In this document: positions 1 through 64,000 of the stretch, piece by piece
Numbering within the stretch: position 1 is the stretch's first letter
Layout: every line of letters begins with the position of its first letter
Sequence record: MT682709.1
Reading direction: 5' to 3' (one strand)
Length of the DNA stretch: 64,000 nucleotides
Origin: Escherichia phage vB_EcoM_SP1
Program-made: the position numbers and the translations under genes
Notes under the pieces: generated by a model
The model's input: the letters and a program-made list of their open reading frames with translations, nothing else
What the model was told of the DNA's origin: nothing
Databases searched by the model: none

Positions 1-218
1 GCGTAAGTAGCACCAGTTTTAAAAGTAAATTCGTTATCTGGATTAAGGTATTTGATACCATAAAAAGCAGCAACAGGTTGATTAGTTCTTTGCGTTGCTA
101 CAATGTCAGAATATATTAATTTAGTGGTAGCGCGAGTCAAAGCAACGAGATTTGGGCGACCGATTGAGTTGCTATTCGTTGTGGTTGATTCGCGCAGAAG
201 TTCGTTGATTTTAGCCAT
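1..218 (-). CDS. 24: head vertex protein gp24 (N-terminal part, runs off window edge)
   Basis: Minus-strand ATG at 218-216; translation MAKINELLRESTTTNSNSIGRPNLVALTRATTKLIYSDIV matches recalled T4 gp24 N-terminus. Confidence 0.85.
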   Translation of the reverse strand, partial: MAKINELLRESTTTNSNSIGRPNLVALTRATTKLIYSDIVATQRTNQPVAAFYGIKYLNPDNEFTFKTGATY

Positions 219-245
219 TGCGCTTTCCTTTTGGTTTATATGATT

Positions 246-253
246 TATTTATA
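246..253 (-). promoter_or_regulatory. late promoter TATAAATA for gene 24
   Basis: tatttata on + strand, about 28 nt upstream of the gene 24 ATG. Confidence 0.6.
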
Positions 254-265
254 CCATAAAAACAA

Positions 266-288
266 CTAAAGGGACCCGAAGGTCCCTT
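266..288 (-). terminator. stem-loop terminator downstream of gene 23
   Basis: GGGACC-cgaa-GGTCCC hairpin at 271-286 just past the gp23 stop, followed by a T-rich tract on the minus strand. Confidence 0.6.
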
Positions 289-301
289 AAATCGTCAAAG
301 A

Positions 302-1867
302 TTAGATACCTTTAACATATACACGGCGGAAGTAAGCGTTTTTACCAAGGCTATTCAGAATAGAAGGCATACCGCTCTGGATGCGAGAAGCCGGAGCCTG
401 AGCAGCGGATTCTGCAAATGGGTTGATACCGATACCGTAACGAGTTTTGAATCCCATTACTGGTTGGAAGTTCTTCGGATCGGAACCGCGCAGCGGAGTC
501 AGAGCTACATATGGAGCATAGTAAATACCAGCATCCATTTCGTTCGGACCTTTATAACCTACAGTGAAATAATCCTGTTTAGCATACTGGTCGATATATA
601 CACGGTATTTACCACCCAGAACGCCAGCAAATACTGACTTGGTAGTATCAGTGTTAAAGCCGGTAGCCAGACCCTGTGCAGCATAAGAAATGCCAGTATC
701 AACTGAAGCCAGAACGTTAACTACGTTACGGGAAGCGATAATGAAGTTACCTTCACCACGACCGGTCTGACGAGCAATTTCAACTGCTTCTTTGTCAATC
801 TGGAACAACAGAGCTTTAAAGGATTCACCCGCCCAGCGAGCACCACGAATATCAATCGGATCCTGGAAGTCAAATACACCAGCTTTAGAACCCGGAGTCA
901 GGGTCATACCAGATTTACCAACCTGAGCTGAGTAGTTAATCCAATCAACAACTTCACGGTTGATTTCCAGCATGATTTCGGTAGCCAGAATACCAGACAG
1001 TTCAGCATCAGCATCCATACCGTGAACAGCGCGGAGGTCTTGTGCTAATTCGATAGAGTAAGCAGCTTTCAACTGACGAGATTTAGCTTCGATAACTTGT
1101 TTATCGATACGGAAGCCCATTTCATTCCATGGGTTATCGGTAGAACCGTTGAAACCTTCCTGGAGTTCAGCGATAGAAGTAGCCATACCTTCAGCGATTT
1201 CTACCAGTACACCAGCTTCCATTTGTTTCTTAATTTCTGCATCTAATTTAGCTGCGTCAGATGCACCAGCATCGATTGTTACTACAGCAGAAGCCTGCAG
1301 ATACACAGTACCAGTTTCCTGGAAGAAGTGAGTATAGATATCACCTACAACGGTTTGTGTGCTAGCAGCCAGAGCTGGGAATTTCTTAGCAGCACCCTGA
1401 CCAGAGAACATTGCATCTGGACCATACATTGGGTGGAATGCTTCTTTAGCGCCGGCAGCGATTGGGTCTTTACCATATACTGCGCGCAGTGCGAATACCT
1501 GACCAGTTGGGCTGTTCATCGGCTGAACACCGCAAATATCGAAAGCAATCAGGTTAGGAATAGCACGACGTACCATACCCATAACAGCTGGGCCAATCTG
1601 AGTTACTGCGCCAGAAGTCTGACCAGCAGCGATGTTAGTAGCGTTGTAACCGTGGTCACCACCGATTTCAGCTTCTGTTAAGAAAGAACCGAATGCCTGA
1701 GCAATTTTTTCGTCTTTGTACTCTGGAGCTGTCTGGAAATCTTTTTCCTGGTTTTCAAAGATTTTAGCGATAATCGCTTGTTTGCTATTAGCAATTTCCG
1801 GTAAACCTTCACCTTCCAGTAATGGCTTCCATTTGTTCAAAAGTTCAGCTTTAGTTTTGATAGTCAT
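302..1867 (-). CDS. 23: major capsid protein gp23
   Basis: 521 aa, near-identical to recalled T4 gp23 (MTIKTKAELLNKWKPLLEGEG...). Confidence 0.97.
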   Translation of the reverse strand: MTIKTKAELLNKWKPLLEGEGLPEIANSKQAIIAKIFENQEKDFQTAPEYKDEKIAQAFGSFLTEAEIGGDHGYNATNIAAGQTSGAVTQIGPAVMGMVRRAIPNLIAFDICGVQPMNSPTGQVFALRAVYGKDPIAAGAKEAFHPMYGPDAMFSGQGAAKKFPALAASTQTVVGDIYTHFFQETGTVYLQASAVVTIDAGASDAAKLDAEIKKQMEAGVLVEIAEGMATSIAELQEGFNGSTDNPWNEMGFRIDKQVIEAKSRQLKAAYSIELAQDLRAVHGMDADAELSGILATEIMLEINREVVDWINYSAQVGKSGMTLTPGSKAGVFDFQDPIDIRGARWAGESFKALLFQIDKEAVEIARQTGRGEGNFIIASRNVVNVLASVDTGISYAAQGLATGFNTDTTKSVFAGVLGGKYRVYIDQYAKQDYFTVGYKGPNEMDAGIYYAPYVALTPLRGSDPKNFQPVMGFKTRYGIGINPFAESAAQAPASRIQSGMPSILNSLGKNAYFRRVYVKGI

Positions 1868-1885
1868 TTGTGTTAACCTTTAAAA

Positions 1886-2695
1886 TTAGAAACGAGATGC
1901 GACTTTCGCATATACACTTACAATATCTTCTGCACCAGGTGCAGCTTTATCTTCTACAGCTTCAGTGACGAAATTCAGTCCGGCTGCTTCAGTATCAGGA
2001 GTATTTATACCCTCAGTAATAGTGCTTTCATCTTTATTAGACTTCTTCACCATTTCTACGATGGCACTCAATTTATTTGAGAATTCATCTGAATAATCCA
2101 TACCTTCGACCAGAGCAGAGACTTTTTCTTTTTGAGACTCAGTCAGATCTTTAGTACTTTCGCTCAATGCCACTTCACGCTGCACATAATTGATATATGC
2201 GTCGCGCATATTGAGTTCTTCGAACAGACGAGCTGATTCTTCTTTATGTTCTTGCAGCTCTTCTTCCATTTCAGCCACAACATCAACTGATTCTTCTGGA
2301 ACAACAACGTTGTGTTCAACAAAGAGCTCTTTTAATCCACCAAGCATGGATTCAAACAGTTCGGCTTTGATGCCTTTATCAACTGCTAATTTATTTTCAG
2401 CGAGCCATTCTTTCGCAAGATGGTCAATGAATTTAGAAGCTTGCTCAGCGATTTTCTTCTCAGCTTTTTCTTCTGCTTCTTCTTTATTTTTTTCTACTTC
2501 TTCTTCTGCTTTTTCAGCAATTTTAGCGATATGAGATTCAGCTAATTTAACGGCGTGCTGCTTGACGGTAGCTTCGAATACAGTGCCGAAAGTTTCTTTT
2601 GCTTCCGGAGAAATATTAACTGATTCGAAAATACTATCAAGAGCAACGGAAGCATCAATTTTTTGCGCTTCAGCAATCAGTTGTTCTTTAAGCAT
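1886..2695 (-). CDS. 22: prohead core scaffold protein gp22
   Basis: 269 aa, acidic coiled-coil, T4 position and size. Confidence 0.9.
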   Translation of the reverse strand: MLKEQLIAEAQKIDASVALDSIFESVNISPEAKETFGTVFEATVKQHAVKLAESHIAKIAEKAEEEVEKNKEEAEEKAEKKIAEQASKFIDHLAKEWLAENKLAVDKGIKAELFESMLGGLKELFVEHNVVVPEESVDVVAEMEEELQEHKEESARLFEELNMRDAYINYVQREVALSESTKDLTESQKEKVSALVEGMDYSDEFSNKLSAIVEMVKKSNKDESTITEGINTPDTEAAGLNFVTEAVEDKAAPGAEDIVSVYAKVASRF

Positions 2696-2722
2696 TTTGT
2701 AGTCCTGTTGTTTAGATAATAA

Positions 2723-2730
2723 TATTTATA
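2723..2730 (-). promoter_or_regulatory. late promoter TATAAATA for gene 22
   Basis: tatttata on + strand about 28 nt upstream of the gp22 start. Confidence 0.6.
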
Positions 2731-3364
2731 ACGCTTTTTTCATGGCCTCTGCGAGAGCCATATAGGCGTCATCGGCACTTGTATCGGCTTCCGCCGTCTG
2801 TGATTCGGTAATTTCCTTAGGAGTTACCCATGCATCTGGAGCACTTGGACCCCATACTGCATCAACACCTACAGTTAATTTGAATCCTTCGTTTACGATA
2901 CGATAACCTTTATTTGTGTCAGTCAATGAACCTAATCCACGAGAAGAAACTCCTGGAATCCATCCGGCACGAATATTAGCTGCTAATTTATCTCCAGGAC
3001 CGTGGTCACCTTCAATAACACGAGCTCGTCCGTATACGTCATTTCCTTTCCACCACATATCTTCTATAATGATAGCGGCTTGCATCGGGTCAACATTAGC
3101 GCGTGGAGGATGATTTAATTCTCCGAGAGCTTGTTTAGTTAAAACTTGCTCATTAATATAGTCTTTTACCGCTTTTTCTAATATGCGTTTTGGATAAAGA
3201 CGTTTATTTCTATTGACGACTTCTGCTTGCATGAATATTCCTTCGATGTATAAACCAGGTTTTAAACCTAAGTCTTTTCCATCGTGGGATTCAAGCATTG
3301 GCACACCATCAATAATTTCGCCAGGTTGACCCCAAGTTTCAATTAGTAATTGGGGTTCATTCAT
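2726..3364 (-). CDS. 21: prohead core protease gp21
   Basis: 212 aa, T4 gp21 size and position between 22 and 68. Confidence 0.9.
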   Translation of the reverse strand: MNEPQLLIETWGQPGEIIDGVPMLESHDGKDLGLKPGLYIEGIFMQAEVVNRNKRLYPKRILEKAVKDYINEQVLTKQALGELNHPPRANVDPMQAAIIIEDMWWKGNDVYGRARVIEGDHGPGDKLAANIRAGWIPGVSSRGLGSLTDTNKGYRIVNEGFKLTVGVDAVWGPSAPDAWVTPKEITESQTAEADTSADDAYMALAEAMKKAL

Positions 3365-3789
3365 TAGCTTAATCCTAATGCTTTACGGCGTTTAAGAGCT
3401 TTTTTACGCTTACGCTGAGCACGAGATTGACCTGCTGGATTGGCAATCTTCGTTTTGGTAGCTTTGCGAGCAATTTGTCTACGTTTTGCTTTAGACAGCC
3501 CAGTGGTTTGAAATGCATTACGTTCGCGTGTTTTGCGGTCTTTAGTACGTGTAATTTCACCACGAGCTGAAACGTGCTTAACAATGAATTCATTTAACGG
3601 CATGTTTTCATTAATAGAAGCTAATGCAACTGCTAAATCAGTTTCATCATCAAGCATATTCTCGACAATTGTATTTATATCGTCTTTATTTAAAGCAGAA
3701 GACAATTCGTCAAAGCGACCCTGTGCTTCAGGAATAAGTGCTTCGACATTCTCGAGAACTAATTCATGAGTTTCAGGGATCAGAAGCAT
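3364..3789 (-). CDS. 68: prohead core protein gp68
   Basis: 141 aa basic protein in the T4 gp68 position. Confidence 0.75.
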
Positions 3790-4033
3790 TATTCATCATC
3801 CTCGTCTTCGTCATCTTCGTCAGAGTCTTTGTCTTTTTTGTCGTCTTTATCATCACTATCTTCGTCTTCATCATCCTCGTCTTCAGGTTCTTCACCTTCG
3901 ATTAAGAAATTACGAGCGATAGCGATTTTTTCTTCTTTAATTAAATCAATCGTTCTTGCAGCCATGGCTTCAGCAAATAATTTACGAGCGGCTACGAGGT
4001 CGTTTGATTTAATAGCTTCAATTAAACCTTCCA

Positions 4034-4034
<1 letters not shown>
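3789..4034 (-). CDS. 67: prohead core protein gp67 with acidic C-terminal tract
   Basis: 81 aa; C-terminal E/D-rich tract; T4 gp67 position. Confidence 0.75.
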
Positions 4035-5686
<1,652 letters not shown>

Positions 5687-5691
5687 TCATT

Positions 5692-6183
5692 TTATTCCCA
5701 ATAATCGAGAGCGAGAGTTACTTCAAAGGTTTGGATTTCATTGTTTGAATCCCAATCTAACTGAAGTTCACCCACGTTAGTAGGCCACAGGCCTTTAATT
5801 TCGACTTCTTTTGTTACAGTTTTAGCGTCACGAGCATATTGGCGTACAATAGCACTCTTTTTATACTCTGCTGGTTTTCCACCAGTAATTTCGTTTCCTT
5901 GCCCAGCAGCAATGCTTTGCCAGTCAACAAACTTCTGGCGTGCATCATGCGCCTCATCATTCATTACTGTAATAGTCCAGTCATCGAATGTACGATCGCC
6001 TGCTACGTTAATTTTACGGTTCATAAATCCGACTGGAATTTTTTCTACAATACCAGCTGGTAAAGCAGTGGCTTTACATTGAAACGTAAAATTTTGTCCA
6101 AGATAAGAAATTTCTACTTGGAATAAGTTAGGTCGAGCAAAATCACCAGATTCAAACGCTCGTGTTACATCATCTACAAACAT
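5692..6183 (-). CDS. 19: tail tube protein gp19
   Basis: 163 aa, T4 gp19 size and position. Confidence 0.9.
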   Translation of the reverse strand: MFVDDVTRAFESGDFARPNLFQVEISYLGQNFTFQCKATALPAGIVEKIPVGFMNRKINVAGDRTFDDWTITVMNDEAHDARQKFVDWQSIAAGQGNEITGGKPAEYKKSAIVRQYARDAKTVTKEVEIKGLWPTNVGELQLDWDSNNEIQTFEVTLALDYWE

Positions 6184-6197
6184 ATTAGCCTCTGTAG

Positions 6198-6205
6198 TAT
6201 TTATA
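6198..6205 (-). promoter_or_regulatory. late promoter TATAAATA for gene 19
   Basis: tatttata on + strand 15 nt upstream of the gp19 ATG. Confidence 0.55.
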
Positions 6206-6256
6206 TCCCTATGTTTAACCTAGGGCATATAGAATTAAAGAATTAAGGATATAGTG

Positions 6257-6264
6257 TATTTATA
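6257..6264 (-). promoter_or_regulatory. second late promoter TATAAATA upstream of gene 19
   Basis: tatttata on + strand next to the gp18 hairpin. Confidence 0.5.
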
Positions 6265-6265
6265 T

Positions 6266-6283
6266 GGCCTGCCGAAACAGGCC
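6266..6283 (-). terminator. stem-loop downstream of gene 18
   Basis: GGCCTG-ccgaaa-CAGGCC hairpin; no clear T-run. Confidence 0.4.
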
Positions 6284-6299
6284 TTTAGAATGCACCGTA

Positions 6300-8279
6300 T
6301 TAACCTGCAAGACCAGTTAACTCATCGAAATCTGCACCAGTAGCAGTTGCTACGAAGTTCAAGGTAATGTAGTTAATGCTTCTAGCCGGTTGGATGTAGA
6401 ATGTTGCAACAAACTCATTTCTATCAATTACTGACGGAGTGTTATTTGTTGTATCGCAAACTACACGATATTCATAAATTCCACCGAGAGCTTTAATTCC
6501 CTGTAAGTATTGGGCAGTTTCTGTGCGGAATGATGAACGAGTAAACGCGTTGTTTAATTCGAACAAACGATATTTTGAACTACGTCCGATATTCGTTTTC
6601 AACATATTAAACAGACGACGAACGTTAATACGATCAAATGGAGAAGGAACAGAAGTAGCTGTTTTATCACCATATAATACGTAACCATCACCACCTGTAC
6701 CAGTTACTGGATTGATAGCTTCTTGGTATAAACGGTCGCGCTGAGCTTGGCGAGTTTCAATAGCAAGTTTAATAACGTTAAGAATCTGGCCGCGATTATA
6801 ACCAGCTGGAGACATCCAAGTCTGAGAAACGTTATCGGTTCTTGCACATAAACCGGCAATATCAGCTGCTAATGGAACCCAACGATTTACATCATTATAT
6901 TTGTCATACTGATATTTGTAGTTACCATCAATTGCTGCGTAGGTTGAACTGATATTAAAGTTATTATCAGTGTATGAACCCGTTGCAGTTCTCCAATTGA
7001 CTAAGTTATCGACAGCACGAGTTACAGGAATTCCAACTACAGTTTCACGCGGTGGTGAGCACAATACTAAGCAATCTTGGCGAGCATCCCCAATTGAAAC
7101 GACGTGTTTTTGGACAGTAGATGCTGTTTCTAAAGATTCACCGGCACAAGAACCCGCAATAAACAACTGAACGTCAACAGATTCACGGTCAGCAAAGAAG
7201 TCCCAGGCTTCCATCAAATCTCCTGCTGTTACTTCAGCATTTGATGATAATCCACCAGACAGAGTTAAAATTCCAGAGAAGCCTTCTGGCCAGTTTTGCG
7301 CAGTTGCAAAAATATATTCTGAACCACCTTTTGCGAAAAAGTCATCAATATAGATGTTGCTATCGTAAATATCTTTTTCACCACGCTTTGTTGAAAGAAC
7401 AACACTTTGAACAATAGCATCATTACGACGAACTATAATAGCGTATTGTGAATCAGTTTGTGGTCCATATCCAAACACTGCTTTGGCAGTAGATGCGCGT
7501 GTTCCGCCACCTGGATAAATTGGGAGTAATGCAGAAGCTCCTTTTGCGTAGTCAGCTTTAGATACAATTTCGATTTCAATTTTATCGCCTAACTCGCCTG
7601 GATAAAGAGCTACTACTCCTGGAATTCCATATTTTTCGAGATTTGCTTGAAATTCAACCGCTGTCACAGCAGCTTCAGCATTTTCAATTTCAGCTAATAA
7701 AATACCGGAATCAGTAATAATTTTTCCAAGAGTTATTACTGCAGCTAAACCAGAGGAAGACGAAGAAATTTCCGCGGTCCAGTTAGAACCTAATGCTGGA
7801 TATTCACCGACTTCTTTCGCTTTAGCGATAATTTTTGCGGTAGGAATATTAATTTTCTTAATTTTTCCATCAGCATCTACTTCGGTAATTTTACCCTCTG
7901 TTTCAACATTTTCTGAAACATACTTAACCGTGATTTTATCTCCAACCGCGTAGTTACTACCTGGGGCTGAAATAGTGTATTCAATATTACCAGCAATCGG
8001 AGATGAGTTTTTAGCGGTATCTCTATCGACAGCACGCACAACTCGCAAATCATTTCCATATTGTAAGAAATTCATTGCAGACATAAAATAATCAGCAGTT
8101 TCAGCTGTAGGTTGACCAAAAGTATTAACTAAATCTACTTCATTTGTAACCTGTTTAATCTGAAAAGCAGGACCCCACTGGAATTTACCGGCCAAAGCTG
8201 CTGTACCAGTAGAGTTATTAACCACGGTGCTTTGAACCGTAGTTTCTTTGAGCTCAATGCCCGGAGATAATAAAGTCAT
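6300..8279 (-). CDS. 18: tail sheath protein gp18
   Basis: 659 aa, T4 gp18 size and position. Confidence 0.93.
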   Translation of the reverse strand: MTLLSPGIELKETTVQSTVVNNSTGTAALAGKFQWGPAFQIKQVTNEVDLVNTFGQPTAETADYFMSAMNFLQYGNDLRVVRAVDRDTAKNSSPIAGNIEYTISAPGSNYAVGDKITVKYVSENVETEGKITEVDADGKIKKINIPTAKIIAKAKEVGEYPALGSNWTAEISSSSSGLAAVITLGKIITDSGILLAEIENAEAAVTAVEFQANLEKYGIPGVVALYPGELGDKIEIEIVSKADYAKGASALLPIYPGGGTRASTAKAVFGYGPQTDSQYAIIVRRNDAIVQSVVLSTKRGEKDIYDSNIYIDDFFAKGGSEYIFATAQNWPEGFSGILTLSGGLSSNAEVTAGDLMEAWDFFADRESVDVQLFIAGSCAGESLETASTVQKHVVSIGDARQDCLVLCSPPRETVVGIPVTRAVDNLVNWRTATGSYTDNNFNISSTYAAIDGNYKYQYDKYNDVNRWVPLAADIAGLCARTDNVSQTWMSPAGYNRGQILNVIKLAIETRQAQRDRLYQEAINPVTGTGGDGYVLYGDKTATSVPSPFDRINVRRLFNMLKTNIGRSSKYRLFELNNAFTRSSFRTETAQYLQGIKALGGIYEYRVVCDTTNNTPSVIDRNEFVATFYIQPARSINYITLNFVATATGADFDELTGLAG

Positions 8280-8307
8280 TTTTAATCCTCTTTAATATGC
8301 TTTAATA

Positions 8308-11448
<3,141 letters not shown>

Positions 11449-11489
11449 GATTTCTCCTAATCTGGGCTTTAATTAGTTTATAATATTTA

Positions 11490-13191
<1,702 letters not shown>

Positions 13192-13203
13192 TTAAAATCC
13201 TTT

Positions 13204-13219
13204 GGGGCCTTGCGGCCCC
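13204..13219 (-). other. GC-rich stem-loop in the wac-13 intergenic region
   Basis: GGGGCC-ttgc-GGCCCC between the wac stop and the gp13 start. Confidence 0.4.
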
Positions 13220-13222
13220 ATG

Positions 13223-14680
13223 TTATGCTGGTGATAAAAAGGTAGAAAGTAGTACCCATTCGCCGTCTTTACGAACGTAAGCTTGGCCATCTTTTGGAGC
13301 TTCAGGGATATAACCTGCTTCCTGTAAAGTCTGAACATCCCCCTGTAATGAAGATACATTACTTTTAATACTACGCATTTCTTGATTAATAGAAGAAATG
13401 TTAGTTTCATTAGCTTTTATTGAATTAGTTAATCCGCGCTCTTCTACCGTTGAACCATTTGGATTTGTGCCGCTTACTAGTTTATTTAGTGCAACAACTT
13501 GGCCTTTAATTCCAGTAGTGTTATTACCAATTTCAACTTGTAAGTTTTGAACATCATTGTTCAGTCTATTAACTGAAGTTTCAACAGTTGAAACCCTATT
13601 TAAAAGAGACCCAGGAGGAGAAGGCTGACCTCCACTAGAATCAGTTCCAACGATTTGGTTTAGCCATGAAACGTTTGCTCGTAGTCCAGATGAAGTGTTT
13701 TCACCAACAATTCCATTTAAAAACTCAATTGATGTGGTATTATCTTTAATTCTACCTTTAATACTAGAAGGAATATCATCTGAGCCAATTGACGTTTCAA
13801 TGACAGTCAATCGTTGTTTAATACCTCCGCTTTTATTTAGTTCATCATTTAAAGCTGAAACTTCTCGTGTATTAGTGTTAACATCTGTGATTATTGAAGT
13901 ATTTCCTGGATATCCAATAGAAGTTTTGATAGATTTAATTTCGGAACTAAGATTAATCTGCGATTGATCTAAATTATGAACACGTGAATATATGCTTTCA
14001 CTGAATGAAGATGGTCTTTGTCCAAGTTCTTGTCTAAGATTTCCGACTTCAATTGTCAGTGAACCTACATCAGATTCAATAAATTTTTCTTCCAAATCAC
14101 TTAGACGTATTCCTTGGGAAGTTATAGCATCTGTATTATTAATGATGCGGTGCTTCATACCCGTGCTGCTATTTCCTACAACAGGAAGACCATTAATGTC
14201 TTGCCCAGCATATTGTCCTAATTCTCTTTTAATCCATAACAAATCATTTCTAATCGTTCTATAAACTGAATTTGCTTGCGAATTAAATGGACCAATATCA
14301 GAAAGAATATTATCAACCGTAGTATTTGTGCCATTTAATATATCAGTGTGTTCATTCGTGAGTGTCTTTAAATTTGATATATCATTTTTATTAATGCTGA
14401 TCTGTGATAGCGCTTCTATATCTCCTGATACATCTAAAATGCCTTGAATGGTTTTAATATCTTCCTGAGATGTTTCAATGGCAGTTTTAAGAATTCCTAC
14501 ATTTTCGTCGAGAACCTCGACATTTTTAAACACGGAAACAGTTGGTCTATTCATTGACCCATCGTTTCCATACTTAGTACTAGCTCCTAATATTTCTTCA
14601 CCATTTTTAATCCATGAAATACGTTCCTGACCTTCGCCAGGAACGCTATCAACAAAAGGTAACTCTTTTAATTCAATCAT
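13223..14680 (-). CDS. wac: fibritin (whisker, neck fibre) with C-terminal foldon
   Basis: 485 aa; C-terminus [30 protein letters not shown] is the foldon motif. Confidence 0.92.
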
Positions 14681-14689
14681 TTGTAATCC

Positions 14690-16246
14690 TTAGTAATGAA
14701 CTTTAATAATATAGTTTAATGATATATTCCATGGTCTAGTTTCATAACCAATTAATCCTTCACGGTTTAACGTACCAAACGAATCACGAGCACCACCCAT
14801 TTCAAATCCGTCGTTAGTAAAGAACAAATGGTTGTCCCAGTCGGCGCTTCTACCATTGCCTAAATATCCACTGCCATTAGATGCGCCAAACGGTGCATAA
14901 CCTCTGTTATTTCCATTTTCCCCCCAGGCACCAGCATGTTTATGGTATGACATTTGTTGTGCCTGAACACCGCCAACATGCATTCCGTCACATCCTACAC
15001 CAAGTCTATCCTTCCCATAACCATCTTGTCCGCGTTGATTTAAAATATGACTGCCTGTGCCAGCTCCTCTAACAAAAAGACCTCGCATATCAGGAATACC
15101 AGGATTATTCCAATCACCACCAAATCTTGTTCCAACTGTGTTTCTATAATCAGGAAATTGGGCACCTGAGACGGTTCCACCGTGGCACATAATCCAACCC
15201 GGAGGTGCTGAATCACCCGCAAACATCATAATAGTTCCGACTGGAACCCTTTCGGACGCATATCTTTCAGTGGCAACAGGTTGATCGCCATTTTTCCACA
15301 TTCCGCCGCGTGACCAAATTCCGTTTGCTGTAAGATGGTCTAAATTTAAAGAACCATTAATAGTTTGTCCACCACGAGTATTAATTACATCTGCGTTCCA
15401 TGCTAATGCACCAGAGCTATCACCTTCAGGGGCAATACCGGCTTGCGTCGTTAATTTAACTACTCCACGCATAGAACCAGTAGCTCCTCGACCATTTAGT
15501 GTTTCACCTGTTACTGCAACATCTCCTAAATTACTGTTAATTTCCGATTGTGTTCCTAAACGTATAACACCCTTATATTCTTGTGTTGCAACAGAATTCA
15601 TAAAGGTATACGGAGAAATTGCATATCCTTCGCGGAGAGTTCCTTGACGAGTTTGCGCAACAGTAGATAATTGAACTACACCTCTCACAGATTCTGATGC
15701 AGTATCTTCGGAAGGAGCTATTTGTGAAATTAATTTTATTGCAAGTTTTTGCGTTTTTAATGGAGTCATCGCCGTAGTATCATCAACTCCAGCTAAAGCT
15801 GCAGGTGTAGATGATATTTTAATAACCCCGTTTGATGACTCAGACGAATATCTATTTTGGAACACATCGTCAGTATGGTATTTCAGTTTTTGCGGCGTTA
15901 TTGATGAATTATTATCTGAGCCTTCTAATGTTTCTTCATTTGTTGAATAGCGCGTTAAACCATACTTAGTTTCAGTAGCATTTGGATACAATAGTCTTGT
16001 TGCTAATGTAGCTGGTGTAACGATTTTAGAATTATTAGTTCCATCTAAAACCTCTTGCTCTGACGCAATCATTGCTATTCCTTTAACTTCCATAGTTGCA
16101 TCAGGAATACCATTTACGCCGATATTACTTATTTTTGATAATGCAGACTGCACTGTCGTGACAGTGTCAGGAAAATTCGATCCAGTAGGATCGAATTTAA
16201 CATATTTTGATTCATTTGATACGTGCTGATATGTATTGTTACTCAT
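14690..16246 (-). CDS. 12: short tail fibre gp12
   Basis: 518 aa, T4 order. Confidence 0.88.
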
Positions 16247-16902
16247 GCTATTCTCTCAAAATAATAAAATACCGTAGGTTGTGTGTGACTATCTAGCGTG
16301 ACAGTTTGCGCACCTAATAATTGCCAAGTTCCGTATCCAGGTTTAGAAGGAGAAATTATTTCTTGTTTGAAAGTAATTCCTTTATCAGAGTATTGTTCTA
16401 AGATATGTTCTTGGTTATCTAAATACTTAACTTGTATTTTATTTCCTATGGTAGGATGGTCTTCAAATGAATCAATTGCAATAAATTTTGCAACCATTTC
16501 CTGCAGAGCTGTTCTAACGGCACTGGTAAATTCGATTGAAGTCATTCCATTAGTAGCTTTAACAGGAATGCCAAACATGTTAACAATAACTGGGTCACCT
16601 GGTTTGGCTGAAGTATCATTGACAGTTCCTTCAAATGACCAATAGTCTGTTTGCTGCACGCCAGTAGGAGATACGCCGCTTATATTAACTAATACAGCTC
16701 CAACTTGTTGCTCTGCCATATTTCTAACATCATTGATAGCAGATTCTACATTTGGGTCATAAAAACCTTTTGCTATTTGTGAAATTGTTACAGCGCCTAC
16801 TGGCTGATTATTCATAACCGAAATATCATTTTTCTTAGTTCTAAAACCAAGAAAATCTGCTAAGCGGGAAATAACTCCCGCTTTATTATTAAGTAAACTC
16901 AT
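16243..16902 (-). CDS. 11: baseplate wedge protein gp11
   Basis: 219 aa from [20 protein letters not shown]; ATGA overlap with the gp10 stop. Confidence 0.85.
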
Positions 16903-18707
16903 TATGCAATCCTTATCCAACGGTATACAGTAATAGACGGTTGAATATTACTAATATTAGCAGGAGGAGTATGTGAAGAGTTTGTTGTTGCGTAGTCTTC
17001 ACGATATTTTGTATATATAGGACCAGTTTCATCTGGGTCATATTGGCAACCTCCAATAATAACTGATCCGTTTTCGTCTTCAATTAAAACTCTTTCGTCG
17101 GTTTTAGTTGCAGGAAGATTTGCGTTTTCAAGTGTCACCGTTGTTGTTCCAACTGTTCCACCGGCAGTATGTGAAGGATTTCCGCTAGAATCTAAATCAT
17201 TATTGTTTAAAGCAAAGTTTGGATCCGTAACATCATCATTCCATCCTACTAAAACTTGTCCTTTACCAAATAATTTCCATGAACCAAATCCCATATAAGT
17301 CACCGGATTATTTGGATTTATAGCATTTTCATAAATTGAACCAACAGGATAAATGCTGTCGAAAATAGATGATATTGAATTATACATTCTAGTATAAGAA
17401 TCAACTTTTTCAACATTTGGCCAACCGATTTTATCAAAATCTGTTAAGGCTACATCACCAGTAACTTCGGTAGATGATCCTTTGCTAACATAACGGTCAT
17501 CCGTTAATTCAATAATGTCATCTTTTTCTAAAAGAGTTCCTAAATCATTATTGAACCACGTTATAACGATTATATCACCTGATTCAAATTTTCTATCAAA
17601 TAAAAGACTGGTAGGTTTTCCATCTTCATATTCTATAGAATAATCTGTGTTTGATTCTTTCCATTCACCACCAAGAGATATACAACCTTCTCGCGTATCT
17701 GAACTAGCGCCTTCACACAAAAACAGAGGATATCCAGCGGTTCCAGCCTGCTGCTGTAAAATTCCATTAAAACGAACCTCAAGAGAATTAGGATTAATGG
17801 GTTCACCAGGAATTAATCCAAATGCAGAAAATGGAATTGATTTCATCGCCGATAAATCAGTAACATAAATGCTTCCTTCTAAAGAAGTCTTTGATGTTAG
17901 TTTTGAATCTAGTACTTTTATTTGGCGTCTTGTATATGAACTTCTCCATTGTGATACACCATCCATAAATGTTTCAATTTGAACGGTGTCACCAATATTA
18001 CAAGGCTGTCTTAATCGAATATTAAATCCATCAAGAGGAACTAATTCGCCTTCATTTTCGCCCGGAGAGCCAAAGTCACTATTTTCGCTAAATACATCAC
18101 CGTAATACAATTCGTTACCACGATGTTTTACTCTGATGTTATTGACATTATAACTAGTTCCATTGAAAACATCTAAAAAGTCAGTTTGTCCTTGAACTTC
18201 AACTAAAAATTCTTTGCGAGCTACATTACTAATATCTGAACTAACAATTTTGTCAATTTGTTTGTTTTTGACATATTCCCAACGTCCTGGAGCGCAATAA
18301 ACGAGCTCTAAATCACTAAATTGAATATTAATTTCAACTGATGATGACGACCCTTTAATTGTATCTCCGGAAGCAGCTACTAGTGTAACTGGATTGACGT
18401 TCCATGTAGCAAATACGTCTCTAGCTCTAATTACCTTGTTGTAATCATTAACAGTTCCTTTAGGAAGTTGTAGAGTTACTCTTCCAGACGAAGTATTAAT
18501 GGCATATGATTTTCCCCATTCTGCCGTTAGTGTTTGTCCAGATGAAGCATCATAAGTTTTCCAGGCACCGGCTGAATATGGAACATCTCCATCACCAAGT
18601 TCATAATAAAGTTCATCAAAGTTTTCATTTATTTTTATACCACCTTTACGCAGGTAGTCACCGGTACCATCATCAACAACATTACCGATATTAATATTTT
18701 GTTTCAT
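16902..18707 (-). CDS. 10: baseplate wedge protein gp10
   Basis: 601 aa, T4 order. Confidence 0.88.
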
Positions 18708-19573
18708 TATTGAGCCACCCCGATTTTCTGCGTAGCGATAACTTTAACTGCTGCTCTCATACCGACAGTTGAAGAACTTATAGTCGCCGTTACATAATTT
18801 TCTTTAATACTAAATGCAATATTAGCGATTTCGTCTTCTTCGGTTTCATTCCCAACCCGCATGACAGCATATTCAGAAGAAATGACCGTTGAATTAACAG
18901 TATCTACAAGAATATTTATTTCTGCCGTTTTAATTTTTCTTCCATCTACCGATTGACAAGTAACTAGCAATTTAGCCATATTGTATTCAGTACGATGAAA
19001 TAATGGAATGTCAACTGATCCAGATGTAGAAATATTCCATGTACCTTCGGCAGGTGATTCCTTTTGGCCAAACATACTTTCAATAGAATAATTCCAAACT
19101 GACGTAGAATTATCAGATGAAATACAGCGCAAAGTTACTTTACTATATGGGCTAGTTACTACCAAATTACCCGAAACACCTTTAATTGAATCAATGGCTT
19201 GAATTGTTAAAGGATTAGTAACTGATATCGATCCGTTAGAATTAATGAATTCAACACAGTCGCCGAGTTCTCCTCTTTCAATGATAACTTTAACACCAAC
19301 AGTAGAGGTATCAATATCATGTCTAGTACCAACTTTCACCGGAGTTGCGTACTCTGTGATAGAATGCTTTTGATAATATCCAGTAGCATGGATAATTTGG
19401 CCGTCAGCGCCAGTACCATTTGCTACTGCCATTTTACGCTGATCGCCAAACGCGTTATAAATTGCATTAAAATCACTATTAATTTTATTACCACCGTCGA
19501 ATAAGATATCACCAGTAGAAGCGTTACCAATTTCGCCGGTATCAATCAATTTCTTTGGTTCTTGAATGAACAT
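18707..19573 (-). CDS. 9: baseplate wedge / long tail fibre attachment protein gp9
   Basis: 288 aa, T4 order. Confidence 0.85.
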   Translation of the reverse strand: MFIQEPKKLIDTGEIGNASTGDILFDGGNKINSDFNAIYNAFGDQRKMAVANGTGADGQIIHATGYYQKHSITEYATPVKVGTRHDIDTSTVGVKVIIERGELGDCVEFINSNGSISVTNPLTIQAIDSIKGVSGNLVVTSPYSKVTLRCISSDNSTSVWNYSIESMFGQKESPAEGTWNISTSGSVDIPLFHRTEYNMAKLLVTCQSVDGRKIKTAEINILVDTVNSTVISSEYAVMRVGNETEEDEIANIAFSIKENYVTATISSSTVGMRAAVKVIATQKIGVAQ

Positions 19574-19597
19574 AGCGGTTTCCTTATGAGTTTATAG

Positions 19598-19605
19598 TAT
19601 TTATA
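19598..19605 (-). promoter_or_regulatory. late promoter TATAAATA for gene 9
   Basis: tatttata on + strand upstream of the gp9 start. Confidence 0.6.
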
Positions 19606-19631
19606 AAGAAAAAGGGAGCCCATGGGCTCCC
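19606..19631 (-). terminator. intrinsic terminator downstream of gene 8
   Basis: GGGAGCC-catg-GGCTCCC hairpin followed by TTTTTCTTT on the minus strand. Confidence 0.7.
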
Positions 19632-19636
19632 TTAAT

Positions 19637-20641
19637 TTAAAATGTAAACAGAATATTGATTTCTTCTGTTTGATCCATTGCCATAATAATAGGTGGCCTA
19701 TTTTCCATATAAATCATTTCGCCCGAATGCCTCATTAAATCTTCCGGATCATAGTAATCCTTTTCAGCTTTAACGTTTGGGTCATTTGGATGAACTTTAG
19801 CTTCAAGAGGATTCGTGATTATCGATATTTGTCTAAATCCTTTATTTCCTGGCAATGCAGCTTCAGGAAAATAAACTGAATCTAAGTATGCTTTAAAACG
19901 AATAGTATTTGCCTTAACCCGGTAAATTAATCCAAAATCATCTTGCTGCCAAGTGAGGTTATCTTCATACCCCCATCTAGTCGGGTCTTCTTTTAATTCC
20001 TCGGGCCAAGGAACCACGATATATTCATTCGTGCATCTGTTTATAGATACATCAGGCGGAATCTCAAAAAGATATTCCCATACATACCCGTCTCCAGGTT
20101 CGATTGTTCCTTCCGCGTCTCCTCGACCTTCAGGAGGAGTCATTGACCTAACAGAAGGAGTCCATTTTCCACCTAGCTTAAGGCATTCATCCTTATTAGT
20201 TAAAGACTCAATTGAGCACATTCCAGTATCAGGAACATCTAAACAACGATATACTAACCAGCCTGCGCCTGATTCGGTAGCGTTGTAAGGAGCTGAGTTA
20301 CACACTACAATATCGTTAATTCTAAATGTGTATGGATCCGGATATCTAGTATCTCCCCAATCTCGACGAGGAATAACTGCATCAAGCATAGATGGAAGAA
20401 CCTTCACGGTTCCCATCATATGAGTCCACATGTCAGTTACACCTAACACAGAATCGGTGGGATAAGGTGGGGCAAATCCCACCTCATTTTCGTTTGATGA
20501 CCACGGTTCTGATCTTCCAAATGTAATAAAGATAGTGTTTTTATCCGGACCACTTCCAATTGAATTATAAAAATTCAACATTTTTTCTGTTCTAAATTTT
20601 GAAGTAACTATCGCACGATAGATAACACTTGAATCATTCAT
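19637..20641 (-). CDS. 8: baseplate wedge protein gp8
   Basis: 334 aa, T4 order. Confidence 0.85.
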   Translation of the reverse strand: MNDSSVIYRAIVTSKFRTEKMLNFYNSIGSGPDKNTIFITFGRSEPWSSNENEVGFAPPYPTDSVLGVTDMWTHMMGTVKVLPSMLDAVIPRRDWGDTRYPDPYTFRINDIVVCNSAPYNATESGAGWLVYRCLDVPDTGMCSIESLTNKDECLKLGGKWTPSVRSMTPPEGRGDAEGTIEPGDGYVWEYLFEIPPDVSINRCTNEYIVVPWPEELKEDPTRWGYEDNLTWQQDDFGLIYRVKANTIRFKAYLDSVYFPEAALPGNKGFRQISIITNPLEAKVHPNDPNVKAEKDYYDPEDLMRHSGEMIYMENRPPIIMAMDQTEEINILFTF

Positions 20642-23600
20642 CTATTTTAACCTGTGTTGGATTTTCAGGGTCTCTTGGATTTCCTATATTATCTTTTAGA
20701 CGTTTATTAACTAAATCCCTAAATTGCGCAAATGTTGTTCCAGATGCATCAAATAGAGGACTCATTAATTTACGTCGTTCAGATGGCAATTGACCTTGAA
20801 ATATTGAATTATTATTTTCAGCATTATAGTCATCAGGAAGAGGATATTCTACACCAGCCATTGGGCCAGGTTCATAAATTGCTTCGCCTGTTACTGAGTC
20901 ATGCTCAATTTCACCGGTTGGAGTTAATTTAGCTACTCTATCAGCATATTCAGTAGGCAATCCAGAATCCCATTTATAGTTTTTGTATTTATTAATTATA
21001 GTCTCTGTATGTTTAAGAGTTAAACCGACATTAATAAACATTGTTAAAAGGGTAATTGCTATAAATCCAAATCCTACTGGATGAACAAAACGAATAACGT
21101 CAGATTTCCAGCGGGAAGAAGGTAAATTGGATTTAATTTTCATTACATAATATGATCTACTTCTATTAATATAGTCTATATTATTTTGAAGCAAATCCTT
21201 TCCTTTAACCCCGCGAATAATTTCGCCTTCGAAACTAGGGAGTCTTTCTGCTTTAACTTCTTGACCGGCAATTAATCTTCCCAAAAGATTATGAATAGTT
21301 ACGGTCCATTGCAATTTGCCATTGGAATAGCTTCTTTCTATATAAGTAACATTACATCTTCCTGTAGCAGTATAAATCGTTTGTCCTACTAAATCTTCAG
21401 TCAAAGAATCAGATTGAACGATTATATCATATTCAGTACCAGCCCCAGATTCAATTTCAATTTCAACTTCTTCATTATAAAGAACTTTAAAAAGAAATTT
21501 GTATGATGCTTCAATTCCTTTAGTAGAATAAAAATCATAGCTACGTGATTCAAAAAATCTTGCAACAGCATCACGTTTGTCAGCATTTAAATAAATGTTT
21601 CTTTTATATATCTCTGACCACAAATATTCCCACGCATGCTCTTCTCGCGGATATTGGTTACGAATTAAATTTCGTAAATTATTATACTGAGTTCCATATC
21701 CATCAGAAAGATACTGAATATATGCTTCGCAGAATGCCTCAAAATTAGAATCCTGTAGCAAATAAGAATCAGGCATCATTGTGCCAATCAATGGTCTTAA
21801 ATCAGGATCAGCTAATCCATGCTCTTCTTCCGGGGACCAAGGAGTTTCATGCTCTTGGTTTTGTAAAAATGCTTTTAAAAATATTCCAGTTGGCTTCCAA
21901 ATTATTTCAACCGTGTCTCTCACTCGATAGTTAAAATCATAGTAAGAAATTATTTCACCAGAAGATTTATAAAAAAGCATCCCAGACGCATATTTTTTAA
22001 ATCCCGTGAATTTAACATTTGGCATTACTATCGTGCAATCACCATCATCCCAATATTCATGAACTAATCTATCTGGCGATGTTTCCGGAATATTTTCTAT
22101 AACTTTAGTGTATTTTAAATCAGCATAAACTACTACAGCTCTATCAGAGTTGTTTATCCAACAGCGTGTGTTAGATTTTTTAGACCAGTTAAAGAATGGT
22201 TCTGCGTAGTATTTCATCGGCTGAGGTGTAAAAGTTTCCCAATCAGATTTTTCATCTGCTATAAATGCCATCATATGATAATGCTTATCAGCTAGCCATT
22301 CACGAGGAAATTCATATTTAACAGCACCGATTAACTGATACTTCACCACAGTTTCAGGGTCATTAACAACGTTATCGCTTAAAAATTTAAAATTACTAGA
22401 AGATAAAGAAACTAATTTACCGTCAGTTGACATATTCGCATACCCTGGTTGAATACGTCTTCTTTCTTCTTCAGTGTTGCCAAAAACTCTTTTCCACGTT
22501 TTTGTGTCATGATTTAAAACATATATTCCTTTATCAACAGAATCAATTATTTTTGATGTTCTAGGATTAGCATTTAATGTTTCAACTTCACCAATAATAA
22601 GAGCAAAAACTTTATCACCAATAGAATCCATTTTATAACATACTGCTTTAGGATTTCCAGTTATAGTCATCGTATCAGGTTCAAATAGCCTTTCCGAATA
22701 CGTTGGAGATAATGGATCAGAATCTATAGGTGCATTACTCGTTTTTATGTATCTAACTTTGTCTCTGGCGACAACGTAAATGTAATCATCGGTGCAAGTA
22801 ATAGCTTCTGCAATGCGATATACATTAGCTGGTAAAGTCGCGTAAGTGGCAAAAATTTCTACATCAAATCCTAGATGTAATTGGTCGCCAAGTTTAGCGA
22901 ATGTTATATCCTGCGAACTAAATCTGACATCATCAGCTGACCATCTAACATCAGTAGATTTGCGGCCGTAGAAAATCTTGTCGTATCCTAGAACGTATGT
23001 TGTGTTTGCAGATTGGTAATATACTGTCTTAGATAAAGGATATCCTACACGGTCATTGAAGAGCTTTACAGCTTTCCAAGTTTGTCCTTTATCATTGGAT
23101 ACTTTAACTACAGGTTGATAACGCTCAAAAAGGTATAGAATCCCTTCTGATTCCATCAAATAAACTCGGTTAATATCCTTACATACTTGCTGAATAGAAC
23201 CCTGTATTTCATGATACTCATTTTCACCAATAATAAAATTACTTATTGATGAAACATCAACATATGATGGGCTAAATTGAAACGATTCATTCATCAATGC
23301 AGCCATTATAGTGTCATTGTTAAAATTGACATAGTCAGAATTATTAAGAGTAAATTTTTCCTGAATGAATTTATTAGCTAATTGCATTTCAATCATGTTT
23401 TGAAATGTATAAGCATTTGTAGCAAAAGTTTCAAACTCTTCAGTATAAATCCAATCAGACTGCTCAAAATCCTGCGCAGCTGTAGCTACTCTAATAATGT
23501 ACGATGTCAATGGGTCGGCATCATCAAAAAAGAAGCTGTTATTTGCAGTATATCCTAAGTTAACCCATCTGTATTGATTACTCGGGAGATTTTCCCCCGA

Positions 23601-23732
23601 GTCTGTTTTTGTCTCAGCGATTTCTACAAAATAGTAGAAATTAGCACCAACGTCATCCCAGCGTACTTGCACCTGATTTGCGGATAACTTGGAAATTCTG
23701 AGACTAGTGACTGAAGGTGCTTTTACTGTCAT
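20634..23732 (-). CDS. 7: baseplate wedge protein gp7
   Basis: 1032 aa, T4 order. Confidence 0.9.
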   Translation of the reverse strand: MTVKAPSVTSLRISKLSANQVQVRWDDVGANFYYFVEIAETKTDSGENLPSNQYRWVNLGYTANNSFFFDDADPLTSYIIRVATAAQDFEQSDWIYTEEFETFATNAYTFQNMIEMQLANKFIQEKFTLNNSDYVNFNNDTIMAALMNESFQFSPSYVDVSSISNFIIGENEYHEIQGSIQQVCKDINRVYLMESEGILYLFERYQPVVKVSNDKGQTWKAVKLFNDRVGYPLSKTVYYQSANTTYVLGYDKIFYGRKSTDVRWSADDVRFSSQDITFAKLGDQLHLGFDVEIFATYATLPANVYRIAEAITCTDDYIYVVARDKVRYIKTSNAPIDSDPLSPTYSERLFEPDTMTITGNPKAVCYKMDSIGDKVFALIIGEVETLNANPRTSKIIDSVDKGIYVLNHDTKTWKRVFGNTEEERRRIQPGYANMSTDGKLVSLSSSNFKFLSDNVVNDPETVVKYQLIGAVKYEFPREWLADKHYHMMAFIADEKSDWETFTPQPMKYYAEPFFNWSKKSNTRCWINNSDRAVVVYADLKYTKVIENIPETSPDRLVHEYWDDGDCTIVMPNVKFTGFKKYASGMLFYKSSGEIISYYDFNYRVRDTVEIIWKPTGIFLKAFLQNQEHETPWSPEEEHGLADPDLRPLIGTMMPDSYLLQDSNFEAFCEAYIQYLSDGYGTQYNNLRNLIRNQYPREEHAWEYLWSEIYKRNIYLNADKRDAVARFFESRSYDFYSTKGIEASYKFLFKVLYNEEVEIEIESGAGTEYDIIVQSDSLTEDLVGQTIYTATGRCNVTYIERSYSNGKLQWTVTIHNLLGRLIAGQEVKAERLPSFEGEIIRGVKGKDLLQNNIDYINRSRSYYVMKIKSNLPSSRWKSDVIRFVHPVGFGFIAITLLTMFINVGLTLKHTETIINKYKNYKWDSGLPTEYADRVAKLTPTGEIEHDSVTGEAIYEPGPMAGVEYPLPDDYNAENNNSIFQGQLPSERRKLMSPLFDASGTTFAQFRDLVNKRLKDNIGNPRDPENPTQVKIDE

Positions 23733-25711
23733 TGTGATATAGGCTCCAAATCGATAGTTAAGTATTGTGGACGTAAATCATTTTCAAATACGATCAGTGA
23801 ACCATCGCGTGTGAAAATAACATCGTCTATTGGATCAGAATATAGCTCAATAGTCTGAACCTCAAATTTATCGGATGTTAAATTAATTTTAGCGATATTC
23901 CAATAAATCATGTCAGCTGGATAATTTATTTCACCGATAACATAGTATTTGTCACGTCCATCGGAACTTGCTAATTTATTAAAATCATTGCCTGTATATG
24001 GCTGAATGTTTTCATTTTCTGTAACATCACCCGAAGCAAATGGACCAATAATAACTTTACCAATTCCTTTAGAATCTCGGTCTGTTGATACTATACGAAC
24101 GTCATATAATACATCTTCTTCTAAGCCAGTATCAGGATTTACAACCTTTCGTCCGGAATTAAATGAAAACGTATTAGATTCCATAGAACGATCTTTTATT
24201 TGATTATTGTATTTAATACCCGCTTCAGGCGTTTTATAGAAGTTTTGTACTTCACGTACCATCTGAATTGTCGCCGATGAGCCAATAATAGAATGATCTG
24301 CATCATCTACATATGTCAACATCTTAGATTTAGCGAAAGATGAATTAAAAATTTCTACGTCTTCGGTATAATAACGATCAATTTTATCAATTATTTGACC
24401 TTCTAGCCACTGTTCTGATTCTTGCAGCTTATTTAAAGCATATGTGACTTTTAAATTAGTCTTAACAAAAAGATAATTAGGAGAAATAATTGATGGTGTA
24501 ATAGGAGCTAAATTATAATCTTTGAGATAATTTTTAATATCTTCACGTTGTACAGTAGTTAAATATAGTCCTGATTTAGGTTTAGCAGCAATAAATGCAT
24601 AACCAGGCTTAGTAGAATCAGTGAAAGTCTGAACCGCTTGAATAATAGAACCGAATCTTTCTGAGACGAATGTATCATAGTCAGTCGCAGTTACGCAGCG
24701 TTGCTGGGTTTCGCGTTTAATAGTACCCAATTCGCGAATACGTTCAATATCTTCTGGGTCACCGCCGCCATCTGCCCCAACAAAATCTGGGTCATCGTTT
24801 GGGTTTTCGTTAATATTGATGACAGTTATATTTGTTAATGTATCTGCGTATGAAAATCCGACTGCACCATTCGCATCTGCACCGTTAGTACTGATGTACT
24901 CAATAACAATCGTAGAGTTCTGGGTAGGTTTAAGACCTCCAATATAATTAGCAGTCAATGCTCCTTCTGCCGCATTAACAGAAATCTCGCCTTCACCAAA
25001 ATAAAACTCAGTATTTCCATCAATAGTTTCACGCATGTAGTAAATTGTTGATGTAGAACCAGCATGAACCATTGACTTTCTTGTCCAGTTAATCCATTCT
25101 GCTCCATCAACGTATAGTTTAACTTGGTTTCTATCTATATTTTTGTCATAAATGATAATAGGTGTTAATTTATCATAAATGATTTCAGTTCTTACTATAC
25201 GTCCTTGGGCCAATTTTAATCGTGGAAAATATTGGTTATTTTTATCACGAATAGCAATAACATCTTCGGTAGATACAAAGTTATAAGGATTAACAGAAGT
25301 ATCCTTTGCATATGCTAAAAAGCGAGTACCGCGAGGAATAGTAATGTAATTTCTATTCAATGCATCTGTGCAAGTTAGCATAATTTCAGTTTGAGCAGCT
25401 GATTTTGAAGTAGGTAAATATCCATTATCTTGTGCCGCTTGAACTACTGAACTACGTAAGTTAGCAGTACGCATAAAGCTTTCATATACGGCAGCATTAC
25501 CAAACTGCTGAATGTATAATGTATTATAAGCTAAAAGGTCACACAGAACGTTTAATCTTGAGCCTTCAAAATCATAATCCAAAAATTCATTTTGACCATT
25601 AAGCCATTCAATGAGGTTTTGTTTTATTTCAGCAAATGTACCCCCGACGAATATCTCGGGAATAGCATTTGCTGTTCTTGTTAATTGATAATTTACAGGG
25701 GTATTTGCCAT
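23729..25711 (-). CDS. 6: baseplate wedge protein gp6
   Basis: 660 aa, T4 order. Confidence 0.9.
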   Translation of the reverse strand: MANTPVNYQLTRTANAIPEIFVGGTFAEIKQNLIEWLNGQNEFLDYDFEGSRLNVLCDLLAYNTLYIQQFGNAAVYESFMRTANLRSSVVQAAQDNGYLPTSKSAAQTEIMLTCTDALNRNYITIPRGTRFLAYAKDTSVNPYNFVSTEDVIAIRDKNNQYFPRLKLAQGRIVRTEIIYDKLTPIIIYDKNIDRNQVKLYVDGAEWINWTRKSMVHAGSTSTIYYMRETIDGNTEFYFGEGEISVNAAEGALTANYIGGLKPTQNSTIVIEYISTNGADANGAVGFSYADTLTNITVININENPNDDPDFVGADGGGDPEDIERIRELGTIKRETQQRCVTATDYDTFVSERFGSIIQAVQTFTDSTKPGYAFIAAKPKSGLYLTTVQREDIKNYLKDYNLAPITPSIISPNYLFVKTNLKVTYALNKLQESEQWLEGQIIDKIDRYYTEDVEIFNSSFAKSKMLTYVDDADHSIIGSSATIQMVREVQNFYKTPEAGIKYNNQIKDRSMESNTFSFNSGRKVVNPDTGLEEDVLYDVRIVSTDRDSKGIGKVIIGPFASGDVTENENIQPYTGNDFNKLASSDGRDKYYVIGEINYPADMIYWNIAKINLTSDKFEVQTIELYSDPIDDVIFTRDGSLIVFENDLRPQYLTIDLEPISQ

Positions 25712-25719
25712 TTTAAATC

Positions 25720-26013
25720 CTATTTAATGAATACTTTAGATGATGCCTGAGCCACAGTATCACCGCATGATATTGGATCAGCCATTTGAACAGCTTTCTT
25801 TCCAGTGACATATACCTTAGAAGTTCTAGGTTGTGTCACTCCGCCATGTGTTTCATATGGCTTTTTAATTTCTGTATGTTCTGTAATTGGATCACCTGCT
25901 ACGAGAACAGCAATCCCTCCAGTGAATACTTTACTTTGTGTAGCATTCACAACTGTTGGAGGCCACGCTTCATGGCCAGCAGTAACACACTTATCATAAC
26001 TTAATCCTGACAT
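25720..26013 (-). CDS. 5.4: PAAR-repeat spike tip protein gp5.4
   Basis: 97 aa small protein directly downstream of gene 5. Confidence 0.75.
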
Positions 26014-26570
26014 TATTGCCTCTCATATACGTAGCTTTTCAATTTATTAGCCCAACGACTCCAATTTCCAACTATAGTTTTTGTGTAATTTTTAACAAGA
26101 GTTTTTCTTATTGGAGCTGGAGGATCGGTTGGTTCAGTAGTATCAGAAGATGACCTAGAATTACTGCCAGAACCTCCAGATTCACTTTGTTCTTGGTAGT
26201 CATATATTAATGTTACTTCGTAAGTGAATGTCTTCTGGAGGTTTTGAGGAGCTTTCCATAGATATAACTGAGTATTAGAATCAGTTGGAAGGTCTTCCCA
26301 TGAAGCAGCAGTTTTAAATTCATTATCTAAACGATATTTCAATGCGTCATTTCCAAATCCAAACACAGATTCATACGTTCCATATAAACGATTTTCTTCT
26401 ACTAAAACCCCAGGAGTTTCTTCGTAACTAGTTATATTTATAGATACTAACGTTTCACCCGTTTCTAATTGAGCGGTAAAGGTGACGTCGATAGAAGAAC
26501 CTTCCATGGATTCTCCTAAATCAGCGCTCATTGGAAGTATATTAGCCAATGTCAATCCTCGATCCATCAA
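26013..26570 (-). CDS. conserved baseplate-region protein (gp5.1-like)
   Basis: 185 aa ORF between 5 and 5.4. Confidence 0.55.
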
Positions 26571-28269
26571 TTGTGTATTGACCAGATGAAATAGAACTCA
26601 TAGATGCCATTTTTTCTGTCCAATCACCACCAACGTCCCAATCAACTGTCCCAGCAACTTTCCAAGAAAGATTTCCATTTACTGTATTAGTCTGATTTCC
26701 TTCAACTAAAGTGGTAGCATCCCCTTTAACTGTAATGTCAGCATTACCTTCAACTACAATAGTAACATTACCTTTAACTAGGATAGTTCCATTACCTTCA
26801 ACTGTCTTAGTTTCATCGCCACGCACAAATATTGTGTTGCTTCCATCTATTTGGTGAAGACGATTATCCATGTTATAATAAATTTCTGATCCACCGACGT
26901 TAGTCTTTTTATCGCCGGCTACCAAAAAATTACCGTCAGCATTTGTTATATCATACAAATTATCAACAGTTTTTCTCGTTCTTCTTCCTGATGGTGATAC
27001 TTCCTCATATGTTCCAGTCGGATGAACTAATCTGTATCGTTCTTGCCCAGGGGTATCATCAAATTCCTGAATATGACCGCTTTCAGTTTCCATTGTATGA
27101 ACATACGGATACTCACCTTTATATGAAGAAACAGGTTCTTTGAATAAAATTCTTGAATCATTCGGAATAGGAGGATCGGCCGGGTCAGAAGACTTTGCTA
27201 CAGTAGCAGCCATTGCTGACAAAGACCTAGCTGGCGTTTTAACTTCAATACCGTATGATTCCAAATTACCTGTAAGAATAATCATGGTAACACGGGATGC
27301 ACGGCCTTTTGTTTGTTGATACCACAATGAATCACGACCGGCTTTATATGCTTTTTCCCAATCTCCGGCTAACATAGCAGTTAACATTGTGTTAAATTTA
27401 GCTACACCTCCAACACCCATCTGAAATGCCATATTTTCTAATGCCATTTGACGAGAACGATTAACTGCTTTCCAAACTGGGCCAACTTTAGAATGTGATT
27501 TAATGTCACGTTGCATATCAGCCAAATCGCGTTCAAATAAAGTTACCGCTTCTTCCATTGTAATAGAACCTGGATTTCCGGTAATTTCACGACCAACTTG
27601 TTTTGATAAAACTTTATTAATTTGGGTCATATCACGAACTGGCTGCTTCATGATAAGATGACCAATACCAATTGTCGGATATCCTTCAGTATCCCAATAA
27701 ACTTTTAGTCTTAATCCTTCATCACGGCGAAGCATTTCAGCCATTGACATATTTGGATTATCATCAGTTGGAATCTCTGATAGTGGTCTATCATCGGGAT
27801 TTATCGCAGTATCTAAATTACTATCTTGGATAATATTAGAAGACGAATCATATCCTACTTCTCCGCCTTGGTTTAATACGTTAGTATCATTTCCTAGACG
27901 TCTAGGATACTGACCAGTTGGGTCAGAAAATCCTTCAAGTCTATTAGGTTTTTCGCGAACTATTCCGCCATAAGTGCCAAGGACAATTCCGTTAGTTTTC
28001 CATTTGTCTAAAAAATGACCATATACTCTAGTTCCTTCTACTGGCCCTGTAACAGAACCTCCAATTCCAGACATTGCTGCAGAAGTTATCGGTTGAATAA
28101 CTGACATCCATGGCAATTTATCGGTTGGAATACCCATTACATCACCTTGTGCTCTTTGAGGCGGATGCAGACCAACCACACGAACACGAACACGACCTAA
28201 TTTTAATGGGTCCATTCTATCTTCAACAACACCAACAAACCAATTGAGGTTATTACTTATCATTTCCAT
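26542..28269 (-). CDS. 5: baseplate hub and tail lysozyme gp5
   Basis: 575 aa; internal lysozyme domain (MLRRDEGLRLKVYWDTEGYPTIGIGHLI) and C-terminal beta-helix repeats. Confidence 0.93.
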   Translation of the reverse strand: MEMISNNLNWFVGVVEDRMDPLKLGRVRVRVVGLHPPQRAQGDVMGIPTDKLPWMSVIQPITSAAMSGIGGSVTGPVEGTRVYGHFLDKWKTNGIVLGTYGGIVREKPNRLEGFSDPTGQYPRRLGNDTNVLNQGGEVGYDSSSNIIQDSNLDTAINPDDRPLSEIPTDDNPNMSMAEMLRRDEGLRLKVYWDTEGYPTIGIGHLIMKQPVRDMTQINKVLSKQVGREITGNPGSITMEEAVTLFERDLADMQRDIKSHSKVGPVWKAVNRSRQMALENMAFQMGVGGVAKFNTMLTAMLAGDWEKAYKAGRDSLWYQQTKGRASRVTMIILTGNLESYGIEVKTPARSLSAMAATVAKSSDPADPPIPNDSRILFKEPVSSYKGEYPYVHTMETESGHIQEFDDTPGQERYRLVHPTGTYEEVSPSGRRTRKTVDNLYDITNADGNFLVAGDKKTNVGGSEIYYNMDNRLHQIDGSNTIFVRGDETKTVEGNGTILVKGNVTIVVEGNADITVKGDATTLVEGNQTNTVNGNLSWKVAGTVDWDVGGDWTEKMASMSSISSGQYTIDGSRIDIG

Positions 28270-28843
28270 AAGATTTCTCCATTATACGTATAAGGTCGTT
28301 CATAAATGAATTAATGTCTGATTTTGCTATTATTTTTATTTGACGAAGTTTTTCATTTTCAAGAACAGCAGCTTCATACGTATCGACCGCAGCAAGTGCT
28401 CCTTCGTATTGAGGATATTTTCTAGCTTTATCGCCTTTATCATACCAAACATATGGATTATCATCGTATGATATTAAATTATAAAATTTTTCACCATTCT
28501 CATTCACATGATATACTATTTGGTCTCCACCTACATTTTTGTATTTTTGTATAGATGCTTGATAAGCAGCTTCTTGCGAAGTAATCCATCCATAATACGG
28601 ATCATAATTATCATTACACATCAATAAAACCCAATACAACTGCGGATTTCCATATATAGCATTTGCTAATTCTTCCGGGCGTGGTGAACCTTTAATATAA
28701 TAAGTACGTAAGCGGTATCCCGCAAGAGCGCGTTTGAAATAGTCTTTATAGTTTCTAAAAATATCTGTCATAGGAATAGTCGGCGCGTTTTTATTCACCG
28801 TTTTGGCCGCATATTCAATCGGATCAAAAAATGTAAAGAGCAT
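28253..28843 (-). CDS. 53: baseplate wedge protein gp53
   Basis: 196 aa, T4 order. Confidence 0.85.
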   Translation of the reverse strand: MLFTFFDPIEYAAKTVNKNAPTIPMTDIFRNYKDYFKRALAGYRLRTYYIKGSPRPEELANAIYGNPQLYWVLLMCNDNYDPYYGWITSQEAAYQASIQKYKNVGGDQIVYHVNENGEKFYNLISYDDNPYVWYDKGDKARKYPQYEGALAAVDTYEAAVLENEKLRQIKIIAKSDINSFMNDLIRIMEKSYGNDK

Positions 28844-28856
28844 GGGCCCTCCTGTT

Positions 28857-28864
28857 TATAAATA
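28857..28864 (+). promoter_or_regulatory. late promoter TATAAATA for genes 4-2-3
   Basis: tataaata 27 nt upstream of the gene 4 ATG. Confidence 0.6.
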
Positions 28865-28871
28865 TATTATC

Positions 28872-28879
28872 TATTTATA
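28872..28879 (-). promoter_or_regulatory. late promoter TATAAATA for gene 53
   Basis: tatttata on + strand 29 nt upstream of the gp53 ATG; divergent with the gene 4 promoter. Confidence 0.6.
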
Positions 28880-28890
28880 AGGAGAATCCA

Positions 28891-29343
28891 ATGGCATATT
28901 CTGGAAAATGGGTTCCTAAAAATATATCAAAATATAGAGGTGACCCTAAAAAAATTACGTATAGATCAAATTGGGAAAAATTCTTTTTTGAATGGTTAGA
29001 TAAAAATCCAGAAATTATTGCATGGGGTAGTGAAACAGCAGTAATTCCTTATTTTTGTAATGCAGAAGGGAAAAAACGTAGATACTTCATGGATATTTGG
29101 ATGAAAGATTCTTCTGGACAAGAATTTTTTATTGAAATAAAGCCTAAAAAAGAAACACAACCACCAGTTAAACCAGCACATCTAACAACCGCAGCGAAGA
29201 AAAGATTTATGAATGAAATTTATACATATTCCGTTAATACTGACAAATGGAAAGCAGCGCAAGCTTTAGCTGAAAAGCGCGGAATAAAATTTAGAATTCT
29301 AACAGAAGATGGATTACGAGCTCTTGGCTTTAAGGGGGCATAA
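28891..29343 (+). CDS. 4: head completion protein gp4
   Basis: 150 aa, T4 order. Confidence 0.85.
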
Positions 29344-30167
29344 TGGCTATTTTTCAAATAATTAATGAAAGCACTCCCCAAGTTCCAAAGGTTAAGCAAT
29401 CATTAAACGAAAAGAAATGGATTCAGATAGGTCTTGAATACAAAAAGGCCAAAGCAAAAGGAATGACAGGAAAACAATTTGCTGAAGAAAGAGGAATCAA
29501 ATACTCTACGTTTACTTCGGCAATGTCAAAATATGCTTCAGGAATTAAAACGGCTGAAAAGATTCAAAAGCTTGAATCAAAACCAATGAATAAACTCAAT
29601 AAGCAAGAAAGACAACTGCTTATGATAAATTCATTCAGACAAACATTGCGTGATAAAATTCGTAATGAAGGCGCAGCAATTAATAATAAAACCAGAAAGT
29701 GGTTTGCTGAAACTATTAAGCAAGTAAAAGGACATAAAGTTGTTCGCCCGCAGCCGGGACGAATATATGCTTTTGCTTACGATGCTAAACACAAAGAAAC
29801 TCTTCCTTATTGGGATAAATTTCCTTTGATAATTTACCTTGGTTTAGGTAAACATAATTTAATGTATGGATTGAACTTGCACTATATTCCACCTAAAGCT
29901 CGTCAACAGTTTCTAGAAGAGCTTTTAAAGCAATATTCAAATACACCTACTATTACTAATAAAACGAAATTAAAAATTGATTGGAGTCAAGTGAAAGGAT
30001 TTAGAGGTGCAGACCAAATGATTAAGGCATATATACCTGGTAATATTATGGGTAGCCTTGTTGAAATCGCCCCGAAAGACTGGGCGAACGTTGTGTTAAT
30101 GCCACTTCAGCAGTTCGTTTCAAAAGGAAAACGTTTCTCTGCAAACAAAGTCTGGTCAAATATCTAA
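29343..30167 (+). CDS. 2: DNA end protector protein gp2
   Basis: 274 aa, T4 order. Confidence 0.85.
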
Positions 30168-30273
30168 TTCTATTATCTTCCATTCTTTTCTATTGTTTGT
30201 TCTAATTGGAATTGAATGGAAGGGACTTAGACCCATTATACCACCAACATTTATAAAGCATTATGAGGAATAT

Positions 30274-30804
30274 ATGTCGCAAGCACTACAACAAATTTTT
30301 AACCAAGCAAATACAACTAACTTTGTAGTATCAATACCGCATAGTAATACTACATCTGCTTTTACTTTAAATGCTCAGTCAGTTCCTATTCCAGGAATTA
30401 GAATACCTGTTACTGATACCGTGACTGGGCCGTTTGGACTAGGCAGAGCGCAACGTCCAGGAGTTACATTTGAGTACGATCCACTCATCGTGAGATTTAT
30501 AGTTGATGAAGAGCTTAAGTCGTGGATAGGAATGTATGAATGGATGCTAGGAACTAGTAACTATCTTACAGGCGAAAATACTGCCCAAAAAACAGGTCCT
30601 GAATACATTACGCTTTACATTTTAGATAATAGTAAAACTGAAATCGTGATGTCAATAAATTTTTATAAGCCTTGGGTTTCTGACCTGTCTGAAGTAGAAT
30701 TTAGCTACACGGAAGATTCAGACCCAGCTTTAGTATGTACAGCAACGATTCCTTATACGTATTTTCAAGTAGAAAAAGATGGCAAAATTATAGCAGAAGT
30801 TTAA
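30274..30804 (+). CDS. 3: tail completion / tube terminator protein gp3
   Basis: 176 aa from internal ATG (MSQALQQIFNQ); the track ORF starts 27 codons upstream. Confidence 0.8.
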   Translation: MSQALQQIFNQANTTNFVVSIPHSNTTSAFTLNAQSVPIPGIRIPVTDTVTGPFGLGRAQRPGVTFEYDPLIVRFIVDEELKSWIGMYEWMLGTSNYLTGENTAQKTGPEYITLYILDNSKTEIVMSINFYKPWVSDLSEVEFSYTEDSDPALVCTATIPYTYFQVEKDGKIIAEV

Positions 30805-30828
30805 TGCTTCAGTTTCATGTGTTATAAT
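30803..30828 (+). promoter_or_regulatory. candidate MotA-dependent middle promoter for gene 1
   Basis: MotA-box-like aaTGCTTcA at 30803-30811 and TATAAT at 30823-30828. Confidence 0.4.
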
Positions 30829-30853
30829 CTTAACTAAATTTGAGGAGAAACAT

Positions 30854-31578
30854 ATGAAACTAATCTTTTTAAGTGGTGTAAAGCGTAGTGGAAAAGATAC
30901 TACTGCAGATTTTATCATGAATAATTATTCTGCAGTTAAATATCAACTTGCTGGTCCTATTAAAGATGCATTGGCTTATGCATGGGGTGTATTTGCAGCA
31001 AACACTGACTATCCTTGCTTAACTCGTAGAGAGTTTGAAGGAATTGACTATGATCGCGAGACTAATTTAAATCTGACTAAATTAGAAGTAATTACGATTA
31101 TGGAACAAGCATTTTGCTATCTTAATAGTAAAAGCCCAATTAAAGGCGTGTTTGTTTTTGATGACGAAGGAAAAGAATCAGTTAATTCCGTAGCATTTAA
31201 CAAGATTATTGACGTTATAAATAATATTGAAGACCAATGGTCAGTCCGTCGTCTGATGCAAGCCCTAGGTACGGATTTGATTGTTAATAACTTCGACCGC
31301 ATGTATTGGGTAAAATTATTTGCTTTAGATTATCTTGATAAATTTAACTCAGGTTATGATTATTATATCGTTCCTGATACTCGTCAAGATCATGAAATGG
31401 ATGCGGCTAGGGCGATGGGTGCTACAGTAATTCATGTAGTTCGTCCTGGTCAAAAATCCAATGATACTCATATTACAGAAGCTGGATTGCCAATTCGTGA
31501 TGGCGATTTAGTAATTACAAACGATGGTTCTCTTGAAGAACTTTTTTCTAAAATTAAAAATACACTAAAGGTACTATA

Positions 31579-31579
<1 letters not shown>
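30854..31579 (+). CDS. 1: deoxynucleoside monophosphate kinase gp1
   Basis: 241 aa, P-loop-like GVKRSGKDT, T4 gp1 size and position. Confidence 0.9.
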
Positions 31580-32264
<685 letters not shown>

Positions 32265-32276
32265 TTTCACAAAGTT

Positions 32277-32306
32277 ATTTACACGGGGTTTTAGTAGTGA
32301 TACTAT
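32277..32306 (+). promoter_or_regulatory. early promoter (-35 ATTTAC, extended -10 TGaTACTAT)
   Basis: 18-bp spacing between elements. Confidence 0.55.
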
Positions 32307-32342
32307 TACCCTATCAAAACAAATGAGTGATTGGAGAATAAA

Positions 32343-32615
32343 ATGAAAACATTTAAAGAATTTATCAATGAAGCTACTTTTAACGAAAAAGTAAAAATTA
32401 GCAAAGCTGTCAAGACTTTGATTGCTGACATCAATTACCTATATGATATTGATTTAACTGACTATGTAACAGTTGGTAACAAACGTAACTTTTTCGTGTT
32501 TGACATCTCTGAACTTGACCAGAATCAAATTAACAACATTGAGCGTTTTGCTAATGATAAGGGTCTTCGTCATGAGTCAGCGGGTTATAAAAAATACGCA
32601 ATTTATTTAAAATGA
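32343..32615 (+). CDS. internal-protein-like ORF with capsid-targeting sequence (MKTFKEFINE/A)
   Basis: N-terminal CTS with a gp21-type (I/L)xE cleavage site; ATG 8 nt after GGAG; the track's TTG start discarded. Confidence 0.7.
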   Translation: MKTFKEFINEATFNEKVKISKAVKTLIADINYLYDIDLTDYVTVGNKRNFFVFDISELDQNQINNIERFANDKGLRHESAGYKKYAIYLK

Positions 32616-32645
32616 GTTTACTTTTAAATAGGGTTGTGGTACTAT
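32616..32645 (+). promoter_or_regulatory. early promoter (GTTTAC ... TACTAT)
   Basis: -35 GTTTAC 32616-32621, -10 TACTAT 32640-32645. Confidence 0.6.
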
Positions 32646-32675
32646 TATCTCATCAAAATTAATTAGGAAAATAAA

Positions 32676-32984
32676 ATGAAAACATTTAAAGAATTTATCA
32701 ATGAAGCGGCTGCACCAAAGACATTCGTTATTAATACTCAGACGAGTCTTGACGATGAGTATGCAGAGGCAATTCTGAAGTCACTTGCTAAGAACGGCGT
32801 TGAAGTAATCGCCTCGGACTTTAAGAAAGGGGCTTCCGAGATGTTTATTTCTATAACTAAAGGATCTAAAGCTAAAATCAAATCATCATTCGGTGTTGCT
32901 CGTACCGATCAAATCGACAATCATGACTTTAAACAAACTGGTGTTAAACGGCAGAACACAATTGCATCACGCGGAATAAAATAG
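32676..32984 (+). CDS. internal-protein-like ORF with capsid-targeting sequence (MKTFKEFINE/A)
   Basis: First 32 nt identical to the 32343 ORF, unrelated C-terminal part. Confidence 0.7.
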   Translation: MKTFKEFINEAAAPKTFVINTQTSLDDEYAEAILKSLAKNGVEVIASDFKKGASEMFISITKGSKAKIKSSFGVARTDQIDNHDFKQTGVKRQNTIASRGIK

Positions 32985-32994
32985 TTTATAAACC

Positions 32995-33024
32995 GTTTAC
33001 TTTTCGATGGGGTAGTGATATTAT
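32995..33024 (+). promoter_or_regulatory. early promoter (GTTTAC ... TATTAT)
   Basis: -35/-10 elements with 18-bp spacing. Confidence 0.55.
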
Positions 33025-33052
33025 TACCCTATCAACTACTGAGGAGAATAAA

Positions 33053-33235
33053 ATGAAACGTTGTGAATTAATTCGAAATGTTGCTATTGCAATTTCTGCT
33101 TCCGCTTTTAGTTTTTCAATGTTTGTTGGATTTATATGCGGATTATTAACTACAGCAGAAAATGTGTTTTCACTTGTAGTAGCATTTTTAATTGGTTTAA
33201 TTGCTATCGTTATGGATAAAATTTCTAAAGGTTAA
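33053..33235 (+). CDS. small hydrophobic membrane protein
   Basis: 60 aa, two predicted TM helices, GGAG RBS. Confidence 0.55.
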   Translation: MKRCELIRNVAIAISASAFSFSMFVGFICGLLTTAENVFSLVVAFLIGLIAIVMDKISKG

Positions 33236-33237
33236 TA

Positions 33238-33525
33238 ATGATTCTTTATGCGAAAGTATCGTCCGTTGAAAATGGATATAAATATGATCAAGATGCGGCT
33301 AAAGCCTTGATTGATGATTATGGCATTTTAACATGTTTTGAAGTTGAAAAGGTTTACATTGACCGTTCATCTTCTCAAGTTAAATTAGTAAAGGAAGACC
33401 GTAAATTTAATACAGTAAATTTTGATTTCTTTATCGAAACAGAAAAAGGTCCTCTTGAATATGATATTTTCAAGAATCCTTTGGGTCTTGAATGCATCGT
33501 AAACATGTATTATCATAAATGGTAA
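33238..33525 (+). CDS. hypothetical protein
   Basis: 95 aa ORF, coupled start (TAATG) with the upstream ORF. Confidence 0.55.
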   Translation: MILYAKVSSVENGYKYDQDAAKALIDDYGILTCFEVEKVYIDRSSSQVKLVKEDRKFNTVNFDFFIETEKGPLEYDIFKNPLGLECIVNMYYHKW

Positions 33526-33622
33526 ATATGCTTTAAGAATTATTTGTTATTATTAACTCATATCGCACTGATTAATACCCTCTATCATCAAGGGTTCTTG
33601 CTTGAGAGCCTTTGTTAATAAT

Positions 33623-33695
33623 TGGGAATTAGCCAAGTTGGTAAGGCACTGGATTTTGATTCCAGGATGCAAAGGTTCGAGTCCTTTATTCCCAG
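33623..33695 (+). tRNA. tRNA-Gln (anticodon TTG)
   Basis: Cloverleaf read by hand: acceptor TGGGAAT/ATTCCCA, anticodon loop TTTTGAT. Confidence 0.85.
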
Positions 33696-33696
33696 C

Positions 33697-33783
33697 GCGA
33701 GAATGGTCAAATTGGTAAAGGCACAGCACTTAAAATGCTGCGGAATGATTTCCTTGTGGGTTCGAGTCCCACTTCTCGCACCA
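33697..33783 (+). tRNA. tRNA-Leu (anticodon TAA), CCA encoded
   Basis: Acceptor GCGAGAA/TTCTCGC, anticodon loop CTTAAAA, long variable arm. Confidence 0.85.
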
Positions 33784-33788
33784 AATTT

Positions 33789-33862
<74 letters not shown>

Positions 33863-33872
33863 ATTTAATTTA

Positions 33873-33946
33873 CTCCGTGTAGCTCAGTTTGGTAGAGCGC
33901 CTGATTTGGGATCAGGAGGTCCAAGGTTCAAATCCTTGTATGGAGA
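33873..33946 (+). tRNA. tRNA-Pro (anticodon TGG)
   Basis: Anticodon loop TTTGGGA, T-arm GGTTCAAATCC. Confidence 0.85.
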
Positions 33947-33948
33947 CT

Positions 33949-34038
33949 GGAGGCGTGGCAGAGTGGTTTAATGCACCGGTCTTGAAAACCGGCAGTCGCT
34001 CCGGCGACTCATAGGTTCAAATCCTATCGCCTCCGCCA
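33949..34038 (+). tRNA. tRNA-Ser (anticodon TGA)
   Basis: Acceptor GGAGGCG/CGCCTCC, anticodon loop CTTGAAA, long variable arm. Confidence 0.85.
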
Positions 34039-34043
34039 GTTTT

Positions 34044-34119
34044 GTTGATTTAGCTCAGTAGGTAGAGCACCTCACTTGTAATGAGGACGTCGGCGGTTCG
34101 ATTCCGTCAATCAGCACCA
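34044..34119 (+). tRNA. tRNA-Thr (anticodon TGT)
   Basis: Acceptor GTTGATT/AATCAGC, anticodon loop CTTGTAA. Confidence 0.85.
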
Positions 34120-34120
34120 A

Positions 34121-34195
34121 GGCCCTGTAGCTGGAAGGTTCAAGCAAGCGACTCATAATCGCCAGATGGTGGTTCAATTCCACCCAGGGCCACCA
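34121..34195 (+). tRNA. tRNA-Ile (anticodon CAT, T4-type) or Met
   Basis: Acceptor GGCCCTG/CAGGGCC, anticodon loop CTCATAA. Confidence 0.75.
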
Positions 34196-34204
34196 AATTA
34201 ATTT

Positions 34205-34291
34205 GGGGAGTTATCCCGTAGAGGTAGCGGTGTGGACTGTAAATCCATTGTCATTGCGACTCGGGTGGTTCGACTCCATCACTCCCCACCA
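34205..34291 (+). tRNA. tRNA-Tyr (anticodon GTA), type II
   Basis: Acceptor GGGGAGT/ACTCCCC, anticodon loop CTGTAAA, long variable arm. Confidence 0.7.
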
Positions 34292-34295
34292 ATTT

Positions 34296-34370
34296 GGATG
34301 TGTAGCTCAATGGCAGAGCGATCGCCTGTTAAGCGATTGGTTATAGGTTCGAATCCTATCACGTCCGCCA
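34296..34370 (+). tRNA. tRNA-Asn (anticodon GTT)
   Basis: Acceptor GGATGTG/CACGTCC, anticodon loop CTGTTAA. Confidence 0.75.
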
Positions 34371-34374
34371 AATC

Positions 34375-34450
34375 CGAGGCATAGCTCAGAAGGAAGAGCA
34401 AGGACCTTCTAAGTCCTAGGTCGTAGGTTCGATCCCTACTGCCTCGACCA
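34375..34450 (+). tRNA. tRNA-Arg (anticodon TCT)
   Basis: Acceptor CGAGGCA/TGCCTCG, anticodon loop CTTCTAA. Confidence 0.75.
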
Positions 34451-34466
34451 ATTAAGTGAGGAAAAT

Positions 34467-34817
34467 ATGAAAGGTAATGTTTATTTAGTAGTTCATGATT
34501 TAACATTCTATTTTAATCATAATGACACTGTTATTTCTGAACGTGTAATTAATTTACTTTATCAGCATGCAGATTATGTTTATGTCGAAAACGAATACGG
34601 TCATTGGCAATTTCTCAAAAATCGTTCATTTGGTTTAGATGGTTACGAATACTTTGAACGTAAAGACCTTTTAGATAAAATTCCATTATCTACACAATAT
34701 CAAAATCACAAGTCTTTATATAAATGCCGTCCAATTCGAAATGCTGAATCTGCGTATGAAGTAATTGATTTATGGCGTAAACGTCGTGGACAGGTTGATG
34801 CTTTAAAAGAATACTAA
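34467..34817 (+). CDS. hypothetical protein
   Basis: 116 aa ORF with GAGGA RBS just after tRNA-Arg. Confidence 0.55.
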   Translation: MKGNVYLVVHDLTFYFNHNDTVISERVINLLYQHADYVYVENEYGHWQFLKNRSFGLDGYEYFERKDLLDKIPLSTQYQNHKSLYKCRPIRNAESAYEVIDLWRKRRGQVDALKEY

Positions 34818-35151
34818 GAAACCGGGTCGCTACCGGTAAGTCGTCGGACTGATGTTCCCTGGAGTATAGTTTCTCCCACAGTTTTACTGTGTTCTGATTC
34901 TTTACTATCACAGCAGAAACGGCGCACCAAATTATCGATTCGAGGAAATATCTTTGCCGTAAGCCGAGTAGCGTTTTTGACGGAACGTTCGGATATGGTC
35001 GAGATATGGCCTTTTAAAAATATTGAGTAGCGTCAACTACTTAATAACCGGGTTCAAATCCCGGCGTTTCGTACAAACACTTGCCTTAGCAGGTGGAACC
35101 CCGACAAGGTTGCCGCAAGGCTTAGCCCCAGCCGAAAGGTTGGGGCTTTTT
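34818..35151 (+). ncRNA. putative structured stable RNA with strong intrinsic terminator
   Basis: No ORF in about 330 nt; tRNA-like T-arm CCGGGTTCAAATCCCGG at 35048-35064; 9-bp hairpin with GAAA loop and T5 at 35125-35151. Confidence 0.4.
35125..35151 (+). terminator. intrinsic terminator
   Basis: GCCCCAGCC-gaaa-GGTTGGGGC followed by TTTTT. Confidence 0.8.
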
Positions 35152-35241
35152 AGTTTGAATCACTCGGATAACGCTGTTACGGATAATAACAAAGTAATAA
35201 ATAATTAATAACCAACTGATAGATTATTTCAAGGATTTTAA

Positions 35242-35805
35242 ATGAAAACTTATGCCGAATTTTTAACCGAAGCAGCAAAATTACCATCTGAAGCAGATCT
35301 TACTAAAGTATTCTTTCAATTAGACCCAAAAGACCGTGGCGATTTTCTTAAGTGGAAAGCTAAAGCTATTGAAATGTATAACATCGATAATAGTTCTTTT
35401 ACGATGAGTCAAGAAAATAAATTCAATAAAGCATTTTTCAAAATTTCTAAGAAATTGGCATCTGGCGCTCAGGTTCCTAAATCTGCATTAGCTACTCCTG
35501 AACGTGCACCTGTTAAAATTTCTAAGAATATGTTCGACACTAAAAAATACGTTAATGCTTTGAATAAAGCTCTTGATGCATTGGATGATGCAAAGAAGGC
35601 AGCCCGTGATCTTCAAGACGTGTACACTGATTTTGATCGTAAAACTAAAGGTTCTATTTCAAATAGCGAACGTAATAGTGTAAGTGTTTATTCTGATAGC
35701 CTTGATGTTCTTGGCGATGCGTATACTGAAATTAAAAATCGTATTAACACCGCATCTAAGCTAAAAGCTGCCGCAGAAGCTATAATAACTAAACTGGATA
35801 AATAA
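35242..35805 (+). CDS. internal-protein-like ORF with capsid-targeting sequence (MKTYAEFLTE/A)
   Basis: 187 aa; N-terminal CTS; lysine-rich helical body. Confidence 0.65.
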   Translation: MKTYAEFLTEAAKLPSEADLTKVFFQLDPKDRGDFLKWKAKAIEMYNIDNSSFTMSQENKFNKAFFKISKKLASGAQVPKSALATPERAPVKISKNMFDTKKYVNALNKALDALDDAKKAARDLQDVYTDFDRKTKGSISNSERNSVSVYSDSLDVLGDAYTEIKNRINTASKLKAAAEAIITKLDK

Positions 35806-35811
35806 TTTTAA

Positions 35812-35838
35812 AGCCCTATCTAAATGATAGGGCTTTTT
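35812..35838 (+). terminator. intrinsic terminator
   Basis: 9-bp stem AGCCCTATC/GATAGGGCT followed by TTTTT. Confidence 0.8.
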
Positions 35839-35971
35839 GGTATCTCGGCCTTTCTGGACCTCTCTAGGCATCATTTAGTTTCTACCCTTTATAATATATT
35901 ATCCTATCCTTTAATTGCCCCTTCCATCCCTAGAATTCCCTAAAACTTTTTAAAAATTTTTTCACAAAACT

Positions 35972-36001
35972 GTTTACATCCCTGTTCTTCCATGGTACTA
36001 T
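35972..36001 (+). promoter_or_regulatory. early promoter (GTTTAC ... TACTAT)
   Basis: 18-bp spacing; leader shared with the promoters at 52169 and 53608. Confidence 0.6.
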
Positions 36002-36044
36002 ATCAATATCAACTACTGATACAGAAAACAACTTGGAGAATGAA

Positions 36045-36308
36045 ATGGATAATTACGGCGAACTGTTCAACTTCTTTATGAAATGCGTTTCAGAAGATTT
36101 CGGTCGTACAGTTAATGATATTAAAGTTATCGGTCCTGACCATCCGATGTTTGAAACTTACGCAGTAATGGGTAATGAAGACGGTCAGTGGTATACTGTA
36201 AAAGTTGTGATTAACATGTTCACTGCTGAAGGTTATGTTAAACTGTCTTCTAAAGTTTACCATGATAACGACGAAATCGCAGAAGAATATTTCAATAATA
36301 TGAAATAA
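36045..36308 (+). CDS. hypothetical protein
   Basis: 87 aa from ATG 36045 after GGAG; the track ORF begins at a TTG. Confidence 0.55.
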   Translation: MDNYGELFNFFMKCVSEDFGRTVNDIKVIGPDHPMFETYAVMGNEDGQWYTVKVVINMFTAEGYVKLSSKVYHDNDEIAEEYFNNMK

Positions 36309-36338
36309 GTTTACACAGGCTCATGATTGAGATATTAT
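36309..36338 (+). promoter_or_regulatory. early promoter (GTTTAC ... TATTAT)
   Basis: -35/-10 with 18-bp spacing; overlaps an inverted repeat aggctcat/atgagcct. Confidence 0.5.
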
Positions 36339-36363
36339 GAGCCTATAATTTGAGGAAAATATT

Positions 36364-36699
36364 ATGAAACGTAACTTTAGCAAAGATTTTTGCAATAGAA
36401 ATGATTATCCTGAAGAGCTTTTTGAATCTAAGGACTTTAAAGAGTTTAATGAACGTTCTCAAAACATACCTGTACAATGGGTGTTAGATTATGCCAATCG
36501 TATCTTTGAAGGTGTGCGGGATATTTGTCCTGATGATGAAGCTCCTTATTTTAAAAAGGCTTGGGAACTCGCCAATCAAGCATATATCAATGCTTCAGAA
36601 TCTTATAAAGGTACTGACGACGATTTTATTTTACTGGCTATTAACGATGCCATTGTCGAGGCTATCAACGTCTTTATCGACGAGCTAGACGAAGAATAA
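36364..36699 (+). CDS. hypothetical acidic protein
   Basis: 111 aa ORF with RBS. Confidence 0.55.
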   Translation: MKRNFSKDFCNRNDYPEELFESKDFKEFNERSQNIPVQWVLDYANRIFEGVRDICPDDEAPYFKKAWELANQAYINASESYKGTDDDFILLAINDAIVEAINVFIDELDEE

Positions 36700-36729
36700 G
36701 TTTACAATCTATTAGAAACGTGATATTAT
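36700..36729 (+). promoter_or_regulatory. early promoter (GTTTAC ... TATTAT)
   Basis: -35 36700-36705, -10 36724-36729. Confidence 0.55.
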
Positions 36730-36756
36730 TTAATTATATCAACCTAAGGAAATACT

Positions 36757-37350
36757 ATGAACACACTGAAGAAAATTGTTGAGTTTATTCGCACTAAACT
36801 TGGTTCTGCTATGGCTAAAAATCTATCTGTTGAAGAACAGTATACTGCTGCAGCAGCAAAACTGCTTGATAAAATTAAAGATCTAAAAACTGCTTCTATT
36901 AAATCTATTAATGAAGAAAAACGTATTCGTGAACTTGTTATCGAAAAGAATCGACAAGCCGAATCAAAAGAGCGTGAAATTCGCAAGCTTCTTTCCGAGG
37001 GTCAAGATGTAACAATGCATGCTAAACTCGGTTTGCTATATCGTCGAACAGCTGAACAGTTGACTACTAAGGCTGATGGTTATGCTGAAATGCGAATTGA
37101 AATCGCCAAGAAAGTAGTTGAGTTAGATGATGCTCGCCAAGAACTTGCAGTTAAATTGGAATATATCCGTGAAACTCGTGCGGCAAATGCCCTTGGAATT
37201 AGTACTGCTGATGATGTAGTTGAAATCGCAGCGCTAACTAAGGTTGATATTGAAGATACTCTTGCTCGAGTTGAAACCTTTAACGGTAATATTTCTGGGG
37301 TTGAAACCACTTCTGCTGATGTTCAGGAATATATTAATTCTCTGAAATAA
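36757..37350 (+). CDS. coiled-coil protein (possibly PspA/IM30-like)
   Basis: 197 aa, heptad-rich; family assignment is weak pattern recognition only. Confidence 0.5.
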
Positions 37351-37354
37351 TGAT

Positions 37355-37370
37355 AAGGGGCTTCGGCCCC
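37355..37370 (+). terminator. stem-loop (weak terminator)
   Basis: AGGGGC-ttcg-GCCCCT after the stop; poor T-run. Confidence 0.4.
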
Positions 37371-37391
37371 TATTACTTGGAGTAAATAGGA

Positions 37392-38000
37392 ATGAGAATG
37401 CAAAATGATTTCAATTCAATGTTTGAAGAGTTCCAAAGACAGGTTGATGTTCCAGACCAATTACTGAATGCTCTTAAACGTATGGCAGAAGGACGTAATT
37501 ACTATTGGGGGTCTTCATATGAAACTGATGAAAGTCTTTCTGGAAGATTTTATAGAGGTAAAAAGTCTTTAATACGCCCTGGAATACTCATTAAAAGTAT
37601 TGAATCAATTCATTCATTGACATGTGATTTTGATGTTGAATTTACTGATTTCATTTCTCCTGAATGGACAGTTTGTTATTTAAATGACGATTATGATTAT
37701 CTTGGCATTTATAGTTTAAGTGACGCGGGGTTTAGACGTAATTTACAAAAGTCAAATTTATTTTATATTGATACTACGGTAAAATTTCAGGGAAAGAAAT
37801 ATTTCTTTACTCTTATAGTTGACTCTGAAACAAAATATGAAAATAAGCGTATTCTTAGTAAAAAGAATATCTTGACTATTATTGATGATCTTTTTGATAA
37901 ATTCGTGGAAAATCCCAGTTTTGAAAGCGATTTATTACTAGAAAAATTTGTTAAGGAATGTAGAGAATATGTCAAAGCCATCACTATACCTTCCAAGTAA
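37392..38000 (+). CDS. hypothetical protein
   Basis: 202 aa; C-terminus KFVKECREY overlaps the RBS and start of the next gene. Confidence 0.55.
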   Translation: MRMQNDFNSMFEEFQRQVDVPDQLLNALKRMAEGRNYYWGSSYETDESLSGRFYRGKKSLIRPGILIKSIESIHSLTCDFDVEFTDFISPEWTVCYLNDDYDYLGIYSLSDAGFRRNLQKSNLFYIDTTVKFQGKKYFFTLIVDSETKYENKRILSKKNILTIIDDLFDKFVENPSFESDLLLEKFVKECREYVKAITIPSK

Positions 38001-38361
38001 ACCTTTGAAGTATGAACTAAAGCGCCAGATAATTTCTACCGATGTATTAATGGGTCCTGTGGTAGCTGTATCATTTGTGATTCTGCTGATTGCTGGAATG
38101 GTTATAGACGTTATGACTGATATTGAATCCGGTGTAATATTTGGAGCAACGTTAATTCTTCCATTAATAATTCCGCTTTTATTAGTACCTGTAAATTGGG
38201 TAGGATACTGGTATCAAGGAAGACATTATCGTAAACGTGTACGTGAATGGAAAGCTCAGTGTAAAAAGATTAAAAAGGAACACCAGCTTAAACTAGATAT
38301 GTATGAATTTAACGAAATTATGAAATTTGTTAAGGAATCACGATGCAAAAGCCAAAACTAA
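37969..38361 (+). CDS. small two-TM membrane protein (paralog family member)
   Basis: ATG 37969 inside the junction motif; the track ORF 37948 extends upstream. Confidence 0.5.
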   Translation: MSKPSLYLPSKPLKYELKRQIISTDVLMGPVVAVSFVILLIAGMVIDVMTDIESGVIFGATLILPLIIPLLLVPVNWVGYWYQGRHYRKRVREWKAQCKKIKKEHQLKLDMYEFNEIMKFVKESRCKSQN

Positions 38362-38705
38362 ATAAAGTCAAATATTCGTTTCCCGAGGCACTATTAATTC
38401 TTGCCGTGTCAGTATTTGCAGCTCTTGCTGGTAGTCTTATTGGATTAATGATTGACTGTATTATTTTAAACATCGATGGTTCAGCAATTATAACAGAGGT
38501 TTGGAGTGAACTTCGTTTTACTATAGCGATTTCATTATTTTCATTCTTTGGTACCATGCTATATTTTCATTATGATAATTTTAAAATAAATTGGCAAAGA
38601 AAAAAGGATTACAAAATACAATTAAAAGAATATAATAACTACATGTCTTATATTGAAAATGAATCAATGAAAGAGTTTGTGAGTGATTGTAGGAAAATCA
38701 AATGA
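38343..38705 (+). CDS. small two-TM membrane protein (paralog family member)
   Basis: 120 aa; C-terminal EFVSDCRKIK. Confidence 0.55.
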   Translation: MQKPKLNKVKYSFPEALLILAVSVFAALAGSLIGLMIDCIILNIDGSAIITEVWSELRFTIAISLFSFFGTMLYFHYDNFKINWQRKKDYKIQLKEYNNYMSYIENESMKEFVSDCRKIK

Positions 38706-39190
38706 TTTTAAAAACTCGCTGGTATGATTTAGATGATGGGGATGATGGCATTCCAGTTGATAGAGTTGACTGGAATGGCTGTTCCGAAGATATGAAAAAT
38801 TTGTTGATTAGGGAGTTTAGAATGGGATATCAACCAGTTAAGCCATCTACTATAACAGACGATAAATTCGTGTGTATTCATAATGGTCGCGCTAAGTTAA
38901 CGAACGCTGATTGGTTCACAGATAAAATTATGATTCTGTGGTATATTATTAGTCTTCCTGTGACATCATTCGTATTTTACTTTTTTATAAAAAATCCAAT
39001 GGACAGAATAGGAGATTGGATTCTTTTAACCATACTTGTTAATATTTTTACAGCAGCAATATTATCTGGGATATGGTACACGTTCATTGAAATGCCATGG
39101 CGGCTACGCAGACAACAAAAGATTTTTGATGAAAAGAAATATACTCAAAATTTAAATAACTTTATCACCGAATGCAGGAAATTAAAATGA
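38702..39190 (+). CDS. small membrane protein (paralog family member)
   Basis: 162 aa; C-terminal NFITECRKLK. Confidence 0.55.
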   Translation: MILKTRWYDLDDGDDGIPVDRVDWNGCSEDMKNLLIREFRMGYQPVKPSTITDDKFVCIHNGRAKLTNADWFTDKIMILWYIISLPVTSFVFYFFIKNPMDRIGDWILLTILVNIFTAAILSGIWYTFIEMPWRLRRQQKIFDEKKYTQNLNNFITECRKLK

Positions 39191-39627
39191 AAACATTATC
39201 AGCTGGTATTATCTTTATGACAGAAGATAAAGATTTATTCATGGGACGGGTTACTGGTTCTCGTAAGCCTGGAATGATGGCACATCGCTGGGATATTCCA
39301 AAGGGCCGTGTAGAAAATTCTGATTTGAGCGCACTAGATGCAGCACGAAGAGAATGCTTAGAAGAGACCGGTTTTAGCAATTATAATCCAGACCTTCTAG
39401 AAGACCTAGGTGTATTTAAATATTCTAGTAATAAAGACTTACAGCTGTTTTATTATACGATTCCAGTAGAGCATGAGATGTTTAGAAATTGCCATTGCGA
39501 GTCTTATTTTGAAAATAAAGATGGTGTTATGATTCCAGAGATGGATGCTTTTGCTCTTATTCCTCGTACTCAGTGGCAATATGTGATGGGTCCTTCACTT
39601 TATCGAATAATGAACAGCCTCTTTTAA
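39187..39627 (+). CDS. nudE: Nudix hydrolase NudE (e.1)
   Basis: Position immediately upstream of e; Nudix-like motif GRVENSDLSALDAARRECLEETG; start may be 39172. Confidence 0.7.
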   Translation: MKTLSAGIIFMTEDKDLFMGRVTGSRKPGMMAHRWDIPKGRVENSDLSALDAARRECLEETGFSNYNPDLLEDLGVFKYSSNKDLQLFYYTIPVEHEMFRNCHCESYFENKDGVMIPEMDAFALIPRTQWQYVMGPSLYRIMNSLF

Positions 39628-40430
<803 letters not shown>

Positions 40431-40431
40431 T

Positions 40432-40461
40432 GTTTACTTCCTCCAAGGACTTTGATACTAT
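40432..40461 (+). promoter_or_regulatory. early promoter (GTTTAC ... TACTAT)
   Basis: 18-bp spacing, upstream of denV. Confidence 0.6.
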
Positions 40462-40488
40462 ACATTCATCAACTACTTGGAGGAAATT

Positions 40489-40902
40489 ATGACTCGTATC
40501 AATTTAACACTTGTTTCTGAACTGACCGACCAACATCTTATGGCTGAGTATCGTGAATTACCACGCGTATTTGGTGCAGTCCGTAAACATGTTCAAAACG
40601 GTAAACGTGTAAAGGATTTTAAAATCTCTCCAACATTTATCTTAGGCACAGGTCACGTAACATTCTTTTACGACAAACTCGAATTTTTACGTTTACGTCA
40701 AATCGAGCTAATCGCTGAATGCTTGAAACGTGGTTTCAAAATCAAGGACACGACTGTCCAGGATATTTCCGACATCCCTGTCGAATTTCGTAATAATTAT
40801 GTCCCGTCCGAAGCGTCCATTGCGATAAGTCAAGCTCGCTTAGATGAAAAAATTGCTCAACGCCCTACTTGGTACAAATACTATGGTAAATCAATTTACT
40901 AA
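40489..40902 (+). CDS. denV: endonuclease V (pyrimidine dimer DNA glycosylase)
   Basis: 138 aa from [29 protein letters not shown], matches recalled T4 EndoV. Confidence 0.92.
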
Positions 40903-40908
40903 GGAAAA

Positions 40909-41169
40909 ATGAAAATGTATCAAGAATTTATCGCTGAAGCAGATGCCAAAGGCCCCAAATTTAAAGTTAAAGCTTTCGTTGGTGATGCAGAAGATTTTGG
41001 CTCATTAAAACGTAATGGGTATTCTTTCCTAGGCGGCGATGGTAGAGAAATAAACACCTATGCAAAACGTAGTGAAATTGCTTATGTTGTAGCAAGCCCT
41101 AAAGTAGATGTTGACGATATTGGATATGATTTTAACAACTTCGGAATTATTTCTGGCGGTAAAGCTTAA
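40909..41169 (+). CDS. internal-protein-like ORF with capsid-targeting sequence (MKMYQEFIAE/A)
   Basis: 86 aa; CTS plus (I/L)xE cleavage site. Confidence 0.65.
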   Translation: MKMYQEFIAEADAKGPKFKVKAFVGDAEDFGSLKRNGYSFLGGDGREINTYAKRSEIAYVVASPKVDVDDIGYDFNNFGIISGGKA

Positions 41170-41172
41170 ACA

Positions 41173-41202
41173 GTTTACGCTTAAGTATTAATATGATATA
41201 AT
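41173..41202 (+). promoter_or_regulatory. early promoter (GTTTAC ... TATAAT)
   Basis: 18-bp spacing. Confidence 0.6.
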
Positions 41203-41232
41203 TACTCTATCAAAACAAACAAGGAAACAAAA

Positions 41233-41811
41233 ATGAAAACGTATCAAGAATTTATTGCTGAAGCTTCTGTAGTAAAGGCAAAAGGCATTAATAAGGACGA
41301 GTGGAACTATCGTGGTGGAAACGGCTTTGACCCTAAAACTGCTCCACTTGAACGATATCTAGCCACAAAAGCTTCTGATTTTAAAGCCTTCGCTTGGGAA
41401 GGACTTCGCTGGCGTAACGATCTAAATATTGAAGTTGACGGACTTAAATTTGCTCATATTGAAGATGTTGTTGCTAGTAACTTAGATGCAGCTTTTGTTA
41501 AAGCCGACAGTGATCTTCGTCGCTGGAATTTAAAACTGTTCTCTAAACAAAAAGGCCCGAAGTTTGTGCCTAAAGCCGGTAAATGGGTCATTGATAATAA
41601 ATTAGCTAAGGCTGTCAACTACGCTGGTCTTGAATTCGCCAAGCACAAATCATCATGGAAAGGTCTTGATGCAATGGCTTTCCGTAAAGAATTTGCCGAT
41701 GTTATGGCTAAAGGCGGCTTTAAGGCAGAAATAGATACCTCTAAAGGTACGTTTAAGGACGCTAATGTTCAGTACGCTTATGCCGTTGCTAATGCAGCCC
41801 GTGGTAATTAA
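41233..41811 (+). CDS. ipIII: internal protein III-like (CTS MKTYQEFIAE/A)
   Basis: 192 aa; T4 IPIII size and CTS. Confidence 0.7.
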   Translation: MKTYQEFIAEASVVKAKGINKDEWNYRGGNGFDPKTAPLERYLATKASDFKAFAWEGLRWRNDLNIEVDGLKFAHIEDVVASNLDAAFVKADSDLRRWNLKLFSKQKGPKFVPKAGKWVIDNKLAKAVNYAGLEFAKHKSSWKGLDAMAFRKEFADVMAKGGFKAEIDTSKGTFKDANVQYAYAVANAARGN

Positions 41812-41852
41812 TAAGGCCTAAGTATAGGCCTATTTACATTTAAAGGAAACAT

Positions 41853-42155
41853 ATGAAAACATATCAAGAATTTATTACTGAAGCGCGAGTGAGTGCAGGT
41901 AAATTAGAAGCCGCTATAAATAAAAAGGCCCATTCATTTCACGATTTGTCCGATAAAGACCGTAAGAAACTTGTAAGCCTTTATATTGACAAAGAGCGTA
42001 TTCTCGCTCTTCCTGGCGCTAATGAAGGTAAACAGGCCAAGCCTTTGAATGCTGTCGAAAAGAAAATTGATAACTTTGCTTCTAAATTCGGTATGTCTAT
42101 GGATGACCTTCAGCAAGCGGCTATCGAAGCAGCTAAAGTAATTAAAGGTAAATAA
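41853..42155 (+). CDS. ipII: internal protein II-like (CTS MKTYQEFITE/A)
   Basis: 100 aa; T4 IPII size and CTS. Confidence 0.7.
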   Translation: MKTYQEFITEARVSAGKLEAAINKKAHSFHDLSDKDRKKLVSLYIDKERILALPGANEGKQAKPLNAVEKKIDNFASKFGMSMDDLQQAAIEAAKVIKGK

Positions 42156-42157
42156 CA

Positions 42158-42187
42158 GTTTACTTTCTCCTAAAATTGTGATAGTAT
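42158..42187 (+). promoter_or_regulatory. early promoter (GTTTAC ... TAGTAT)
   Basis: 18-bp spacing. Confidence 0.5.
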
Positions 42188-42427
42188 ATTCATAATTACT
42201 TAGAGAGGTAAAATGACTCGATGAAAAAATTTTAATGAAGCCACACTGGTATAAGTATTAAGGCAAAAATATTTACATTCAAATAACATGGGAACAACCT
42301 GGACCTCATGATTCTATGAGGGATTCCCGCCAACCTGTAATAAGGTCGAGCCCAAGTGCGGTAATGGGTAAATACAGAAATGGACAATTCATGTGCCATG
42401 GAATGGCCCAAATTTAGAGAGAATAAA

Positions 42428-42967
42428 ATGAGAACATTTTTAACTGGACCTTATCTATCCCTGATGAATGCTTTTACACACCATTCTGATGCTAGAGTAG
42501 AAGAAATTTGTAAAAACGATTATATCCCACCATTTGAAGACTTACTCAAACAGTATTGCACACTTCGACTAGATGGTGGACGTCAATCCGGTAAATCAAC
42601 TGCAGTAACTAATTTTGCCGCTAATTGGTTGTATGACGGTGGAACAGTTATTGTTCTTTCTAATACTTCAGCTTACGCTAAAATTTCTGCGGGCCACATT
42701 AAAAAAGAGTTTTCTCGTTATTCTAGCGATGATATTCGATTCCGCTTATTTACCGATTCTGTCCGTAGTTTTATCGGTAATAAAGGAAGCAAGTTCAGAG
42801 GTTTATCGCTTTCGCGGATTTTGTATATAATCGATGAGCCTGTTAAATCTCCTGATATGGATAAAATTTACGATATTCATATTGAAACTGTGCACCACTG
42901 TTGCAATAGTAAATGCTGCATTGGTGGTATTACTCGTCCACAGTTTTTCATAATCGGAATGCAATGA
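42428..42967 (+). CDS. P-loop NTPase with C-terminal Cys cluster
   Basis: Walker A GGRQSGKST, Walker B-like ILYIIDEP, HHCCNSKCC; ATG 42428 follows an RBS-like tract. Confidence 0.55.
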   Translation: MRTFLTGPYLSLMNAFTHHSDARVEEICKNDYIPPFEDLLKQYCTLRLDGGRQSGKSTAVTNFAANWLYDGGTVIVLSNTSAYAKISAGHIKKEFSRYSSDDIRFRLFTDSVRSFIGNKGSKFRGLSLSRILYIIDEPVKSPDMDKIYDIHIETVHHCCNSKCCIGGITRPQFFIIGMQ

Positions 42968-43293
42968 TGACAGACACGCAACTTTTCGAATATCTTTATT
43001 TTTCGCCAAAAACTATTAAAAATAAATTGGTGAATCATTTTGAAATTTTGGCAAATAACAACGCCTTGAGCGAATTTTATCCTAAGCAATACAAATTACA
43101 AAAAGGCGTATTCAAAGGATGCAGAGTTTTGTGCACTGCTCCTAATGCAAGATTAATGAATAAAATTCCATATTTTACCATGGAATTTATTGATGGGCCT
43201 TTTAAAGGACTAATCACCCAAAGTTTAATGGCATATGATTCTGAGCCATTTTTAATTAAAGAACAATCTTGGATAAATTTATTTTCTAATTGA
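42964..43293 (+). CDS. hypothetical protein
   Basis: ATG overlapping the upstream stop; 109 aa. Confidence 0.5.
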
Positions 43294-43301
43294 GAGGTTA
43301 T

Positions 43302-43664
43302 ATGAAAGCATATCAAATTCTTGAAGGCACGCATAAAGGTACTATTTATTTTGAAGATGGTATTCAAGCACGAATTATTGTCTCTAAAACTTTTAAAGAG
43401 GACTCTTTTGTAGACCCAGAAATTTTCTATGGTTTGCATGCCCGTGAAATTGAAATTGAAACACAACCTACAGTTAAAATTGAGGGTGGTCAACACCTGA
43501 ACGTAAACGTTCTGCGTCGTGAAACTCTGGAAGATGCAGTTAAGCATCCGGAAAAATATCCGCAGCTGACCATCCGTGTATCCGGTTATGCAGTTCGCTT
43601 TAACTCTCTGACTCCGGAACAGCAGCGCGACGTTATCGCTCGTACCTTTACTGAGAGTTTGTAA
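43302..43664 (+). CDS. GrcA/YfiD-like autonomous glycyl radical cofactor
   Basis: C-terminal 60 aa carry the RVSGYAVRF glycyl-radical motif and are essentially identical to recalled E. coli GrcA, with host-like codons. Confidence 0.8.
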
Positions 43665-43885
43665 TGGCAAAGATAATTATTGAAGGTTCTGAAGATGTGC
43701 TAAATGCTTTCGCCGAATGGTTTAGTAATTCAGGCGAACAGCAATTTAATGAAGCGTGGAACATGGGTGATATTAATGGAATTTATCCTACGACAGAAAT
43801 TTCTGTTCAAGGATATGGAATTCATGAGCCTATTCGTTTAGTTGAATATGATTTGGGAACAGGTGAGGAAGTAAAATATGATTGA
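43664..43885 (+). CDS. hypothetical small protein
   Basis: 73 aa, coupled start. Confidence 0.5.
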   Translation: MAKIIIEGSEDVLNAFAEWFSNSGEQQFNEAWNMGDINGIYPTTEISVQGYGIHEPIRLVEYDLGTGEEVKYD

Positions 43886-44144
43886 AGACATTAAAGGCTA
43901 TAAGCCACATACTGACGATAAAATCAGTAAAGTGAATGCTATCAAAGATGCTGAAGTTCGTTTAGGACTTATCTTTGATGCTTTATATGATGAATTCTGG
44001 GAAGCGCTAGATAATTGTGAAGACTGCGAATTCGCGAAGAATTATGCTGAAAGTCTCGATCAGTTAACTATTGCTAAAACGAAACTCAAAGAAGCCAGTA
44101 TGTGGGCTTGTCGTGCTGTGTTCCAACCAGAGGAAAAATATTAA
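43878..44144 (+). CDS. hypothetical small protein (Acb2/Vs.4 candidate position)
   Basis: 88 aa; vs-region small ORF. Confidence 0.45.
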
Positions 44145-44422
44145 TGGCCCAATTAAGCGCAGGGTTTGGTTATGAGTATTATACTGCCCCTCGTCGTGTA
44201 TCTGTTGCTCCTAAGAAAATTCAAAGTCTTGATGATTTCCAGGAAGTAATTCGTAACGCTTTCCAGGACTATGCGCGTTATCTTAAAGAAGATTCACAGG
44301 ACTGTCTCGAAGAAGATGAAATTGCTTACTATACGCAGCGTCTTGAACAGCTTAAAAACCTACATGAGGTCCGTGCAGAAGTTTCAAAGTCTATGAATAA
44401 ATTGATTAGATTTAAAGAATAA
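44144..44422 (+). CDS. hypothetical small protein (Acb2/Vs.4 candidate position)
   Basis: 92 aa from the ATG overlapping the upstream stop. Confidence 0.45.
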
Positions 44423-44424
44423 CT

Positions 44425-44454
44425 GTTTACTTTTCCTCTTGACTGTGGTATAAT
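44425..44454 (+). promoter_or_regulatory. early promoter (GTTTAC ... TGgTATAAT) upstream of regB
   Basis: 18-bp spacing. Confidence 0.6.
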
Positions 44455-44481
44455 TTTTCTATCAGTTAAGAGGAGAATAAC

Positions 44482-44943
44482 ATGACTATCAACACAGAAG
44501 TTTTTATCCGTCGAAATAAGCTCCGTCGTCACTTTGAGTCGGAGTTTCGTCAAATTAACAATGAGATTCGTGAGGCATCAAAAGCAGCAGGGGTCTCATC
44601 GTTTCATCTAAAATATTCTCAACATCTTCTTGATCGTGCAATTCAACGGGAGATTGATGAGACATATGTTTTTGAATTATTCCATAAAATAAAAGACCAT
44701 GTTTTAGAAGTTAATGAATTCCTAAGTATGCCTCCGCGTCCTGACATTAATGAGGATTTTATTGATGGGGTTGAATATCGTCCTGGGCGTTTAGAAATCA
44801 CCGATGGAAATCTTTGGCTTGGATTTACAGTTTGTAAACCTAACGAGAAGTTCAAAGACCCGTCACTTCAGTGCAGGATGGCAATTATCAACAGTCGTCG
44901 TTTACCGGGAAAGGCTTCTAAAGCAGTAATTAAAACTCAATGA
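44482..44943 (+). CDS. regB: site-specific endoribonuclease RegB
   Basis: 153 aa; matches recalled T4 RegB (MTINTEVFIRRNKLRRHFESEFRQINNE...). Confidence 0.8.
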   Translation: MTINTEVFIRRNKLRRHFESEFRQINNEIREASKAAGVSSFHLKYSQHLLDRAIQREIDETYVFELFHKIKDHVLEVNEFLSMPPRPDINEDFIDGVEYRPGRLEITDGNLWLGFTVCKPNEKFKDPSLQCRMAIINSRRLPGKASKAVIKTQ

Positions 44944-44950
44944 GGTAAGC

Positions 44951-45496
44951 ATGAGAAAAGCACTACTCGCTGGTCTATTGGCCATTTCAATGATGGCACA
45001 TAGCTCCGAGCATACTTTCAGTAATGTCCAACTCGATAACATGCGTTACGCGTATCAATTCGGGGAACAATTTTCTAAGGATGGAAAATATAAAACACAC
45101 AAAAATATCCACAAGAGCGGATTAGGTCATATAATGGCTGCTATTTTATGGCAAGAAAGCTCTGCCGGAGTTAATTTAAAATCTAAACCAAAGCATCATG
45201 CCTATGGAATGTTCCAAAATTATTTGCCGACAATGCGAGCAAGAGTTAAGGAACTTGGTTATAATATGACCGATGCTGAAATAAAAAGAATGTTGAATAA
45301 ACGGTCCAATTCAGCTTCCTGGGCGTACATTGAACTTTCTTATTGGTTAAATATACATAAGGGTGATATAAGAAAGGCAATATCCTCTTATAATTCGGGA
45401 TGGAATGTTAAAGCAGGTTCTAAATATGCTTCTGAAGTCCTAGAAAAGGCTAACTACCTTAAAAGTAATAAACTACTGGAAATAGTAAATGACTAA
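44951..45496 (+). CDS. secreted lytic transglycosylase-like protein
   Basis: Signal peptide; SLT-like motifs ILWQESSAG, HAYGMFQ, SSYNSGW. Confidence 0.55.
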   Translation: MRKALLAGLLAISMMAHSSEHTFSNVQLDNMRYAYQFGEQFSKDGKYKTHKNIHKSGLGHIMAAILWQESSAGVNLKSKPKHHAYGMFQNYLPTMRARVKELGYNMTDAEIKRMLNKRSNSASWAYIELSYWLNIHKGDIRKAISSYNSGWNVKAGSKYASEVLEKANYLKSNKLLEIVND

Positions 45497-45830
45497 AATT
45501 TTGGTTTTATGTATAGGATTAATTTCATTTTCTGCGTTAGCAAATACATCATATACTGAAATTAGAGAGTATGTAAACCGTACTGCCGCGGATTATTGCG
45601 GGAAAAATAAAGCATGCCAAGCTGAATTTGCGCAGAAATTAATATATGCATATAAAGACGGAGAAAGAGATAAATCAAGCAGATACAAAAATGATACTTT
45701 ATTAAAACGATATGCTAAAAAGTGGAATACCTTAGAATGTTCAGTTGCGGAGGAGAAAGATAAAGCCGCTTGTCATTCAATGGTTGACCGTTTGGTAGAT
45801 TCTTATAATCGAGGATTGAGTACTAGATGA
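45489..45830 (+). CDS. small secreted protein
   Basis: 113 aa with N-terminal signal peptide and four Cys. Confidence 0.5.
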   Translation: MTKILVLCIGLISFSALANTSYTEIREYVNRTAADYCGKNKACQAEFAQKLIYAYKDGERDKSSRYKNDTLLKRYAKKWNTLECSVAEEKDKAACHSMVDRLVDSYNRGLSTR

Positions 45831-46306
45831 TTGTAAAATATATCAAGGGCGATATTGTCGCCCTATTTCTTCAAGGTAATATTATTGCGCATGGGTGCAA
45901 CTGCTTTCATACTATGGGTTCAGGTGTAGCAGGTCAATTAGCAAGGGCCTATCCTAAAATTTTAGAAATAGATAAAACCACTACTGAGTACGGTTCTCGT
46001 GATAAATTAGGTGATATGTCTATTGTTTTTAAACATAATCCTACAGGATTTGGTATATGCTATAACCTGTATACACAATACGAACCAGGTCCTAATCTTG
46101 ATTATGGTGCTTTAGTAAACTGCATGATAGAATTAAATCTACAGGCAGAAACCCTTTTGTTTAAACCAGTAATTTACATTCCACGCATAGGTTGTGGTAT
46201 TGCTGGCGGTGATTGGGATAAGGTTTCTAAATTAATCGACATGTTTACTCCTGATATTGATTTAATAGTGGTGGATTATGAAAGCACATTACCCGCATCC
46301 GTTTGA
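45827..46306 (+). CDS. macro-domain-like protein
   Basis: HGCNCFHTMGSGVAGQ and IPRIGCGIAGGDW resemble macro-domain ADP-ribose-binding loops. Confidence 0.5.
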   Translation: MIVKYIKGDIVALFLQGNIIAHGCNCFHTMGSGVAGQLARAYPKILEIDKTTTEYGSRDKLGDMSIVFKHNPTGFGICYNLYTQYEPGPNLDYGALVNCMIELNLQAETLLFKPVIYIPRIGCGIAGGDWDKVSKLIDMFTPDIDLIVVDYESTLPASV

Positions 46307-46490
46307 TCCTAAAAACAAAGTGGAAATTATTCGTCAATGGGAACGCATTTGCCGTACTAAATGCCCAATTAATAGTCCACATGATGTAGATAAAGACTAT
46401 ATTGGAACATTCGTTGAATATACCTTTATTGATAAGAAAGGTCGTAAACAGCATGTAGAAGAATATTGCTTAAAGGTTACATGGTTATGA
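46278..46490 (+). CDS. hypothetical small protein
   Basis: 70 aa. Confidence 0.45.
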   Translation: MKAHYPHPFDPKNKVEIIRQWERICRTKCPINSPHDVDKDYIGTFVEYTFIDKKGRKQHVEEYCLKVTWL

Positions 46491-46693
46491 GCCAAATTAG
46501 CATTCTTAAAAATGCACATTGTGAAAAGTGTAAATGGCCAGTTGTTTTTGCTTTATGCAATGATGAAATGGCTTGTGATTTCGATTATTGGTGCTATTGC
46601 TCTAATAAAGGATGCATCAATCATAAAGGCGAAGGATTTTATTCAGGATTTTATCCTTATCCTGATTTCGTTAAAGAAGGTAAACCAAAATGA
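46487..46693 (+). CDS. Cys-rich small protein (putative zinc-binding)
   Basis: 68 aa from MSQISIL, 9 Cys including CEKC and CNDEMAC. Confidence 0.45.
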   Translation: MSQISILKNAHCEKCKWPVVFALCNDEMACDFDYWCYCSNKGCINHKGEGFYSGFYPYPDFVKEGKPK

Positions 46694-46863
46694 ATAGTTC
46701 TGAGTTACAATATGAAGTGTTACGTGAACTTGATAATTTAATTGAACTCGCTGTTAATAAAGGTTTTGCCATTGGAATTGGTCAAAAAGATACTGATCAT
46801 TTAACTATGGAAATATTTAAGCAAAAACGAATTATTTTAAAACTTCTGGAAATTAATATATGA
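46690..46863 (+). CDS. hypothetical small protein
   Basis: 57 aa, ATGA-coupled to neighbours; below the track's length cutoff. Confidence 0.35.
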   Translation: MNSSELQYEVLRELDNLIELAVNKGFAIGIGQKDTDHLTMEIFKQKRIILKLLEINI

Positions 46864-47045
46864 GTCTGAGCAAAGAACAAAAAGATAAATTGTTTGAGCT
46901 TATCCATGAACTTCTAGATGAGCATACAGAAGCAAACACCTTTTATGATGAATACGGCCCGCTATCTCCCGAACAGCAGGAAGAATTTGCTGATCGGTTT
47001 GATAAGAAAGAAAATGAATTAATAGCTTATGTGAATACGCTTTAA
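46860..47045 (+). CDS. hypothetical small acidic protein
   Basis: 61 aa. Confidence 0.45.
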   Translation: MSLSKEQKDKLFELIHELLDEHTEANTFYDEYGPLSPEQQEEFADRFDKKENELIAYVNTL

Positions 47046-47054
47046 GAAGGTGAT

Positions 47055-47636
47055 ATGGCGAGTTTAATTTTTACTTATGCAGCAATGAATGCTGGAAAAT
47101 CTGCTTCTCTTTTGACTGCTGCGCATAATTATAAAGAACGTGGAATGAGTGTATTAGTTCTTAAGCCTGCTATTGATACTCGCGATTCTGTCTGTGAAGT
47201 CGTTTCTCGCATTGGAATTAAGCAGGAAGCGAATATTATTACGGATGATATGGATATTTTTGAGTTCTATAAATGGGCTGAAGCACAAAAAGATATTCAT
47301 TGCGTATTTGTAGATGAAGCTCAGTTTTTAAAAACTGAACAGGTACATCAATTAAGCCGAATTGTCGATACATATAATGTTCCTGTTATGGCTTATGGTC
47401 TAAGGACTGATTTCGCTGGAAAATTATTTGAAGGTTCTAAAGAACTTTTGGCGATTGCAGATAAACTTATTGAACTAAAGGCAGTTTGTCATTGCGGTAA
47501 AAAAGCGATTATGACAGCTCGATTAATGGAAGATGGAACGCCAGTTAAAGAAGGTAATCAAATCTGTATTGGTGATGAAATTTATGTTTCTTTGTGTAGA
47601 AAACATTGGAATGAATTAACTAAAAAGCTCGGTTAG
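47055..47636 (+). CDS. tk: thymidine kinase
   Basis: 193 aa; P-loop MNAGKSASLL, FVDEAQF, C-terminal zinc-ribbon CHCGKK...C. Confidence 0.92.
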   Translation: MASLIFTYAAMNAGKSASLLTAAHNYKERGMSVLVLKPAIDTRDSVCEVVSRIGIKQEANIITDDMDIFEFYKWAEAQKDIHCVFVDEAQFLKTEQVHQLSRIVDTYNVPVMAYGLRTDFAGKLFEGSKELLAIADKLIELKAVCHCGKKAIMTARLMEDGTPVKEGNQICIGDEIYVSLCRKHWNELTKKLG

Positions 47637-47645
47637 CGCAAAAGT

Positions 47646-47653
47646 TATAAATA
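47646..47653 (+). promoter_or_regulatory. late promoter TATAAATA
   Basis: Exact tataaata 26 nt upstream of the 47679 ORF. Confidence 0.45.
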
Positions 47654-47678
47654 GGTTTATCTAACTAAAGGGGTATAT

Positions 47679-47891
47679 ATGCTACAATTAACTGAAAAGC
47701 AACTTCGCAATCTTACTGTTCTTCAATTAGATGAAATTCGTAGGGAAGTTGGAAATATCATTTCAGCTTTGCGTCGAGAAGTATCACTCAACCAATCTCC
47801 GGCAGACTATACTAGATTGCGAAATTTTGAAAAATACCTTGATAAAGTTAAGGCCGTGCATCGGCATAAAGTAAATACAGGACAAAAATGA
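47679..47891 (+). CDS. hypothetical protein
   Basis: 70 aa ORF between tk and rI. Confidence 0.5.
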
Positions 47892-47903
47892 TAGGAGGCC
47901 TTT

Positions 47904-48197
47904 ATGGCCTTAAAAGCAACGGCATTATTTGCCATGCTAGGATTAGCGTTTGCTTTATCTCCACCAATTGAAGCGAATGTCGATCCTCATTTTGATAAAT
48001 TTATGGAATCTGGTATTAGACATGTTTATATGCTTTTTGAAAATAAAAGCGTAGAATCATCTGAACAGTTCTATAGTTTTATGCGAACGACCTATAAAAA
48101 TGACCCGTGCTCTTCCGATTTTGAATGTATAGAACGAGGCGCGGAGATGGCACAATCATACGCTAGAATTATGAACATTAAATTGGAGACTGAATGA
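47904..48197 (+). CDS. rI: lysis inhibition regulator rI (antiholin)
   Basis: 97 aa with signal sequence; matches recalled T4 RI (MALKATALFAMLGL...[24 protein letters not shown]). Confidence 0.85.
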   Translation: MALKATALFAMLGLAFALSPPIEANVDPHFDKFMESGIRHVYMLFENKSVESSEQFYSFMRTTYKNDPCSSDFECIERGAEMAQSYARIMNIKLETE

Positions 48198-48580
48198 AAT
48201 TCAGCGACTTTTCACAAAGTGGAAAACCTTCAAAGGCAGATGAATACTTAGGTTTATTAATGGCTGCACAAGCTTATTTTCATTCTGCGCATTTTGAAAC
48301 TAAAAGTTATGCTAGACACAAGGCATACGATTTTATTTTCTCTGAGTTGCCAGATTTGATTGATAAATTTGGTGAGCAGTATTTGGGGTATTCTGGTAGA
48401 AAATACACACCTTCAATTCCAGATGCTAGTAAACTTCCTACCGACACAATTAAAATGATTGATCGTATACTAGACCAATCTAACAGCATTTACAAAGAAA
48501 TGCCTCCAGCCATTCAAAGTACGATAGATGATATTACTGGAATGTTTTATCAAAGTAAATATCTTCTTTCCCTCGAATAA
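48194..48580 (+). CDS. hypothetical protein
   Basis: 128 aa, ATGA overlap with rI. Confidence 0.55.
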
Positions 48581-48584
48581 CATT

Positions 48585-48607
48585 AGTCTCCTTCGGGAGA
48601 CTTTTTT
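48585..48607 (+). terminator. intrinsic terminator
   Basis: AGTCTCC-ttcg-GGAGACT followed by TTTTTT. Confidence 0.8.
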
Positions 48608-48617
48608 CATTTTACCG

Positions 48618-48647
48618 GTTTACTTTCTATTTGAGCTGTGATACTAT
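48618..48647 (+). promoter_or_regulatory. early promoter (GTTTAC ... TACTAT)
   Basis: 18-bp spacing. Confidence 0.6.
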
Positions 48648-48675
48648 ACAACCATCGGATAAAGAGGAGAACATC

Positions 48676-48864
48676 ATGAAAATTGAAGCACTTAATCAAG
48701 AAGGAAATATATACGTCATCATTAATGGTGATTTTTTCGTCGACATGGATGAAGTTACCAGTGAAGAACTTGAAGAACTTCTTAAGAAACGTTATGATAT
48801 GTGTGATGAAGCTGCAACTCATATGGCGTGTGCAATATTCTCTCTTTCATATGTGGTGGAATAA
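48676..48864 (+). CDS. hypothetical small protein
   Basis: 62 aa from ATG after GAGGAG; the track's TTG start discarded. Confidence 0.5.
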
Positions 48865-49046
48865 TGATTAGTATCAAACAAGCAGATAAAATTAAAGAAT
48901 TGGTAGCTTTAATTCGCAAAGCAGATGAGGAACGCATTAACTTTGCCTTATCAGGTATTGAAGAATTTGAAGCTAAAGTTGATAATGCTGTAGAAGCGTT
49001 AGATATGTTTCTTGATGAAATTATCGATCATAATACGAGAGTTTAA
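48864..49046 (+). CDS. hypothetical small protein
   Basis: 60 aa from ATG overlapping the upstream stop; the track's GTG start discarded. Confidence 0.45.
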   Translation: MISIKQADKIKELVALIRKADEERINFALSGIEEFEAKVDNAVEALDMFLDEIIDHNTRV

Positions 49047-49048
49047 TT

Positions 49049-49243
49049 ATGCTAACACGTGAACAGTTTGAAAAAATCATTAAATTAGCACGTGATATTG
49101 AAATAGATTCATACCAATTAGCAGTTGAGCATTGTGAAGGATATTCATACGACGGTATAGAAGCAGCTAAAAAGGATTTGGATAAATCCAAAGCTAAGTT
49201 AGTTCAATATCTTGAAATGATTAGGTGGAATAATGAAAACTGA
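49049..49243 (+). CDS. hypothetical small protein
   Basis: 64 aa. Confidence 0.45.
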   Translation: MLTREQFEKIIKLARDIEIDSYQLAVEHCEGYSYDGIEAAKKDLDKSKAKLVQYLEMIRWNNEN

Positions 49244-49406
49244 AAAGCAGATATTTTTAATGAAGCTAATTGAAGAATATGCTAATGCAGTTTCTGACTA
49301 TGAGTGTTCTTCTCGGGAAAGAGGTATAGCTTTCGCCAAAGAAGAAATGAAAATCATGGTTGATGCTCACACAAAGCTTCAGAATTTTATTGAAAACGTC
49401 ATTTAA
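49233..49406 (+). CDS. hypothetical small protein
   Basis: 57 aa ORF below the track cutoff, overlapping the upstream stop. Confidence 0.35.
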   Translation: MKTEKQIFLMKLIEEYANAVSDYECSSRERGIAFAKEEMKIMVDAHTKLQNFIENVI

Positions 49407-49408
49407 TG

Positions 49409-49438
49409 GTTTACAAGTTGGCAAGGTTATGGTATAGT
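49409..49438 (+). promoter_or_regulatory. early promoter (GTTTAC ... TATAGT) flanked by inverted repeat
   Basis: 18-bp spacing; gttggcaag / cttgccaac inverted repeat brackets the -10. Confidence 0.5.
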
Positions 49439-49570
49439 AATCTTGCCAACTGTCAAGGAGAAGAGAATGAAAGTTTTGTTTGTTGTGTATGTGATGATTC
49501 AATATAATTACCCAATGTTTACTTATAATCTGGTGAATAACATTATTGATATTATTCAAAGGAGTATGTA

Positions 49571-50116
49571 ATGACGGTAGCGGCGAAACGATTAGTATTA
49601 GAAGTTAGTTCACTTTTTGGTGAATTGGCTATAGAAAAAGTAAATAATGTGTATCGTTTGACACAAGAAGACGATATGCTGTATTTTACGCCTAGTGAAA
49701 TCATTCATTTAACCAAAATTGAAAATCCTTATACTGATAAAATTGTAAGCATTAATGATGAGCATAAAATTCATTTTTATTCTTCATGCCCAGGATTTAA
49801 TATTGAAAGCGAGTCAATATGCTTATCAATTAATAATTGGGATAATTTTATAACTAACATTAAATATTTTTATGATTCTACTAAAAGAAAACATAATTTA
49901 AAATGGTTTAAAAAATGTAATGCTATTATTACTAACTCCTGTAATCAGAATGATGAAACTATTTTAAATGTTTCAAAATGCTATGAAGAGGGAGATGTAG
50001 TATCTATTCGTCAAATTGACGATTTTCGATCACATATCATTACATTAAACAAAGACGAAGCTATTGCGCTAAAGACTTATCTTGATTCTGTTATTCCAAC
50101 TATGATTTCAAAGTGA
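49571..50116 (+). CDS. hypothetical protein (paralog pair, member 1)
   Basis: 181 aa; shares GFNIE(S/D)E and SIRQ...(A/E)(I/A)..K(T/Y)L..V.P(T/S)M with the 50123 ORF. Confidence 0.55.
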   Translation: MTVAAKRLVLEVSSLFGELAIEKVNNVYRLTQEDDMLYFTPSEIIHLTKIENPYTDKIVSINDEHKIHFYSSCPGFNIESESICLSINNWDNFITNIKYFYDSTKRKHNLKWFKKCNAIITNSCNQNDETILNVSKCYEEGDVVSIRQIDDFRSHIITLNKDEAIALKTYLDSVIPTMISK

Positions 50117-50122
50117 GGAAAT

Positions 50123-50644
50123 ATGTTTATTTCAAGTGGAAGTGGTTTAATTCGTGTTGAATTTAAAAATGACATCTTCCTTATTCAAGGAGATGATATT
50201 ATTAAAATGAGTTATGACGAAATCAAGAAAATTTGTCATGCTCTTGAAATCCGTGGAAAAGTAAATGCTACTATCGATATAGGTGATTTATGGGTGACAC
50301 TTTATGAAGTATCCGAAGGATTTAACATTGAAGATGAAAACAACATCTTAGCTATTGATAAAAGAAGTGATTTGTTTGATGTGTTAAAAGTTTATGAACA
50401 GTCAAACGGTGGAAGAAAAGCTGCATTGATTTATCAAAAACCACATTCATGTGGAACTGCTTCAATCGTTTCAAATATTGAAGATGAAACTGATACTTAT
50501 ATGTGTGTTTTAAAAGCTGGTGGTGACCGTCATCCGGATTTTATTTCTATTCGTCAAAACAATGGAGAAATTTCATTATCAAAATCAGAAGCTGAAGCTA
50601 TGATTAAGTATTTAACAACTGTTACACCTTCAATGAAAGGATAA
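50123..50644 (+). CDS. hypothetical protein (paralog pair, member 2)
   Basis: 173 aa; paralog of the 49571 ORF. Confidence 0.55.
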   Translation: MFISSGSGLIRVEFKNDIFLIQGDDIIKMSYDEIKKICHALEIRGKVNATIDIGDLWVTLYEVSEGFNIEDENNILAIDKRSDLFDVLKVYEQSNGGRKAALIYQKPHSCGTASIVSNIEDETDTYMCVLKAGGDRHPDFISIRQNNGEISLSKSEAEAMIKYLTTVTPSMKG

Positions 50645-50646
50645 TT

Positions 50647-51108
50647 ATGATTATTAATGAAAGCTCTTGGCATTATAAATTATTCAAAATGTTTAACGAC
50701 GAATGGAAACGACCTAAGACACTGTGTGCATACTTTTGGTCTATTGTTATTCCTACATTTTTCGTTTCTTTTTTCGGATGTACTATACTCGCAGGTCTAA
50801 CTATCATCTGTGCAGAAATCATGCAGAAATGGCTTATTTTTGGTAGTTTATGGACTCTTATTCCATCAGCATTTATACTTGCCATTTTGCTTGTTTTACT
50901 TATTATTGGTTCATTTGTTATTCCTGCACAACTGCGTGAAAAATATAAAGATTATAAATGGAAAAAGGATTATGCTTTACATGTAGAAAATATTGATAGG
51001 GCGTATAAAGGTTTACCTCCTATTCAACCAAAGAAATCTATTATCGTCGAATTTTTAAAAGCGCGTAAAGCTAAAGTATGTCCTGTTATTGAATATAAGG
51101 CTAAATGA
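50647..51108 (+). CDS. integral membrane protein
   Basis: 153 aa, three predicted TM helices. Confidence 0.55.
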   Translation: MIINESSWHYKLFKMFNDEWKRPKTLCAYFWSIVIPTFFVSFFGCTILAGLTIICAEIMQKWLIFGSLWTLIPSAFILAILLVLLIIGSFVIPAQLREKYKDYKWKKDYALHVENIDRAYKGLPPIQPKKSIIVEFLKARKAKVCPVIEYKAK

Positions 51109-52118
51109 TGAAAACAATAATGAAAAGCTATTTTGGTAGTCATCTTTATGGAACTTCTACTCCAGAATCTGATGTAGATTTTAAAGAAATCTTTGTTCCT
51201 CCTGCTCGTGATATTCTTATCGGAAATGTTAAAGAGCATATGAGTAAAAACACTAACAACACATCATCTAAAAACACCAAAGATGATATTGACCATGAAC
51301 TATACAGTCTTAAATATTTCTTTAAATTAGCAGCAGATGGTGAAACTGTAGCATTGGATATGCTCCACACTCCACCTGAACTGGTAGTTAAATCTGATTT
51401 GCCTGATGTATGGAAGTTTATTCAAGACAATCGTTCACGGTTTTATACAACTAACATGAAATCCTATTTAGGATATGTTCGCAAGCAAGCTTCTAAATAT
51501 GGTGTTAAGGGTTCTCGTTTGGCCGCATTGCGTGATGTATTGAAAGCAGTTAATCAAATCCCTGATCAGTGGGTTGATTACCAAGAAGACGGTTCCATTA
51601 AGCAGCGTCGAACTAAAGTAGAAGATATTAAGCATCGTCTTCCAGAAAACGAGTTCTGTGAATGGGTATTCCATAATCATGAGAAAACAGGCCCGCAAAC
51701 GTTCTATACTGTGTTGGGTCGTAAATATCAGACAACACTTTCTCTTATTGAGCTTAAGCAGTCTTTGAATAAACTTGATGCTGAATACGGCGAACGTGCT
51801 CGTAAGGCTGAAGCGAATGAGGGTATTGACTGGAAAGCACTGAGCCATGCTTGTCGTGGTGGACTCCAACTATTGGAAATTTACAAAACTGGTGACTTGG
51901 TTTATCCACTCCAAGATGCTCCATTTATTCTCGATGTGAAGTTGGGTAAACATCCATTTAAAACGATCCAAGAGTTTTTGGAAGATGTGGTCGATCAAGT
52001 AGAAGCAGCATCCATTGAAGCTTCTAAGAACGGTATGCAGCAAAAAGTAGACATGGGTTTCTGGGATGACTTCCTTGAGAGGGTTTATCTTGAAAACCAC
52101 CGAAGTTATTATAAATAA
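51105..52118 (+). CDS. nucleotidyltransferase-fold protein (Pol-beta superfamily)
   Basis: N-terminal GSHLYGTSTPESDVDF matches the GS...[DE]h[DE]h NTase motif; 337 aa with helical C-terminal half. Confidence 0.55.
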   Translation: MMKTIMKSYFGSHLYGTSTPESDVDFKEIFVPPARDILIGNVKEHMSKNTNNTSSKNTKDDIDHELYSLKYFFKLAADGETVALDMLHTPPELVVKSDLPDVWKFIQDNRSRFYTTNMKSYLGYVRKQASKYGVKGSRLAALRDVLKAVNQIPDQWVDYQEDGSIKQRRTKVEDIKHRLPENEFCEWVFHNHEKTGPQTFYTVLGRKYQTTLSLIELKQSLNKLDAEYGERARKAEANEGIDWKALSHACRGGLQLLEIYKTGDLVYPLQDAPFILDVKLGKHPFKTIQEFLEDVVDQVEAASIEASKNGMQQKVDMGFWDDFLERVYLENHRSYYK

Positions 52119-52120
52119 AA

Positions 52121-52147
52121 AGGGAGCCTTCGGGCTCCCTTTTTATT
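52121..52147 (+). terminator. intrinsic terminator
   Basis: AGGGAGCC-ttcg-GGCTCCCT followed by TTTTATTT. Confidence 0.8.
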
Positions 52148-52168
52148 TCAAAATTTTTTCACAAAACG

Positions 52169-52198
52169 GTTTACAAGCATAAAGCTTTATGGTACTAT
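52169..52198 (+). promoter_or_regulatory. early promoter (GTTTAC ... TACTAT)
   Basis: 18-bp spacing; leader near-identical to the 35972 and 53608 promoters. Confidence 0.6.
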
Positions 52199-52232
52199 AC
52201 AACTATCAACTGATACGGATTTGGAGAATAAA

Positions 52233-53201
52233 ATGAAAACTGTAACTATCAATAAGGGTATCTACTTCGGTAAAGAAATCTCTGGAACTTTTGAGCTCTT
52301 AGGCGAATGGTTCCCAGATAATGCTCCGGTAGATGCACAAGGAGATGGTAAAGTTTTTGTTGAAATTGACGGTAAACGTCGCGGTGTTTGGGTTTACAAA
52401 TCAGATATTTCATATGATGGTGTAAAAGTTGAAGAAGTTAAAGAATCATATGAAGATATGAAAATCCGCATTAATAAAAGATTTAATGTTATGGGAATGA
52501 TGACGAATGGTATTATTAATGGAAATATTCGTTCATTAATTATCTCTGGCGCAGCAGGTATTGGTAAAACGTATTCTTTAGATAAAGCTTTGAATAAAGC
52601 AAATGATATTGGATACATTGAATATAAAAGCATTAATGGTAAAATCTCTGGTATTGGTCTTTATGAGCAGCTTTGGAATAATCGTGAAGAGAATTCTGTC
52701 CTTTTGATTGATGATGTGGATGTTTTCTCTGATATGGACATTCTTAATCTTCTAAAAGCTGCTCTGGACACTGGAGAGACCCGTAAAGTCTGCTGGAGCA
52801 CTGCATCTTCTTACTTAGAAGAAAAAGGCATTGACCGTGAGTTTGAATTTAAAGGAACGATTGTTTTTATCACAAACGTTGACATTGACCGCGAATTAGA
52901 CCGTGGTACTAAACTTGCCCCACACTTACAAGCATTGGTGTCCCGCTCAGTTTATTTGGATTTGGGTGTTCACACTAATGAAGAAATTATGGTCAGGGTT
53001 GAAGATGTTATTCTTTCAACTGACATGATGCAAAAGCGCGGTCTTTCTGATGAAGAAACTTATAAAGCATTATCATGGATGAAAGTTAATGTTAATCGTT
53101 TACGCAATGTTTCACTGCGTACTGCTCTTTATCTTGCTGACTTTATTATGACCGACAAAAACGGTTGGGAAGAAATTGCTGAGGTTACTCTTCTGAAATA
53201 A
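52233..53201 (+). CDS. AAA+/P-loop ATPase
   Basis: Walker A SGAAGIGKT, Walker B VLLIDDVD; ATG 52233 after GGAG; the track's TTG start discarded. Confidence 0.6.
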   Translation: MKTVTINKGIYFGKEISGTFELLGEWFPDNAPVDAQGDGKVFVEIDGKRRGVWVYKSDISYDGVKVEEVKESYEDMKIRINKRFNVMGMMTNGIINGNIRSLIISGAAGIGKTYSLDKALNKANDIGYIEYKSINGKISGIGLYEQLWNNREENSVLLIDDVDVFSDMDILNLLKAALDTGETRKVCWSTASSYLEEKGIDREFEFKGTIVFITNVDIDRELDRGTKLAPHLQALVSRSVYLDLGVHTNEEIMVRVEDVILSTDMMQKRGLSDEETYKALSWMKVNVNRLRNVSLRTALYLADFIMTDKNGWEEIAEVTLLK

Positions 53202-53290
53202 TTCATAAGAGGACTTCTATGACAAAAAGGCAGTTCAGAAATAGATTATATGGACTGCCATCAAAAAGATGACTAGAATTAAACTGGTAA

Positions 53291-53605
53291 ATGGAGGTAG
53301 TGATGTTATACTCAAAGGCTCGTGAAATTTACGAAACTAAAATTAAAGAAGCAGTATTTCAATTCGCAACGACAATGCGATGGACAAATGACTGGGAGTA
53401 TTCAAAAAATCATAAGAAGCCCATGGTGACAAGAAAGGCTCATATGTTAGTGTTAATAGACCGTGAGCAGATTAAAGCCCGAGAAGCTCTCCAGAATCAT
53501 AAAAAGGCTGCCTTTGAATGGTTTATGGATAACACTGCTCCTGAGACTAAGAAAGCGGTAAGCGCATGGTTCAGTGGAAAAAATTGTGAAAGAAGTTTCT
53601 TTTAG
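53291..53605 (+). CDS. hypothetical protein
   Basis: 104 aa. Confidence 0.5.
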   Translation: MEVVMLYSKAREIYETKIKEAVFQFATTMRWTNDWEYSKNHKKPMVTRKAHMLVLIDREQIKAREALQNHKKAAFEWFMDNTAPETKKAVSAWFSGKNCERSFF

Positions 53606-53607
53606 TG

Positions 53608-53637
53608 GTTTACAAGACTGTTCCTCTGTGGTACTAT
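53608..53637 (+). promoter_or_regulatory. early promoter (GTTTAC ... TACTAT)
   Basis: 18-bp spacing. Confidence 0.6.
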
Positions 53638-53665
53638 ACAACTATCAACTACGGAGGAACAGAAA

Positions 53666-54193
53666 ATGAACGCTAAAGATATTTTCAACCTGGTAAATTA
53701 CAACGATGGTAAATTTAAATCTGAAGCACAAAGTAAGTTCTTTAACGACATCTCAATCGGAGGTGAAATCACTGTTGATGGAGGACAAATTTACAAATCC
53801 CGTTGGAATTGGATCGTTATTATCGATGAGATTGGTATTGTAGAAATTTACAAGAATACGAATAAAAATCGTACATTACACTGGTCTCGTGATACTAACG
53901 AACAGTACAAAAAGGATAAAGCATCTAAAATGTCTCGTGTAACTCAAGAAGATATTGAGTTCATCAAGAAAGATATTTTAATGTATGATAACTTAATTGC
54001 TGAAGAGCAAGCTGTTATTGATAAATTTGATGAGATTAAAGCTTCTCGTGAAATTCCTGATTTTATGAAAGAATCAGTAAATGAACGATACTCTCTCATT
54101 TCAGAGCGTATTGAAACTTACAAAAAGCAAAGAGCTGAACGCCAAAATACTCTTCGGAAGTTTGAAGAACGGTTAAAGACGGTACTCGCATAA
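53666..54193 (+). CDS. hypothetical protein
   Basis: 175 aa, charged C-terminal helix. Confidence 0.55.
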   Translation: MNAKDIFNLVNYNDGKFKSEAQSKFFNDISIGGEITVDGGQIYKSRWNWIVIIDEIGIVEIYKNTNKNRTLHWSRDTNEQYKKDKASKMSRVTQEDIEFIKKDILMYDNLIAEEQAVIDKFDEIKASREIPDFMKESVNERYSLISERIETYKKQRAERQNTLRKFEERLKTVLA

Positions 54194-54248
54194 CCGCTTT
54201 ATACCAAGGATGGTATAATGGTTCTAAGCCCTTTTAATTGAGATTATT

Positions 54249-54656
54249 ATGAAACAGTTGATAATTAAAAGATTGAATTTATTGATATGTTGTTTATGTG
54301 TAGTAGTTGCATATGGTTATTACGCAATTAATGATTATATGCACTATAAAGATTATGATGTTACTGTAGTTAATACTATTACAGGAACACAAGGAAAGGG
54401 GTCTAGTTTATCGTTTATTGCCGTATATGAACTCAAAGACGGTTATAGATTTAGTGAATATATTTCCCCAGAGATGTATTCTTCAATAGAAAAAGGTGAT
54501 AATATTACTGTAAGTTTACGTCCTTTCGACGTAAAACAGACACTGTTTGATAATATTGTTTGGTTCTTTGGGATGGTATTAGTTCAATCCGTGTGTGGTG
54601 CTTATATAGTCTGTTCAATCATATTCTGTGTATTTAGTAAAATTGAAATTGAGTGA
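54249..54656 (+). CDS. membrane protein
   Basis: 135 aa, N- and C-terminal TM segments. Confidence 0.5.
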   Translation: MKQLIIKRLNLLICCLCVVVAYGYYAINDYMHYKDYDVTVVNTITGTQGKGSSLSFIAVYELKDGYRFSEYISPEMYSSIEKGDNITVSLRPFDVKQTLFDNIVWFFGMVLVQSVCGAYIVCSIIFCVFSKIEIE

Positions 54657-54663
54657 GGAAAAT

Positions 54664-55551
54664 ATGTCAGTAGTAATTAATAATGTCAATACAGTAATTA
54701 AATCTTTAGTTAATAAAAAATTGAATGAATGGACTGTACTTCGTCGTGGAGAGCCAGATAAATTTTTTCATAGATTTAACCTAACTCTGAATTTGAATGT
54801 TATTGACAAAGATGTTCATGCTGAAATTTTAGATAAATTTAAAGTTGATATTGGATTTGGATTAGAAAAACATCTACAGCGAACACACGAGTCTGGAATG
54901 GATTTATCTAATCGCATTATGAAAGCCCTTAATAAAATTGGAGCGCTGTCTCGTATTAATGCGAGTGAAATCCTTCGTAATTATAATAAAGGATATGACC
55001 TTTATGGTCGACTAATGCCGAAATTATCGTTTGACCAAATGATTGCGGATTTGTGGGAAAATCAACGACGATTATTAGCATTGGGCGCTCGATTAGCTAA
55101 AGGTCTAGATAAACAAATGATTTTTAAGACCAATAATACAGAAGACCTTAAATGCTTTAAATTTAGTATGCGTGGAGATGATTATTACATCAGAGCTCAC
55201 TCTACAGATTATGTTAATATGGGGCATCATCTCTGTTTAGCTTTTGAAGTTTTAAAAGAAGCTGGAACATTAGAATATTCATCTGGTGCAAAATGCCCGA
55301 TTGGTTCAAATTGTATTTTGATTTATCGCCCGGATGAATCCAGTTCAACTAAATTGCCTACAAAACCTGTACCAGTTCGTAGTAACGAAAAACATTCTGA
55401 ACAAATTGATTATTTTAATAAGCAAATTGAAGAGCTGAATATTTCTATTCAACAATACGACGATGAAATTTTCAGACTATCTGGATTGAGTAGTAAAGCT
55501 AAATCTGAGCGTGAAAAATTAATTAAAATTGTTGATTTACTTAAATCTTAA
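54664..55551 (+). CDS. hypothetical protein with C-terminal coiled coil (tandem set 1 of 4)
   Basis: 295 aa from ATG after GAGGAA; the track's GTG start discarded. Confidence 0.55.
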   Translation: MSVVINNVNTVIKSLVNKKLNEWTVLRRGEPDKFFHRFNLTLNLNVIDKDVHAEILDKFKVDIGFGLEKHLQRTHESGMDLSNRIMKALNKIGALSRINASEILRNYNKGYDLYGRLMPKLSFDQMIADLWENQRRLLALGARLAKGLDKQMIFKTNNTEDLKCFKFSMRGDDYYIRAHSTDYVNMGHHLCLAFEVLKEAGTLEYSSGAKCPIGSNCILIYRPDESSSTKLPTKPVPVRSNEKHSEQIDYFNKQIEELNISIQQYDDEIFRLSGLSSKAKSEREKLIKIVDLLKS

Positions 55552-55559
55552 GGAACACC

Positions 55560-56588
55560 ATGAAAACTCGTTCTCAAATTGAAGATATGGTTCGTAATGC
55601 CAGCTATACCCGTGATGTTATGACATTTTTGTGTGAAAATAATTTAGACCCTGATAAAGTTAATCGTGTTATTCATCACTTTAAGTATACGAATAGCAGT
55701 GAATGGGTGCGTAATTTTAGCGAAGCAGGGTATATTACGCAAATGACGGCTCGTGAGCAGCTCACCGATTTCTGTAAAACTATTGATTATAAAAATCCTC
55801 TATTTGTTCAAGGCGTTGGTCAAAGTAAGGTCGATTTATCATCTGGATTTTTTAATCCAAATCATTATCGTATTGAATGGAGATTTATTGCTCTGTTCCG
55901 TAGACAATTAAAGCAAATTTTATCAACTGCGAGTCGATTAAAAGGTTCTGATATTAACTTAAAGAATCTGAAATTTGATGGTTATACTCTTCAGATGGAA
56001 GTAAGACCATTAAAAGAAAATAATAGAACTGCACGAATTAGCTTTAAACCTAATACAAAAAATTCTCTTTCAATTTGCGAATGCCTTAAATCACAGTTAA
56101 CAGAAGCATTTAAGTATATGGATGTTGTTGCTGCTGTTCAATCTAAGATTTTACCTCGTTTTGAACGATTTAAGTTAGATACAACATCATATGAACTTGA
56201 TATGATCGTTTCATTTAAATACGATTTTTTGAGAAAGGACGAAGTCCCGCAAGAGAAAAAGCAGGAAGCGCAAGATAACTTAAATTTAAATTTATCCAAT
56301 TACTCATCAAACGATCCTAAATTTTGGATGTATAGCTCAAGCAATATAGATGCATGTAAACTTAATAAAGTGAGTTTTCTTCCTACTGAAAATTCAAATT
56401 TTAAACCTGTAGAAAAATGGCACGCTGACGCGATTGAGAAGTCTCTTAAGGCAGTAGATGATGAACTCGTTAAAGCGACCAATGAAGTGCTAGAAGCTGA
56501 AAAGGCGTTAGAACAAGCTCAGTCAAGGGTTCAAAATCTGACAAAGCAACGTTCTAAACTGAACAATGCACTAAATGCACTGAACTAG
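55560..56588 (+). CDS. hypothetical protein with C-terminal coiled coil (tandem set 2 of 4)
   Basis: 342 aa. Confidence 0.55.
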   Translation: MKTRSQIEDMVRNASYTRDVMTFLCENNLDPDKVNRVIHHFKYTNSSEWVRNFSEAGYITQMTAREQLTDFCKTIDYKNPLFVQGVGQSKVDLSSGFFNPNHYRIEWRFIALFRRQLKQILSTASRLKGSDINLKNLKFDGYTLQMEVRPLKENNRTARISFKPNTKNSLSICECLKSQLTEAFKYMDVVAAVQSKILPRFERFKLDTTSYELDMIVSFKYDFLRKDEVPQEKKQEAQDNLNLNLSNYSSNDPKFWMYSSSNIDACKLNKVSFLPTENSNFKPVEKWHADAIEKSLKAVDDELVKATNEVLEAEKALEQAQSRVQNLTKQRSKLNNALNALN

Positions 56589-56617
56589 TTTACTTCACCA
56601 CAAGGATGTGGTATAAT
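56588..56617 (+). promoter_or_regulatory. early promoter (GTTTAC ... TGgTATAAT)
   Basis: 18-bp spacing; the -10 overlaps the track's ATG at 56616, supporting the downstream start 56646. Confidence 0.6.
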
Positions 56618-56645
56618 GTTCTTACTTTCTACTGAGGAGATTATT

Positions 56646-57647
56646 ATGACTCGTAACGAATATATCAAATCATTCAATAGAGTTATTGATGATAAAGCTA
56701 TACCGATGTTTGGCCAAAATAGCGTTCTTTCTATTATCAATCAGTGGCTCAATAGTGTTGATGCAAGTATTGTTTCTTCTGCTAAATTTATTCATGAAAT
56801 TCGTAAAATTTCTAGCCGTGTAGATAAAGATGTTATCAAGAAAACCTTTAAAGAGTCTCGTCTTCTTTCATATTTGGTTAATCGGGATATTCTTGGTAAT
56901 TTTGGGAAAGAAATTAAACGAACCAAAGATGTAGTAGGATATAATTGGTTCGGTGATGTTAATTCTTATCATCTTAATAATAAAGAAGACCCTGAGAATA
57001 TTTTTACTCGTCGTTGGATTAGTAATTTCAGACTTTTCAAAGGACAGATTCTAAAATCAGCTTCTAAATTATGTTATGGCGATTATCGTCAAATTCATCC
57101 TTTGGCTTCTGATATGATTATCATAAAAGAATATGAACTTGATAAAAATAAAGTATCTATTTTTGTGAATTATGGATTTTTTACACCAGAAGCTAACCAA
57201 AAGAACATTAATAAATTTTTCTCAATTGCTAGCACTATAACTCGTCAATTAGAGACCGCATTACTTTGTATGGAAACAGTAGAAAATATTCATACTTATC
57301 CTTTTAAGAATATATGCGGTTGGGAAGGATATAAAATTGTAATTAGTCTTCGTGAAGTAAAGTGCGCGTACTCACCTACTAATAAAGAAATTTATCAACA
57401 AAAATGTGAGGAAATTGTGAATACCCCTAAAGAAGAAACTACCCTTGAGGAACTAATGGATAATCTTGACGATTCGCCTGAACCGGTAGAAATTCGTCCA
57501 GAAGTTATTGCACTAGAAAAAGCTTATAAAGAAGTTCTAGAAATTTCTAATAAAGCACAGAAAGAATATGAGCAGGCTAAAAGGATTTGGGAAGAATCTG
57601 TTAATCGCCTAGATCGTCTTGAACAAGCTTTACAGTTAATTAAGTAA
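56646..57647 (+). CDS. hypothetical protein with C-terminal coiled coil (tandem set 3 of 4)
   Basis: 333 aa from MTRNEY after GAGGAG. Confidence 0.55.
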   Translation: MTRNEYIKSFNRVIDDKAIPMFGQNSVLSIINQWLNSVDASIVSSAKFIHEIRKISSRVDKDVIKKTFKESRLLSYLVNRDILGNFGKEIKRTKDVVGYNWFGDVNSYHLNNKEDPENIFTRRWISNFRLFKGQILKSASKLCYGDYRQIHPLASDMIIIKEYELDKNKVSIFVNYGFFTPEANQKNINKFFSIASTITRQLETALLCMETVENIHTYPFKNICGWEGYKIVISLREVKCAYSPTNKEIYQQKCEEIVNTPKEETTLEELMDNLDDSPEPVEIRPEVIALEKAYKEVLEISNKAQKEYEQAKRIWEESVNRLDRLEQALQLIK

Positions 57648-57699
57648 TTTAAAGCCAAGGATGGCTCGGAGTATAAATCATTAACCAAGTGAGAAGAAC

Positions 57700-58629
57700 A
57701 TGAAAACTCGTAAACATTATATTGATTATTTTGATAGTCTTATTACTAAACACCGTAATTATCATATCGGGCACAGAGCAGTAATCAATAATATTCTTCG
57801 TGATTTCCTTCAATATGTTGGCCAGGAAAATCATATCTGTAAAGATACTCAAAACGCTTATTCTCATTCGTTAGGCAATTTGCTTGAATGGTTTAAACGT
57901 TCTCGTATGTTATCTTCTACTATAGCTCATGAGAACATTAAAAACTTTATGAAGCCGAGCTTCATTAAATCTGAGACATCTATAACCGATTTGGTTGAAT
58001 TTACTATTGTTAACGATGTTAAAAAGACCCATTTGGCTGATTGGTTATCTACCATTCCCGAAACTAAATTTGCTGATAAATTTGCTTGTCAATTCAATGA
58101 CCAAGTGAATATGCTTTTTAAGCATGCTCGCAAACTGTTTACCGCTGGCGATGACCGTACAAATACAGTTCATGTTAAGGATTGGGTTATTGCTGATGAA
58201 GTAACACACAAGCCAGGTGGTTCATCAGTATTAATTAATATCCAGGTTCCTTATTATTACTCACGTAATCTCGGCACCATGACAGCTAAAGAAATTAATA
58301 AGCACAACAAAACTATTCGTTCGTTGTCTTATAAACTTCGCATGATGTTAAAAATTATGGACGTAGTAGAAATGTATGATGAAACCGAAGATAATGGTTC
58401 AATGTTATACAGTTCACGCATTCTAATTAAACTGAAGAACCCTAATACGTATAAGCCAGTTGTAAAAGAACCTAAAGTAGAAAAGGTTGATAACTTGAGC
58501 GAAGAACGCGAATATCTCAAATCTCGACTGGTTGAAGTTGAAGCCCAAATTGCAGAACACACCAAATTGTTAAAAGCTCTTAATGCAAAAGCAAATGGTT
58601 TACGTAATGCTATTGAGGTACTGAAATGA
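57700..58629 (+). CDS. hypothetical protein with C-terminal coiled coil (tandem set 4 of 4)
   Basis: 309 aa. Confidence 0.55.
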   Translation: MKTRKHYIDYFDSLITKHRNYHIGHRAVINNILRDFLQYVGQENHICKDTQNAYSHSLGNLLEWFKRSRMLSSTIAHENIKNFMKPSFIKSETSITDLVEFTIVNDVKKTHLADWLSTIPETKFADKFACQFNDQVNMLFKHARKLFTAGDDRTNTVHVKDWVIADEVTHKPGGSSVLINIQVPYYYSRNLGTMTAKEINKHNKTIRSLSYKLRMMLKIMDVVEMYDETEDNGSMLYSSRILIKLKNPNTYKPVVKEPKVEKVDNLSEEREYLKSRLVEVEAQIAEHTKLLKALNAKANGLRNAIEVLK

Positions 58630-58922
58630 AAAAGCGTTTATTAGAAGATATTGCCGAAGCTTCAGATTTTCCTGAATGGACTCCATGCGTTGGGTTTGAT
58701 AAAGGACTGCTAGTTACTGACGATTTAGATTTTAAACCTCCAGCATGGGATGCCATTATGGCTATGGTTGAACGTCGTGAAAGGGCTTCTAAAAACGTTC
58801 CTAATTGCCCTGAATGTGGAACTGAACAGGTGCAATTGGTCCATTGGCAGACTAGTAATCTTCGTTATAAATGTCGCCATTGCAAACACCGATTTGACCG
58901 AGAAGAAAATGACCAAGCGTAA
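58626..58922 (+). CDS. zinc-ribbon protein
   Basis: 98 aa; CPECG...CRHCKH four-Cys ribbon. Confidence 0.5.
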
Positions 58923-59151
58923 AGAATATATGGAGGCTGCTGAAAAGGCAGTCCGTGAATTAGCAATAGCTTATTATAATGAACATGGTAAATTTCCTGA
59001 TAGATACAGCGTACTTAAATCTGCTTTAACTCGTTCATATAAAAATATGCTATCAGAAGTAAGTGATATTATATACAAACATAAAGAACAAACGGGCCAA
59101 AGTCTTGATTACGACGAGACTTTTAAACAAGTACTAGGAATTAAGGAATAA
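58909..59151 (+). CDS. hypothetical protein
   Basis: 80 aa from internal ATG ([14 protein letters not shown]); the track ORF 58750 extends upstream across the zinc-ribbon gene. Confidence 0.45.
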
Positions 59152-59152
59152 T

Positions 59153-59416
59153 ATGTTTAAAGTATATGGTTATGATAGCAACATTCATAAATGTGTGTAT
59201 TGCGATAATGCAAAACGTCTTTTGACCGTGAAGAAACAGCCGTTTGAATTTATCAACATTATGCCGGAAAAAGGTGTTTTTGATGATGAGAAAATCGCTG
59301 AGCTTCTGACTAAACTAGGTCGTGATACTCAAATCGGCTTGACAATGCCCCAGGTATTTGCTCCTGATGGAAGTCATATTGGTGGATTTGACCAACTGCG
59401 AGAATACTTTAAATGA
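59153..59416 (+). CDS. nrdC: thioredoxin/glutaredoxin NrdC
   Basis: 87 aa; CVYC active site; matches recalled T4 NrdC. Confidence 0.92.
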   Translation: MFKVYGYDSNIHKCVYCDNAKRLLTVKKQPFEFINIMPEKGVFDDEKIAELLTKLGRDTQIGLTMPQVFAPDGSHIGGFDQLREYFK

Positions 59417-59628
59417 TGCTCGAAGGAACTGATTATATCCATGACTACCGCGGAAGCGCGGTATATGTAGGTGATGAAGTTGCAGTTTATTATGGGTATG
59501 GAACTTTGATGACAGCCAAGGTTATTCAAATTAAAAATAATCGTGCTAAACTCGAAGTTTATTATTCTAATGGTGAAAAGTCTATTTCTAAGTGGAAATA
59601 CGGCGATTGTATGGTTAAATTGGGGTAA
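59413..59628 (+). CDS. hypothetical small protein
   Basis: 71 aa, ATGA-coupled to nrdC. Confidence 0.5.
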   Translation: MMLEGTDYIHDYRGSAVYVGDEVAVYYGYGTLMTAKVIQIKNNRAKLEVYYSNGEKSISKWKYGDCMVKLG

Positions 59629-59630
59629 AT

Positions 59631-59801
59631 ATGATTTACGATATTAATGTATCACGAGCTCCGTCAATGGTTACTATTCCAGCCGAAGAACTAGATCGTC
59701 TTCAGAAAATTGAAGAACTTCTTTGGGAAATTGAATGTGCCCTGCCATCAGGACTAGAATCCTGGATTGATGATGAAGAACTTAATAAATTGCGAAATTA
59801 A
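59631..59801 (+). CDS. hypothetical small protein
   Basis: 56 aa ORF below the track cutoff. Confidence 0.35.
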   Translation: MIYDINVSRAPSMVTIPAEELDRLQKIEELLWEIECALPSGLESWIDDEELNKLRN

Positions 59802-59811
59802 TTGGTGAAAA

Positions 59812-60132
59812 ATGACTATTGAAAATAAATTAGATGTTGATGCAGTTCTGAGCGAAATCATTGAAGACCATGATGCATTTTCGGAAAACTATGATTTCGA
59901 TTTTTCCGATTATCTTAAACCTGTCGAAATAGAAGACTGGGTGCAAGATGGTAAATGTCAATATCGTCAGTGTGTTTACTTTAGTCCAAAACATAATGTA
60001 CATGTGGCTGTAAATGAATCTCGCTCAGGTTCTTACCATTCTGACTGGTATTATGCAGTTCCTACCGTTGAACTGGTTGAGCTTCGAGAACGTGTAGTAA
60101 CTCAGACAGTACGAGAATGGATTACGCTATAA
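59812..60132 (+). CDS. hypothetical acidic protein
   Basis: 106 aa. Confidence 0.5.
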   Translation: MTIENKLDVDAVLSEIIEDHDAFSENYDFDFSDYLKPVEIEDWVQDGKCQYRQCVYFSPKHNVHVAVNESRSGSYHSDWYYAVPTVELVELRERVVTQTVREWITL

Positions 60133-60237
60133 AACCTTGGTGGGCGGCTAGATGGGAAACTGTAGAGCCAGAGCCGGAAGAACCGGTTTACACTGATGAA
60201 GAAACAGTATATAATGAACCAACGATAAATGACTTAA

Positions 60238-60702
60238 TTGATATGGAGATGGGACATGATTACAGTAGATAAGTGGTTTAGAATTAATCGTGCTGATACA
60301 GGGCTGTGTAATTACTGGCCGGAACTTAGTGCAGGTGCTGTCTTTAAAGTTCGTGAACTTGCAAAAGAATGTGAAGATGATATAGAGCCTGACACTGGAA
60401 TTATTGAAATTGAACTTTCTGATGGAAAGATTATTAACATCTACGATAAGCCAATTACGTATTGGTGCTTATGGAATACTGAATCAGTAGAAAATGGTGA
60501 AATTGAAGAAGTTGTAGAGAGAACTAATCAAGTTGTTCAGAAGCCCAAAGCCGATTTTCAAGGTGAACGTATTTCATACGCATTAGCTAAATTAGCTGCG
60601 CAAGAAAATAACGATGGCTATGAAGGAAATTTGATGCAAGCTGCGGCAGAATATATTGAATGGCTTGAAACTCAAAATTCTTTTTCTGACAGGACATTTT
60701 AA
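60238..60702 (+). CDS. hypothetical protein in the position of T4 pin (protease inhibitor)
   Basis: 154 aa; positional inference only. Confidence 0.35.
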   Translation: MIWRWDMITVDKWFRINRADTGLCNYWPELSAGAVFKVRELAKECEDDIEPDTGIIEIELSDGKIINIYDKPITYWCLWNTESVENGEIEEVVERTNQVVQKPKADFQGERISYALAKLAAQENNDGYEGNLMQAAAEYIEWLETQNSFSDRTF

Positions 60703-60878
60703 TGAAAACCGAATTGGTTTATACTGAAAAGTTAAATGGCGGTAAGGTTTGGAAACTTTTTATTAAAGGACATTCTACGGACCCTCATATGACTACTTGC
60801 GTAGGAACTTATTCTCGTCCTACTAAAAAGATGATTCGACAGTATAAACGATTGCATCGAATGTTTTACAATACTTGA
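60702..60878 (+). CDS. hypothetical small basic protein
   Basis: 58 aa, ATGA-coupled; below the track cutoff. Confidence 0.35.
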   Translation: MKTELVYTEKLNGGKVWKLFIKGHSTDPHMTTCVGTYSRPTKKMIRQYKRLHRMFYNT

Positions 60879-60919
60879 AAATAATAAATACCCTTATCTA
60901 TTTAAGGTAAGGGTTTATT

Positions 60920-61393
60920 ATGTTATTGACTGGCAAATTATATAAAGAAGAAAAACAGAAATTTTATGATGCACAAAACGGTAAATGCTTAATTTGCCAA
61001 CGAGAACTAAATCCTGATGTTCAAGCTAATCACCTAGATCATGACCATGAATTAAATGGACCAAAAGCAGGAAAGGTACGTGGATTGCTTTGTAATCTCT
61101 GTAATGCCGCAGAAGGTCAAATGAAGCATAAATTTAATCGTTCTGGCTTAAAGGGACAAGGTGTTGATTATCTTGAATGGTTAGAAAATTTACTTACTTA
61201 TTTAAAATCCGATTACACCCAAAATAATATTCACCCTAACTTTGTTGGAGATAAATCAAAGGAATTTTCTCGTTTAGGAAAAGAGGAAATGATGGCCGAG
61301 ATGCTTCAAAGAGGATTTGAATATAATGAATCTGACACCAAAACACAATTAATAGCTTCATTTAAGAAGCAGCTTAGAAAGAGTTTAAAATGA
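60920..61393 (+). CDS. 49: endonuclease VII (Holliday junction resolvase)
   Basis: 157 aa; matches recalled T4 gp49 (MLLTGKLYKEEKQKFYDAQNGKCLICQREL...). Confidence 0.92.
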   Translation: MLLTGKLYKEEKQKFYDAQNGKCLICQRELNPDVQANHLDHDHELNGPKAGKVRGLLCNLCNAAEGQMKHKFNRSGLKGQGVDYLEWLENLLTYLKSDYTQNNIHPNFVGDKSKEFSRLGKEEMMAEMLQRGFEYNESDTKTQLIASFKKQLRKSLK

Positions 61394-61927
61394 CAATTGA
61401 AAAAGAAATTGAAGGATTGATTCATAAAACTAATAAAGACCTTTTAAACGAGAATGCTAATAAAGATTCTCGTGTTTTTCCAACTCAACGGGACCTTATG
61501 GCTGGTATTGTGTCTAAACACATTGCCAAAAATATGGTCCCGTCTTTTATTATGAAAGCGCATGAAAGCGGAATTATCCATTTCCACGATATTGATTATT
61601 CCCCTGCTCTTCCATTTACTAATTGTTGTTTAGTAGATTTAAAAGGAATGCTTGAGAACGGATTTAAGCTAGGTAATGCACAGATTGAAACTCCTAAATC
61701 AATTGGCGTTGCTACTGCAATTATGGCACAAATTACTGCACAGGTTGCTTCTCACCAATACGGCGGAACGACTTTTGCGAATGTAGATAAAGTACTTTCT
61801 CCTTATGTTAAACGCACCTATGCAAAACATATTGAGGATGCAGAAAAATGGCAAATCGCTGATGCGTTGAATTATGCTCAATCTAAAACAGAAAAAGACG
61901 TATACGATGCATTCCAGGCGTATGAGT
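61390..61927 (+). CDS. nrdD: anaerobic ribonucleotide reductase NrdD, exon 1
   Basis: ORF ends at a group I intron; exon ends in U at 61927. Confidence 0.8.
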
Positions 61928-62138
61928 TAATTTAATTCAGGCTCATGTAAAACCGGTCTAAACGGGGAACCTCTCTAGTAGACAATCCCGTGCTAAATGT
62001 TCTTTTGAACTAAATGCCTAACGACTAACCGTGATGAATGTAGCGGTGTAGAATAGAAGCTAATGCTATTCGAAACGGCCGGCATCGAAAGATGAAGATA
62101 TAGTCTAATCTGCATGGCGACATGCAGCAGTCATCTTG

Positions 62139-62146
62139 TATAAATA
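62139..62146 (+). promoter_or_regulatory. late promoter TATAAATA inside intron, upstream of the endonuclease ORF
   Basis: Exact tataaata 30 nt upstream of ATG 62176; hairpin ctgcatg-gcga-catgcag at 62110-62127. Confidence 0.5.
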
Positions 62147-62175
62147 AGATTATCTTATGAATACGAGGTGAAACA

Positions 62176-62946
62176 ATGAAATGGATAAAAAGACGTTGTA
62201 CTAAAATAAAAGATAAAGACGCATTTACATACTTAGTTAAGTTTTCTAATGGCGACATTTATATCGGTTATAAAAAATTTAGAACAATTAAAAACAAGCC
62301 CACAAACTGGAAAACTTACACAACGTCATCTAAGTATATAAATGAACGCTTAAAAACTGATACACCTACTAAATGGATAATTTTAAAAACATTTGATAGT
62401 TATAAAGATGCATTAAAACATGAAGAAGAGGTCATACGTAAATATTTTTATAGCAAAAAATGTTTAAATAAATCCATAGGCGGTAAAAAGTTTTATAAGC
62501 ATCCGGATACTGAAGAACATATTCAAAAATTAAGAGATGCTCATAAGGGTAAAGTGTTATCCGAATCTCATAAAAACAATATAAAATCTTCTGTAGCTGA
62601 ATATTATGCTAAAAACGGAAGATCTAAGGAACATGTGCAAAATAATATCAATAGTCGAAAAAGTAAAAAACAAGTATCGATAAAGCTTAAAAATAAAACT
62701 TTTAGAAGTTTTAAAAAAGCAGCGGAATATTTAAATTGCACTGAAAGTGAAGTCGAAACTCATCCTCTTGTTTTGAGTATTAAGACTACTATTCATAAAG
62801 TTCCTGAATATGTGGTTGTTGACGGTATTAAGTATACGTCTTATATAGAAGCAGCTAAAGCGCTAAATTTTCATCCTAGCACTATAAAAGAACGTTGCAT
62901 ATCTATGGACTATCCAAATTTTGTTGTTTCATATAAACGGGCATGA
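62176..62946 (+). CDS. I-TevII-like GIY-YIG homing endonuclease
   Basis: 256 aa intron ORF; N-terminal GDIYIGYKKF is GIY-YIG-like. Confidence 0.7.
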   Translation: MKWIKRRCTKIKDKDAFTYLVKFSNGDIYIGYKKFRTIKNKPTNWKTYTTSSKYINERLKTDTPTKWIILKTFDSYKDALKHEEEVIRKYFYSKKCLNKSIGGKKFYKHPDTEEHIQKLRDAHKGKVLSESHKNNIKSSVAEYYAKNGRSKEHVQNNINSRKSKKQVSIKLKNKTFRSFKKAAEYLNCTESEVETHPLVLSIKTTIHKVPEYVVVDGIKYTSYIEAAKALNFHPSTIKERCISMDYPNFVVSYKRA

Positions 62947-62960
62947 ATTTGCGACTCATG

Positions 62961-64000
62961 CTGAATATAATGATGAAGTAAATACACTTTTCAGCTCTAA
63001 CGGACAAACGCCTTTTGTAACAATTACATTTGGTACGGGAACTGACTGGACTGAACGAATGATTCAGAAAGCAATTCTGAAAAATCGCATTAAAGGTCTT
63101 GGTCGTGACGGGATAACTCCTATTTTTCCTAAGCTTGTTATGTTCGTTGAAGAAGGTGTTAATCTTTATAAAGACGATCCGAACTATGATATTAAGCAGC
63201 TTGCTTTAGAGTGCGCAAGCAAAAGAATGTATCCTGACATCATTTCTGCTAAGAACAATAAAGCTATCACCGGTTCATCTATTCCTGTTTCTCCAATGGG
63301 TTGCCGTAGTTTCTTGAGCGTATGGAAAGATTCGACTGGTAATGAAATTCTTGACGGTCGTAATAATCTTGGCGTTGTAACACTGAATCTTCCTCGCATC
63401 GCATTAGATTCTTATATTGGAACACAGTTCAATGAACAGAAATTTACTGAATTATTCAATGAGCGAATGGATTTATGTTTTGAAGCATTGATGTGTAGAA
63501 TTAGTTCCTTAAAGGGAGTTAAAGCTACTGTTGCTCCTATTCTTTACCAAGAAGGTGCATTCGGGGTTCGTCTTAAACCTGATGACGATATAATTGAGTT
63601 ATTTAAAAACGGTAGAAGTTCAGTGTCCTTAGGATACATTGGTATTCACGAATTGAATATTCTTGTCGGTCGTGATATTGGACGAGAAATTTTAACTAAA
63701 ATGAATGCTCATCTTAAACAGTGGACTGAAAGAACCGGATTTGCTTTTAGTTTATATTCTACTCCTGCTGAAAACCTTTGTTATCGCTTCTGTAAACTCG
63801 ATACAGAAAAATATGGAAGCGTAAAAGATGTTACCGATAAAGGCTGGTACACTAACAGTTTCCATGTTTCAGTAGAAGAAAATATTACTCCGTTTGAAAA
63901 GATTTCTCGTGAAGCGCCATATCATTTCATTGCGACAGGTGGTCACATTTCTTATGTTGAACTTCCTGATATGAAAAATAACTTAAAAGGTCTTGAGGCC
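62961..64000 (+). CDS. nrdD: anaerobic ribonucleotide reductase NrdD, exon 2 (continues past window end)
   Basis: Open frame to window end (..TPFVTITFGTGTDWTERMIQKAI..). Confidence 0.8.

Follow-up and report, generated by a model that had tools for sequence, protein, structure and literature searches.

Two overlapping genes in the early region of a T4-like phage raise the question of whether such phages send a murein-cleaving enzyme into the periplasm soon after infection, and whether the protein encoded next to it, which carries the name of a host valyl-tRNA synthetase (ValRS) modifier, travels the same way. We examined both genes in a window of 64,000 nucleotides from Escherichia phage vB_EcoM_SP1 (sequence record MT682709.1). 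An initial annotation of this stretch, made from the letters and their open reading frames (ORFs), had described two adjacent signal-peptide proteins, one of them resembling an SLT-type lytic transglycosylase. Its interpretation stood as regards the SLT-type enzyme and the Sec-type N-termini, but it did not identify the ORFs with T4 vs.1 and vs, genes that already bear names, nor did it note that Vs has been assigned as a ValRS modifier.

Genomic context of vs.1 and vs

The window belongs to a T4-like Tequatrovirus. Over nucleotides 44400-46400, identity to several Escherichia phages and other Tequatroviruses is 99.9%, and nucleotides 44951-45830 share 96.5% nucleotide identity with T4 itself. 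Gene order is as in T4 (vs.6, vs.5, vs.4, vs.3, regB, vs.1, vs, tk.4, tk.3, tk.2, tk.1, tk, rI.1, rI), with vs.6 encoding a GrcA-like glycyl-radical protein. By sequence and T4 synteny, ORFs 44951-45496 and 45489-45830 correspond to vs.1 and vs, early genes of the T4 type that lie in the early block regB-vs.1-vs-tk.4, and the initial placement of two overlapping ORFs in an early region agrees with this assignment. The elements of the block are as follows:

44426..44454, plus strand: sigma-70-like early promoter candidate upstream of regB, TTTACT-17-TGnTATAAT (10 of 12 matches, extended -10; a consensus match only)
44482..44943, plus strand: regB, site-specific endoribonuclease, upstream neighbour (Pfam REGB_T4, E 1.2e-68; T4 annotation)
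44951..45496, plus strand: vs.1, 181-aa precursor of a predicted small, soluble GH23/SLT-type lytic transglycosylase
45489..45830, plus strand: vs, 113-aa precursor annotated as valyl-tRNA synthetase modifier (97% identity to T4 Vs; PHROG 1256, E 6.5e-40)
45827..46306, plus strand: tk.4, macro domain, downstream neighbour (Pfam Macro, E 5.8e-8)

The promoter candidate is the probable start of a regB-vs.1-vs-tk.4 transcript, and regB, vs.1 and vs are probably co-transcribed; the count of promoter-like sites in the region was not above shuffled expectation. The end of regB lies 8 nt before vs.1, whose Shine-Dalgarno sequence is GAGG. The vs start codon falls within the final codons of vs.1 and is preceded by a weak Shine-Dalgarno sequence, and since the two ORFs overlap by 8 nt, their translation is probably coupled. 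Downstream, there is a 4-nt overlap between the vs stop and tk.4, whose product is AdfM in T4 (preprint 10.1101/2025.11.20.689424).

Vs.1 as a predicted lytic transglycosylase

Vs.1 is identical to T4 Vs.1 (NP_049725) at 179 of 181 residues (99%), with A72G and S172N as the only substitutions. The T4 protein, listed as a 'conserved hypothetical protein', is encoded in the same place between regB and vs, and nothing functionally distinct separates the two. Similarity of vs.1 to SLT enzymes is already published and annotated, and in this respect our finding is a re-discovery of known T4 genes. Nolan et al. 2006 (PMC1524935) matched vs.1 of six T4-like phages to the SLT domain (E values of 0.012-0.74), proposing 'some role in cell lysis'; as cited there, the 2003 T4 genome review made the same PSI-BLAST observation. 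In many GenBank entries the gene goes under 'SLT transglycosylase' or 'lytic transglycosylase domain-containing protein', and NCBIfam holds no model for either Vs.1 or Vs. Our literature search returned no experimental work on Vs.1, and specifically no report of its cleaving murein, giving 1,6-anhydro-MurNAc products or being exported.

Two features of the Vs.1 sequence bear on its predicted activity:

45131..45412, plus strand: SLT catalytic domain, residues 61-154 (Pfam match coordinates; invariant columns)
45155..45157, plus strand: GAA codon of Glu69, the predicted single catalytic acid/base (invariant; aligns with MltE Glu64)

The Pfam SLT model (PF01464) scored 22.8 bits on Vs.1 (E 7.2e-5), which is above the gathering cut-off of 21.3 and borderline for a single sequence. 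We found 78 homologues, all 171-188 aa long except for one 119-aa fragment, and 29 of 31 diverse family members matched the same model at E <= 0.01 (best 1.3e-7). The strings quoted in the initial annotation (ILWQESSAG, HAYGMFQ and SSYNSGW) are all present in the translation at the places given, and they contain the family motifs in the expected order: WQ-E69-S (motif I), G86-M-F-Q89 (motif II) and S-Y147-N148-S-G150 (motif III). Across the 31 aligned homologues, which reach down to 40% identity, E69, G86, F88, Q89, Y147, N148, G150 and Y159 are invariant. When the relatives from Felixounavirus wV8 and Kuttervirus PS5 (both at ~30% identity) and E. coli MltE are added, E69, G86, Q89, Y147 and G150 stay so. 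The E69-S70 pair is invariant or nearly so among the 31 homologues and the Kuttervirus and Felixounavirus relatives. The initial proposal had been staked on conservation of the glutamate of this ES motif; Glu69 proved invariant in the 31 homologues and in the ~30%-identical relatives alike.

Alignment to the SLT family, suggested earlier as a check, matched residues 61-154 to PF01464 and set E69 on Glu64 of MltE, a correspondence returned by both MAFFT and hhalign (the MltE E64Q mutant structure is PDB entry 4hjy). Motifs II and III align with GLMQ and SYANG of MltE. In the AlphaFold2 (AF2) model (pLDDT 88.6, pTM 0.82), E69 sits at the C-terminal end of helix 59-70, and the predicted fold is lysozyme-like, alpha-helical and superimposable on solved family members, with Foldseek E values of only ~1e-2. 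Sequence-only searches of PDB chains with Vs.1 and with its family profile gave nothing significant, and when the Vs.1 profile was compared with MltE as a single sequence, hhalign recovered the expected register at E 0.17, a result used for residue correspondence only. Because the PDB-chain, hhalign and Foldseek scores are weak, the family assignment rests on the borderline Pfam score and the predicted structure. The kinship of Vs.1 to SLT enzymes, read from sequence and model, is remote yet consistent at every level testable in silico. The resemblance first noticed in the ORF translation is upheld by a Pfam score above cut-off, three motifs in order and the AF2 fold, and by every in-silico test Vs.1 is a predicted GH23/SLT-type lytic transglycosylase.

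A borderline Pfam score, 13-18% identity to characterized enzymes and the lack of any reported activity in the literature found would also accord with Vs.1 being a catalytically dead SLT relic that binds peptidoglycan. This is extremely improbable given that neither the catalytic Glu nor any of the three family-1 motifs varies among relatives down to ~30% identity and that Vs.1 is the most conserved gene of the cluster (51-71% identity, compared with 47-67% for RegB and 50-67% for Tk.4); invariant motifs together with the highest conservation form the pattern expected for an active site under selection.

Predicted export of Vs.1 and Vs

Signal peptides were judged by a heuristic that looks for a basic n-region, a hydrophobic core of 7-15 residues, small residues at -3/-1 and no lipobox. 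It called one in each protein:

44951..45004, plus strand: predicted Sec signal peptide of Vs.1, residues 1-18, MRKALLAGLLAISMMAHS, cleavage AHS|SE (heuristic)
45489..45542, plus strand: predicted Sec signal peptide of Vs, residues 1-18, MTKILVLCIGLISFSALA, cleavage ALA|NT (heuristic)

By the same heuristic, the tripartite N-terminus occurs in 31/31 Vs.1 and 9/9 Vs homologues with freely variable sequence, and also in the more distant Vs proteins (24-31% identity) of phages Moon, Roth80 and Phi1. The signal peptides that the initial annotation had proposed for both ORFs are thus matched by conserved Sec-type N-termini in both families. In the AF2 models, N-terminal residues 1-20 are detached from the fold (pLDDT ~55 in Vs.1 and <52 in Vs). 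A crude filter for signal-type N-termini picked 7 of the 161 ORFs in the window, including vs.1 and vs as well as RI, which is known to be periplasmic in T4; one evident false positive was the macro-domain protein. The heuristic calls argue strongly for export of Vs.1, and export of Vs appears, on balance, the likelier outcome as judged from its sequence.

Exported SLT enzymes may also be held at the membrane, and we considered whether Vs.1 could be a tethered enzyme of the signal-arrest-release (SAR) type or an MltE-like lipoprotein instead of a freely soluble periplasmic one. Its Ala-, Gly- and Ser-rich hydrophobic core (ALLAGLLAISMMA) recalls SAR domains, and many bacterial family-1 transglycosylases are lipoproteins, MltE itself with LLAGC. 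However, the uncharged run of Vs.1 comprises just 16 residues (4-19) and leads into a canonical A-H-S cleavage motif; we rejected a membrane anchor or SAR domain because this run is too short. Vs.1 is also without any cysteine, which makes a lipobox impossible and rules out a lipoprotein, and in those homologues whose h-region does contain a Cys, position -1 is not occupied by an allowed residue. Measured against the definitions of the two classes (a span of at least 18-20 residues for SAR endolysins, L-x-[GAS]-C for lipoproteins), Vs.1 belongs to neither. Membrane tethering of Vs.1 is in our view very unlikely.

Possible role of Vs.1 in infected cells

Taken together, these analyses make it reasonably probable that Vs.1 reaches the periplasm through Sec, loses its signal peptide near residue 18 and works there as a soluble lytic transglycosylase of family 1, its acid/base being Glu69. 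Vs.1 would be made as a 181-aa precursor, exported through Sec and cut after about residue 18, with both export and cleavage site predicted from the N-terminus, to yield a soluble, single-domain periplasmic enzyme of ~18.8 kDa. Slt70 and MltE provide the analogy for catalysis: Glu69 would act as the single acid/base, cutting the MurNAc-beta-1,4-GlcNAc bonds of host murein and leaving 1,6-anhydro-MurNAc ends. Vs.1 would serve neither as the lysis enzyme, which is gpe, nor as the entry enzyme, which is gp5. Its early production, and the fact that plaques form without it, make a limited remodelling of the sacculus the most likely role of Vs.1; such remodelling or loosening in infected cells would be accessory and bring a modest gain in fitness. 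The initial annotation had also raised superinfection exclusion, to which our results lend no specific support.

Vs.1 differs in several respects from the enzymes it resembles. The GH23 enzymes Slt70, Slt, MltC, MltE and MltF (Pfam SLT) share 13-18% identity with it and are bacterial, whereas Vs.1 is encoded in an early transcription unit of a virulent phage. Unlike the bacterial family-1 enzymes, it lacks superhelical, LysM or lipid-anchor modules and consists of a single minimal domain of ~163 residues with a 40-residue N-terminal extension. Small secreted SLT enzymes 'specialized' for secretion or conjugation systems include IpgF, IagB, VirB1 and P19. These enzymes, like EtgA, the only member of the group compared here, are encoded together with an envelope-spanning machine that recruits them, and we know of no such partner for Vs.1. 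Another parallel is T4 Spackle (gp61.3), the periplasmic inhibitor of the gp5 lysozyme, which like Vs.1 and Vs as predicted is a small early product with a signal peptide (PMC7677548). From Spackle it is evident that small early proteins directed against murein enzymes are among those exported by T4.

A tblastn search recovered relatives of Vs.1 from 2085 phage records, including straboviruses of Escherichia, Klebsiella, Aeromonas, Vibrio and Acinetobacter. Those in Kuttervirus (Ackermannviridae) and Felixounavirus, at ~30% identity, again lie in early or middle gene neighbourhoods. Bacterial relatives are small chromosomal genes of enterohepatic Helicobacter, located between glyS and a Cu-ATPase gene, a housekeeping context that says nothing about function. 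Relatives thus occur in more than 2000 sequenced phages from three unrelated groups of virulent myoviruses (Straboviridae, Kuttervirus and Felixounavirus). T4 has the gp5 tail lysozyme and the endolysin gpe; Vs.1 would add a third enzyme that cleaves murein, deployed separately from both, and a conserved, early, predicted periplasmic transglycosylase of this kind marks a modest but real gap in the picture of the best-studied phage.

Sequence and predicted structure of Vs

Vs aligns with T4 Vs (NP_049724) over 113 residues, 111 of them identical (97%). The differences, a 2-aa deletion and two substitutions, all fall at the junction of the predicted signal-peptide c-region and cleavage site, and residues 20-113 are identical. 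T4 Vs, the tau factor (PHROG 1256, PF26829), occupies the same gene position, and its predicted mature part is 100% identical to that of Vs here. A precomputed match to PF26829 (ValRS_modifier) exists on Vs homologues. The predicted mature protein is:

45543..45827, plus strand: predicted mature Vs, 95 aa, 11.0 kDa, pI 9.05

Tau factor has been reported as about 10 kDa. The AF2 model of Vs (pLDDT 85.4) is a four-helix bundle with helices at residues 15-37, 41-63, 68-84 and 89-110, and Vs may be described as a fast-evolving 11-kDa four-helix protein that, by its sequence, would also be exported. Four cysteines (Cys37, Cys43, Cys84 and Cys95) are conserved. The initial annotation counted four in the ORF, a number that holds for the mature part; there are five in total, one of them in the signal-like segment. 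All Vs homologues, distant ones included, carry the pattern C-x5-6-C ... C-x8-10-C together with a signal-like N-terminus. Judged by the helix boundaries of the model, the four cysteines appear to lie at the same end of the bundle. This arrangement fits two disulfides, as in an exported protein, and would also fit a Cys4 metal site.

Relatives of Vs are few. An exhaustive profile search found 8 among 1.84 billion cluster representatives and a word-index search found 6, while a sequence-only search of PDB chains gave nothing significant. More distant homologues (24-31% identity), from Moonvirus, Krischvirus and a Klebsiella strabovirus, were found only by inspecting the gene directly 3' of vs.1 in other genera. 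By tblastn, Vs occurs in 795 phage records, and it is confined to phages of Enterobacterales. It diverges about twice as fast as the neighbouring genes.

Do Vs.1 and Vs act together?

Adjacent genes for two predicted exported proteins invite the idea of a periplasmic pair, with Vs as an exported, disulfide-stabilized regulator (inhibitor, activator or targeting factor) of Vs.1 or another murein enzyme. T4 Spackle and the gp5 lysozyme would offer an analogy for such a pair; Spackle, too, has a helical fold. The start of vs inside the final vs.1 codons with a weak Shine-Dalgarno sequence is in keeping with this idea, as is the position of vs directly 3' of vs.1 in every strabovirus genus examined that has vs, and the fast evolution of Vs is of a kind often seen in arms-race or regulatory partners. 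The distributions of the two genes argue otherwise. Vs.1-like genes occur in 2085 phage records against the 795 with detectable Vs; Aeromonas phages, Kuttervirus and Felixounavirus have a Vs.1-like gene without Vs; and there are natural variants with identical Vs.1 that lack vs (L003 against L004 and L005). Adjacency as such was rejected as proof of partnership, since synteny covers the block in its entirety and vs.1 is often present where vs is absent.

Fitness data come from a HIDEN-SEQ transposon study of T4 (preprint 10.1101/2025.11.20.689424), in which both genes were non-essential on LB plates, with 46 of 52 TA sites hit in vs.1 and 30 of 32 in vs. Mean counts for vs.1 were 22.6 in the liquid LB control and 11.9 in M9-glucose (log2FC -0.87; p 0.0055, adjusted p 0.155), and those for vs were 26.6 and 5.0 (log2FC -2.19; p 0, adjusted p 0), which made vs the most depleted gene in M9-glucose (10.1101/2025.11.20.689424). 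Neighbouring genes had control means of 179 (regB), 652 (vs.3), 265 (vs.4), 290 (tk.4) and 767 (tk.3), so that liquid-LB counts for vs.1 and vs were about 10-fold below those of their neighbours, and a clean vs knockout gave poor plaques on M9 (10.1101/2025.11.20.689424). As the only cluster genes with lowered insertion counts, moving in the same direction in M9, vs.1 and vs could share a pathway. The lowered vs.1 counts could equally reflect vs.1 insertions that reduce translation of the coupled vs, or polarity on vs. Strong transcriptional polarity is argued against because insertions in the upstream regB are not depleted. On balance, we find a working Vs.1-Vs pair unlikely.

Vs: synthetase modifier or exported protein?

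In classical biochemistry and genetics, T4 Vs acts on cytoplasmic ValRS; later papers cite Muller and Marchin 1975/1977 for ValRS binding. Binding to ValRS needs a cytoplasmic location, and the export of Vs predicted from its sequence therefore contradicts the classical role. The textbook reading would place Vs at least partly in the cytoplasm, where it binds the host synthetase as tau factor and alters its properties. It implies that the N-terminus is inefficient as an export signal, that the cysteines are metal-bound or reduced and that vs.1 is a neighbour by synteny only.

This reading draws on the annotation of T4 vs and hundreds of orthologues, the name given to PHROG 1256 and PF26829, and the impairment of the vs knockout specifically on minimal medium, where amino-acid supply matters. 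It also gains from the synteny of the regB-vs.1-vs-tk.4 block as a whole, in which adjacency is not specific to vs.1 and vs, from four cysteines at one end of the bundle that would suit a Cys4 metal site, and from the restriction of Vs to phages of Enterobacterales, whose ValRS proteins are similar. Our literature search returned no Vs-ValRS structure or interactome. Against the textbook reading, a complete Sec-type N-terminus has been kept as a property, and not as a sequence, in every Vs homologue, even at 24% identity; its charges follow the positive-inside rule (C-terminus out), and the AF2 model places it outside the fold. A signal-less isoform made from an internal start is impossible, given that Vs has no in-frame start codon before M98. 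Homologues of Vs are ~30% identical where Vs.1, RegB and Tk.4 keep 47-72%, which would be odd for the ligand of a highly conserved enzyme, and T4 Vs produced at full length with an N-terminal His tag in the E. coli cytoplasm proved insoluble (PMC8076793). On this evidence we regard a cytoplasmic ValRS modifier as possible, if somewhat doubtful.

A further reading makes Vs, listed for some 50 years as the T4 synthetase modifier, a Sec-exported, Cys-stabilized periplasmic four-helix protein, translationally coupled to Vs.1 and working with it or on another envelope target, with the ValRS link arising from a mis-assigned tau factor or from an association confined to extracts. Stated in full, with its explanation of the classical data, this proposal is rather unlikely. 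Localization of Vs could confirm or overturn the textbook assignment, and it may explain the minimal-medium phenotype of vs mutants: if Vs is periplasmic, their defect on minimal medium would be an envelope phenotype.

Relatives of Vs.1 in phages and bacterial records

Secreted SLT proteins resembling Vs.1, each at approximately 30% identity, are encoded by two further phages:

3001-3594, phage wV8 (Felixounavirus; locus L009): Vs.1-like secreted SLT protein, directly after rIIA-rIIB
2953-3570, Salmonella phage PS5 (Kuttervirus; locus L010): Vs.1-like secreted SLT protein, after the gp46 recombination-nuclease gene

Since both phages carry such proteins, the predicted early periplasmic transglycosylase is, on the basis of sequence comparison, common to three unrelated virulent myovirus groups. 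Small Vs.1-like SLT genes (27-32% identity) were also found on the chromosomes of enterohepatic Helicobacter (loci L016-L026), and in H. trogontum the gene is flanked by glyS and a copper P-type ATPase gene. Among the bacterial records, a 167-kb contig labelled as a 'bacterium' MAG (L014) is probably a T4-like phage genome that was binned as a bacterium.

Variable presence and annotation of vs

The Vs.1 protein P0078, which is 40% identical to Vs.1 of the window, is 100% identical among metagenome contigs L003 versus L004 and L005, yet only some of these contigs carry vs and its two downstream neighbours; an antiholin (rI-like) gene comes next. The contigs of this set without vs are natural deletion variants. 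In Klebsiella phage vB_Kpn_F48 (L006), the unannotated gap between vs.1 and tk.4 contains a gene that was not called by the depositors:

1971-2321, L006: full-length Vs homologue

Possible allelic replacement and a hairpin at tk.4

Two features lie immediately downstream of vs in the window:

45827-46306 (+): tk.4, macro-domain protein (Pfam Macro, E 5.8e-8)
45846-45864: perfect, GC-rich hairpin AGGGCGA-TATTG-TCGCCCT, 20 nt within tk.4 and right past the vs stop

The T4 orthologue of Tk.4, an anti-DarTG2 factor, has lately received the name AdfM (10.1101/2025.11.20.689424). In protein comparisons, Tk.4 of the window was 95% identical to the Shigella phage SP18 allele and only 57% identical to T4 Tk.4, while the flanking Vs and Tk were 98-100% T4-like; with this mismatch, the anti-defence gene tk.4 seems to have undergone a local exchange of alleles. 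A T-rich run follows the hairpin, and this arrangement, although inside a coding region, resembles a terminator or an RNA-processing element.

Other ORFs of the window

Three additional ORFs were noted:

43290-43664 (+): vs.6, autonomous glycyl-radical protein similar to GrcA/YfiD (Pfam Gly_radical, E 2.3e-18)
33053-33235 (+): ORF with a strongly hydrophobic N-terminus
54249-54656 (+): ORF with a strongly hydrophobic N-terminus

The C-terminal half of the vs.6 product appears to be nearly identical to E. coli GrcA. The GrcA-like nature of vs.6 is already in the literature (PMC1524935). The latter two ORFs were caught by the heuristic signal-peptide filter, and their products are likely small membrane proteins.

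Follow-up and report, generated by a model that had tools for sequence, protein, structure and literature searches.

Erasers of DNA ADP-ribosylation encoded by phages are a recently recognised means of counter-defence, with AdfN acting against DarTG1 and AdfM against DarTG2. For T4, the HIDEN-SEQ preprint of November 2025 (bioRxiv 10.1101/2025.11.20.689424) reports tk.4 as the sole significant match from a transposon library on DarTG2-expressing E. coli, with a clean tk.4 knockout making the phage sensitive to DarTG2. The gene, not needed on ordinary E. coli K-12 and important only once DarTG2 is present, was named adfM (anti-DarT factor Macrodomain) in the same text, alongside AdfN (gene 30.3, a NADAR protein) as the companion factor against DarTG1; T4 Tk.4 is described as resembling in structure the macrodomain of M. 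tuberculosis DarG, and the proposal, made from the genetics, is that it enzymatically takes ADP-ribose off DNA.

A second phage protein also named AdfM, gp104 of PhiKZ, was shown in vitro to clear DNA of the ADP-ribose that DarT2 attaches, and it relieves DarT2 toxicity (Cell Rep 2026, PMC13309987). Among bacterial enzymes, SCO6735 cleaves thymidine-linked ADP-ribose from DNA and protects Streptomyces from DarT, without the catalytic residues of TARG1 and DarG and with Gln85 at the equivalent position (PMC9411070). Its Q85A mutant is fully inactive, N27S nearly abolishes activity and G128E weakens it, and the proposed mechanism is lysine-independent and uses an activated water molecule (PMC9411070). 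SCO6735 also de-modifies PARP1 E988Q (PMC9411070), and enzymes of its class are promiscuous, acting as well on U-ADPr RNA and on protein Glu/Asp-ADPr (PMC9411070 for protein).

The tk.4 gene of SP1 and its neighbourhood

We analysed a window of 64,000 nucleotides of Escherichia phage vB_EcoM_SP1 (MT682709.1), in which an ORF with an ATG start at 45827..46306 (+) encodes a protein of 159 aa made of a single macrodomain, exactly where the initial annotation had placed it. The assignment of this CDS to tk.4 (adfM) draws on the ORF list, the Pfam Macro profile, an AlphaFold model, fold matches and synteny with T4 tk.4. The ATG overlaps the stop codon of vs (ATGA at 45827-45830), the last 29 nt are shared with tk.3, and tk.4 and every neighbouring gene lie on the same strand. 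Upstream are regB (44482-44943, +; RegB endoribonuclease, Pfam REGB_T4 E=1.2e-68), vs.1 (44951-45496, +; a protein with an SLT lytic-transglycosylase domain, Pfam E=7.2e-5) and vs (45489-45830, +; 113 aa, annotated as valyl-tRNA synthetase modifier, placed by ORF and synteny). Downstream follow tk.3 (46278-46490, +; a DUF7202 protein by Pfam), orf75 (46466-46693, +; phage zinc-binding protein, Pfam Phage_zn_bind PF23895 E=1.2e-28), orf57 (46690-46863, +), orf61 (46860-47045, +; 54% identical to T4 tk.2) and, closing the neighbourhood, the thymidine kinase gene tk (47055-47636, +).

The ORF is tk.4 of a T4-like phage (Tequatrovirus), because both gene order and megablast annotations match T4. 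The T4 reference record (NC_000866) has the identical order regB-vs.1-vs-tk.4-tk.3-tk.2-tk.1-tk, and megablast found the ORF in 564 phage records, nearly all Tequatrovirus of Escherichia, Shigella and Yersinia, 4 of them at 100% identity; several close relatives carry the GenBank label 'tk.4: macro domain-containing protein' or 'phosphatase', and the T4 tk.4 record notes that it 'contains A1pp phosphatase motif'. The position between vs and tk.3 in a Tequatrovirus backbone, together with full-length homology, makes the SP1 gene an orthologue of T4 Tk.4/AdfM (155 aa), and both proteins fall in the same PHROG (PHROG 335, E=1.6e-71 for SP1 Tk.4). By tblastn, the Tk.4 family occurs in 2,858 phage records of many genera and the SP1-type allele, at a protein identity of at least 90%, in about 312; SP1 tk.4 is a naturally common allele of the T-even AdfM gene. 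Both the gene and its probable role have already been described, and our analysis is in that respect a confirmation, not a discovery; what it adds to the accessible text of the T4 preprint is an active site of the Gln type, like that of SCO6735, and the allele replacement that the sequence comparison indicates.

By analogy with T4, tk.4 probably belongs to an early transcription unit beginning near regB. In a consensus scan, the nearest strong sigma-70-like promoter match upstream lies before regB (TTTACT-17-TATAAT with TG, 44426..44454, +), a possible start of a regB-vs.1-vs-tk.4 transcription unit; in the same scan for promoters and terminators, promoter-like sites in the tk.4 region were not above shuffled expectation.

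Several features of the surroundings are recorded here in their own right. The tk.3-tk interval (46466-47045) differs from that of T4 and forms a second variable island that adjoins tk.4: orf75 and orf57 have no T4 counterpart within it and are nearly identical to T6 RB32ORF111c (69/70) and RB32ORF110c (56/57), respectively, and a tk.1 homologue was not found in the SP1 interval. The N-termini of Vs.1 and Vs (genes within 44951-45830) look signal-peptide-like by eye (MRKALLAGLLAISMMAHS... and MTKILVLCIGLISFSALA...), and an export signal would be unexpected on Vs, whose presumed target, valyl-tRNA synthetase, is cytoplasmic. In the HIDEN-SEQ preprint (bioRxiv 10.1101/2025.11.20.689424), depletion in minimal medium is strongest for vs. 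The label 'valyl-tRNA synthetase' given to vs in many T4-like records looks like a name-propagation error, as do 'molybdopterin-guanine dinucleotide biosynthesis protein MobD' for T4 mobD.4 (61 aa) and the tail sheath, capsid or terminase labels on many small T2 ORFs (AP018813). As to the Tk.4 family itself, some relatives are longer (245 aa for tk.4 of Acinetobacter phage 133, 260 aa for Erwinia and Escherichia phage proteins in BFVD) and the PHROG 335 profile has 422 positions, of which SP1 Tk.4 matches 54-207 only; these lengths and the profile point to extra domains in some members.

Fold, class and active site of Tk.4

SP1 Tk.4 is a genuine macrodomain, as the initial annotation had proposed from two motifs, and its resemblance to macro motifs is far beyond chance. 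Pfam Macro PF01661 matches it over profile positions 2-117 of 118 with E=5.8e-8 and 33.1 bits, above the gathering cut-off of 22 bits. As a single sequence, it retrieved from the PDB sequences BT1257 (E=1.6e-10), yeast Poa1p (1.5e-09) and SCO6735 (8.5e-08), followed by M. tuberculosis DarG (4.8e-05) and human TARG1 (about 0.01); with a family profile built from 105 homologues, the E-values were 6.5e-19 for BT1257, 1.8e-14 for Poa1p, 5.6e-15 for SCO6735, 3.5e-11 for M. tuberculosis DarG and 3.3e-16 for TARG1. The AlphaFold (AF2) model, which used a 104-homologue alignment (a single-sequence model with pLDDT 33.9 was discarded), is confident (pLDDT 94, pTM 0.89), with alternating strands and helices in the three-layer alpha/beta/alpha arrangement of the macro fold; the initial annotation had made its call depend on the presence of this fold in a structure prediction. 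Foldseek, a check it had also named, recovered TARG1, Poa1p, BT1257 and DarG from the PDB with E of about 1e-10 to 1e-8 and TM of 0.67-0.82. Because its nearest neighbours by PDB sequence search, profile search and Foldseek all point the same way, SP1 Tk.4 belongs to the ALC1/TARG1-like macro class (TARG1, DarG, Poa1p, SCO6735), and not to MacroD, PARG or viral Mac1.

The two motifs from which the protein had been recognised, HGCNCFHTMGSGVAGQ near the N-terminus and IPRIGCGIAGGDW near the C-terminus, are present at residues 22-37 and 118-130, and alignments to PDB macrodomains identify them as the two ligand-binding loops of the ALC1/TARG1-like class. Loop 1 (45890..45937, +) is supported by conservation and by alignment to SCO6735; loop 2, the diphosphate-binding loop (46178..46216, +), aligns with PRIGCGLAGGTW of SCO6735, PRIGCGLAGGKW of BT1257 and PRIGCGLDRLQW of TARG1. 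Between them lies the catalytic-strand motif N80-L-Y-T-Q84 (46064..46078, +), located by conservation and profile alignments. Twelve positions are invariant in the 105 homologues (H22, G23, N25, C26, G33, A35, D49, N80, Y82, Q84, P119 and W130) and six more are conserved in at least 90% (T83, G122, G124, A126, G127 and G128). With both predicted binding loops conserved, SP1 Tk.4 is predicted to be an ADP-ribose-binding macrodomain.

The residue equivalences rest on a gap-free alignment to TARG1 and on alignments of one family member, P0096, to SCO6735 and M. tuberculosis DarG. In the former, obtained with the family profile, 'NlYtQ' falls on TARG1 'YLITK' with Q84 opposite the catalytic K84; in the latter, P0096 'NAYTQ' aligns to SCO6735 'NMIGQ' and to DarG 'NFPTK' (K80), and 'H-G-C-N' to 'H-V-C-N' (H24, N27) within SCO6735 'HVCNDLGGWGKG'. 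The equivalents in SP1 Tk.4 and SCO6735 are H22 and H24, N25 and N27, and Q84 and Q85, and the SCO6735-type residue set (Q85, N27, H24, G128) is found in SP1 Tk.4 as Q84, N25, H22 and G122-C-G124. The SP1 diphosphate loop PRIGCGIAGGDW is nearly identical to SCO6735 PRIGCGLAGGTW, unlike TARG1 PRIGCGLDRLQW; a PDB search with the C-terminal fragment confirmed the loop-2 match to SCO6735, in an alignment that stops short of the Gln. On these alignments the active site of SP1 Tk.4 is Gln-type (SCO6735-like), not DarG-type. The T4 preprint compares Tk.4 with DarG, and its accessible text makes no mention of the Gln/Lys difference (bioRxiv 10.1101/2025.11.20.689424). Of the two DNA-positioning lysines of SCO6735, K34 aligns with S32 in SP1 Tk.4 and with Ala in the family consensus, and the equivalent of K89 falls in a loop of different length in the Tk.4 family, with no assignable counterpart; with Ser in place of K34, the DNA contacts of SP1 Tk.4 may differ from those of SCO6735.

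PhiKZ gp104 was tried as a residue guide and set aside: an HMM alignment puts its K78 two residues from Q84 with low posterior probability, and hhalign of the Tk.4 family against gp104 gave no confident pairing in the catalytic strand and was not used for equivalence.

Divergence of the tk.4 allele from T4

SP1 Tk.4 is 58% identical to T4 Tk.4 (NP_049723; 90/155 residues, no gaps, E=1e-70), whereas vs.4, vs.3, regB, vs.1, vs, tk.3, tk, rI.1, rI and rI.-1 are 93-100% identical to their T4 counterparts. The SP1 protein has in addition a 4-residue C-terminal extension beyond T4 Tk.4, which overlaps tk.3. In 30-nt windows, identity to T4 is 26-30/30 up to 45863, 10-26/30 over 45864-46330 and 28-30/30 from 46331, which defines a diverged segment at 45864..46330 of about 61% nucleotide identity. 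T2, T4 and T6 all carry the T4-type Tk.4 allele, mutually identical at 153-155 of 155 residues, so these classical phages offer no circumstantial evidence on the SP1-type allele. Since the diverged segment lies within a near-identical T4 backbone, the comparison indicates a recombinational replacement by a distant allele that covers almost exactly tk.4, and not rapid local divergence of the gene.

Both alleles keep H22, N25, N80, Y82, T83 and Q84, but not the same diphosphate loop, which reads GCGIAGGDW in SP1, as in the family consensus, and GAGIGKGNW in T4, T2 and T6, so that their specificity could differ. With deeply diverged alleles set in genomes that are otherwise nearly identical, tk.4 is a hot spot of recombination, and nature thus offers a test of whether alleles differ in anti-defence specificity. 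A stronger reading would make the locus an exchangeable anti-defence cassette of T-even phages, in which the SP1 and T4 alleles are not functionally equivalent and the SP1 allele is matched to different DarT2 variants or to another ADP-ribosylated substrate, for instance uracil-ADPr on RNA, through lysine-independent SCO6735-like chemistry; taken as a whole, we regard this reading as unlikely.

Two further observations concern the alleles. Codons 7-13 of tk.4 contain, at 45846-45864, a GC-rich hairpin with a perfect stem of 8 bp, AGGGCGAT-ATT-GTCGCCCT, and a T-rich run after it; the hairpin ends exactly where the identity to T4 breaks (45864). Its local RNA fold has -17 kcal/mol (z=-2.0 versus shuffles). 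The hairpin could be an RNA element, could mark a recombination boundary or could arise by chance from the conserved KGDIVAL codons. In T6, Tk.4 (T6 locus 19138-19605) differs from T4 and T2 by G31K and S32A, adjacent in loop 1, and G31K places a lysine beside the position that aligns with SCO6735 K34.

Likely function and comparison with known macrodomains

We consider it likely, by analogy with the systems above, that SP1 Tk.4 is a stand-alone enzyme that reverses the thymidine ADP-ribosylation made by DarT2 through SCO6735-like hydrolysis and so frees replication. The protein would bind the ADP-ribose that host DarT2 puts on thymidine in single-stranded phage DNA and would hydrolyse the base-ribose (N-glycosidic) bond. 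Fixed in place by N25, Q84 would orient the distal ribose, with the diphosphate gripped by the G-rich loop 122-128; catalysis would be initiated by a water molecule instead of a lysine. Removal of the ADP-ribose would restore replication and let the phage escape the DarTG2 abortive defence. The initial annotation had suggested that the protein might reverse ADP-ribosylation imposed by host defence, an idea that our analysis supports and that is already published for the T4 orthologue tk.4/AdfM. The DarTG2 phenotype in the preprint is that of the T4 allele; we infer the same role for the 58%-identical SP1 allele, as well as the hydrolase activity and the thymidine-ADPr substrate.

The protein might serve the same anti-DarT2 role mainly without catalysis, by binding and inhibiting DarT2 or by binding ADP-ribosylated DNA. 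In vitro, DarT is inhibited by each of the catalytically dead mutants SCO6735 Q85A, DarG K80A and TARG1 K84A, most strongly by that of SCO6735 (PMC9411070), the evidence for T4 tk.4 in the preprint is genetic only, and fast allele turnover at tk.4 fits co-evolution with a protein partner. We nonetheless judge this improbable: H22, N25, Q84 and the G-rich loop are invariant or nearly so in 105 diverged homologues, which speaks for selection on catalysis, and the C-terminal DarT-binding domain of DarG is absent, the match covering only positions 2-142 of 338. Rather unlikely as well, if a little less so, is a main substrate other than thymidine-ADPr DNA, be it uracil-ADPr RNA or Glu/Asp mono-ADP-ribosylation of proteins by another host toxin, or a specificity of the SP1 allele unlike that of T4. 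TARG1, DarG and SCO6735 all reverse U-ADPr on RNA, SCO6735 efficiently, SCO6735 de-modifies PARP1 E988Q (PMC9411070), and the two alleles differ in the diphosphate loop at only 58% identity. Against this, the sole known genetic phenotype of the T-even gene family, in the preprint, is versus DarTG2; according to published work on U-ADPr reversal, reversible ADP-ribosylation of RNA bases is not reported in bacteria and no bacterial defence toxin that writes U-ADPr is described; and the adenine modification by CmdT is described as irreversible.

Old GenBank labels would make Tk.4 a Poa1p-like ADP-ribose-1''-phosphate phosphatase acting on a small-molecule NAD/ADP-ribose metabolite. We rejected 'phosphatase' and 'A1pp phosphatase motif' as functional evidence, as they trace to the domain name and not to assays, and hold this activity to be very improbable. 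The tk.4 phenotype in the preprint is specific to DarTG2. Poa1p is matched strongly over residues 3-79 only, the N-terminal half, and the diphosphate loop matches SCO6735 and BT1257, not Poa1p. We also know of no Appr1p-producing pathway in T4 infection. Finally, T4-like phages encode three ADP-ribosyltransferases, Alt, ModA and ModB, for which a phage-encoded eraser is a plausible partner, and Tk.4 might erase these modifications of host proteins to tune infection. This is barely credible: the three enzymes modify arginine, and to our knowledge no macrodomain cleaves Arg-ADPr. The dispensability of tk.4 on plain E. coli K-12 and its importance only with DarTG2, in the preprint, also count against such an eraser.

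As a probable eraser of DarT2-made thymidine-ADPr, SP1 Tk.4 can be set beside the described macrodomains. DarG (T. aquaticus 5M31/5M3E, M. tuberculosis 5M3I) has a catalytic K80 where SP1 Tk.4 has Q84, and a C-terminal DarT-binding domain that SP1 Tk.4 lacks. The SP1 protein scores 27.8 bits on the NCBIfam DarG equivalog NF048014 (cut-off 250 bits; profile positions 2-142 of 338) and 27.7 bits on the PADLOC DarG model (positions 3-144 of 329). No darT lies beside tk.4, whose flanks are vs upstream and tk.3/DUF7202 downstream. A whole captured DarG antitoxin was rejected on these grounds, being without the C-terminal domain, the lysine and a darT, with a score far below the cut-off; SP1 Tk.4 is not a DarG family member. 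At the one locus examined for a bacterial relative of the Tk.4 family, in Pelagimonas, no DarT-like neighbour was seen.

PhiKZ gp104 resembles SP1 Tk.4 in being a phage-encoded stand-alone macrodomain, and gp104 counters DarTG2. It is, however, a close relative of DarG with an FPTK catalytic lysine (N23/K78), whereas Tk.4 is of the Gln type, and the Tk.4 family and gp104 are only remotely alignable (hhalign probability 95.6%, 22% identity). Because the PADLOC DarG score is 132.9 bits for gp104 and 36 bits for T4 Tk.4, and because gp104 has the FPTK lysine in place of Gln, the two AdfM proteins were recruited separately, from distinct branches of one macro class. The name AdfM, given to both by two groups, is likely to cause confusion in annotation.

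BT1257 (Bacteroides thetaiotaomicron, PDB 2AFC/2FG1), a structural-genomics macrodomain, is 26-29% identical to SP1 Tk.4, and its PDB entries read 'conserved hypothetical protein' with no function named. TARG1/OARD1 and Poa1p share the ALC1-like class and the overall loops of SP1 Tk.4. TARG1 differs in having a K84/D125 dyad where SP1 Tk.4 has Q84/A126. Poa1p is an Appr1p phosphatase that, as a single sequence, matches strongly over SP1 residues 3-79 only; H22 aligns with its H23, and the best-aligned entry, 6LFU, is a point mutant in loop 2.

Like SP1 Tk.4, SCO6735 (Streptomyces coelicolor, PDB 5E3B) carries Gln in place of the catalytic lysine and has the loop-1 His and Asn and a nearly identical diphosphate loop (PRIGCGxAGGxW); it too stands alone, with no DarT/G partner in S. 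coelicolor. It is nevertheless a distant relative (E=8.5e-8 as a single sequence, 5.6e-15 with the profile). Its mobile loop behind the Gln is longer, its K34 and K89 are not evidently conserved in SP1 Tk.4, and it is encoded on a bacterial chromosome under a RecA-NDp promoter, whereas SP1 tk.4 is a phage gene. As the T-even AdfM family has a Gln in place of the DarG Lys, mutational and mechanistic work on it would best be modelled on SCO6735 (Q85, N27) and not on DarG K80.

Follow-up and report, generated by a model that had tools for sequence, protein, structure and literature searches.

The T4-like phage protein NrdC.11 as a predicted long-subtype RlaP nucleotidyltransferase with a proposed role in RNA repair

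The gene at positions 51105-52118 of the window (the 64,000-nucleotide stretch of Escherichia phage vB_EcoM_SP1, record MT682709.1, analyzed here) is the ortholog of T4 nrdC.11, and sequence comparison places its product in a distinct "long" subtype of the RlaP family of Pol-beta nucleotidyltransferases (NTases). Reasoning by analogy, we consider it probable (roughly 0.6) that NrdC.11 is an RNA 3'-end nucleotidyltransferase serving the Pnk/Rnl1 tRNA repair of T4. The argument builds on what was established here, namely orthology, family membership, intact catalytic residues, a predicted NTase fold, and RNA repair linkage in bacteria.

Background

The gene, its fold prediction, and its RlaP family assignment have all been published. 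In 2006 a match to COG3541 led to the prediction that NrdC.11 is an NTase (PMC1524935), and a December 2025 preprint assigned "T4NrdC.11" to cluster 5 of its RlaP similarity network, function unknown (PMC12776372). The RNA repair hypothesis has likewise been published, for phage RlaPs generally and for RlaPs as a family. The long subtype is what this analysis adds.

Carruthers, Fatma and Huang (PMC12776372) characterized the RlaPs of P. fluorescens and P. aeruginosa (PfRlaP and PaRlaP), which are encoded between rtcB and rtcA. Both enzymes favor Mn2+ and add one or two NMPs to RNA 3'-OH ends; any NTP serves as donor, as does dATP. DNA and protein are not acceptors, and E. coli proteins were not labeled. 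The preferred substrate is the 5' half of a nicked tRNA, with full-length tRNAs and single-stranded RNA 3'-OH ends also being labeled by these canonical RlaPs. When a tRNA was missing one nucleotide of the anticodon loop, the action of RlaP before ligation significantly raised aminoacylation. In the 2.1 Å structure, a helical domain accompanies the NTase domain, and three Asp residues are catalytic. RlaPs were proposed to counteract nucleases such as RloC, which remove a nucleotide once they have cut (PMC12776372), the same prediction having been made for phage RlaPs by Iyer et al. in 2021 (PMC7824862).

Identity and layout of the gene

The window is that of a Tequatrovirus, with 97.6% nucleotide identity to vB_EcoM_NBG2 over 3.5 kb and hundreds of similar records. 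The encoded protein is 97% identical over 336 aa to T4 NrdC.11 (NP_049709.1), which carries the RefSeq annotation "nucleotidyltransferase"; the question of a T4 counterpart, which a sequence-only reading of the window had left standing, is thereby answered. The two proteins have ten amino-acid differences, none of them at invariant positions. The gene order is also that of T4, running from rI.-1 through the mobD.x genes to nrdC.11, nrdC.10, nrdC.9 and onward. In both phages the gene lies between mobD.x/y05I-type genes and nrdC.10, and the strand and terminator context match. The difference lies directly upstream, where T4 has the homing-endonuclease gene mobD between MobD.1 and nrdC.11, whereas the window lacks mobD and has two y05I-like genes and a membrane-protein gene instead.

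Many NrdC.11 orthologs are labeled "thioredoxin" in GenBank and UniRef. The label was apparently carried over from the gene name nrdC.x, making it a propagated annotation error, and the same applies to the label [quoted passage not shown] on a y05I-like MobD.x protein.

The ORF (51105-52118, + strand) encodes 337 aa from its first ATG and is real, as first read; given the 1574 phage records and 3447 family clusters described below, it is not a chance ORF. A second ATG at 51108 gives 336 aa and is the start annotated in T4. The Shine-Dalgarno-like AAGG that can be read at 51097-51100 (+ strand) precedes ATG 51105 by 4 nt and ATG 51108 by 7 nt, and this better spacing, together with the T4 annotation, makes ATG 51108 the likely true start. 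The ATGA overlap with an upstream membrane-protein gene was also correctly described: ATG 51105 overlaps the TGA of the ORF at 50647-51108, and the coupling is retained from either start (as TGATG if ATG 51108 is used). The product of this upstream ORF (+ strand, 153 aa) matches PHROG 944 "membrane protein", and two of its segments are strongly hydrophobic. Further upstream, two tandem paralogs (49571-50116 and 50123-50644) with the Pfam domains T4_y05I_N and T4_y05I_C encode putative transcription factors related to T4 MobD.1.

The strong terminator claimed at the gene end is present as an intrinsic-terminator-like hairpin followed by a T-run (52113-52148, + strand; 16 pairs, 6 of them G-C; loop TTCG). 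The hairpin, whose core is GGGAGCC-TTCG-GGCTCCC, starts within the stop codon region of the nrdC.11 ortholog and is predicted to terminate the nrdC.11 transcription unit. The nrdC.10 ortholog that follows (52233-53201) has a Walker-A-like GAAGIGKT, Pfam matches to AAA/STAND families that are sub-threshold only, and a match to PHROG 1250 (function unknown). A promoter-like site of its own lies at 52170-52198 (TTTACA-17-TACTAT, with an extended TG), and a near-identical copy of this site occurs at 53609-53637.

The ATGA coupling with the membrane-protein gene is a local feature rather than a conserved partnership, because T4 has mobD in that place and distant T4-like phages have other neighbors. 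We rejected both this membrane protein and the nrdC.10 ATPase as functional partners of NrdC.11: T4 has mobD upstream, nrdC.10 lies beyond the terminator with its own promoter-like site, and adjacency to either gene is not kept in distant T4-like phages.

Membership in the RlaP family

The family was reportedly named RlaP by Burroughs and Aravind in 2016. Its name comes from an RNA-ligase neighborhood, which is not required of each member. The window protein scores 44.4 bits (cut-off 23; E 2.2e-11) on Pfam PF10127 (RlaP, RNA repair pathway DNA polymerase beta family), over residues 4-135 and about profile positions 20-144 of 249; PF10127 is also matched by 71 of 72 diverse relatives. A match to PHROG 388 "nucleotidyltransferase" has an E value of 1.5e-136. 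An exhaustive family search yielded 3447 clusters at 50% identity, nearly all of proteins of 310-350 aa that align end to end.

Canonical RlaPs (PF10127) share with the NrdC.11 type the Pol-beta NTase core with its GS, DxD and third Asp, the layout of an NTase domain plus a helical domain, and linkage to RNA ligase genes. They are shorter, at 250-275 aa; the NrdC.11 type is 60-80 aa longer and has a beta-rich insert of about 75 aa that is absent from the canonical type. In the similarity clusters of the preprint, the NrdC.11 type falls in cluster 5, whereas the characterized RlaPs fall in cluster 1a (PMC12776372). Comparison with canonical RlaP by hhalign covered residues 4-129 only (94% probability). 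With residues 138-211 deleted, the alignment reached K244-x6-R251, which paired with canonical K149-x6-R156 (95.6% probability), and the C-terminal half alone gave no significant profile similarity to canonical RlaP. By these measures, the NrdC.11-type proteins are a distinct long RlaP subtype. The most economical reading is that they would combine the scaffold of canonical RlaP, a beta-rich insert of about 75 aa, and a helical domain that has diverged.

Salmonella jumbo phage SE_PL encodes a 413-aa NTase, gp248 (5974-7215 of locus L088), that matches PF10127 only at positions 26-144, the N-terminal half. Its length is unlike that of the long and canonical types, and it may represent a third RlaP subtype.

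Catalytic residues and predicted fold

Residues 10-26, FGSHLYGTSTPESDVDF, contain the two elements of the Pol-beta motif to which the protein had been fitted, hG[GS] (F10-G11-S12; 51132-51140, + strand) and [DE]h[DE]h (D23-V24-D25-F26). The fit holds, with the correction that the motif begins at residue 10-11 rather than at the N-terminus itself. Among 72 diverse relatives (35-54% identity), the invariant residues are G11, S12, S22, D23, D25, N57, D63, Y132, K244, R251 and K279, and a second alignment of 85 sequences gave the same invariant core. The element D23-V24-D25 (51171-51179, + strand) aligns with the canonical RlaP DxD and is predicted to bind metal. In D61-I62-D63 (51285-51293, + strand), D61 is at least 90% conserved, and the invariant D63, at the start of model strand 62-68, aligns with the invariant third Asp of canonical RlaPs. 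D63 is thus predicted to be the third catalytic carboxylate, the residue for which the sequence-only reading had advised a check. Farther along, the motif K244-x6-R251 (DWKALSHACR; 51834-51857, + strand), in which D242, W243 and H248 are at least 90% conserved, may contact phosphates of the NTP or the RNA. Judged from its invariant Pol-beta residues, the NrdC.11 family is catalytically intact.

An AlphaFold2 model made from the 85-sequence alignment (mean pLDDT 90.1, pTM 0.75) has an alpha/beta NTase core with strands at 3-10, 24-31, 45-49 and 62-68 and helices as far as residue 150; residues 155-209 form a five-stranded beta-rich module, and residues 214-336 a helical C-terminal domain. [quoted passage not shown] The helical domain expected after the core is present at the C-terminus, although the region is not purely helical, there being five strands in residues 155-209.

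The best PDB structure matches of the model are Pol-beta NTases, which together with the PF10127 score and the invariant catalytic residues supports the predicted Pol-beta fold. BFVD models of canonical phage RlaPs also match the NrdC.11 model, with fold-level matches that span the whole target. A PDB sequence search, with the single protein and with a profile of 72 sequences, found no real relative. Hailong HalB (PDB 9dbh, 9dbj) and the NTase-like 3c18 matched over 116-147 residues at 12-15% identity and a global TM of 0.24-0.27, and they differ from NrdC.11 in domain content and biology. No cGAS, OAS or CD-NTase chains were among the PDB matches listed. Matches to four-helix bundles are non-specific at this Z level, with CheA P1 domains and designed proteins scoring equally.

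Gene neighborhoods of the long subtype

A scan of one genome per species gave 80 loci with full-length relatives (32-53% identity), many of them on megabase-size bacterial contigs. Neighboring ORFs were clustered, and the cluster representatives were checked against Pfam. The neighbors of the long type include RtcB in nine loci, bacterial Pnkp (with kinase, phosphatase and ligase domains) in six, Hen1 in five, and a Ro-like protein with TROVE and vWA domains in four; the bacterial relatives that adjoin RtcB, Pnkp/Hen1, Ro-like or HD genes have 32-42% identity. Some of the genes abut directly, as Hen1-Pnkp-RlaP (L056, L076, L082), RtcB-RlaP (L084) or Ro-RlaP (L018). Counting RtcB, Pnkp, Hen1, Ro-like and HD genes as RNA repair partners, one occurs within 8 kb in 18 of 84 loci, and in 13 of the 54 with at least 10 kb of flank. 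Because RNA repair genes are rare in genomes, we judge, as a rough estimate, that this linkage is probably far above chance.

The HD genes encode small phosphohydrolases and lie directly downstream of the long type in four loci, two of them non-T4 phage contigs and two bacterial (L006, L007, L019, L086). The paired genes, which span 8001-9445 in L006 and 8001-9325 in L007, often overlap. This pairing fits 3'-end healing followed by nucleotide addition and, by analogy, would recall the layout of class II CCA-adding enzymes, which have an NTase-plus-HD architecture.

In 18 of the 68 loci whose downstream sequence is long enough, the gene directly after the long one is a full-length canonical PF10127 gene, and the two often share an ATGA overlap (L012, L014, L023, L027, L032, L035, L039, L043, L056, L059, L060, L067, L074, L079, L080, L083, L084, L085). 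The canonical partners match profile positions 1-248 with E values of 1e-51 to 1e-81, and in most of the paired loci the long gene is near 8001-8990. One of the pairs forms part of an Asticcacaulis operon, Hen1-Pnkp-RlaP-RlaP (L056). An apparent 601-aa fusion of the long and canonical types in L085 was rejected as an artefact of ORF calling in DNA of 69% G+C; two genes with an ATGA overlap are present there. The pairing of long and canonical types, which we did not find mentioned in the RlaP preprint (PMC12776372), suggests a two-NTase module.

Distribution in phages

Most of the 1574 phage records in which tblastn detected the gene are Straboviridae infecting Escherichia, Klebsiella, Shigella, Aeromonas, Acinetobacter and Vibrio. 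Canonical RlaPs occur in 86 phage records, mostly of jumbo phages and none of them Straboviridae, and no canonical RlaP lies within the 64-kb window. Across phages of Aeromonas, Acinetobacter, Vibrio and Sinorhizobium, nrdC.11 has no conserved neighbor. No ligase or Pnk gene adjoins the ortholog at the locus studied here, and the T4 genes pseT (Pnk) and rnlA (Rnl1) lie about 80 kb from nrdC.11. Counted by genus across the phage collection, Pnk and Rnl1 occur in nearly the same numbers as NrdC.11; this co-distribution is consistent with a shared pathway, and, being confounded by common descent within the Straboviridae, is not independent evidence for it.

Proposed role in RNA repair

The sequence-only reading called the substrate of this protein unknown. 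That description is partly outdated, canonical RlaPs acting on RNA 3'-OH ends, and it is in part still true. Four elements of the proposal are inferred: that RNA is the substrate, how many nucleotides are added, that NrdC.11 cooperates with Pnk and Rnl1, and which host nuclease is countered. The proposed mechanism would run as follows. D23, D25 and D63 would hold two divalent metal ions, Mn2+ being favored by the characterized RlaPs, and NrdC.11, using NTPs and no template, would extend the 3'-OH end of a broken RNA by one or two NMPs. The most plausible acceptor would be the 5' half of a tRNA cleaved in the anticodon loop. Pnk would first strip the 3'-phosphate or 2',3'-cyclic phosphate, NrdC.11 would then restore the nucleotide excised by a host anticodon nuclease such as RloC, and the break would finally be closed by Rnl1, which requires 3'-OH and 5'-P ends. 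The model fits Rnl1 because the RlaP product and Pnk would supply its 3'-OH and 5'-P, an argument from ligase-end compatibility that was made in the preprint (PMC12776372). By the same logic, the linkage to Pnkp/Hen1, another 5'-P ligase system, would fit as well.

Several observations count against the repair model. The characterized enzymes fall in another cluster (1a), and their alignment with NrdC.11 is confined to residues 4-129; the C-terminal half of NrdC.11 has no significant profile similarity of its own, and there is an extra insert of about 75 aa. The occurrence of the long type beside a canonical RlaP in 18 of 68 bacterial loci argues for non-identical activities of the two. In T4-like phages, nrdC.11 is adjacent to neither pseT nor rnlA and keeps no conserved neighbor. 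In the laboratory, T4 tolerates deletion of the block from nrdC.11 to mobD.3 (PMC9825161), and the idea that RlaPs counter RloC is itself just a proposal in the literature.

The pairing with canonical RlaPs can tentatively be brought together with the repair model in a joint reading, which we regard as possible though doubtful: the long type would be the functionally distinct second enzyme of a two-NTase restoration module, and T4-like phages would have kept the long type alone for Pnk/Rnl1 repair. The two enzymes, translationally coupled in bacteria, might differ in the nucleotides they add or in the RNA ends they use, or they might form a complex, with the beta-rich insert setting the specificity of the long type. 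In T4, the long enzyme would rebuild anticodon loops with Pnk and Rnl1 after the action of excising nucleases such as RloC.

Alternative functions

NrdC.11 might act at the acceptor end of tRNAs instead, repairing or completing the CCA of host or phage tRNAs after damage or during maturation. The window contains ten phage tRNA genes at 33623-34450 (Gln, Leu, Gly, Pro, Ser, Thr, one with a CAU anticodon that is Met or Ile, Tyr, Asn and Arg), eight of which encode a CCA end; the Gln and Pro tRNAs lack an encoded CCA and run straight into the next tRNA. The labeling of full-length tRNAs and single-stranded RNA 3'-OH ends by canonical RlaPs (PMC12776372) also agrees with such a role, and the four RlaP-HD pairs echo class II CCA-adding enzymes. 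Against it, the characterized RlaPs show little NTP specificity, add only one or two nucleotides, and prefer the internal break of a nicked tRNA. The Pfam search of the protein gave no match to the head domain of CCA-adding/tRNA nucleotidyltransferases or poly(A) polymerases, the matches at E up to 0.1 being PF10127, a sub-threshold NTP_transf_2, and a sub-threshold DUF1409 (15.6 bits against a cut-off of 29.2). In addition, Deutscher, Foulds and McClain reportedly found in 1974 that the host CCA enzyme is required for some T4 tRNAs, which implies that T4 is without an adequate activity of its own. We consider an acceptor-end role unlikely.

Modification of a protein or small molecule, such as AMPylation of a host toxin in the manner of MNT/HEPN systems or an ANT-like modification of an antibiotic, appears improbable to us. 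ANT(4') kanamycin nucleotidyltransferase and the minimal NTases of MNT/HEPN type have no family-level sequence match to NrdC.11, and their substrates are small molecules or proteins, whereas that of RlaP is RNA. The MntA model NCBIfam NF047752 scores 13.2 bits against a cut-off of 60 and covers residues 9-26 only, there is no PADLOC match, and canonical RlaPs left E. coli proteins unlabeled. The neighbors of the subtype are RNA ligases and end-healing enzymes rather than toxins, and the four-helix-bundle structure matches, being non-specific, lend no weight to this function. Least probable is a role in nucleotide signaling, an option offered in the sequence-only reading. Here NrdC.11 would make or interfere with a second messenger or oligonucleotide signal in the manner of OAS, CD-NTases or HalB, which lacks support given that the resemblance to HalB does not go beyond the generic NTase core (147 residues at 14% identity), that Pfam and PADLOC gave no Mab-21, CD-NTase or OAS match and NCBIfam none of this kind, and that both RlaP family biochemistry and the gene neighborhoods of the relatives point to RNA ends and RNA repair.

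Implications

The Pnk/Rnl1 pathway of T4 is the founding example of RNA repair as counter-defense. RloC-type nucleases excise the wobble nucleotide after cutting, and simple ligation is expected not to restore tRNA function (PMC12776372, PMC7824862). If NrdC.11, as an RNA 3'-end nucleotidyltransferase, restores the missing nucleotide, it would be a third component of the T4 repair kit, and the model of this arms race would need to be updated. Should the joint reading with a two-NTase module be true, T4 would defeat an anticodon nuclease whose damage the literature deems beyond functional repair by ligation only. About 1500 sequenced T4-like phages carry the gene, and the question is accordingly a broad one.

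Follow-up and report, generated by a model that had tools for sequence, protein, structure and literature searches.

The question raised by positions 54,664 to 58,629 of the 64,000-nucleotide stretch of DNA analysed here (the window, taken from the sequence of Escherichia phage vB_EcoM_SP1, GenBank MT682709.1) is whether four consecutive open reading frames of similar build belong to one family, and what the proteins they encode might do for the phage. The phage is a Tequatrovirus, and the four frames, all on the + strand and referred to as ORF A (54664-55551, 295 aa), ORF B (55560-56588, 342 aa), ORF C (56646-57647, 333 aa) and ORF D (57700-58629, 309 aa), are identical in sequence and length to SP1_0183, SP1_0184, SP1_0185 and SP1_0186 of the GenBank record, so that coordinates, lengths and record all agree with the four frames of 295-342 aa described in the first-pass annotation. 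Shine-Dalgarno sequences precede the starts at 54664, 55560, 56646 and 57700, alternative upstream starts exist for ORF A (GTG, 54628) and ORF C (ATG, 56616), and the stop codon of ORF D overlaps the start of nrdC.2. The comparison with the nrdC.x genes of T4 that had been proposed for this locus has a simple outcome, as ORFs A to D are themselves the orthologs of T4 nrdC.6, nrdC.5, nrdC.4 and nrdC.3, respectively.

Identity to the T4 counterpart amounts to 95% over the aligned part for ORF A, to 95% for ORF B, which also matches in its position between nrdC.6 and nrdC.4, and to 97% for ORF C, compared to only 61% for ORF D, which represents a non-T4 allele class. With respect to protein families, ORF A belongs to phrog_2257 and is assigned to Pfam PF26899 in precomputed tables, and ORF B belongs to phrog_2351 and to DUF7235 (PF23882, the NrdC.5 family), membership of which was taken as a full-length HMM match above the gathering score of 30 bits (394.9 bits, E = 3.7e-118, residues 1-342 against 1-307 of 307). 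A Pfam search gave no DUF7235 match for ORFs A, C and D. ORFs C and D both match the phrog_1435 profile over their full length (E = 3.2e-168 for residues 1-333 and 5e-115 for residues 2-309, respectively), as do T4 NrdC.3 and the D-like protein of phage JK45. The thioredoxin or glutaredoxin label that these proteins bear in many GenBank and UniRef records was rejected: neither Pfam nor NCBIfam contains such a match for ORFs A to D, the AlphaFold2 models of A and B rule out a thioredoxin fold for these two, and the label is explained by its transfer from the gene name nrdC.x. Sequence searches of the PDB with each of the four gave no match, NCBIfam returned only sub-threshold coiled-coil noise, an Rfam search found no RNA, and there are no meaningful DNA repeats between the genes; a scan of IMG/VR yielded five loci only, all from Tequatrovirus.

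The window contains 11 matches to the T4 early-promoter pattern GTTTAC-N15-17-TGnTAYnMT, all of them on the + strand, against 0.05 expected by chance. One match at 53608-53637 (+ strand, GTTTACA-N-TGGTACTAT), which is also picked up by a sigma-70 scan with an extended -10 TG, heads nrdC.8, nrdC.7 and ORFs A and B, and another at 56588-56617 (+ strand, GTTTACT-N-TGGTATAAT), likewise found by the sigma-70 scan, lies directly upstream of ORF C and heads ORFs C and D, nrdC.2, nrdC.1 and nrdC. Both promoters had been noticed before, but the one at 53608 precedes nrdC.8 and nrdC.7 and not ORF A directly. Two T4-type early promoters would thus drive early transcription of the nrdC.6-nrdC.5-nrdC.4-nrdC.3 block.

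One feature common to the four proteins lies at the C-terminus, for which a coiled coil was defined by hydrophobic periodicity at heptad positions a and d over at least four heptads within a continuous helix. Hydrophobic residues occupy 83-92% of the a/d positions in the last 42 residues of ORFs A to D compared with 17-30% elsewhere, and the periodicity was significant upon shuffling in each case (A, p = 0.003; B, p < 0.0005; C, p = 0.0035; D, p = 0.0185), with p = 0.8-1.0 for the controls nrdC.10 and nrdC.11. The AlphaFold2 models of A and B each contain an uninterrupted terminal helix following a low-confidence linker, comprising 50 residues in A (residues 245-294, 55396-55545, + strand, ending KLIKIVDLLKS) and 58 in B (residues 284-341, 56409-56582, + strand, ending KLNNALNALN), the latter with a pLDDT of 83-93 and hydrophobic residues spaced regularly by 3-4. 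In ORFs C and D the heptad test together with the end motif supports C-terminal heptad segments of 49 residues (57498-57644, + strand, ending RLEQALQLIK) and 42 residues (58501-58626, + strand), respectively. A coiled-coil end in each of the four, as the first-pass annotation had it, is thereby borne out by p values of at most 0.0185 throughout and by the predicted helices of A and B. The common end motif, L-x-x-[AIS]-[LIV]-x-[LVAT]-[LI]-[KN], is present in 42 of the 364 ORFs of the local set, all of which are family members.

For the N-terminal parts, a basic and aromatic-rich composition had been noted; they are indeed basic (pI 9.2-9.5), but their content of F, W and Y (9-12%) is at the background level of 10.6% of the + strand ORFs in the window. 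AlphaFold2 models, which cover A (mean pLDDT 78) and B, were compared by element order and by Foldseek neighbours. Both models display the order helix pair, beta-hairpin, helix, beta-hairpin, disordered linker and long helix, and both have PM2, fHe-Yen9-01 gp111, Merlin gp91 and PS2 amongst their neighbours, all of them uncharacterised proteins of 300-370 aa from other T4-like phages. The common build proposed for the four would accordingly consist of a variable basic N-terminus, an alpha/beta core of some 150 residues that spans the elements from the helix pair to the second beta-hairpin, a disordered linker of 25-55 residues and an amphipathic helix of 45-58 residues ending in L-x-x-A-[LIV]-x-x-L-K.

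Whether this build reflects common descent has to be answered separately for the individual members. Primary similarity had been called weak by eye, and all-against-all BLASTP yields a single significant pair, C and D (27% over 160 aa, E = 2e-5). Because both also belong to phrog_1435 and reach 99% in hhalign, or 98% without the coiled coil, nrdC.4 and nrdC.3 can on sequence grounds be solidly regarded as paralogs. The product of nrdC.5 is probably related to both: hhalign gives 83% for B against D in global mode and 28-43% for B against C over 173 co-linear core columns, the three proteins have the helix motif [IL]L..A[SA][RK]L..G in common, and their N-termini start alike, with MKTR (B and D) or MTRN (C). 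The kinship suggested for nrdC.6 is founded on predicted structure, structural neighbours, bridging sequences and the C-terminal motif, since direct profile comparison of A with B, C and D by hhalign, with or without AlphaFold2 secondary structure and also after deletion of the coil, yielded nothing significant (A-B, 9-30%, P = 3e-4 to 4e-3; no direct signal for A-C and A-D). Iterative hmmsearch of the local ORF set likewise reached significance for C-D only, with B borderline and no direct match of A.

The bridges are provided by proteins of CC31, UTI-K4 and fHe-Yen9-01. CC31 gp082 is encoded immediately upstream of nrdC.2, in the place of nrdC.3/4, and its match to the A family amounts to 87-90% over the full length, but to only 11% (P = 0.003, 154 columns) once the coil is removed; a 324-aa protein of UTI-K4 matches C with 66% in the core only; and the two are connected by reciprocal PHROG matches of 9e-6 and 6e-5, with 3e-3 for UTI-K4 against phrog_1435. 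Furthermore, fHe-Yen9-01 gp94 matches D (BLASTP, 4e-6) as well as A (hhalign, P = 4e-4), in both cases in the core. The resulting chains, A-CC31 gp082-UTI-K4-C/D and A-gp94-D, are co-linear in the core throughout and consist of links with P or E between 2e-7 and 3e-3, several of the bridging links reaching no better than P = 1e-3 to 1e-5 in a small and targeted search space.

A competing reading holds that only the tail is shared, i.e. that C and D are paralogs, but that the N-terminal domain of nrdC.6, and perhaps of nrdC.5, is unrelated to theirs, the coil having arisen by convergence or having spread as a recombining module. In line with this reading are, besides the lack of significance in the profile comparisons of A, the outcome of a search of 1.84 billion representative proteins with the nrdC.5-family profile, in which none of the 16 matches belonged to the families of A, C or D, and the fact that tail swaps do occur, as in phage Manna, where residues 1-269 of A are naturally fused in frame to the tail of C (251-333) at a 9-bp microhomology. 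Also nrdC.8, for which no similarity to the four was detected, has a terminal helix with a heptad pattern. Against this reading speak the identical element order and common Foldseek neighbours of the A and B models, the full-length match of CC31 gp082 to the A family at an nrdC.3/4 position (lower without the coil, as given above), and the core matches of gp94 to A as well as to D; moreover, the helix motif is found at the equivalent place in all four proteins (RLLALGARLAKG in A, ILSTASRLKG in B, ILKSASKLCYG in C and LFKHARKLFTAG in D). The reading of a shared tail only is considered possible but rather doubtful. The claim of a tandem family holds clearly for C and D and probably for B, with A standing apart in direct profile similarity, and the four genes may well represent old, fast-evolving paralogs of one superfamily in the nrdC-nrdC.11 early region of the Tevenvirinae. 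As a fifth, shorter member nrdC.8 (53666-54193) was rejected, as it has no profile similarity to ORFs A to D and is 98% conserved within the genus; it had been considered because of its terminal heptad helix and a weak structural neighbour, a 175-aa protein of KPV15.

Outside the relatives and fragments of nrdC.5, the profile search retrieved one repetitive 302-aa protein, P0191 (E = 5e-5). Two proteins in which foreign N-termini precede an nrdC.5 coil were not taken as evidence of domain shuffling, as they may be assembly chimeras: the sole source of P0181 is a metagenome contig of 803 bases, and in P0193 an unrelated membrane-type N-terminus is followed by just 32 coil residues and an aberrant end.

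In turn, the suggestion that the array is diversifying has to be qualified. The dN/dS ratios of 0.12 (A), 0.21 (B), 0.19 (C) and 0.28 (D) are 2-6 times those of the flanking genes (0.01-0.11), the number of family copies ranges from 1-2 in Karamvirus, Moonvirus and Jiaodavirus over 3 in Dhakavirus, Gaprivervirus and JK45-type phages to 4 in Tequatrovirus, and nrdC.3 exists within one genus in two allele classes that are about 60% identical. However, gene-wide positive selection was rejected for all four genes, and as dN/dS is well below 1 and the variation within the genus is concentrated in disordered parts, in the N-terminal and linker regions, there is no signature of an arms race acting on whole genes. 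Nor is the diversification recent, because synonymous sites are near saturation among the paralogs as well as between the nrdC.3 alleles, both of which are therefore old. Between ORF D and T4 nrdC.3 this near-saturation extends over most of the gene, and the allele of ORF D resembles the one in phage JK45 more closely. The genes nrdC.3 to nrdC.6 are often deleted, fused or frameshifted in natural isolates, as exemplified by ACG-C40, which carries a natural deletion from nrdC.5 to nrdC.3.

As to function, it has been demonstrated that T4 nrdC.5 alone, when expressed from a plasmid, allows phage to plate again on cells that harbour Dsr1, a SIR2 NADase of ECOR17, and that its loss is harmless to T4 on K-12, the evidence against Dsr1 being genetic (Srikant et al., eLife 2022, PMC9391042). 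ORF B shares the Pfam family DUF7235 with T4 NrdC.5, differs from it in nothing of substance and, being 95% identical, would by orthology have the same anti-Dsr1 function; ORFs A, C and D have in common with NrdC.5 the architecture and a remote relationship only. Immediately downstream, within 1.5 kb of ORF D, reside nrdC.1 and gp49.2, inhibitors of Septu and OLD, respectively, which are 99% and 98% identical to those of T4, so that the block sits in an early region rich in anti-defence genes. A literature search found no experiment on nrdC.3, nrdC.4 or nrdC.6; as nrdC.5 is known to disarm Dsr1, these three genes are good candidates to encode additional anti-defence proteins. On balance there is a slight leaning towards the nrdC.6-nrdC.3 block being an early array of dispensable anti-defence proteins of one superfamily. 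NrdC.5 would bind Dsr1 directly, at its TPR sensor or SIR2 domain, and prevent its being switched on, the coiled coil would oligomerise the inhibitor or dock it to a common partner, and the products of nrdC.6, nrdC.4 and nrdC.3 would direct this scaffold at further variants of Dsr1 or at different defence systems. The model for such binding is DSAD1 of SPbeta-like phages, which is reported to neutralise the sirtuin NADase DSR2 by direct binding; its likeness to NrdC.5 is functional only, as target and host phylum differ and no kinship in sequence or structure was found between the two.

Alternatively, the four could serve host shut-off as early proteins, basic and oligomeric, with nucleic acid or a host machine (nucleoid, RNA polymerase or ribosome) as their binding target, and the Dsr1 phenotype would be an indirect effect. 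The pI of the N-terminal parts, the early promoters and the purely genetic nature of the Dsr1 rescue are compatible with such a role, but plasmid-expressed nrdC.5 suffices by itself against Dsr1, and no DNA- or RNA-binding domain was detected in ORFs A to D in Pfam, NCBIfam or PHROGs. Also the frequent deleted, fused or frameshifted copies in natural isolates and the copy number varying by genus are a better fit to accessory host-range genes than to core take-over functions, which makes the host take-over reading unlikely. It is highly improbable that the proteins act in tail or neck assembly, as a tail-terminator-like core might suggest, for the promoters are early and not late, the genes are dispensable in T4, and some complete genomes of phages lack them or carry broken copies. 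T4's own terminators, gp3 and gp15, are encoded elsewhere. Sequence identity to tail terminator and completion proteins (lambda gpU fold, DUF3168, T5 p142) amounts to 5-10%, and these have neither a C-terminal coiled coil nor a linker, in contrast to the early and dispensable nrdC.3-nrdC.6 products; a search of BFVD with the A model retrieved no terminators. Membership in the gpU-like tail terminators, which requires the fold, the sequence family and late virion-associated expression, was rejected.

According to a conjecture that is quite improbable as it stands, T-even phages would carry an expandable early array of decoys, each a copy of a virion-protein-like fold (tail-terminator-like core) that a flexible linker connects to a coiled-coil stalk common to all of them; these would sit on defence sensors without activating them and, as homo- or hetero-oligomers formed via the C-terminal motif, block several sensors per particle. 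The sensors would be those of systems recognising conserved virion proteins (Dsr1, Avs-type and similar systems), and the decoys would be made before any structural protein appears.

T4 is the reference phage, yet its nrdC.3, nrdC.4 and nrdC.6, to which ORFs D, C and A are orthologous by position and sequence (D differing in allele class), are still annotated as hypothetical or, wrongly, as thioredoxin. The architecture and the remote homology to nrdC.5 turn these three orphan genes into specific anti-defence candidates that are cheap to test, and suggest that one scaffold of alpha/beta core, linker and coiled coil was copied and turned to new targets across the Tevenvirinae. If true, the search for anti-defence genes would gain a principle at the family level, with build and position in the genome as its guide instead of sequence, and the differing host range of near-identical therapeutic T4-like phages would in part be explained. 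The neighbouring nrdC.1 and gp49.2 lie in the same early transcription region and are likewise accessory, of unassigned fold and inhibitory to one defence system each, but they differ from ORFs A to D in their small size (80 and 106 aa), unrelated sequence and lack of a coiled-coil tail.

The window belongs to an early-gene region in a T4-like phage genome and runs along the direction of early transcription; its part from 53600 to 59450 matches, by megablast, 745 phage records, nearly all of them from Tequatrovirus and its relatives. Escherichia phage vB_EcoM_SP1 has the proteins of all four consecutive ORFs, A to D, in identical form as SP1_0183-0186. By comparison with the annotated T4 genome, A (54664-55551, 295 aa) is the ortholog of nrdC.6 (95% identity within the aligned segment), B (55560-56588, 342 aa) that of nrdC.5 (95%), C (56646-57647, 333 aa) that of nrdC.4 (97%) and D (57700-58629, 309 aa) that of nrdC.3 (61%). 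The coordinates and start codons in the first-pass annotation proved right, Shine-Dalgarno sequences being present and the lengths equalling those of the deposited proteins. With respect to family membership, B belongs to the Pfam family DUF7235, C and D to phrog_1435, and A to phrog_2257. The genes themselves are already known; what we did not find described anywhere is their common architecture, a conserved C-terminal motif, a tail-terminator-like core, and remote links that join at least eight PHROG families occupying one genomic slot across the Tevenvirinae.

Homologs of nrdC.2-nrdC.11, those at 54664-58922 in the window included, are commonly annotated as 'thioredoxin' in many GenBank and UniRef records. 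For the four ORFs this widespread label fails, as none of them has a thioredoxin or glutaredoxin match, and it appears to be inherited from the locus name nrdC.x. The NrdC.4 protein of the window (333 aa) also sits in a 90%-identity cluster represented by an NrdC.5 homolog (P0013, 342 aa, with 94% identity to ORF B), which looks like an artefact of database clustering and not biology.

All four proteins end in a coiled coil, as had been proposed: over the C-terminal 42 residues, 83-92% of the heptad a and d positions are hydrophobic in contrast to 17-30% elsewhere, with shuffle p values of 0.003 (A), <0.0005 (B), 0.0035 (C) and 0.0185 (D), while the control proteins nrdC.10 and nrdC.11 gave no signal in this test. 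The N-terminal parts, described as basic and aromatic-rich, are indeed basic (pI 9.2-9.5), whereas their aromatic content is unremarkable. AlphaFold2 models were made for A, with the family alignment as input, and for B. Model A (mean pLDDT 78) is folded to residue 221, followed by a low-confidence linker (222-244) and a single helix (245-294), and model B (mean pLDDT 68) has a core at residues 56-226 with values of 80-92, a disordered stretch (227-279) and again a single helix (284-341). Sequence searches of the PDB with A-D matched no solved structure to any of the four; the B model has a weak structural neighbour in a 175-aa protein of Klebsiella phage KPV15.

Taken together, A-D probably form one old superfamily, in which kinship is certain for C and D, probable for B, and plausible but unproven for A. 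By sequence comparison, C and D are certainly paralogous, as revealed by BLASTP (E = 2e-5, 27% identity over 160 aa), by hhalign (99%, and 98% with the coil removed) and by their common membership in phrog_1435. B is probably related to both, given hhalign probabilities of 83% (global) to D and, across 173 core columns in co-linear order, of 28-43% to C. These three proteins also begin alike (B and D with MKTR, C with MTRN) and have a helix motif in common (B ILSTASRLKG, C ILKSASKLCYG, D LFKHARKLFTAG), which is also found in A (LLALGARLAKG). A profile of the nrdC.5 family retrieved only nrdC.5 relatives from 1.84 billion representative proteins. The tandem family suggested in the first-pass annotation, for which all-against-all profile alignment and structure prediction had been recommended, stands for C and D and probably for B, whereas A has no significant direct profile match to B, C or D, even with the AlphaFold2 secondary structure added.

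That A shares only the tail and has an unrelated core seems rather unlikely, and four independent lines connect A with the other three. The A and B models, compared by the order of their elements, share from the helix pair onward the succession helix-helix, beta-hairpin, helix, beta-hairpin, disordered linker and long helix. The Foldseek lists of A and B against BFVD overlap in proteins of Pectobacterium phage PM2 (A0A0A0PZG4), Yersinia phage fHe-Yen9-01 (A0A1V0DXL6), Citrobacter phage Merlin (A0A0K1LMI4) and Serratia phage PS2 (A0A023W506), the significant matches being uncharacterised proteins of 300-375 aa from T4-like phages. Among homologs at the corresponding position in other genera, which serve as bridges, CC31 gp082, which adjoins nrdC.2 on its upstream side, matches the A family (87-90%) and, reciprocally (6e-5 and 9e-6), the family of a 324-aa UTI-K4 protein, which in turn matches C (66%, core only) and phrog_1435 (3e-3); furthermore, fHe-Yen9-01 gp94 aligns through one core region with both D (BLASTP, 4e-6) and A (hhalign, P = 4e-4). 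The search space was a targeted one, and for several of these remote links P is only 1e-3 to 1e-5. Finally, the end motif L-x-x-[AIS]-[LIV]-x-[LVAT]-[LI]-[KN] closes A-D as well as gp94 of fHe-Yen9-01 and gp91 of Merlin, and occurs in 42 of the 364 ORFs of the local set, all 42 being family members, although it was defined with sequences already seen.

The block had further been likened to a diversifying family, and this holds in part. Over about ten Tequatrovirus loci, a small sample, dN/dS (Nei-Gojobori) was 0.12 (A), 0.21 (B), 0.19 (C) and 0.28 (D) as compared to 0.01-0.11 in the flanking genes from nrdC.11 to gp49, with dN of 0.02-0.18 and at most 0.023, respectively, and copy number varies; gene-wide positive selection on A-D, however, is rejected. 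Variation in A and B resides mostly in the N-terminal region and the linker while core and coil are conserved, except for a variable hairpin near residues 190-210 in the core of B. The genus has two classes of nrdC.3 alleles, about 60% identical, one represented by the window and one by T4 and T2; their synonymous differences are near saturation over most of the gene, and the window allele resembles the one in phage JK45 more closely, an indication that old alleles have been exchanged by recombination. The replaced block includes nrdC.2 (67% identity to T4). Compared to T4 the window is a mosaic, in which this divergent stretch (57700-58922) lies between near-identical flanks (nrdC.4 97%, nrdC.1 99%), and the gp49.3 slot (59413-59801) is taken by a pair of unrelated short ORFs, at 59413-59628 and at 59631-59801.

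A-D are dispensable, plastic accessory genes. While Tequatrovirus has all four, Gaprivervirus and Dhakavirus have A, a B-like member and C without D, JK45-type phages have A-like, B-like and D-like members, and Moonvirus, Jiaodavirus and Karamvirus a single member of about 330 aa. Rearrangements are seen in complete genomes: in Salmonella phage Manna (L005 5215-6252) residues 1-269 of A are fused in-frame to residues 251-333 of C at a 9-bp microhomology, GA(T/G)GAAATT; in ACG-C40 (L009 4805-5216) the array is deleted from early in nrdC.5 to late in nrdC.3; and Shigella phage Sf25 (P0058) has an internal tandem duplication of about 83 aa in nrdC.6. The nrdC.6 and nrdC.4 ORFs are split in the T2 record LC348380 (L008 2026-4946), which may reflect frameshifts or sequencing errors.

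A scan of the window for the T4 early-promoter motif GTTTAC-N15-17-TGnTAYnMT gave 11 sites, on the + strand only (at 32616, 32995, 35972, 36700, 40432, 41173, 44425, 48618, 52169, 53608 and 56588), with 0.05 matches expected by chance. The two early promoters earlier noted at the block are among these, the one at 53608 preceding nrdC.8, nrdC.7, A and B and the one at 56588 directly preceding C; A-D are thus early genes, divided between two units. The block showed no match to an Rfam family and no DNA repeat of note. A strong hairpin resembling an intrinsic terminator (52113-52148; 16-bp stem, 6 G-C pairs, T run) directly follows nrdC.11, and the promoter at 52169 comes next. The nrdC.8 product (53666-54193, 175 aa, 98% conserved within the genus) likewise ends in a heptad-patterned helix (p = 0.002), and its similarity to A-D is undetectable.

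As to function, a T4 clone lacking nrdC.5 did not plate on ECOR17 or on K-12 with the ECOR17 dsr1 gene, and nrdC.5 supplied from a plasmid restored plating (PMC9391042). Dsr1 combines a SIR2 NADase with a TPR sensor, and the phage major capsid protein is its reported trigger (preprint PMC12803255). Inhibitors have since been shown among the genes just downstream, namely nrdC.1 against Septu and gp49.2 against OLD, whose orthologs lie at 58909-59151 (99% identity to T4) and 59812-60132 (98%), so that the block sits in an early region rich in anti-defence genes, which also contains pin (60238-60702). A-D are candidate early phage anti-defence proteins; our literature search found no reported function for nrdC.3, nrdC.4 or nrdC.6. 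That they are host take-over proteins and the effect on Dsr1 is indirect appears improbable, and a role in virion assembly is most improbable, the early promoters and dispensability speaking against it. In the most likely mechanism, A-D are made right after infection and B, by orthology with T4 NrdC.5, would neutralise Dsr1, presumably by direct binding that blocks its activation, in analogy to the phage inhibitor DSAD1 and its target DSR2. The coiled coil might oligomerise or dock the inhibitor, and A, C and D may turn the same scaffold on other defence systems.

In relatives, the interval between nrdC.11 and nrdC.10 holds variable cassettes, none of which is present in the window. The ACG-C40 cassette (L009 388-1407) includes an ORF for a ModB-like ADP-ribosyltransferase, to which an unannotated 486-nt ORF (162 aa) of Manna (L005 2173-2658) corresponds in length and place, and a DUF4031 protein is found between these genes in ACG-C40 and CC31 (L017 11095-11358). 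A further protein of 258-263 aa, which has no coiled coil and no counterpart in the window, is well conserved among Moonvirus, Jiaodavirus, Karamvirus and Tegunavirus, with 50-73% identity (L015 13434-14222, L016 14138-14926, L017 14639-15415 and, on the minus strand, L018 13845-14636). It adjoins the family member of about 330 aa on the upstream side in three of the four genera, and in fHe-Yen9-01 it lies about 1.5 kb upstream of gp94.

Follow-up and report, generated by a model that had tools for sequence, protein, structure and literature searches.

A diverged sister lineage of the T4 sunY group I intron at the same site in nrdD, with a predicted I-TevII-like homing endonuclease

We show that the nrdD gene of a T4-like phage is interrupted by a group I intron of 1045 nt, which occupies exactly the insertion site of the T4 sunY/nrdD intron. 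On sequence comparison it is a homologue of the T4 intron and presumably works likewise, but it belongs to a diverged sister lineage and is not a T4 allele. Judging from its ribozyme fold and from its homology with T4, it is very probably a self-splicing, mobile intron whose endonuclease would be restricted to late infection. The window (the whole stretch of DNA analysed, 64 kb) is T4-like phage DNA (Tequatrovirus/Mosigvirus). In it, gp49, encoding endonuclease VII (60920-61393), is followed by an ORF beginning at 61390, which corresponds to the N-terminus of NrdD and meets a TAA stop just within the intron. The intron splits a Tyr codon, to which exon 1 contributes its last base, U61927, and exon 2 the other two; the spliced NrdD lacks a stop codon and is identical to T4 NrdD at 519/522 residues (99.4%). 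Aerobic cultures do not require nrdD, so that selection would not necessarily eliminate a defect in splicing.

61390-61927, plus strand: nrdD exon 1, 538 nt, taken from the ORF list, 523/538 identical to T4 exon 1, with its junction set by intron-less alleles.
61928-62972, plus strand: group I intron with corrected ends, 1045 nt.
62973-64000, plus strand: nrdD exon 2, 989/1028 nt as in T4, continuing beyond the window end.

The boundaries are given by phages that lack the intron. The nrdD sequence of T6, RB3, and O157 typing phage 6 reads GCTTATGAAT^ATGAAGTAAAT, i.e. ...TATGAAT^ATGAAGT..., which joins 61927 directly to 62973. The empty site is ...TATGAAT/ATGAAGTAAATACTCTCTTTAG..., and the inserted element ends in ...CUGAAUAUAAUG. 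Because the intron-less alleles lack 1045 nt, not 1033, the intron spans 61928-62972, with ends homologous to those of the T4 intron. An earlier reading of the sequence alone (hereafter the sequence-only reading) had rightly ended exon 1 at U61927, which forms the U.G pair closing P1. However, it had ended the intron at G62960, 12 nt before the actual end at G62972, and had given it 1033 nt, a figure that is correct for the T4 intron (NC_000866 44815-45847) but was fitted here to a different allele. The comparison with intron-less nrdD alleles that it had proposed as a check contradicts its 3' boundary: a 400-nt query built on the G62960 junction matched hundreds of intron-less alleles and, among the matches listed, each spans 388 nt. 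Its statement that splicing restores the NrdD frame holds for both candidate junctions, but the residues differ, 61927/62961 giving AYE-SEYND-EVNT instead of the native AYE-Y-EVNT produced by 61927/62973. The sequence AYEYEVNT across the junction is shared by the window, T4, T6, and other intron-less phages. When the window is aligned with T4, the exons are 96-97% identical and all indels are intronic, with a net gain of 12 nt for the window.

62940-62962, plus strand: 3'-terminal hairpin GGCAUGA/UCAUGCU (62940-46 with 62956-62), 7 bp, the MFE structure in both lineages.
62963-62972, plus strand: single-stranded 3' tail GAAUAUAAUG, 10 nt, whose terminal G (omega-G) is 62972.

The 3'-terminal hairpin (-7.6 kcal/mol) encloses both the ORF stop codon (62944-46) and G62960, which is paired with C62942. 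Its T4 counterpart, GGUAGAG/CUCUACU, is likewise the MFE when the tails are folded separately, and the comparison reveals 4/7 pairs changed on both sides with none broken. The natural variant G62940A replaces a G.U by an A-U and keeps the pair. MAFFT and RNAalifold applied to the 3' tail placed a gap within the stem and missed the hairpin, which the separate folds recovered. Downstream, A62970-U62971 can pair with A62108-U62109 of J7/9 to form P9.0; T4 has a UU-G tail with a J7/9 ending in AA, a compensatory A/U swap. The swap fits the P9.0 interaction that Michel and colleagues reportedly described in 1990, in their work on the choice of the sunY 3' splice site. In addition, UGAA (62974-77) can pair with UUCA (61936-39) to form a P10 of 4 bp.

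The alternative of an intron of 1033 nt (61928-62960), with G62960 as the terminal base and an NrdD that carries SEYND in place of Y, draws on several features that a rival 3' splice site should have. Both G62960 and G62972 follow an AU, and CUGAAU (62961-66) is the perfect complement of AUUCAG (61935-40), flush with P1, which would give a P10 of 6 bp, longer than the 4 bp available at 62973; the junction is also in frame. Yet all intron-less alleles are devoid of these 12 nt, T4 has an A at the equivalent base and splices 12 nt beyond it, and the G62960-C62942 pair lies in a hairpin maintained by four compensatory changes. Moreover, the resulting protein would be altered in a segment that does not vary among T4, T6, RB3, and O157 typing phage 6. 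We regard this alternative as very improbable, and G62960 as a credible candidate for a cryptic 3' splice site. A bolder proposal is that G62960 is a genuine, conditionally used alternative site, masked only by the 3' hairpin, and that translation of the endonuclease could switch splicing: because the 5' arm of the hairpin is the end of the endonuclease ORF, ribosomes reaching the stop codon would melt it. If true, this would yield an NrdD with a 4-residue insertion and couple endonuclease translation to the output of the host gene, a switch of which T4, with its A at the equivalent position, would be incapable. We think it quite unlikely and retain G62972 as the end of the intron.

The element between these ends contains a complete group I ribozyme. 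When the region was scanned by itself, the Rfam group I model, another check proposed in the sequence-only reading, matched 61892-62127 over its full length (RF00028, model positions 1-253) with 70.6 bits, above the gathering score of 50, and an E-value of 1.2e-17. The match terminates exactly at the end of P9. The same scan at gathering threshold over the whole 64-kb window returned tRNAs only and did not report the intron, so that the "no intron" verdict it suggests is overturned by the match in the region-only scan. This calls for caution with automated pipelines, since a default Rfam scan misses the intron in a window of this size. The claim of a group I intron in nrdD at the T4 sunY insertion site is confirmed by the RF00028 match and the identical site. 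The structure was assembled from the Rfam alignment, from RNAalifold on two sequences (window and T4), and from a helix table, built by hand, that includes P8, the 3' elements, and the pseudoknotted P7. The P3/P7 pseudoknot is beyond what RNAalifold can model, and indels caused it to miss P8.

61928-62127, plus strand: ribozyme core, from the Rfam alignment, RNAalifold against T4, and the helix table.
61922-61927 with 61941-61946, plus strand: P1, AUGAGU with GCUCAU, including U61927.G61941; 61941-46 is the P1 3' strand/IGS.
61953-58 with 62077-82, plus strand: P3.
61962-67 with 61986-91, plus strand: P4.
61972-74 with 61980-82, plus strand: P5.
61992-93 with 62016-17, plus strand: P6.
61999-62002 with 62007-10, plus strand: P6a.
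62023-27 with 62101-05, plus strand: P7, assigned by hand.
62028-32 with 62043-47, plus strand: P7.1.
62051-56 with 62066-71, plus strand: P7.2.
62083-86 with 62091-94, plus strand: P8, assigned by hand.
62106-09, plus strand: J7/9.
62110-62127, plus strand: P9 hairpin CUGCAUG-GCGA-CAUGCAG, 7 bp, -9.8 kcal/mol, the last helix of the Rfam model, its stem identical in T4.

Against T4, 63 base pairs can be compared: 44 are the same, 4 are altered in one partner and 15 in both, and in no case is the pairing lost. Double-sided changes occur in P3, P4, P6a, P7.1, P8, and the 3' hairpin, and P7.2 is wholly rebuilt. Such a pattern argues strongly, on comparative grounds, for selection on the same fold in both lineages. 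For the secondary structure of sunY, with its remote 3' hairpin and P9.0, the compensatory changes are a line of comparative support in their own right. Several other candidates were rejected. A small hairpin proposed by RNAalifold at alignment columns 185-195 is spurious, and a 3-bp pairing of exon 1 with the sequence after P9 (columns 3-5/219-221), with one compensatory change, is too short to count. A P9.x pairing of AGUC (62129-32) with GACU (62953-56) is unsupported, T4 offering only a shifted 4-bp alternative. The "rho-independent terminator" placed on P9 in the annotation of phage SA20RB is devoid of a T-run and is not called by a terminator scan.

The fold and its covariation with T4 bear on whether the element splices at all. 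The T4 nrdD annotation is a two-piece join of 2851 nt, but the eight records of phages carrying the window intron that we inspected each present two nrdD CDSs and a homing endonuclease, with a join in 0/8 and an annotated intron in 0/8. Taken literally, these annotations describe a nrdD split into two genes by a free-standing endonuclease gene, without splicing, the polypeptides either assembling or being non-functional; there is a precedent in nrdA of Aeromonas phage Aeh1, a gene split by an inserted endonuclease gene (PMC3653736). Such an origin would not account for a complete group I core above the Rfam threshold, for 15 compensatory pairs relative to a T4 intron that self-splices experimentally, for an exact insertion accompanied by P1, P9.0, P10, and the terminal G, or for derivatives without the ORF that retain 345-479 nt of non-coding ribozyme (see below). 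We consider it extremely unlikely, and splicing is what the fold points to. The correct annotation of the gene is join(61390..61927, 62973..). This correction is the main practical value of our analysis, together with the natural intron/endonuclease pair described below.

62176-62946, plus strand: homing endonuclease ORF of the GIY-YIG family, sister of I-TevII, 256 aa, ATG start, with the Shine-Dalgarno (SD) sequence GAGG at 62165-62168, seven nt upstream.

The intron encodes a member of the GIY-YIG homing endonuclease family that is a sister of I-TevII, with predicted site-specific cleavage. The sequence-only reading had drawn the ORF correctly, and its description as I-TevII-like is apt, since the two proteins share 56% identity over 256 aa (E-value 1e-101), distributed evenly enough to give 58% in the catalytic region, 57% in the linker, and 52% in the DNA-binding region. 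The Pfam profiles SegE_GIY-YIG (PF19835) and NUMOD1 matched with 26.6 bits against a cut-off of 25 and 25.3 bits against 22.8, respectively, and PHROG 314 (homing endonuclease) matched with an E-value of 3.6e-29. The generic GIY-YIG profile PF01541 stayed below its cut-off for the window ORF (10.3 bits vs 22.6). T4 I-TevII itself has no match to PF01541 at E<=1 and falls just under the SegE and NUMOD1 cut-offs. The GIY-YIG motif is present as FTY...YIG (spacing about N9-N10), and a Glu of an HEEE as well as N98 align with I-TevI. A sequence search for solved structures similar to the ORF found none.

62131-62171, plus strand: bipartite SD-sequestering hairpin, with an outer stem of 11 bp (62131-41 with 62161-71) and an inner stem of 6 bp (62144-49 with 62153-58).
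62139-62146, plus strand: T4-type late promoter motif TATAAATA, starting in the last 3 nt of the 5' arm of the outer stem, as in T4.
62152-62173, plus strand: copy of the nrdD homing site (16/20), a possible autorepression operator that overlaps the SD GAGG at 62165-62168.

Upstream of the ORF, the SD is buried in a hairpin (62131-62171) which is both the MFE and the centroid structure (-17.3 kcal/mol, z -4.95; none of 200 shuffles equals it) and covers the GAGG. T4 has a homologous SD stem of 8 bp; at the two C-to-U differences, pairing is preserved in the form of G.U. The combination of a late promoter and an RBS hairpin is known for the T4 intron endonucleases, and the promoter of T4 I-TevII has been described (PMC2988022). 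The sequence-only reading had recognised this arrangement and the motif TATAAATA upstream of the ORF, and in this it was right. It had, however, taken a 7-bp hairpin at 62110-62127 as the RBS-proximal element. That hairpin exists (see above), but it is helix P9 of the ribozyme, with which the Rfam model ends, and it leaves the SD, 38 nt further downstream, untouched; it is thus ruled out as the control element, a role that falls to 62131-62171. The motif TATAAATA alone is weak evidence, because in this AT-rich DNA the window contains 20 copies where 10.6 are expected, and its weight comes from its position and from the homology with T4. Transcription from T4 late promoters starts about 6 nt past the motif. 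Assuming the same distance here, the RNA would begin at 62152; such an RNA folds into no significant structure (-4.0 kcal/mol, z -0.25). Because the promoter lies within the 5' arm, late transcripts should be devoid of that arm. For such T4 promoters, overlying operators similar to the homing site have been proposed, with a putative one at the equivalent place (PMC2988022). The stretch 62152-62173 contains the best 20-mer match in the intron to the empty site; 9/300 shuffles also reach 16/20, and its putative role as an operator is a lead only.

To see how the element is distributed, we searched phage records with both introns. Megablast with the window intron retrieved 43 full-length records (99.4-100% identity), none of them T4, and with the T4 intron 25 records (at least 99.2%), none of the window type and many of them T4 laboratory stocks. 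The window lineage is the commoner one among sequenced isolates. The records that carry it are assigned to Tequatrovirus as well as to Mosigvirus, and two of the carriers, JK45 and IME537, have introns 100% identical to that of the window. Comparison of seven carriers with the window gave 0-3 mismatches over the 1045 nt of the intron, and 42-103 over the 1566 nt of exons (2-7%; Fisher p from 1e-8 to 7e-24). At third codon positions the contrast is 0-2/256 in the intron ORF vs 40-91/521 in the exons, and gp49 in the same carriers is up to 20% different from that of the window. The near-identity of the intron across diverged hosts indicates probable recent homing.

The flanking exons carry a related signature. 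All carriers share the exon 2 sequence from +1 to +22, with silent differences from empty sites at +14, +17, and +20, and their exon 1 differs from empty sites at -2, where GAA becomes GAG and provides a G that is paired in P1. In exon 2, the same three positions also distinguish the T4 allele from empty sites. I-TevII cleaves about 13-15 nt into exon 2. The exon differences fit short co-conversion tracts and are possibly changes at the cleavage site. This population pattern suggests homing.

Some carriers show signs of decay. Two independent deletions of the ORF (BYEP01 and 215Ecol030PP) have shortened the intron to 345 and 479 nt, with 61928-62198 and 62884-62972, and thereby the core and the 3' tail, retained. 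A few ORFs are frameshifted; those of F1/FN and 236Ecol005PP are in two pieces. Such cases would be expected if the element were a relic whose ribozyme splices while its endonuclease is inactive or immobile, like I-TevIII in T4. On the other hand, the window ORF is intact, tblastn found it at 99% identity or more in 40 records, it has the GIY-YIG motif with the aligned Glu and Asn, and the near-identical introns in diverged hosts of two genera argue for recent spread. A relic is in our view unlikely, and a mobile intron remains the preferred reading.

The cycle of this mobile intron would run as follows. Exon 1 would pair with the internal guide to form P1, with U61927.G61941 at the splice site, and the remote 3' tail would dock via P9.0 and P10 to present G62972, so that excision would give an NrdD identical at the junction to that of intron-less alleles. 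On early and middle nrdD transcripts, the SD of the endonuclease, whose ORF lies 3' of P9, would be locked in the 62131-62171 hairpin. Late RNAs from the TATAAATA promoter, without the 5' arm, would be translatable, thereby restricting the endonuclease to late infection. The enzyme would then cut intron-less nrdD in a co-infecting phage, and repair would copy the intron with about 20 nt of flanking exon.

Elements of this kind, and the way they are regulated, have been standard textbook matter from the late 1980s onwards. No description of a second nrdD intron lineage was found in the literature that could be searched, which covers few subscription journals. Neither tblastn over all phage records nor a search among 5.8 billion proteins retrieved intermediates between the two lineages, which form two clusters only; because there are just these two endonuclease clusters, a wider covariation analysis is impossible. 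Closely related phages carry, at one and the same position of a single gene, two deeply diverged introns with their endonucleases, which constitute a natural pair for the study of endonuclease/ribozyme co-evolution and permit tests of shared target recognition and of competition between rival selfish alleles.

The closest known system is the T4 sunY/nrdD intron with I-TevII, which interrupts the same gene at precisely the same position. The order of the parts is common to both: core, P9, SD hairpin containing TATAAATA, ORF, 3' hairpin, and 10-nt tail. P1, P7, and P9 are identical, and the endonucleases share the same architecture and align over their full length. The differences are nonetheless extensive. 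The window intron has 1045 nt vs 1033, the core is identical at 145/203 positions (about 71%) and the tail at 13/26, and the ORF at 486/780 nt (62%), with 56% protein identity and 256 aa vs 258. Other base pairs are used in P3, P4, P6a, P7.1, P7.2, P8, and the 3' hairpin, and a 9-nt insertion adds the inner stem of the SD hairpin. Identity with the T4 allele, implicit in the sequence-only reading, is incompatible with these figures, given that megablast does not pair the two introns whereas T4-type carriers are at least 99.2% identical.

61957-61998, plus strand: P4-P6 patch, 42/42 identical to the T4 td intron (blastn); T4 sunY differs at about 9 positions.

The T4 td intron with I-TevI belongs to the same intron subgroup, encodes a GIY-YIG endonuclease, and follows the same late-promoter/RBS-hairpin logic (PMC2988022). 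However, it resides in a different host gene, its ORF lies in the P6 loop and not after P9 as in the window, I-TevI has 24% identity with the window ORF, and the td sequence is dissimilar outside the 42-nt patch. More generally, in I-TevI, I-TevII, I-TevIII, segB, and mobE of Aeh1, the SD is buried on read-through RNA and late RNAs are devoid of the 5' arm (PMC2988022). The arrangement predicted in the window looks alike, with a bipartite hairpin of 11 and 6 bp in place of the single 8-bp stem of T4 I-TevII.

Within the core of the nrdD intron, the 42 nt at 61957-61998, which span P4-P6, match the T4 td intron at every position, and the sequence on either side diverges sharply from it. The T4 nrdD intron mismatches the same stretch at about nine positions. 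Shuffling between the td and sunY introns of T4 has reportedly been obtained in the laboratory. The stretch 61957-61998 resembles a tract of gene conversion between two introns that sit in different genes. Because of this td-identical stretch, a megablast search with the intron of the window returns hundreds of short matches of at least 99% identity.

A change in identity lies upstream of the intron. The gp49 gene (endonuclease VII, 60920-61389) has about 80% nucleotide identity to that of the carriers F2, JM10, TH58, JK45, and SQ17, whereas the adjoining nrdD exon 1 is 93-95% identical to the same phages. On sequence comparison, this drop is a sharp mosaic boundary beside nrdD. Elsewhere in the window, ten tRNA genes are clustered on the + strand at 33623-34447, and one of the ten scores barely above the threshold:
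34207-34286, + strand, tRNA gene, 30.2 bits (threshold 29)

Several observations concern annotation. The group I intron scores 70.6 bits when the 1.1-kb region is searched alone, and goes unreported when Rfam is run at its default gathering threshold over all 64 kb of the window. The miss in the whole window is a filter effect, which is relevant to annotation pipelines. The record of phage SA20RB places a rho-independent terminator at the P9 hairpin (1683-1710 in its locus, 62110-62137 in the window). We rejected this candidate, since the T-run is absent downstream and the terminator scan was negative. In the record of phage T6 (AP018814.1), the intron-less nrdD CDS is named "RNA ligase 1 and tail fiber attachment catalyst", an evident annotation error.

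Two phages, BYEP01 and 215Ecol030PP, have independently lost the endonuclease ORF by natural deletion; their remaining introns measure 345 and 479 nt. Both keep the ribozyme and SD hairpin as well as the final 89-194 nt, and the pair provides a natural deletion map of splicing requirements.

Immediately 3' of the late promoter, the segment 62152-62173 covers the SD and matches the homing site of intron-less nrdD at 16 of 20 positions. This copy is a possible autorepression operator, although 3% of shuffles reach that score. The match is extended by a 9-nt insertion relative to T4, where a hand count gives 14/20. Near the 3' end, 62953-62966 (GACUCAUGCUGAAU) holds a repeat of the internal guide sequence, in which ACUCAU can pair with AUGAGU of exon 1, and the repeat is followed by a 6-nt complement to 61935-40. 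The segment could serve as a cryptic 3' splice site; alternatively, it may form a helix competing with P1. The T4 nrdD intron, in contrast, lacks both the 3' guide repeat and the 6-nt complement present in the intron of the window.
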